Below are positions 1 through 11,057 of a DNA stretch of 11,057 bases, piece after piece. Positions within the stretch are counted from its first letter, which is position 1, and each line of letters starts with the position of its first letter. The notes beneath the pieces were generated by a model. The model was not told where the DNA came from and did no database searches. It saw nothing but the letters and a program-made list of their open reading frames with translations. The DNA lies in the UHGV virus genome UHGV-0152719; one strand, given 5' to 3'. A program made the translations under genes and the position numbers. Source of the stretch: a virus.

Positions 1-88
1 GCATACATCGCCTTTATGAAAAGACAGGAAAAGATAAAATTTAAAAACAGTACATTACGAATGCTCAGACCTATCGTTTAAAGGAGTC

Positions 89-110
89 GCAATACACACT
101 GCAATACACG
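89..110. repeat. Two tandem copies of GCAATACAC(A/G) motif (left-end partner of the 10865-10918 repeats)
   Basis: gcaatacacac at 89-99 and gcaatacacg at 101-110; same motif and orientation as the three copies at 10865-10918. Confidence 0.5.
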
Positions 111-1019
111 ATTATTTATAAGATGAGCGGCATCCGTCATAAAGCTGGTGGATGCTTTTTCTATGCATATATGCACAGTTTTAGTGGGCGTTAATGTCGA
201 TATAGGGATCCCCATATCGAGATTGGATACCTGGCTTTTTTCCGGTTAACCTTTAATCAGGCTGGTGGGCTTTACCTGTTTTGTATGAGCGGTCATCATG
301 ACCATGCCATAACAAAAACCCCATATTCGTGGGTTTTCTGTGTTGTGGCTATTCTGCCGTTGCCGTGCTGGTGGATATTTCCGGTATGTGGCTCACCATA
401 TCGGCATCAGGCCCACCAGCGTGAAGCGTTTTTCATTTTTCGCGGGTAAGCCCCAAAATCTGGGTGTTACTCTTACTACCCAAACTACGGGTAGTTTCCG
501 TAGTTTCTGGTCGAGTTGCAGATCTGCAACTCACCCACCAGCTAACCCATTTTTGGGCCGTCGGGAATATCAACCAGTTACTGCCAGTGATCTGGATGTT
601 CTGCAGTCTGGCTGGTGGCTGGACGCTGATTTTTTGCGTACCTGTATCGGTTTCGTATCCGGTGGATGTTCTGCGTACTTTTCAGAGGCGGATTTCCGCC
701 CACGCCATTCTGGACCAGTTGAAGGGGCCGAATACATCACCGGATTTAGGGGATGTTCCCGGCCTCCTCAATTTGAGGATTGTGGAAGAATCAATGGGTT
801 AGTCTTACTGTCCCTCATTTCCTGCATTGCAGGTTTTCGAAATAATCAATGGGTTAGGCCATCGTGCAATTTTGCACTTTGCCAGCCAGCGCAATGTTGC
901 GTTATCGGGAATATCAGCACGTTACCGGCTTTCGTCATGTTAAACACTGGCCAGGCATCGCCATTCTTATCAATAAAATCACCAGGCTCAAAATTGAGCT
1001 TTGCTTTAATCTCAGCAAG

Positions 1020-1304
1020 TTACCGCCGTAACCGTTCCGGCTTCTTCCACTGGTAAGTTTTTTTCTCGCTCTCCTGATACATCGCCACACGTCGACGGTA
1101 TGCCAGCAACTCTAATACCCTGGTTCGTATGTCGCGCATATCCACGCCGTTAAGATCGATACCGTCACAGCGCATCACCTCAGCCACCACACGCGCGTAA
1201 TTTTCAGCGGTGACGGTATCAGGCTGCATGGCCTCCTGTGTGCCAGCCTGCTGGCTGATTCCGGTAACGCGGCGGATTAATCCCAGTAGTTCGGCTTCTG
1301 TCAT
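1020..1304 (-). CDS. Hypothetical protein (94 aa), last gene of the packaging operon
   Basis: ORF directly downstream of the Nu1-like gene on the same strand; ATG at 1304; no recognisable family; weak Shine-Dalgarno. Confidence 0.45.
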   Translation of the reverse strand: MTEAELLGLIRRVTGISQQAGTQEAMQPDTVTAENYARVVAEVMRCDGIDLNGVDMRDIRTRVLELLAYRRRVAMYQESEKKTYQWKKPERLRR

Positions 1305-1315
1305 AGTGCGCTACG

Positions 1316-1858
1316 TTACTTGTCTTTATCCGGCTGAAACTTATCAGGCACATTTCCGGTAGTTTCCATCAGATAATCGGACAGTATTCGCGGGATGTTT
1401 TCATCAAGTTTTGTGCATGCGTTACAGGCTCTGACAACTTCCTTTTTAAGTCCATCCAGCATAGCGGGGGTAATCTGTGGGAAGCGCCTTTGCATGGTAA
1501 GCGGCAAACTGTCCATGATTGAAGAAATCTGACTCGCCAGTTTTGAAAGCACATATATACAAAATTCCGTACTAATAACGTCGCCGCGTTCGCGCTCGTT
1601 TTTAAGCTCCTGCGCCTCCGCCTGCGCTGTCAGCAATCTGATCCTGACTCGCAAAAGTTCATCATTATCAATCTCGCCTTTGTCGTCTGTAATCTGGTTA
1701 ATTGCATTGCTAACCCGATTGTCTATTACGCTGGCAACATCATAAAACGCCTCGCGGCCTTTACGTTCAACGGGAGTCACTCCCCACTTGTCGAACGCTG
1801 TCGCACTTACACGGCAGCTTTGCGCCATGTTTTTTTTGTTCATCAGGTACGATTTCAT
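1316..1858 (-). CDS. terS: Terminase small subunit, lambda Nu1-like
   Basis: C-terminal two thirds (LTAQAEAQELKNERERGDVISTEFCIYVLSKLASQISSIMDSLPLTMQRRFP...IPRILSDYL) closely parallels lambda gpNu1 (LTRAQADAQELKNARDSAEVVETAFCTFVLSRIAGEIASILDGLPLSVQRRFP...IPGLLSEYI); N-terminus (MNKK...FDKWGV...EAFYDVASVI) resembles the Nu1 winged-HTH more loosely. Start uncertain: GTG 1870, ATG 1858 (GGGGA SD-like upstream, chosen), ATG 1843 (aligns with Nu1 MEVNKK). Confidence 0.8.
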   Translation of the reverse strand: MKSYLMNKKNMAQSCRVSATAFDKWGVTPVERKGREAFYDVASVIDNRVSNAINQITDDKGEIDNDELLRVRIRLLTAQAEAQELKNERERGDVISTEFCIYVLSKLASQISSIMDSLPLTMQRRFPQITPAMLDGLKKEVVRACNACTKLDENIPRILSDYLMETTGNVPDKFQPDKDK

Positions 1859-1968
1859 CAATATCCCCACTTAAGTAATGTTTCAGGTTGGTGTGTTGGT
1901 GTTATCTTTCCCTTTTTATTCATAGAGATAGAGCGAAAAACAAAACCACCACCAGCACCCGAAAAAGG

Positions 1969-2012
1969 CTCATAAATAGCGAAAACCCGCGCGCCTTCCG
2001 CCCCGTAGCCTG
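1969..2012 (-). other. Lambda-like cos site (cosN-equivalent plus adjacent conserved flank), upstream of terS
   Basis: Minus strand reads caggctacg-gggcggaaggcg-cgcgggttttcgctatttatga; lambda cos as recalled is caggttacg-gggcggcgacct-cgcgggttttcgctatttatga. 22 contiguous nt identical downstream of cosN, left half of the 12-nt cosN identical, right half differs at 6 positions. Position (about 150 bp upstream of terS start) mirrors the lambda cos-Nu1 arrangement. Confidence 0.6.
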
Positions 2013-2059
2013 CCGGATCGCCGGAAAGGACCCGCCAGCCAGAACGGGCCCTAATTTCA

Positions 2060-2443
2060 TCAACCAATCAACTTATAGCGACCATCCCGTGCATTGCGAC
2101 GTACACGCTCAATCTTGAGGCATAGCGCCGCATCTGGCTTTTTTGGGACAGGTACGCGGCAATATTCAGAAGATCGAGGAATATTGTTTATCCAGTCGAT
2201 CACTTCACTTAAATACCAGGCCTTACGCCCTTCCGTAACCTGTACGCGTTCGGGGAACTCTCCGCGAGCCTCAAGGTTTAGCAATGTGCGACGGCTAAGG
2301 GTAGTAAGTTCCATCACCTGATTCATATCAACAAGGCGTTCACTTAAACGCATTTTGTCAGCAATAGCCTTTAATTCCTCTACTGCTGGATCCGGATACA
2401 TCATTTCGGCAATTGGCTTAAGGTCATTGTAATGATTCTGCAT
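2060..2443 (-). CDS. AlpA-family (excisionase-like) helix-turn-helix DNA-binding protein, 127 aa
   Basis: Motif LTTLSRRTLLNLEARGEFPERVQVTEGRKAWYLSEVIDWI matches the AlpA/phage-excisionase HTH pattern (G-FP ... W..SEV..WI); ATG at 2443 preceded by AAGGGGGA Shine-Dalgarno. Confidence 0.6.
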   Translation of the reverse strand: MQNHYNDLKPIAEMMYPDPAVEELKAIADKMRLSERLVDMNQVMELTTLSRRTLLNLEARGEFPERVQVTEGRKAWYLSEVIDWINNIPRSSEYCRVPVPKKPDAALCLKIERVRRNARDGRYKLIG

Positions 2444-2454
2444 TGTATCCCCCT

Positions 2455-2796
2455 TTACACACGAGCCAGCGGCTGAACAGAAATACCTGAGCCAACAAAC
2501 GCGGCAACCTTTGCCGACAGTTCTTTTACAGACTCAGGCCAGTTCAGAGCATCAACATTTAAAACGCCTGTCTTATAAACCTGTGCCTGTGTTTTTTTCG
2601 CTGTGTCGATTTGTACAGCGGAAACATAAACCGCTTTACCTACGCTCGAACCATCCCATACCACCAGTGCACCTGTTGCATCTTCCTGCATCAGTGGCGT
2701 AAATGCAGGAATTACCCCTTTATTAGCTGAAAATATCCCCAGCGTAGTCACCAGTGCTTCAGTGCCAGCCATGAGTTCAGTGTAATGAGTAGCCAT
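2455..2796 (-). CDS. Head decoration protein, lambda gpD-like
   Basis: 113 aa; TPLMQEDATGALVVWDGSSVGKAV and NWPESVKELSAKVAAFVGSGISV parallel lambda gpD [24 protein letters not shown] and [33 protein letters not shown] Shine-Dalgarno before ATG at 2796. Confidence 0.8.
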   Translation of the reverse strand: MATHYTELMAGTEALVTTLGIFSANKGVIPAFTPLMQEDATGALVVWDGSSVGKAVYVSAVQIDTAKKTQAQVYKTGVLNVDALNWPESVKELSAKVAAFVGSGISVQPLARV

Positions 2797-2805
2797 TGCT
2801 CCCCC

Positions 2806-3852
2806 TTAGCCAATGCGAACGGTAACAAAACGATTGATGCGGGCCGGTATTGGCTGTGGTGCTGAATGTGTCTGCACATATTCAATAGCCGGATCACCAG
2901 GCACAATATAGTTTTTCGGTGCAAGTTCGGCTTTAGTCAGCCCCATTCGGATTAGCTCCGGATCCTGAATACCGCCATAGGCGACAATCCCCTGAAGAGC
3001 CGTATTGCCAAGCACCATCAAATCAGGATCAAGGAAATGTTTTTCAGTTCCGTCCTCGTCGGTATAACGCCCGCTGTATACAACAATCGCAACATCGCCC
3101 ATATACCCTTTAAAACTCACCGAATCACCAAGGTCTTTAAGAGCCGTTTCCAGTTCGGAATTAGAACCACGACGGGTATCCAGAGCCTCTTTTATCGCTC
3201 TGAATGAACGGTATTTCTTCCATACATTACCGCCCATAATGATGATATTAGTGACGCCCTCACTAAATTCTGCGTAGCTCTCAATATCATCATTTGGATC
3301 AAAAGTTTCTTTATCCTTACCTGACCACTCAGCACCGCCAGACTGAGTGATGATATTTTGTGGTTTAATATTCCAGTCCAGCTCATAACGTTCAATACCA
3401 TCGCCCTCAATGATATTTTTCCCCGTTGTGATTGCCTGAACGGCAAGCCATTCAATACGTGCACGAATAGCTTTAGCCTGATTTACAATCGCCTGTTTAA
3501 CTTTAATATTACGCGCTCCAAAAGCATTGTATTGCTCAGGTGATACACCAGCAGGGCGCACAGCTAACTTATTTGGATCAATGCTGCTTTTCGGCTTCAT
3601 ATAGCCTGGACGAATTGTTTTTGATTCGTACCCTTCGTCACGTGAAACTTTACTACCCACCATAGGAGAACAAAACGCTGCAATTGGGATATTTGGATCG
3701 TCGATTGTATCAAGAATAATATCGCGCGATTCAAACATTACCGAGCGAGTGAAAAACAAACTGGTAAACAACGCATTTAATTTTTTTTGCACATCTTCAG
3801 CATTAGCCACCTGCACAAGCTGTGTAGGCGAATATAAATCAACCATACTCAT
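2806..3852 (-). CDS. Major capsid protein, lambda gpE family
   Basis: Strong similarity to lambda gpE: NIITQSGGAEWSGKDKETFDPNDDIESYA ... RSFRAIKEALDTRRGSNSELETALKDLGDSVSFKGYMGDVAIVVYSGRY vs lambda NITQSGGTEWSKRDKSTYDPTDDIEAYA ... RSFKAVKEKLDTRRGSNSELETAVKDLGKAVSYKGMYGDVAIVVYSGQY. The ORF extends to 3933, but the MSMVDLY start (3852) matches the gpE N-terminus MSMYTT; the alternative ATG at 3846 has better SD spacing. Confidence 0.85.
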   Translation of the reverse strand: MSMVDLYSPTQLVQVANAEDVQKKLNALFTSLFFTRSVMFESRDIILDTIDDPNIPIAAFCSPMVGSKVSRDEGYESKTIRPGYMKPKSSIDPNKLAVRPAGVSPEQYNAFGARNIKVKQAIVNQAKAIRARIEWLAVQAITTGKNIIEGDGIERYELDWNIKPQNIITQSGGAEWSGKDKETFDPNDDIESYAEFSEGVTNIIIMGGNVWKKYRSFRAIKEALDTRRGSNSELETALKDLGDSVSFKGYMGDVAIVVYSGRYTDEDGTEKHFLDPDLMVLGNTALQGIVAYGGIQDPELIRMGLTKAELAPKNYIVPGDPAIEYVQTHSAPQPIPARINRFVTVRIG

Positions 3853-4017
3853 CCTCTTTACATTCATTACAAATAATTGTGAATATATTCTATTACCGAT
3901 GTCTGCTATGCGAATACATGCAACCAAGTGCAATGTTGTATAAAATATGCCGTAACAACTTCAGTGCTGATAATTCGTGTTAATGTATTTACTTCCTTTG
4001 GTTGGGATTTATGTAGC

Positions 4018-4057
4018 ATGCCGGAAAATCTATTTTTTTCCGGCATCTTTTTGTTTG
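4018..4057 (+). terminator. Hairpin plus T-tract (intrinsic-terminator-like) in the ssb-capsid intergenic region
   Basis: atgccggaaaa / ttttccggcat inverted repeat (4018-4046) followed by ctttttgtttg; the U-tract is on the plus strand, so it would stop antisense or convergent transcription. Function uncertain. Confidence 0.4.
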
Positions 4058-4063
4058 CAGAAT

Positions 4064-4486
4064 TTAAAACGGTATATTATCGCCGTACGGATCATCATTC
4101 CCCGACTGTTGTTTTGCCCTGTTCAGTGCGTCAGTGGCCTGCCCCTGCTGGCCTTTTTTGCCGCCCGGTCGCGCCGTTCGCGCACTGATTACGCTGTCTG
4201 CGATAACCTGCCAGCCCCGCCGCGTTTCGCCGTTCTGGCCTGTCCACTGGCTTACCTGCATGTTACCCGCCACGCTCACCAGTTCGCCTTTGTGGTGTTT
4301 TGCCAGTGCGTCGGCCTGTCTGCCAAACGCCAGGACGGATAACCACATCGTCGCCGTTCCGTCATCTGCCTGGCTGCACGGCAGGGGAACCGCCATACTC
4401 GCCATCGCCATTTGTGTCCCTTTGCTGGTGGTCTTTAACTGCGGGTCAGCCACCAGCCGCCCGTAAGCCGCTATCTGTGCTGTCAT
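4064..4486 (-). CDS. ssb: Single-stranded DNA-binding protein (SSB-like OB fold with acidic C-terminal IPF tip)
   Basis: WLSVLAFGRQADALAKHHKGELVSVAGNMQVSQWTGQNGETRRGWQVIADSV parallels E. coli SSB [52 protein letters not shown]; Gly/Gln-rich linker; C-terminus DDPYGDNIPF resembles the SSB DDDIPF tail. Start ATG overlaps the upstream gene's stop (ATGA). Confidence 0.7.
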   Translation of the reverse strand: MTAQIAAYGRLVADPQLKTTSKGTQMAMASMAVPLPCSQADDGTATMWLSVLAFGRQADALAKHHKGELVSVAGNMQVSQWTGQNGETRRGWQVIADSVISARTARPGGKKGQQGQATDALNRAKQQSGNDDPYGDNIPF

Positions 4487-4740
4487 GCTGTCTGCTCTCC
4501 GGTTTTAACATTGATGGTTGTCACCTGTTCCGCTTCGGCAATCTCCCGTTCTGTCAGCGTGGCAAAGTTTGCAGCCGCCGTTGTCATGAATGCGCTTATC
4601 AGTTCTGGATGTGCTTTCGCGTATCCTTCCCCGGCGTTGCGATCTATTGCCTTAATCGCCACCCTTAGCCAGTGTTCAGCCATATCAAGGGCACGGTAAT
4701 GTGGCTTTATATGTTTGTTCAGTTTTCCTGATGTGTGCAT
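4483..4740 (-). CDS. Hypothetical protein (85 aa)
   Basis: ORF with GAGGGGG SD-like sequence upstream of ATG at 4740; stop overlaps ssb start (translational coupling); no family recognised. Confidence 0.5.
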   Translation of the reverse strand: MHTSGKLNKHIKPHYRALDMAEHWLRVAIKAIDRNAGEGYAKAHPELISAFMTTAAANFATLTEREIAEAEQVTTINVKTGEQTA

Positions 4741-4786
4741 TTTTATTTTTACCCCCTCGTTTAAAAAGTTTTGAAATGTGGTGCAC

Positions 4787-5014
4787 CTCCTCTACCTCTC
4801 TACCTAATCATCTTTCAGGTCAGTAATGGCGCGGCTTTCAGATGGGTAGAGGGCTTTCGGGGCCCTCTACCCATCCTCTACCCGCCCCTCACAAATGACC
4901 TTAATCATGGTGGAGGAGGTAGAGGGCTTTTATTTGCCTTCTACCTGGCCCTCTACCTGCTTATCATATTGAATAATATATATTTATTTTCTTTAGGTAG
5001 AGGAGGTAGAGGGC
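4787..5014. repeat. Iteron array with AT-rich core: putative origin of replication
   Basis: Ten copies of an 8-bp motif in both orientations: CCTCTACC at 4789, 4864, 4875, 4950; variants TCTCTACC 4797 and TTCTACC 4939; GGTAGAGG at 4845, 4918, 4996, 5006; three carry the longer form GGTAGAGGGCTTT. AT-rich stretch 4958-4995. Sits immediately 3' of the primase-helicase gene. Confidence 0.65.
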
Positions 5015-5026
5015 TTTTGTCTAAAA

Positions 5027-6781
5027 TTATAAAAACGCGTCGCAATCCTCTGTTGTTGTCACATTGGTTTGCGTAAGTCCTTTAACCCTGCGCGTTATAT
5101 ATTCACATCCGTAAACTTTCGCCGCTGGCTTCATGGCCTTGCTGAAATCAGCCACGTTTAGCGGCTTGCTTCTGCCTGCGTATGCCATAAACGCCAGATA
5201 GACGCGGTAAAGGCTGTTTCTGGTCGTGTACTTCACGGAATCGCCACCGCCACCCATCATCAGGCCGCGCGCTTCCTCCAGAAAATTCAGAAACTGGCAA
5301 AACTCAATAACCGGATCCGTCTGTTGCTTTATCGCCAGTGCTTCTTCACCGTCGCGCTGTTCAATCAACAAATGTCGCGCCTTTTCTGGATCAGCAAAGT
5401 TTGCCAGCAATCTGCGGATAATCACGGGGATTTCAGCCGCGACCTTCTCCGGTAAATCCTTGTCCTTTTCTGCCTCGCTAACGATATTGTCGAAGCGGAA
5501 AATTACGCGACGACGTGACACACCTCCGGCCCGTTCGGTGAATATCATCGGGTTATTGTTGGTAGCCAGCACCACCGCCCTGATTACCGCCGTAAAACGC
5601 TTTTCATATTTCGGGTTTATTTCCACGGGGTCGCCGCCCGTGATTTTCTTGATGCCCGTGCCTTCGCCTGTATATTTCGGCTGGTCAGCCAGGACGATAA
5701 GACGACTCCCGACAACCTGAGCACGCCCACCAGCATCATCAAGCGAAGTCATTTCAGCGCTTACCGTGTTCTGTTTCCCTGCCAGAAGGCTGGCTATGTG
5801 CGTGAATGTACTCTTTCCGCTCCCGCCGTCTCCGGTGGCCTCAATAAACATCTGCCAGTCGTACCGGTTCGCCATAATCATGTACAGCGCGGCACATATA
5901 CGCATCATCTTGCGTGGGTCTTTTCCGGCTGCGTGATCAAGCCATTTATGAAAGTTTGGCGCGTTGTCGCGGATGTTCTCCCCTGGTGCTGGTGGCGTGT
6001 ACTCAATGCCGTTGTGCGTGGTGATCCAGTTCTCCGGCGAGTGCGGGGAAAATTCCCCCGTTTTCAGATTAAGCACACCATTAGTGAACGGTAGCAAATC
6101 GCCAGACGGCTCGCCCATTGGTTCGGCAATAACTTTTAACGCTTCCACGGCGTTATTGATTGCGCGCTTGCTGAAAGTGGCCCTGTGCTCTGAATAGATC
6201 GCCACCATTTCGCGGCTAAGTTCCATTGTGCTGACCGGACACCATACCCCGCCGCGCCATACGTGAACGATTTCACTTTCAGGATGTACGCAAACGCCAT
6301 CAAAGCGATCGGCAAGCAACTGCGCGCGCTCACTGTCCGCCATCTGCGAAAGTTGCGCCTTTTGCTTTACCGGAAGCTCAATGACCAGACCATCAGAAAG
6401 ATTCTGGCGTTCACGGGCCAGATATTCGCGCCAGTTCTGCACCTCCTGGCCGTGCATACCCTCAGGATAAAAATTTGCATCCTGTACGCCTGCTGCCGCC
6501 AGCTTCTGACCAATCGCCTTTATCATTACAGGCGCAAGATATCCGGCCCTGTATATGCGTGCTGATTTTCGGCCTTCCGGCACAATTTGCAGATTATCCA
6601 GTTCGGATAGCTGCTGCTCCCCAAGCCACACAGGAGGCTCATTATCTCCGGCCATACGCGCATCATGTTCCTGCCATTGTTTCGCGTGTGCCCAGGCATC
6701 ACTACCCGCAAAAATAATGACTTCTGTTCCTTTGTGTTTTATGCCGCGTGACTGCTGTTTTACGTTCGGTGCCAGTTTCAT
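5027..6781 (-). CDS. Primase-helicase, phage/plasmid P4-alpha-like (Walker A GDGGSGKS)
   Basis: 584-aa ORF; Walker A motif TGDGGSGKST followed by helicase-like region; N-terminal primase-like portion; typical P4/PICI pri-rep size and position next to iterons; start ATG overlaps upstream gene stop. Confidence 0.85.
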   Translation of the reverse strand: MKLAPNVKQQSRGIKHKGTEVIIFAGSDAWAHAKQWQEHDARMAGDNEPPVWLGEQQLSELDNLQIVPEGRKSARIYRAGYLAPVMIKAIGQKLAAAGVQDANFYPEGMHGQEVQNWREYLARERQNLSDGLVIELPVKQKAQLSQMADSERAQLLADRFDGVCVHPESEIVHVWRGGVWCPVSTMELSREMVAIYSEHRATFSKRAINNAVEALKVIAEPMGEPSGDLLPFTNGVLNLKTGEFSPHSPENWITTHNGIEYTPPAPGENIRDNAPNFHKWLDHAAGKDPRKMMRICAALYMIMANRYDWQMFIEATGDGGSGKSTFTHIASLLAGKQNTVSAEMTSLDDAGGRAQVVGSRLIVLADQPKYTGEGTGIKKITGGDPVEINPKYEKRFTAVIRAVVLATNNNPMIFTERAGGVSRRRVIFRFDNIVSEAEKDKDLPEKVAAEIPVIIRRLLANFADPEKARHLLIEQRDGEEALAIKQQTDPVIEFCQFLNFLEEARGLMMGGGGDSVKYTTRNSLYRVYLAFMAYAGRSKPLNVADFSKAMKPAAKVYGCEYITRRVKGLTQTNVTTTEDCDAFL

Positions 6782-7077
6782 TTTTTACCTCTGAATCCGT
6801 TAATCATGGTTTTCATTTTCTGGATATTTCCCCACGCTTTTTCCCTGCTGATGGGCTTACTGCGGGGTGCGGCATATACCAGGGAAAAATCACGCCGGAA
6901 CTGATAAACAGGCATCACGCAGTCATAGCTATACCCCTCACGGCGGTAAGTGATGCGCCGTTCTGCCACGCCTTTAATCGTTACCGTGCCGCCGTATTTA
7001 TCGCGGTAAATATCGCCGTTCATAAATTCAGGACGAGCGGGGCCGCTGGCATTAACACCAGTATTTTTCATTCCCAT
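6778..7077 (-). CDS. Hypothetical protein (99 aa), translationally coupled to primase
   Basis: ORF whose stop overlaps the primase ATG (ATGA); no recognised family. Confidence 0.5.
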   Translation of the reverse strand: MGMKNTGVNASGPARPEFMNGDIYRDKYGGTVTIKGVAERRITYRREGYSYDCVMPVYQFRRDFSLVYAAPRSKPISREKAWGNIQKMKTMINGFRGKK

Positions 7078-7081
7078 ATAA

Positions 7082-7324
7082 TTAAATTCCGTTTGTGTGG
7101 TGTTTTAATTCGTGAATTTTTTCTAACGCTCTGTTTATCTTGCTGGTCGAAATATCCAGTAATTCAGAAATGGCAAAGTTCAGTCTTGCCGTTGACTCGT
7201 CACGCTCGCAATTTGTCAGCGATTCAAACCAGACGTTAATAATCTCACTTACGGCATTGTTGTAAGATATTGCGCTTTGTGTGAGTTCATTCAGTTCATG
7301 AATCACGCGCTCATTATTGTTCAT
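7082..7324 (-). CDS. Hypothetical protein (80 aa)
   Basis: ORF with GAGGGAGAG Shine-Dalgarno upstream of ATG at 7324; part of a tightly packed minus-strand operon. Confidence 0.5.
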   Translation of the reverse strand: MNNNERVIHELNELTQSAISYNNAVSEIINVWFESLTNCERDESTARLNFAISELLDISTSKINRALEKIHELKHHTNGI

Positions 7325-7505
7325 TGTATTGCTCTCCCTCCGCTATTAACCATGCCGACACATTGCCGGAAAGACGCGCCAGAAGACTGGAAATCGCGGA
7401 TATATCGGCATCCGTAAGTTTGTCAGGGTATACCTCAAGAAGGCGGCAAATGATTTCAACCTGCTGCGCTCTTTCCGCAATTTCGTTTAATGTAAACTCC
7501 TGCAT
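7314..7505 (-). CDS. Hypothetical protein (63 aa)
   Basis: ORF with AAGGGG SD about 9 nt upstream of ATG at 7505; overlaps the next gene by 11 nt. Confidence 0.45.
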   Translation of the reverse strand: MQEFTLNEIAERAQQVEIICRLLEVYPDKLTDADISAISSLLARLSGNVSAWLIAEGEQYNEQ

Positions 7506-7508
7506 TAA

Positions 7509-7691
7509 TTACACCCCTTTTAATTCATGTACTGCTGCAATAATTACATGTGATAAACCTGCTTTACCGGAATTACTGATTAGTGAATCAATCGCCGCTT
7601 GCATATTAACGGCCTTCACGTTCTGCGTTATTCCGATGGTGTAGCCGCGTTTATTAACTGCACGGGCAAATACGCGGAAGGTTTTAAGCAT
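7509..7691 (-). CDS. Hypothetical protein (60 aa)
   Basis: ATG at 7691 overlaps the stop of the upstream 65-aa gene (ATGCTTAA); operon context. Confidence 0.45.
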   Translation of the reverse strand: MLKTFRVFARAVNKRGYTIGITQNVKAVNMQAAIDSLISNSGKAGLSHVIIAAVHELKGV

Positions 7692-7881
7692 GACTCACTC
7701 CCTGGCGGATTTTTGCAGCGAATACAGCAACACAACCGGACGGGCAACGGCTACGCGCTTCGCGTTCCGTCCAGGCGGTTACGTGGATGATTTGAGATTC
7801 TCCGGCACTCAGTGCCAGAAAACGCCACACAAAGGCCGTTTGTGTGTGTACAAGGTGTGGTATATGATTTACAGCAACCAT
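7684..7881 (-). CDS. Hypothetical protein (65 aa), first gene of the minus-strand replication operon
   Basis: Corresponds to the C-terminal 65 codons of the 356-aa track ORF; internal ATG at 7881 is preceded by a canonical AGGAG SD (ctAGGAGccgttATG); the remaining upstream part of the long ORF is low-complexity and antisense to better-supported plus-strand genes. Confidence 0.5.
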   Translation of the reverse strand: MVAVNHIPHLVHTQTAFVWRFLALSAGESQIIHVTAWTEREARSRCPSGCVAVFAAKIRQGVSHA

Positions 7882-8071
7882 AACGGCTCCTAGTTTACGT
7901 TGTTGGTTAGACGCCCCGTATGTGTTCCCAGCACTGCGGGGCGTTGCTCTTTGTATTTCAACAATCCTTTCGGTGTGTTTCATGTTATGAGCACATGAAA
8001 CACACGTCAAGGCTTTTTGTATTTCTTTTTTTGTGTATACTGAAACACACCGATGATTAGGAGTTTCAGAA
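7882..8071. promoter_or_regulatory. Divergent promoter/operator region between the minus-strand replication operon and the plus-strand regulator genes
   Basis: Perfect 12-bp inverted repeat gtgtgtttcatg-(9 bp)-catgaaacacac at 7973-8005 plus a third half-site tgaaacacac at 8041-8050; minus-strand sigma70-like promoter TTGACG (8005-8010) -17 bp- TAACAT (7982-7987) overlapping the palindrome; plus-strand -10-like TATACT at 8036-8041; 8-bp stem hairpin acgccccg...cggggcgt (7911-7944) in the minus-strand leader. Confidence 0.5.
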
Positions 8072-8377
8072 ATGGCAACGGCTAACAAAAACGCAAAATC
8101 ACAACTGACAACTGTCAGAGTCCCACTAGATGTTATGCAAGGGATGGAATCCGTTAAGCTGGACGGTGAAAGCAATGCCGGATTTATCGTAACCGCCATG
8201 CGCGGAGAAATAGCCCGCCGCCAAGCAGAAGGCAGCGGAGAAAATCCCCTTGTGTCGTCACTGGATGCCCTGGCTAAGGTCGAACAAATCGGCATCAAAG
8301 CAGCCGAGGAGATCGGGCAACTCGTCACCGTCGCGCGTGAAGAACTCCAGCGACGCAAGGTCAAAGAGCATGAATAG
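8072..8377 (+). CDS. Putative ribbon-helix-helix-like DNA-binding protein (101 aa), candidate island regulator
   Basis: AGGAG SD 8 nt upstream of ATG; N-terminal TTVRVPLDVMQGMESVKLDGESNAGFIVTAMRGEIARRQ fits a beta-strand/helix/helix Arc/CopG-like pattern (inference only); divergent from the replication operon. Confidence 0.5.
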   Translation: MATANKNAKSQLTTVRVPLDVMQGMESVKLDGESNAGFIVTAMRGEIARRQAEGSGENPLVSSLDALAKVEQIGIKAAEEIGQLVTVAREELQRRKVKEHE

Positions 8378-8434
8378 CCAATATCAGCGCCATAGTTTGA
8401 GGAACGCAGGCGCATTGCTTTACAGGACAGCACC

Positions 8435-8614
8435 ATGAGCGACACAGAATCAACCAAAACACCATCACCAACTCGTAAGAGACGACGCAAAAATATAGCG
8501 CATGAACATGAATCAGAAAGATTCGCACCTTGTTCGTTTGCTCTTGAGAAATTCCTTAAAGAGCACAGGAAAAAGCTCTCGTTGCAAACCTTGGAACGAA
8601 CCAAATCTGACTGA
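8435..8614 (+). CDS. Hypothetical small basic protein (59 aa)
   Basis: Not in the supplied ORF track (below its apparent length cut-off); ATG at 8435 with AGGA-like SD upstream, in line with the preceding gene and followed by an intrinsic terminator; contains a KRRRK basic stretch. Confidence 0.4.
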   Translation: MSDTESTKTPSPTRKRRRKNIAHEHESERFAPCSFALEKFLKEHRKKLSLQTLERTKSD

Positions 8615-8670
8615 TCACATTGCCCACCAGCCGCAAATGTGGCATTGTTGGTGATGCTTTTGTTTTCCCT

Positions 8671-8700
8671 TGTTCCCACTGGCGACCCTTTTGCGGTCGC
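8671..8700 (+). terminator. Rho-independent terminator of the plus-strand two-gene unit
   Basis: ggcgacc-cttttgc-ggtcgcc stem-loop followed by tttgttttg. Confidence 0.6.
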
Positions 8701-8710
8701 CTTTGTTTTG

Positions 8711-9289
8711 TCACTGAATGCGGTTACCAAAGTAAAACTCAGGCTGATATTCACGTATCAGCCTTTTTTCTTCTTCCTCCAGCTCACGCTTTTTGCGCTT
8801 ACATGCCTGTAGCTCCCTCCCCTTCTCGCTGGCACTTATTTGATATTGCTCTTTACGGCGGGAAAAATCCTGTAATGCACCCCACGGGATACCATAAGCC
8901 CCCGTTTTTCTGATACCTGGTATCACATTTCTGAATACCCAGTTACTGAAACGATGAGCAAATGTGCCCGGCGTCGTTGCTTTGCGGCTGCGGGCTATTA
9001 GTTTGTAGAAACCTGACTCAGAGATAATTCTCATATTCTGATTTCCTCCTGGGGTGTAAGTTAAATTTACTCCCTTTTCATCATCATCAAGCATCTGCAA
9101 CGCCGTACGCGAATTGGTTAGTTCCAGCGCAGCACAAACATCTTTTGCAACAAACCACGGATCGCCGTTCAGATACACCACACGAACGTTCACACTATCA
9201 AAGCGCAGAACGACGAGATCACGAATATCGCAGAATTTTTTCACTGGACGAGCGTACCCCTTGCCCGTCACGGCAATATTTTTATTCAT
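8711..9289 (-). CDS. Bro-N domain protein (phage antirepressor-like), 192 aa
   Basis: N-terminal region VVLRFDSVNVRVVYLNGDPWFVAKDVCAALEL...LQMLDDDEKGV matches the Bro-N/antirepressor N-terminal domain pattern; C-terminal charged coiled-coil-like tail. Confidence 0.75.
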   Translation of the reverse strand: MNKNIAVTGKGYARPVKKFCDIRDLVVLRFDSVNVRVVYLNGDPWFVAKDVCAALELTNSRTALQMLDDDEKGVNLTYTPGGNQNMRIISESGFYKLIARSRKATTPGTFAHRFSNWVFRNVIPGIRKTGAYGIPWGALQDFSRRKEQYQISASEKGRELQACKRKKRELEEEEKRLIREYQPEFYFGNRIQ

Positions 9290-9307
9290 CGCGTTTTTAC
9301 CTTATAG

Positions 9308-9333
9308 ACAAAAAACCCCTCGTGATGAGGGGT
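9308..9333 (-). terminator. Hairpin with flanking A/T tracts (bidirectional terminator-like) between alpA and the Bro-N gene
   Basis: cccctc-gtgat-gagggg stem-loop (9316-9332) with acaaaaaa on one side (a T-tract on the minus strand) and tattattt on the other. Confidence 0.5.
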
Positions 9334-9345
9334 ATTATTTACTGG

Positions 9346-9603
9346 TTATTGCTGTTTTGTTTTTCCAGGTTTCCATCCAGGATGCCACTCACCACGGATC
9401 CATGCCTGAACCTCTGAAAGTCGATACCCTGCAGCACGTTCACCGATCTTGATACGTCGCGGGAATTTACCTGCCTGCTCCATTTTCCAGCGTGTTGAGT
9501 TTGCCAGCGTGGTAAGTGCTATGCACTCTTTTTCACGAATGAACCGATCAATGTCCTTCATTGTGCGCAAATCGTTTTCATCAACAAGAGAATAAATTGC
9601 CAT
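9346..9603 (-). CDS. alpA: AlpA-family transcriptional regulator / excisionase-like protein
   Basis: 85 aa with HTH IALTTLANSTRWKMEQAGKFPRRIKIGERAAGYRLSEVQAWI typical of AlpA (prophage CP4-57 regulatory protein family); AAGAGG SD; immediately downstream of the integrase. Confidence 0.8.
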   Translation of the reverse strand: MAIYSLVDENDLRTMKDIDRFIREKECIALTTLANSTRWKMEQAGKFPRRIKIGERAAGYRLSEVQAWIRGEWHPGWKPGKTKQQ

Positions 9604-9604
9604 A

Positions 9605-10846
9605 TCACACCACCTCTTTATTAAGCTCGATAACGTTGTTGTTAAATCCTGCTATCGTATTAAGGTAATTAACCCACATATTAAGCACCTCAAGTTTTTT
9701 CTTTATATGCCTGCTTTTATTGTAAACACCAGCAACCCCTTTCACTTTATGACCTAAAAGAAGTTCGACAATATAAGGATCCGCCCCCATATCATTAAGC
9801 GTAGTGGAAAATGTGCGCCTGAAATCATGTATGCACCACAAGCCATTAGTATCATGACCAAGACGCCTGCATATTCTGTTTGCAGCCCCTGTTATTGTCG
9901 CCCTTTGCAAAGCACAACCGACAACATAACCGCAATTTTTTGTTTCTGCGTAAAGATTAACGATCCATTGTTTTATTCCGTCAGGAACAGGCCTTACTAT
10001 AGCCTCCTTGTTTTTGCTGTGCTCTTTTGGGACTGTCCATACCCAGTTTTTTAAATCCCATTCGTCCCAGGTGGATAGCCTCGCCTCCTGCTGTCGGCAA
10101 CCAAACACCAGGCAGATAACCATTATTCTTCGGTTATATATTGATGACAGAGTTAGCAAATTATTACCGTAAGCATAAGACCATACATCAGCGGTTTCAT
10201 TGATATTAAGAACGCGATCCCTTATACCGGATGAGCGCCCGACATAACTTACGTTAATATCTCCAAAGGGATCGCACGCGATGTATTGCCTGACGCGACA
10301 AAAACGCAACGCCTGTTTGATATCAAGAAAAATTGCACCAGACATAACAGGCGCATTTTTTTTGATCCTGTCAAAGACGGTAAGCCATGTGTGTAATTTG
10401 CACTGTTCTATAGCCATATCACCGATATAGGGGAAGATATGCTTTTCAAATCGTTTTATTAAATATTCATGCTCTTTTCTGGCTGTTGTGGCGTGATTGT
10501 CGTACCAGTAAAACAGCGCATCCCTTACGGTCACTGGTTGCATAGTTTTTTCGGCAGCAAGTTTTATTTGCCTGCGGGGGTCCAGATTTTCAGCCAGCCA
10601 TTCACGGCACTGATCACGCATGCGCCTGGCCGTTGCAAGAGACATGTCAGGATAGCGACCAAGTGTAAGCCATACCGGAGGGGATTCCCTGCCACCAAGA
10701 CGATAGTAAAAAACAAAGCTGATCCCCCCAACCATGCTTACACGCACAGACAACCCGCGCCCATCCGCTATTGTTTTTTGTTTGTCCTGCCGTTTTCCGA
10801 CAAGACTCTTTAACAGTTTGTCACTGAGTTTGTTTTCAATAGCCAT
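9605..10846 (-). CDS. int: Tyrosine site-specific integrase, P4-type
   Basis: 413 aa; N-terminal P4-integrase-like arm-binding region (MAIENKLSDKLLKSL...GRGLSVRV); catalytic-domain motifs including HDFRRTFST and the GVAGVYNKS tyrosine region; GAGGG SD upstream. Confidence 0.9.
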   Translation of the reverse strand: MAIENKLSDKLLKSLVGKRQDKQKTIADGRGLSVRVSMVGGISFVFYYRLGGRESPPVWLTLGRYPDMSLATARRMRDQCREWLAENLDPRRQIKLAAEKTMQPVTVRDALFYWYDNHATTARKEHEYLIKRFEKHIFPYIGDMAIEQCKLHTWLTVFDRIKKNAPVMSGAIFLDIKQALRFCRVRQYIACDPFGDINVSYVGRSSGIRDRVLNINETADVWSYAYGNNLLTLSSIYNRRIMVICLVFGCRQQEARLSTWDEWDLKNWVWTVPKEHSKNKEAIVRPVPDGIKQWIVNLYAETKNCGYVVGCALQRATITGAANRICRRLGHDTNGLWCIHDFRRTFSTTLNDMGADPYIVELLLGHKVKGVAGVYNKSRHIKKKLEVLNMWVNYLNTIAGFNNNVIELNKEVV

Positions 10847-10864
10847 TAAAAGCCCTCAAGAGAT

Positions 10865-10918
10865 TTGCAATACACACCCACCCCGATCGCCAATTTGCAA
10901 TACACATTGCAATACACA
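10865..10918. repeat. Three direct copies of TTGCAATACACA motif upstream of int (partner of 89-110 repeats)
   Basis: ttgcaatacacac 10865-10877, ttgcaatacaca 10895-10906, ttgcaatacacaaa 10907-10920; same motif and orientation as the two copies at 89-110; candidate att-arm / recombination-directionality or int-promoter operator sites. Confidence 0.5.
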
Positions 10919-11057
10919 AAACCGCGAAAAACTGGAAAGGTGATGAACGGTCATCAAAAGCATGGAAAACGACATTCCAGACGCAGCAAGGGTTTCAGTG
11001 GAGTTGGCGAACGATGCGGGCAACTACGGTGAGATGATAGACATAAATCGCCTTCAC

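Follow-up and report, generated by a model that had tools for sequence, protein, structure and literature searches.

Two small genes antisense to a long open reading frame as a putative immunity module of Gram-negative phage-inducible chromosomal islands

What keeps a Gram-negative phage-inducible chromosomal island (PICI) quiescent? The global repressor of these elements has been called "unclear" (Fillol-Salom 2018), and the question is raised by a pair of small plus-strand genes, at 8072-8614 of an 11,057-nt stretch of the virus genome UHGV-0152719 (hereafter, the window), which face a minus-strand operon running from an Icd-like gene (ATG at 7881) to the primase gene. The hallmark of Gram-negative, helper-embedded PICIs is a series of co-oriented int, alpA, Bro-zone, primase and late genes inside a late gene of the helper prophage (Tommasini 2023). 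In the RefSeq record that is 99.8-100% identical to the studied region, both this gene order and a split portal gene are found, and the source island is a helper-embedded PICI, a phage satellite of E. coli. The same module is present in about one third of complete E. coli genomes and is also found in O157:H7 islands and in the prototype EcCICFT073, yet across genomes RefSeq labels the locus in three mutually incompatible ways. Versions of the module in Klebsiella, Yersinia and Photorhabdus carry the first gene and lack the second. The sequences compared here are related and mostly from E. coli, so that the counts given below do not represent independent events.

Two coding sequences on the plus strand

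Gene 1 (8072-8377, plus strand) starts with an ATG preceded at 8 nt by a ribosome-binding site (GGAG, 8060-8063) and encodes a 101-residue ribbon-helix-helix (RHH; Arc/MetJ/CopG) protein of the YlcI/YnfO family. Its residues 9-50 match NF041551, a model of the 42-residue N-terminal domain with a curated cut-off of 30 bits, at 63.3 bits (E 1.6e-17) and with the full model covered; the short alleles of gene 1 reach 59-60 bits, and the Arc-like alleles 19-21 bits, under the cut-off. In the predicted structure, modelled as a monomer, an N-terminal strand (residues 11-18) is followed by two helices (19-28 and 35-54), the succession that defines the RHH fold, and by a long C-terminal helix (59-100). 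Both the family match and the predicted fold bear out the RHH-like character ascribed to this gene in the initial annotation. The best structural matches of the N-terminal 48 residues include the RHH antitoxins Rv0298, TacA, MazE and CopA-SO, and a tblastn search of 50,697 phage records with gene 1 returned no match.

Gene 2 (8435-8614, plus strand) also starts with ATG, 7 nt downstream of a Shine-Dalgarno sequence (AGGA, 8424-8427), and encodes a basic, predicted helical protein of 59 residues that belongs to PHROG 21027 and occurs only within the Escherichia/Shigella clade. The coordinates first given for the two genes proved exact, and the view that they are the only plus-strand genes agrees with RefSeq, where the 101-aa gene alone is annotated on the plus strand of the island. 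For this matching record gene 2 is indeed unannotated, as had been stated, but in general it is not, since homologues elsewhere, including that of CFT073, are annotated as hypothetical proteins. Likewise, the KRRRK motif pointed out earlier is present, as RKRRRK at residues 14-19, but it differs among alleles and is not the conserved part of the protein, which in 29 homologues is the core ERFAPCxFxLExFLKE. The termini of the protein are variable and its pN/pS is about 0.5. Gene 2 has no match in Pfam, NCBIfam or PADLOC, its low-confidence structural model (pLDDT 66) found no match in a fold search of the PDB, and when 1.8 billion proteins were searched with a HMMER profile, 10 cluster representatives only were retrieved. 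With no family or fold match and so few homologues, no function can be transferred to it.

A 59-codon frame may arise by chance; this explanation is excluded for gene 2, which stays open in every one of 39 distinct versions, whereas the same plus frame in the 100 nt past its end contains 61 stops across 44 sequences. In order to assign the coding strand, substitutions were mapped by parsimony, and a change that is silent in one frame but not in the other was counted as discordant; p values are given as ranges over transition/transversion weights of 1-8. In gene 1, 25 discordant substitutions are silent in the plus frame versus 12 in the minus frame (p = 0.001-0.003); in gene 2 the counts are 26 and 18, a difference that is only moderately significant (p = 0.0005-0.018). 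Changes in gene 2 that are silent in the plus frame occur at 0.019 per opportunity and those that alter the plus-strand protein at 0.0095, in both cases irrespective of their being silent in the minus frame. This count replaced a comparison of Nei-Gojobori pN/pS between the strands, which barely separates them (0.26 versus 0.43 in gene 1, 0.51 versus 0.57 in gene 2) because wobble positions are common to both frames. By their substitution patterns, both plus-strand frames are genuine coding sequences, the plus frame alone determining the rates. In addition, the gene 2 homologue of EHEC EDL933, X019, carries ribosome footprints in LB (RPKM 242, RCV 3.5), and a promoter has been predicted for it at a distance of 269 bp, upstream of gene 1 (Neuhaus 2016). 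This homologue is translated, and the claim that the 59-aa gene is real is upheld by the footprints as well as by the substitutions.

An antisense frame that bridges the module

The whole unit lies antisense to an "eta-like" ORF of 356 codons (7684-8754, minus strand), whose GTG start overlaps the 3' end of Bro-N and whose stop codon is also that of the Icd-like gene. The latter (7684-7881, minus strand; 65 aa, GGAG 5 nt before its ATG) is labelled Icd-like in RefSeq, resembles P4 Kil and is the first gene read from a predicted internal promoter. It matches NF033153 at 59.6 bits, through what corresponds to residues 307-350 of the bridging ORF, and the kil/eta ORF of P4 matches the same model at 73 bits, through its residues 161-208. 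This common HMM places both proteins in one family, and their kinship rests on it, as a pairwise BLASTP of the Icd-like protein of the window against P4 Kil gave no alignment. Among 49 units, 39 have the Icd gene nested with the bridging ORF, and in another 8 the ORF stops 9-26 nt short of the Icd ATG; the same bridging is observed in Klebsiella, Yersinia and Photorhabdus, where the ORF ends 11-15 nt ahead of the first gene.

Within the unit, 52 of the 53 variants lack any stop in the bridging frame, and almost every variant has a minus frame that stays open over 600-1800 nt. When synonymous codons are resampled, the absence of antisense stops inside any single gene is unremarkable (P 0.23-0.81), and consequently the argument for an open frame rests on the segments where the plus strand is non-coding and on the large number of alleles. 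In those segments the bridging frame shows no stop in the gap between the genes and a single one in the 3'UTR; most of the remaining five frames contain 15-134. This avoidance of stop codons indicates that the antisense frame is kept open by selection, while the amino acid sequence it encodes is unconstrained; Pfam and PHROG searches found no family match for its 290-residue N-terminal part. The same avoidance suggests that the bridging ORF is translated, and we hypothesize that it has an anti-polarity role and that its transcription interferes with that of the unit.

Given such a frame, it might be argued that the long minus-strand ORF is the real gene, as RefSeq has it in O157:H7, and that the plus-strand ORFs are by-products of a permissive antisense phase. 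The length over which the minus frame stays open agrees with this proposal, PGAP calls either a 247-aa hypothetical protein or Icd-like fragments at the locus, and, with wobble positions shared, each frame tends to keep the other open. Nevertheless, substitution rates are indifferent to the minus frame, gene 1 matches a curated family and has a predicted RHH fold, and just outside both genes the plus frame is closed while the minus frame remains open; a terminator and a -10 hexamer are conserved on the plus strand, the gene 2 homologue is occupied by ribosomes, and the N-terminal part of the minus ORF, as mentioned, belongs to no family. We therefore regard the proposal as highly improbable and retain the reading of two plus-strand genes inside a frame selected only to stay open. 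As such, the locus is among the clearest comparative cases of this kind, and it bears on the origins of overlapping genes and on genome annotation. The antisense embedding, as well as the absence of the 59-aa gene from the Klebsiella, Yersinia and Photorhabdus versions, had been missed in the initial annotation.

Operators, promoters and terminator

Upstream of gene 1 a predicted operator array (7952-8049) comprises five copies of the 9-bp motif TGTRTTTCW, of which sites 1 (7952-7960), 2 (7974-7982) and 4 (8018-8026) read on the plus strand and sites 3 (7996-8004) and 5 (8041-8049) are inverted. Consecutive sites are spaced by 22, 22, 22 and 23 bp, and these five, all within 98 bp, are the only matches in the 11-kb window, where 0.49 would be expected by chance. 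Divergent transcription across a palindromic operator had been proposed for this region; the palindrome was confirmed (arms 7959-7985 and 7993-8019) and forms part of the five-site array, which is allele-specific. Among 13 N-terminal alleles of gene 1, at least 10 have a 9-bp motif of their own, in 3-5 copies at a spacing of about 22 bp over the divergent promoters, and across these alleles the offsets of the copies from the gene 1 ATG are kept at about -31, -52, -74, -96 and -118. EcCICFT073 displays the same layout with the motif GGTGTGGCCCAC. Operator motifs thus co-vary with gene 1 alleles in the sequences compared, which lends indirect support to a gene 1 dimer whose ribbon would read the repeated half-sites, the allele-specific 9-mers at about 22 bp being compatible with it. 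DNA binding and repression by gene 1 are probable. Operator footprinting within single alleles was also attempted, and the variation was too small to be informative.

The array coincides with two predicted promoters. A consensus scan places a sigma-70 promoter on the minus strand (7982-8010; -35 TTGACG at 8010-8005, 17-nt spacer, -10 TAACAT at 7987-7982), overlapped by sites 2 and 3 and predicted to serve the Icd-to-primase operon; in other alleles and in CFT073 a TTGACN-like minus-strand hexamer adjoins an operator site at the same place. On the plus strand a predicted -10 (TATACT, 8036-8041) has no good -35 candidate, and most YlcI-type alleles, as well as CFT073, have a TATACT-like hexamer directly upstream of the last operator copy. 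As site 5 begins at the last base of this -10, the repressor would regulate its own synthesis. The scan found 2 sites where 2.7 are expected, a number not above chance, and both promoters are to be taken as putatively active.

A different role for gene 1, as an activator or an architectural protein required, for instance, for activity of the internal promoter or firing of the origin, would be compatible with a plus promoter devoid of a -35, which would suit activator dependence, and with a multi-site array phased at 22 bp, which could bend DNA; RHH proteins with activating or dual roles do exist. Yet the sites overlap the minus -10, abut its -35 and cover the plus start, which is the usual geometry of repression, and expression in uninduced EHEC cultures fits a maintenance function, so that we find this role very unlikely and consider gene 1 a repressor in what follows.

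Downstream, genes 1 and 2 are separated by a spacer (8378-8434, plus strand) of exactly 57 nt, a length shared by 53 of the 57 distinct units, with a conserved inverted repeat (GCGCC...GGCGC, 8387-8413); in the window this hairpin does not reach significance as an RNA fold (z -0.8), and another allele folds differently. The clean intrinsic terminator reported previously was confirmed (8681-8711, plus strand): a stem at 8681-8701 (GGCGACC-CTTTTGC-GGTCGCC) is followed by TTTGTTTTGT, with a local fold z-score of -3.4. Of 47 distinct downstream regions, 39 have a terminator 63-136 nt past gene 2, built on three different stems, while no minus-strand terminator was found across the same regions; termination is thus conserved and restricted to the plus strand.

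An RHH gene placed first, a small gene placed second and an operator at the promoter of the unit itself are also what a type II toxin-antitoxin pair would present, with an autoregulating RHH antitoxin and a small toxin acting in stabilisation of the island or in abortive infection. The structural matches listed above include the antitoxins Rv0298, TacA and MazE, with which, as with CopA-SO, gene 1 has in common the structure of its N-terminal 48 residues and an autoregulatory logic, and there are weak matches of gene 1 to an Rv0623-like PSK factor (E 0.022) and of one allele to VapB. In contrast to those antitoxins, gene 1 has no recognisable toxin partner, gene 2 matching none of the toxin families of Pfam, NCBIfam or PADLOC, and it stands alone in Klebsiella, Yersinia and Photorhabdus; neither a toxin-family partner nor joint inheritance was found. 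Moreover, the two genes are uncoupled by the fixed 57-nt spacer, alleles of gene 1 with 57-59 aa have almost no tail to neutralise a toxin, two unrelated C-terminal tails of gene 1 are paired with one and the same gene 2 allele, and most operator sites lie over the opposite promoter and not over that of the unit. A toxin-antitoxin function is, in our view, improbable.

A protein-based switch and its relatives

We consider it probable that the gene pair serves a Gram-negative PICI as its immunity (maintenance) module and operates as a protein-based switch in the style of P4. In the quiescent island, a weak plus promoter would give one transcript that carries the RHH repressor gene and gene 2 and ends at 8681-8701. 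Repressor dimers would fill the five sites, two helical turns apart, from 7952 to 8049, thereby blocking the minus promoter (8010-7982), so that neither the toxic Icd/Kil-like protein nor the replication genes would be expressed, and limiting repressor synthesis through site 5. Induction would not require destruction of the repressor: transcription would begin upstream, at an AlpA-activated promoter or, for the helper-embedded copy, possibly by read-through from the late operon of the helper, and would cross the module on the minus strand. Translation of the 356-codon ORF would keep this RNA covered by ribosomes up to Icd, and the head-on transcription would simultaneously hamper synthesis of the repressor. 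Gene 2 would be a translated extra gene of the Escherichia clade that came to lie between repressor gene and terminator; our best guess, made with low confidence, is an accessory factor of the quiescent state, either a modulator of the switch or an exclusion/interference factor.

AlpA is the activator in EcCICFT073, where its overexpression is enough to set off excision and replication (Fillol-Salom 2018), hence the repressor would not be sufficient to hold the island off. Since all five sites lie in a single 98-bp region, its direct targets would be limited to the internal minus promoter and the promoter of its own gene. The "master repressor" of the initial annotation is therefore retained as to its divergent position, and its reach is probably smaller, the operators being at one locus and the published activator being AlpA. 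If the model is true, loss of gene 1 would derepress Icd and the replication genes without triggering excision.

Local operators and activation by AlpA make P4 immunity, which acts at an internal promoter, a better analogy than Stl of the SaPIs. P4 has an internal promoter, PLE, a late promoter upstream of it, PLL, and nested kil/eta genes (Tommasini 2023, summarising Forti 1999), and translation of eta protects late-promoter transcripts from Rho-dependent termination (Tommasini 2023). The window holds a nested kil/eta arrangement of the same type: in P4 the last 65 codons of a 214-codon ORF are Kil, and in both elements a long in-frame ORF runs from an upstream gene across the internal promoter to a stop in common with a 65-aa Icd/Kil-like gene of one NCBIfam family, the first of its operon. 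Both immunity regions also lie between an AlpA/Vis homologue and the primase operon, with an activator-dependent promoter upstream that reads through. They differ in that P4 relies on an immunity RNA, CI, which pairs with seqA/seqC, whereas here the gene of a protein repressor, equipped with a separate promoter, operators and a terminator, would lie antisense inside the eta-like ORF; to our knowledge, P4 encodes nothing opposite eta. An Rfam scan of the whole window found no immunity RNA of the P4/P1 type (C4 or isrK) at E <= 1, and the matches it did return were false miRNA hits on the origin iterons.

Stl is an HTH-type protein that controls the whole island and is lifted by binding of a helper protein (Fillol-Salom 2018). 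The module shares with Stl and with Rpr of Gram-positive PICIs its divergent orientation from the replication operon and its allelic diversity, and differs from Stl in the RHH fold, in having operators at one site and in a published trigger, AlpA, that is an activator. A further likeness, in fold and layout, is with the immI region of P22. There, the RHH repressors Arc and Mnt act at the divergent promoters Pant and Pmnt through one 21-bp operator. A small autoregulating RHH repressor at back-to-back promoters, putative in the present case, and a second gene downstream on its transcript are common to both regions, but the downstream gene here is not an Ant-type antirepressor, five phased sites are present instead, and P22 lacks the antisense embedding.

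Another reading is that the RHH protein works mainly in trans, either in heteroimmunity against incoming PICIs or as a regulator of helper genes, with gene 2 as an anti-phage or interference effector and control of the island's own induction as a secondary function. The specificity alleles of gene 1, at least 10, recombine freely with gene 2 and Icd types, as in phage immunity regions under diversifying selection, and gene 2, with its variable termini and a pN/pS of about 0.5, is expressed in uninduced cells. Genes on repressor transcripts often have exclusion functions, lambda rexAB being an example. On the other hand, the rest of the 11-kb window, to which the search was confined, yielded no further operator copies, PADLOC returned no match, and heteroimmunity is compatible with the switch rather than exclusive of it. 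A role mainly in trans seems to us unlikely, and the P4-style switch remains the preferred interpretation.

If this switch extends to the large class of Enterobacterales satellites that includes EcCICFT073, it would be an undescribed protein-based immunity system, in which an RHH repressor with at least 10 operator specificities and a translated small partner lie antisense inside a ribosome-transit ORF kept open but unconstrained in sequence. Upon induction, head-on transcription and translation of this ORF would both bring RNA polymerase to the replication genes and switch the repressor off. Such a three-way overlapping-gene toggle would be the missing repressor of Gram-negative PICIs, a generalization that we advance tentatively, as a serious possibility. 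In either case the module is a concrete and testable candidate for their "off switch", for which natural specificity variants are available, and it suggests immunity groups among PICIs as well as a handle on satellite induction.

EcCICFT073 offers the closest comparison, since it combines alpA, an opposite-strand YlcI/YnfO gene of 59 aa, the 57-nt spacer, a 57-aa gene, an Icd-like gene and a bridging ORF of 428 codons. The papers on PICIs that were consulted give no function for this gene pair. Its island differs from that of the window in the specificity allele, with operators GGTGTGGCCCAC, and in its location next to roxA/pepT on the chromosome, not inside a prophage.

Coding strand of the divergent unit

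Both plus-strand ORFs, gene 1 (8072-8377, 101 aa) and gene 2 (8435-8614, 59 aa), are found at exactly the coordinates assigned by the initial annotation, each with a Shine-Dalgarno sequence. A 356-codon ORF on the minus strand (7684-8754, the bridging ORF) spans the two genes together with the non-coding stretches on either side and the promoter region. In order to decide the coding strand, 74 versions of the locus were gathered from complete genomes and metagenomes, which collapse to 57 distinct units; 53 of these share a fixed layout, gene 1 being followed after exactly 57 nt by gene 2 in the same frame. Ordinary dN/dS hardly discriminates here because third positions are common to the plus and minus frames, and substitutions were mapped by parsimony on neighbour-joining trees, with each change classed in both frames. 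The rates per mutational opportunity in gene 2 were 0.0185 for changes silent in both frames and 0.0193 for plus-silent, minus-replacing changes, and 0.0095 for plus-replacing, minus-silent changes and 0.0096 for those replacing in both; the rates follow the plus frame only, and gene 1 displayed the same pattern. Among discordant changes, silent in one frame only, there was an excess of plus-silent ones (p = 0.0005-0.018 for gene 2 and p = 0.001-0.003 for gene 1, over transition/transversion weights of 1-8). This strand test places both plus genes under protein-level selection, which the amino-acid sequence of the minus ORF escapes. The spacer of invariant length also holds a conserved GCGCC...GGCGC inverted repeat (8387-8413), which as an RNA fold has no significance in the window. 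RefSeq annotation of the compared loci is inconsistent (L003 3696-4439, L002 3846-4439, L004 4143-4538, L009 2677-3216): the bridging ORF is listed in O157:H7 as a hypothetical protein and in other genomes as fragments of an Icd-like pseudogene, and in some genomes the RHH gene, the small gene or both are omitted.

The RHH protein and its translated companion

The ribbon-helix-helix (RHH) character proposed for gene 1 is supported by a match of 63 bits to NCBIfam NF041551 (model cut-off 30) and by structure prediction, the check suggested at the time, in which the AlphaFold model (pLDDT 82) opens at the N-terminus with an extended segment, followed by helices at 19-28 and 35-54 and a long helix at the C-terminus. 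Gene 1 corresponds to PHROG 6522 and is labelled YlcI/YnfO family protein in RefSeq; its 216 homologues occur in Escherichia, Salmonella, Citrobacter, Klebsiella, Enterobacter, Yersinia, Serratia, Xenorhabdus and Photorhabdus, some being named "Arc-like DNA binding domain" proteins in UniRef. The C-terminal extension of the 101-aa allele (residues ~45-86, window 8204-8329), missing from short alleles of 57-65 aa, bears a weak resemblance to the helix-hairpin-helix of the Hef nuclease (1x2i, E 0.0044), but AlphaFold draws it as a single long helix.

Gene 2 (PHROG 21027) has 29 close homologues with 63-98% identity, almost all labelled Escherichia, which share an unchanging core, ERFAPCxFxLExFLKE, between variable ends, with indels of whole codons. 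Only ten members emerged from a full profile search over 1.8 billion cluster representatives, and two diverged members retain the core. No match was obtained in Pfam, NCBIfam, PADLOC or PDB, and the structure model, of modest confidence, consists of two helices. The homologue in EHEC EDL933 is the "novel gene X019", which in LB displayed a transcript RPKM of 69, a ribosome-footprint RPKM of 242, a coverage of 0.77 and a translation ratio of 3.5, and whose promoter was predicted 269 bp upstream (Neuhaus et al. 2016), a position that falls upstream of the RHH gene. Translation of this gene family thus takes place in cells that are not induced. The initial annotation described this gene as unannotated, which holds for the matching RefSeq record but not for the prototype E. 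coli phage-inducible chromosomal island (PICI) EcCICFT073, where current RefSeq annotates both small genes.

Module-like sequence is present in 1825 of 5426 complete E. coli genomes. EcCICFT073 contains the module, with a 428-codon ORF bridging alpA to Icd, and in O157:H7 islands gene 1 of the module is a 63-aa, Arc-like allele. Gene 1 stands alone in Klebsiella, Yersinia and Photorhabdus, where a hairpin directly follows it, so that gene 2 is a later insertion into the repressor transcript.

A minus frame kept open

The minus frame sharing its wobble positions with the two genes is stop-free in 52 of the 53 fixed-layout units, with an open span of 600-1800 nt; in the first 13 loci compared, the other two minus frames have 4-12 stops each. 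Within the 57-nt spacer (28 distinct sequences) it contains 0 stops against 1-80 in the other five frames, and within the first 100 nt after gene 2 (44 distinct sequences) 1 stop against 15-134. Outside both genes, their plus frame gains stops normally. These counts indicate that the minus frame is kept open, an openness which the plus side could not explain where the plus strand is non-coding.

The bridging ORF of the window and the Icd-like gene end on one and the same stop codon. Of the 49 units that could be evaluated, 39 have the two in frame with a common stop, and in 8 others the bridging ORF ends 9-26 nt short of the Icd start codon. In the relatives from Klebsiella, Yersinia and Photorhabdus the same frame sets out from the upstream gene and closes 11-15 nt short of the operon's first gene. 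The same arrangement is found in P4, in which a 214-codon ORF adjoining vis carries the 65-codon kil at its end, and the kil segment matches the same Icd-like model as the gene of the window. P4 eta, when translated from the upstream late promoter, guards against premature termination (Tommasini et al. 2023), and by analogy we infer the same ribosome-transit role for the bridging ORF. The 428-codon ORF of EcCICFT073 (L076 8767-10053) has a Bro-N domain remnant at its N-terminus, which suggests that the separate Bro-N gene of the window and the bridging ORF were once a single reading frame.

The hairpin and T tract expected after gene 2 are present, the hairpin being GC-rich. Among 47 distinct downstream contexts, 39 have a plus-strand intrinsic terminator 63-136 nt past gene 2, with stems of three unrelated kinds (GGCGACC, GGGCCACC and GCGGCTCC); the minus strand yielded no terminator-like site. 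The hairpin ends the plus transcript and allows minus-strand transcription through.

Operators, regulation and the host island

The palindrome reported in the intergenic region is also present. Five copies of TGTRTTTCW are found, at 7952, 7974, 7996 (inverted), 8018 and 8041 (inverted), spaced by 22-23 bp, with none elsewhere in the 11-kb window, although the pattern was derived from the five copies themselves and the count is descriptive. Sites 2 and 3 overlap a predicted sigma-70-like promoter on the minus strand (-35 at 8010-8005, -10 at 7987-7982), and a TATACT hexamer (8036-8041) directly precedes site 5. At least 10 of 13 N-terminal alleles of gene 1 have their own 9-mer in three to five copies; among YlcI-type alleles the copies sit at similar distances from the start codon, and the flanking TTGACN and TATACT-like hexamers hold position across alleles. 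EcCICFT073 has the same operator design, with GGTGTGGCCCAC sites. Co-variation of the DNA-reading end of an RHH protein with a phased repeat array is what a specific repressor-operator pair would be expected to show. Between the operators and the start of Icd, the leader holds a conserved GC-rich hairpin (7911-7944, ACGCCCCG...CGGGGCGT) with a T-rich tail on the plus strand; other alleles retain a hairpin there with different stems, and it may serve as a terminator for the plus strand or as a structure in the leader RNA.

A global repressor in Gram-negative PICIs has been termed unclear; AlpA acts as the activator of the island, and its overexpression is by itself enough to induce EcCICFT073 (Fillol-Salom et al. 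2018). A "Bro zone", with P4-like immunity RNAs in some elements, has been described, and the non-hypothetical genes were termed unidirectional (Tommasini et al. 2023), and a 2026 Enterobacter survey gives YlcI/YnfO only as "prophage-associated protein". In the openly accessible literature covered, we found no paper tying an RHH protein to PICI control. The proposal of a master repressor was right in kind but is to be recast: we consider it reasonably probable that the module is a P4-style immunity module using a protein repressor, antisense within an eta-like transit ORF, plus an accessory translated gene.

The window is a phage satellite of ~10.8 kb whose minus strand carries all genes except one annotated gene, namely those for the integrase (9605-10846), an AlpA-type regulator (9346-9603), the Bro-N protein (8711-9289), the Icd-like gene (7684-7881), four small genes, a P4-type primase (5027-6781), SSB, major capsid and decoration proteins, an HTH protein and a small terminase. 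In the RefSeq record matching the finding region at 99.8-100% identity (L001), a lambda-like prophage has its portal gene split by the island, which thus belongs with the helper-embedded PICIs that Tommasini, Mageeney and Williams (2023) described. The stretches concerned are 1-149 and 10995-11057 of the window, and 677-1450 and 12296-13177 of L001. The island is co-oriented with the helper late genes in that record, and so int and alpA could receive helper late transcription. Repeats of the TGCAATACAC type near both ends (88-110 and 10868-10925) are probably integrase arm or attachment-site repeats. Directly downstream of the primase gene, at least 12 copies of dense GGTAGAGG iterons in both orientations surround an AT-rich core (4785-5017), very likely the replication origin; two Rfam miRNA matches there are spurious, being produced by the iterons. 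The island has its own major capsid, head-decoration and small-terminase genes (2060-3933 and 1316-1870), with the HTH regulator between these captured late genes, and the set is that of EcCICFT073.

Follow-up and report, generated by a model that had tools for sequence, protein, structure and literature searches.

What reads a short DNA motif that recurs, always in the same orientation, near both ends of a phage satellite? In the 11,057-nt stretch of viral DNA analyzed here (the window), a preliminary description had noted two tandem copies at the left end and three at the right, the latter upstream of an integrase gene (int), and had offered as explanations imperfect att flanks, arm-type binding sites for the integrase or AlpA, or an int operator. 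We argue below, from comparative sequence analysis, that the five repeats are probably arm-type sites, to which the element’s own tyrosine integrase would bind with its N-terminal arm domain.

Both the motif and this main interpretation have been published before. Tommasini, Mageeney and Williams (2023; NAR Genom Bioinform 5:lqad036, PMC10111431) described helper-embedded PICIs (HE-PICIs), satellites that reside in, and are co-oriented with, the late genes of a helper prophage, and reported in every one of them a doubled motif, tgTGTATTGCantgTGTATTGCa, which occurs twice per attP in the same orientation, at offsets of 81 ± 2 bp and 132 ± 2 bp to opposite sides of the attP center. Int, AlpA or an unknown protein are named there as its possible reader, and the introduction of the same paper adds that AlpA may activate the int promoter; the motif is said to be absent from other PICIs and to lack a match to an IHF site as well (PMC10111431). 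The observation on this window is thus correct but not new. Our additions are small: a fifth site, clade-specific variants of the motif that share the layout of P4, and a comparative case for Int over AlpA.

Results

The element, its boundaries and the att core

The window is an HE-PICI inside the portal gene of a lambda-like prophage. In the closest E. coli genomes the element lies within that gene, which is annotated as two separate fragments, and in E. coli GPEC1031, for example, the split portal gene and int are both on the minus strand and therefore co-oriented. All genes of the window are on the minus strand (Table 1). When the flanks at one locus (L001) are joined without the element, the resulting 235 bp agree at every position (100% identity) with the uninterrupted portal gene of phage PhiR68_2; because of this identity the boundaries of the element are exact, and comparison of the synthetic empty site with the intact gene sets attL and attR at the ends of the window. 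The crossover block common to both junctions and the empty site is the 8-bp ATCGCCTT. The window therefore runs from att core to att core, and the repeats do stand at both ends of the element, as first described. These ends match, almost base for base, the attL and attR sequences of site group B_Phage_portal_2_241 (B:Phage_portal_2:241; identity block ‘aaggcgat’), which includes an Edwardsiella tarda member (supplement of PMC10111431), and the window belongs to this group, called portal_241 below.

Table 1 Coordinates of features in the window and of arm-type repeats in related elements
Feature	Position	Strand	Remarks
att identity block ATCGCCTT, int-distal junction	7–14	.	Extended core 1–14, GCATACATCGCCTT
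Exact copies of GCAATACAC	89–97, 101–109, 10867–10875, 10897–10905, 10909–10917	+	Exact match
int-distal doubled motif, published HE-PICI motif, cGTGTATTGCAgtGTGTATTGCg (minus-strand reading)	88–110	−	Half-sites 89–97 and 101–109
Nu1-like small terminase	1316–1870	−	
Second AlpA-like protein	2060–2443	−	
Lambda-E-type capsid protein	2806–3933	−	
D5-type primase	5027–6781	−	
BRO-N protein	8711–9289	−	
AlpA-family regulator, putative excisionase	9346–9603	−	85 aa; Pfam Phage_AlpA, E = 5e-14
Tyrosine integrase	9605–10846	−	413 aa; Pfam Arm-DNA-bind_3 and Phage_integrase
Fifth, single half-site GTGTGTATTGCAA (minus-strand reading)	10865–10877	−	28 nt upstream of int ATG
int-proximal doubled motif, published HE-PICI motif, tGTGTATTGCAatGTGTATTGCa (minus-strand reading)	10896–10918	−	Half-sites 10897–10905 and 10909–10917
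Inverted repeat TGATGAACGGTCATCA between core and proximal doublet	10941–10956	.	Conserved block; related copy at 285–306
att identity block ATCGCCTT, int-proximal junction	11047–11054	.	Extended core 11041–11054, ACATAAATCGCCTT
Doublets, E. coli hpt-site PICI (L013)	19308–19328 and 33838–33858		Motif GTGTATCAC
Doublets, E. coli fis-site PICI (L014)	Both att arms	Reverse	Motif TGTATAAAC
Doublet and single copy, Providencia fis-site PICI (L136)	9870–9890 and 9957		Motif GTGGGGTAC
Tandem doublets, P4 (NC_001609 annotation)	3942–3965 and 4151–4174		Flank core at 4078–4097

Copies and geometry of the repeat

Searched over its whole length, the window contains five exact copies of GCAATACAC, all on the plus strand, and no sixth. 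Dinucleotide-preserving shuffles of the sequence contain 0.15 copies on average and none of 200 reached five, excluding a chance origin; one-mismatch copies elsewhere in the window are on the opposite strand and in a number within chance, and the same whole-window motif scan found no additional copy at the element’s internal promoters. Within each pair, one copy begins 12 bp after the other; the lone copy lies 30 bp from the right-hand pair. The conserved unit, tTGCAATACACa, is about 12 bp and thus longer than the 9-nt GCAATACAC. The preliminary description was accurate in the number, common motif and shared orientation of the copies and in the strings that it quoted. Its placement of them just outside the last genes holds on the right, where they fall in the stretch that separates the att core from the start codon of int (10846), but not on the left, where the pair is ~900 bp from the first gene with no annotated gene between. 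Read on the minus strand, both pairs are the published HE-PICI motif: tgTGTATTGCantgTGTATTGCa is the reverse complement of the motif first noted and consists of tandem TGTATTGC cores with a 12-bp period. Two other readings of the repeats were rejected, as IHF sites by eye (no match to WATCAANNNNTTR) and as origin iterons, the candidate iterons of the element (4828–5018) being different in sequence.

In the reconstructed attP all five copies fall within 286 bp, forming the single cluster that had been anticipated for the excised circle. Measured from the core center to the near edges, the left pair is 77.5 bp and the right pair 132.5 bp away, close to the published ~81 and ~132 bp (the right pair within 132 ± 2 bp), and the single copy is at 173.5 bp. 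The gap between the doublets is 213 bp in the window, the sum of the published offsets of 81 and 132 bp, and 212–216 bp in the eight elements with both ends in hand, which represent six core sequences. By contrast, anywhere from 13 to 53 nt lie between the proximal doublet and the int ATG. Thus, what constrains the position of the doublets is the crossover site rather than the int gene, as would be expected for the architecture of an intasome. The repeats are a motif distinct from the core, present on both attP arms at defined distances, as in the arm-type sites of heterobivalent tyrosine integrases.

Conservation among relatives

The 65 E. coli copies of the int/att region are all at least 98% identical and yield no footprint; more distant integrase homologs were therefore used. 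At the same portal position lie an E. tarda element, whose Int is 88% identical to the window’s, and elements of Serratia (77%, a remnant) and of a metagenome (69%). More distant elements lie at a different portal site in Citrobacter (Int 55% identical), in the capsid E gene in E. coli (54%) and in a Clp-protease/capsid gene in Klebsiella (51%). Along the core-to-int arm of the four portal_241 elements, mean column identity falls to 75%. In these same elements, whose Ints are only 69–88% identical to the window’s, the int-proximal doublet is invariant at 21 of 21 positions and the fifth half-site at 13 of 13. The int-distal doublet is invariant in the E. tarda and metagenome relatives and its flanks diverge. 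Every half-site is unchanged in the E. tarda, Serratia and metagenome relatives, while the spacers diverge. In the four-way alignment of the core-to-int arm, conservation elsewhere is limited to the core and an inverted repeat, TGATGAnnGTTCATCA. As a candidate accessory-protein site, the inverted repeat TGATGAACGGTCATCA, situated between the core and the proximal doublet, may be bound by AlpA or by a host (bending) factor.

Broader scans added little. A protein scan of genome contigs for Int gave no match. Scanning 596 Gb of genome contigs for the doublet pattern TGTATTGCNNNNTGTATTGC returned mostly unrelated organisms and is uninformative, because by our own estimate ~280 chance matches are expected from its 16 specified bases. 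All that is left of a portal_241 element in Serratia quinivorans (L003/L004) is int, alpA and the int-proximal att arm, next to a truncated portal gene and with unrelated chromosomal genes beyond. This locus is a decayed composite of helper and satellite in which the three half-sites have stayed intact.

The same layout in sister PICIs and P4

The capsid-forming PICI at the E. coli hpt site (L013) carries GGTGTATCACTC twice, with a 12-bp period, on both arms, and the E. coli fis-site PICI (L014) carries cTGTATAAACA twice on each arm. In these two elements the gap between doublets is 213–214 bp, and the distances from the core are as in HE-PICIs on both arms. A Providencia fis-site PICI (L136) has its own variant, GTGGGGTAC, as a doublet and as an additional lone copy close to int; on the int-proximal arm, the one covered here, the doublet begins 137 bp from the core center. 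The reported absence of the HE-PICI motif from other PICIs is true of the sequence but not of the design.

For integrases that carry this arm domain the archetype is satellite phage P4, whose attP arm repeats were reportedly described by Pierson and Kahn in 1987. Its target is a tRNA-Leu gene, unlike the prophage late gene of an HE-PICI. The P4 RefSeq record (NC_001609) annotates six 12-bp ‘attP arm sequence repeats’ with the motif tGGGGGCAtA. As in the window, co-oriented tandem doublets of 12-bp units flank the core, extra single copies lie near the int start, and the integrase has an Arm-DNA-bind_3 domain; moreover, 15 nt separate the end of the P4 proximal doublet from the int ATG, compared with 13–15 nt in most HE-PICIs. 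P4 differs in the motif itself, in the gap between doublets (185 bp versus ~214 bp here) and in having one extra copy that is inverted and overlaps the int start codon, and its Int is only 22% identical to the window’s integrase. Because the sister clades and P4 repeat the 12-bp doublet design, the HE-PICI motif is best regarded as one clade-specific version of an arm-site layout known from P4.

An Enterobacter hpt-site element (L137, 10985–12514) shares with L014 the last ~240 nt of int, a DUF6387 gene (98%) and alpA (100%, protein), and the remainder of its int is of the hpt type. On this comparison, L137 evidently contains a recombination breakpoint inside int that exchanged the int/attP module. 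A search for an E. coli element pairing an hpt-type int with a fis-type AlpA found none.

Which protein reads the motif

The integrase of the window has an arm domain (Pfam Arm-DNA-bind_3, PF13356; residues 7–94, E = 4e-17), and its N-terminus matches the solved arm domains PDB 3ju0 and 3jtz (E about 3e-7). Across the HE-PICI site groups that share the motif, this domain is 58–71% identical and the rest of Int 46–53%, which fits conserved arm specificity combined with changing core specificity. Moreover, the four motif variants pair with four distinct versions of the arm-domain beta-strands, and among ten elements, with kinship ignored, arm domains average 67% identity when the motif is the same and 56% when it differs. 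AlpA behaves differently. L137 and L014 have 100% identical AlpA and 98% identical DUF6387 proteins and different motifs (TGTATCAC/GTGTATCAC of the hpt type in L137, an assignment that rests on the int-proximal side of the element, and TGTATAAAC in L014), whereas Salmonella L135 keeps TGTATTGC although its AlpA is ~40% identical to HE-PICI AlpAs. These comparisons disfavor AlpA and suggest that the motif follows the arm domain of the integrase, with the qualification that they are few and that the int-proximal doublet is linked to int and would travel with it in a module swap. Three motif variants occur side by side in E. coli, a single host species, which makes a host factor unlikely as the reader; GTGTAT is common to all three, and a protein that reads only this half of the motif is possible.

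These observations bear on each of the other explanations. That the repeats are the att sites themselves, in the form of imperfect attL/attR flanks, or else a product of chance, has in its favor their location near both ends and their like orientation, but GCAATACAC does not occur in the reconstructed attB, the empty site without the repeats equals the intact portal gene, the block actually shared is ATCGCCTT at the window ends, and none of the 200 shuffles reproduced five copies; we regard this explanation as refuted. AlpA is a more serious contender, as a recombination directionality factor (RDF, or excisionase) and/or an int activator acting on tandem direct repeats in the manner of Xis, Apl, TorI and Vis. 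Its gene directly follows int, HE-PICI AlpAs are fairly conserved (57–77%), AlpA is among the possibilities listed in the HE-PICI paper (PMC10111431), and the sites of RDFs are typically direct repeats spaced by about one helical turn (PMC7498355). However, the repeats occupy both arms at unequal, fixed distances from the core and form the outermost conserved blocks, and they do not co-vary with the presumptive RDF, as the identical AlpAs of L137 and L014 and the divergent AlpA of L135 illustrate. RDF sites, to judge from lambda Xis and similar proteins, lie on one arm, between the core and the arm sites. Furthermore, no copy of the motif is present at the element’s internal promoters, and the conserved TGATGAACGGTCATCA is available as a separate site for an accessory factor. 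We therefore consider it improbable that AlpA is the reader; of the joint proposal of integrase/AlpA arm-type sites, the integrase half is favored by the arm domain, the fixed geometry and the likeness to P4, and the AlpA half is weakened by identical AlpAs that accompany different motifs.

Still less probable, in our judgment, is that the int-adjacent copies serve mainly as an int operator, for autorepression or for blocking read-through from helper late genes, and that the distal pair is incidental. All ten elements examined do have at least one half-site 21–47 nt upstream of the int start, with a single copy filling in where needed, and P4 Int and KplE1 IntS are described in PMC2951348 and PMC7286903 as repressing their own promoters through overlapping arm sites. 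Nevertheless, conservation of the distal pair equals that of the proximal pair, and across clades the spacing of the two pairs is constant to within ± 2 bp; an operator-only model does not account for this, and no promoter-like site was found upstream of int. An operator function is better viewed as something that the arm sites do in addition than as a rival to their arm-site role.

The fifth copy and possible regulation of int

The published account describes four half-sites and makes no mention of a fifth (PMC10111431), whereas the portal_241 group has a fifth copy that is conserved in all four elements compared; it is absent from the portal_227 and CLP_110 site groups. An extra single half-site occurs where the doublet is farther from int: in portal_241 the doublet is at −70/−58 and the single copy at −28 relative to the int start, and in the Providencia element they are at −131/−119 and −44. 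This placement of half-sites suggests a second role as an int operator, which is plausible above all for the fifth copy. In the window, half-sites occupy −70 to −20 relative to the int ATG, but a promoter scan of the int upstream region detected no sigma-70-like promoter, and by eye there is no convincing −35/−10 pair, so the operator role remains conjecture; int may be transcribed by read-through from the helper late operon.

Discussion

If the repeats are integrase arm sites, as we consider probable, the following sequence of events can be envisaged. Excision would join the ends of the element into a single 286-bp attP, with a tandem pair ~78 bp to one side of the 8-bp core, a co-oriented second pair ~133 bp to the other side and one more half-site 30 bp beyond the second pair. 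Int subunits would grip the core, via their catalytic and core-binding domains, and the arm sites at the same time, and this bridging would fold the DNA into an intasome competent for integration into, and excision from, the portal gene; binding of Int to the repeats would be required for recombination. Because the int-proximal sites fill the 70 nt before the int start codon, their occupancy by Int would probably also damp int expression, as has been demonstrated for P4 Int and KplE1 IntS.

The model has parallels in known systems. The lambda Int sites P1, P2 and P′1–P′3 are likewise five arm sites, split two and three and distinct from the core sites, although lambda Int has an arm domain of another family and the site sequence is unrelated. 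To our knowledge, the use of different subsets of sites for integration and excision is established for lambda only. The lambda arm sites are bound by a separate N-terminal domain of the heterobivalent integrase (introduction of PMC2951348). In P4, Int represses its own gene by binding DNA at the arm sites (Piazzolla 2006, as relayed in PMC2951348 and PMC7286903). In the IntS/TorI module of KplE1 (CPS-53), IntS and the RDF both negatively regulate int (Panis et al. 2010, PMC2951348); as in the window, int faces the att site and its upstream region is the att arm that holds arm-type sites. KplE1 differs in having several P′ sites with a TAAA-containing consensus, which are interleaved with five TorI sites, and a mapped promoter.

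Carried further, these parallels raise a possibility that we regard as doubtful but worth stating, namely that a single attP architecture (12-bp doublet, ~65–80 bp, core, ~122–135 bp, doublet, int start) extends from P4 through the PICI clades, that the arm-site code is rewritten in each clade by a few arm-domain residues independently of core specificity, and that the fifth copy is a dedicated Int operator gating int or late-operon read-through, so that excision would occur only late in helper induction.

More broadly, arm sites of this kind would provide a satellite with precise entry to, and exit from, an essential head gene carried by its own helper prophage, and would underlie the timing trick of helper embedding, in which the helper’s portal gene is restored only after the satellite has excised. 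Comparative evidence for Int, and not AlpA, as the reader of the motif is a modest gain. A second is the layout shared, with clade-specific motifs, across hpt and fis PICIs and P4, which could be of use in predicting att arms and in re-targeting integrases of this family as tools.

Other features of the element

Several further features were observed in the window. A lambda-type cos region (GGGCGGAAGGCGCGCGGGTTTTCGCTATTTATGA; 1965–2035, minus strand) lies just upstream of the Nu1-like small-terminase gene, and positions 1970–2035 are 100% identical to the lambdoid phages YDC107_1 and PhiR46_1, in which the segment is unannotated; the satellite appears to copy the packaging site of its helper. 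Just downstream of the primase gene, GGTAGAGGGC-like repeats (4828–5018) comprise direct units at 4909–4931 and 4996–5018, which are 96% identical, and inverted units at 4828–4854 and 4862–4888, and are probably the iterons of the satellite’s replication origin.

An Rfam search of the window returned no RNA family, including for the non-coding segment at 440–585, which contains a palindrome (501–544) and matches the int-distal non-coding regions of two other elements, the hpt capsid-forming PICI (L013, 33346–33495; 88% identity) and the HE-PICI at the capsid-E site (L008; 85%). The gene-poor left 900 bp also hold a 38-nt direct repeat (765–802 and 820–857; 76% identical, 55 bp apart), with positions 759–807 showing 90–94% identity to a portion of the roi/antirepressor genes of Stx and lambdoid phages. 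Finally, immediately inside the distal doublet, a strong terminator-like hairpin on the plus strand (129–156), with an 11-bp stem followed by a T-run, faces into the element, opposite to the direction of all satellite genes.
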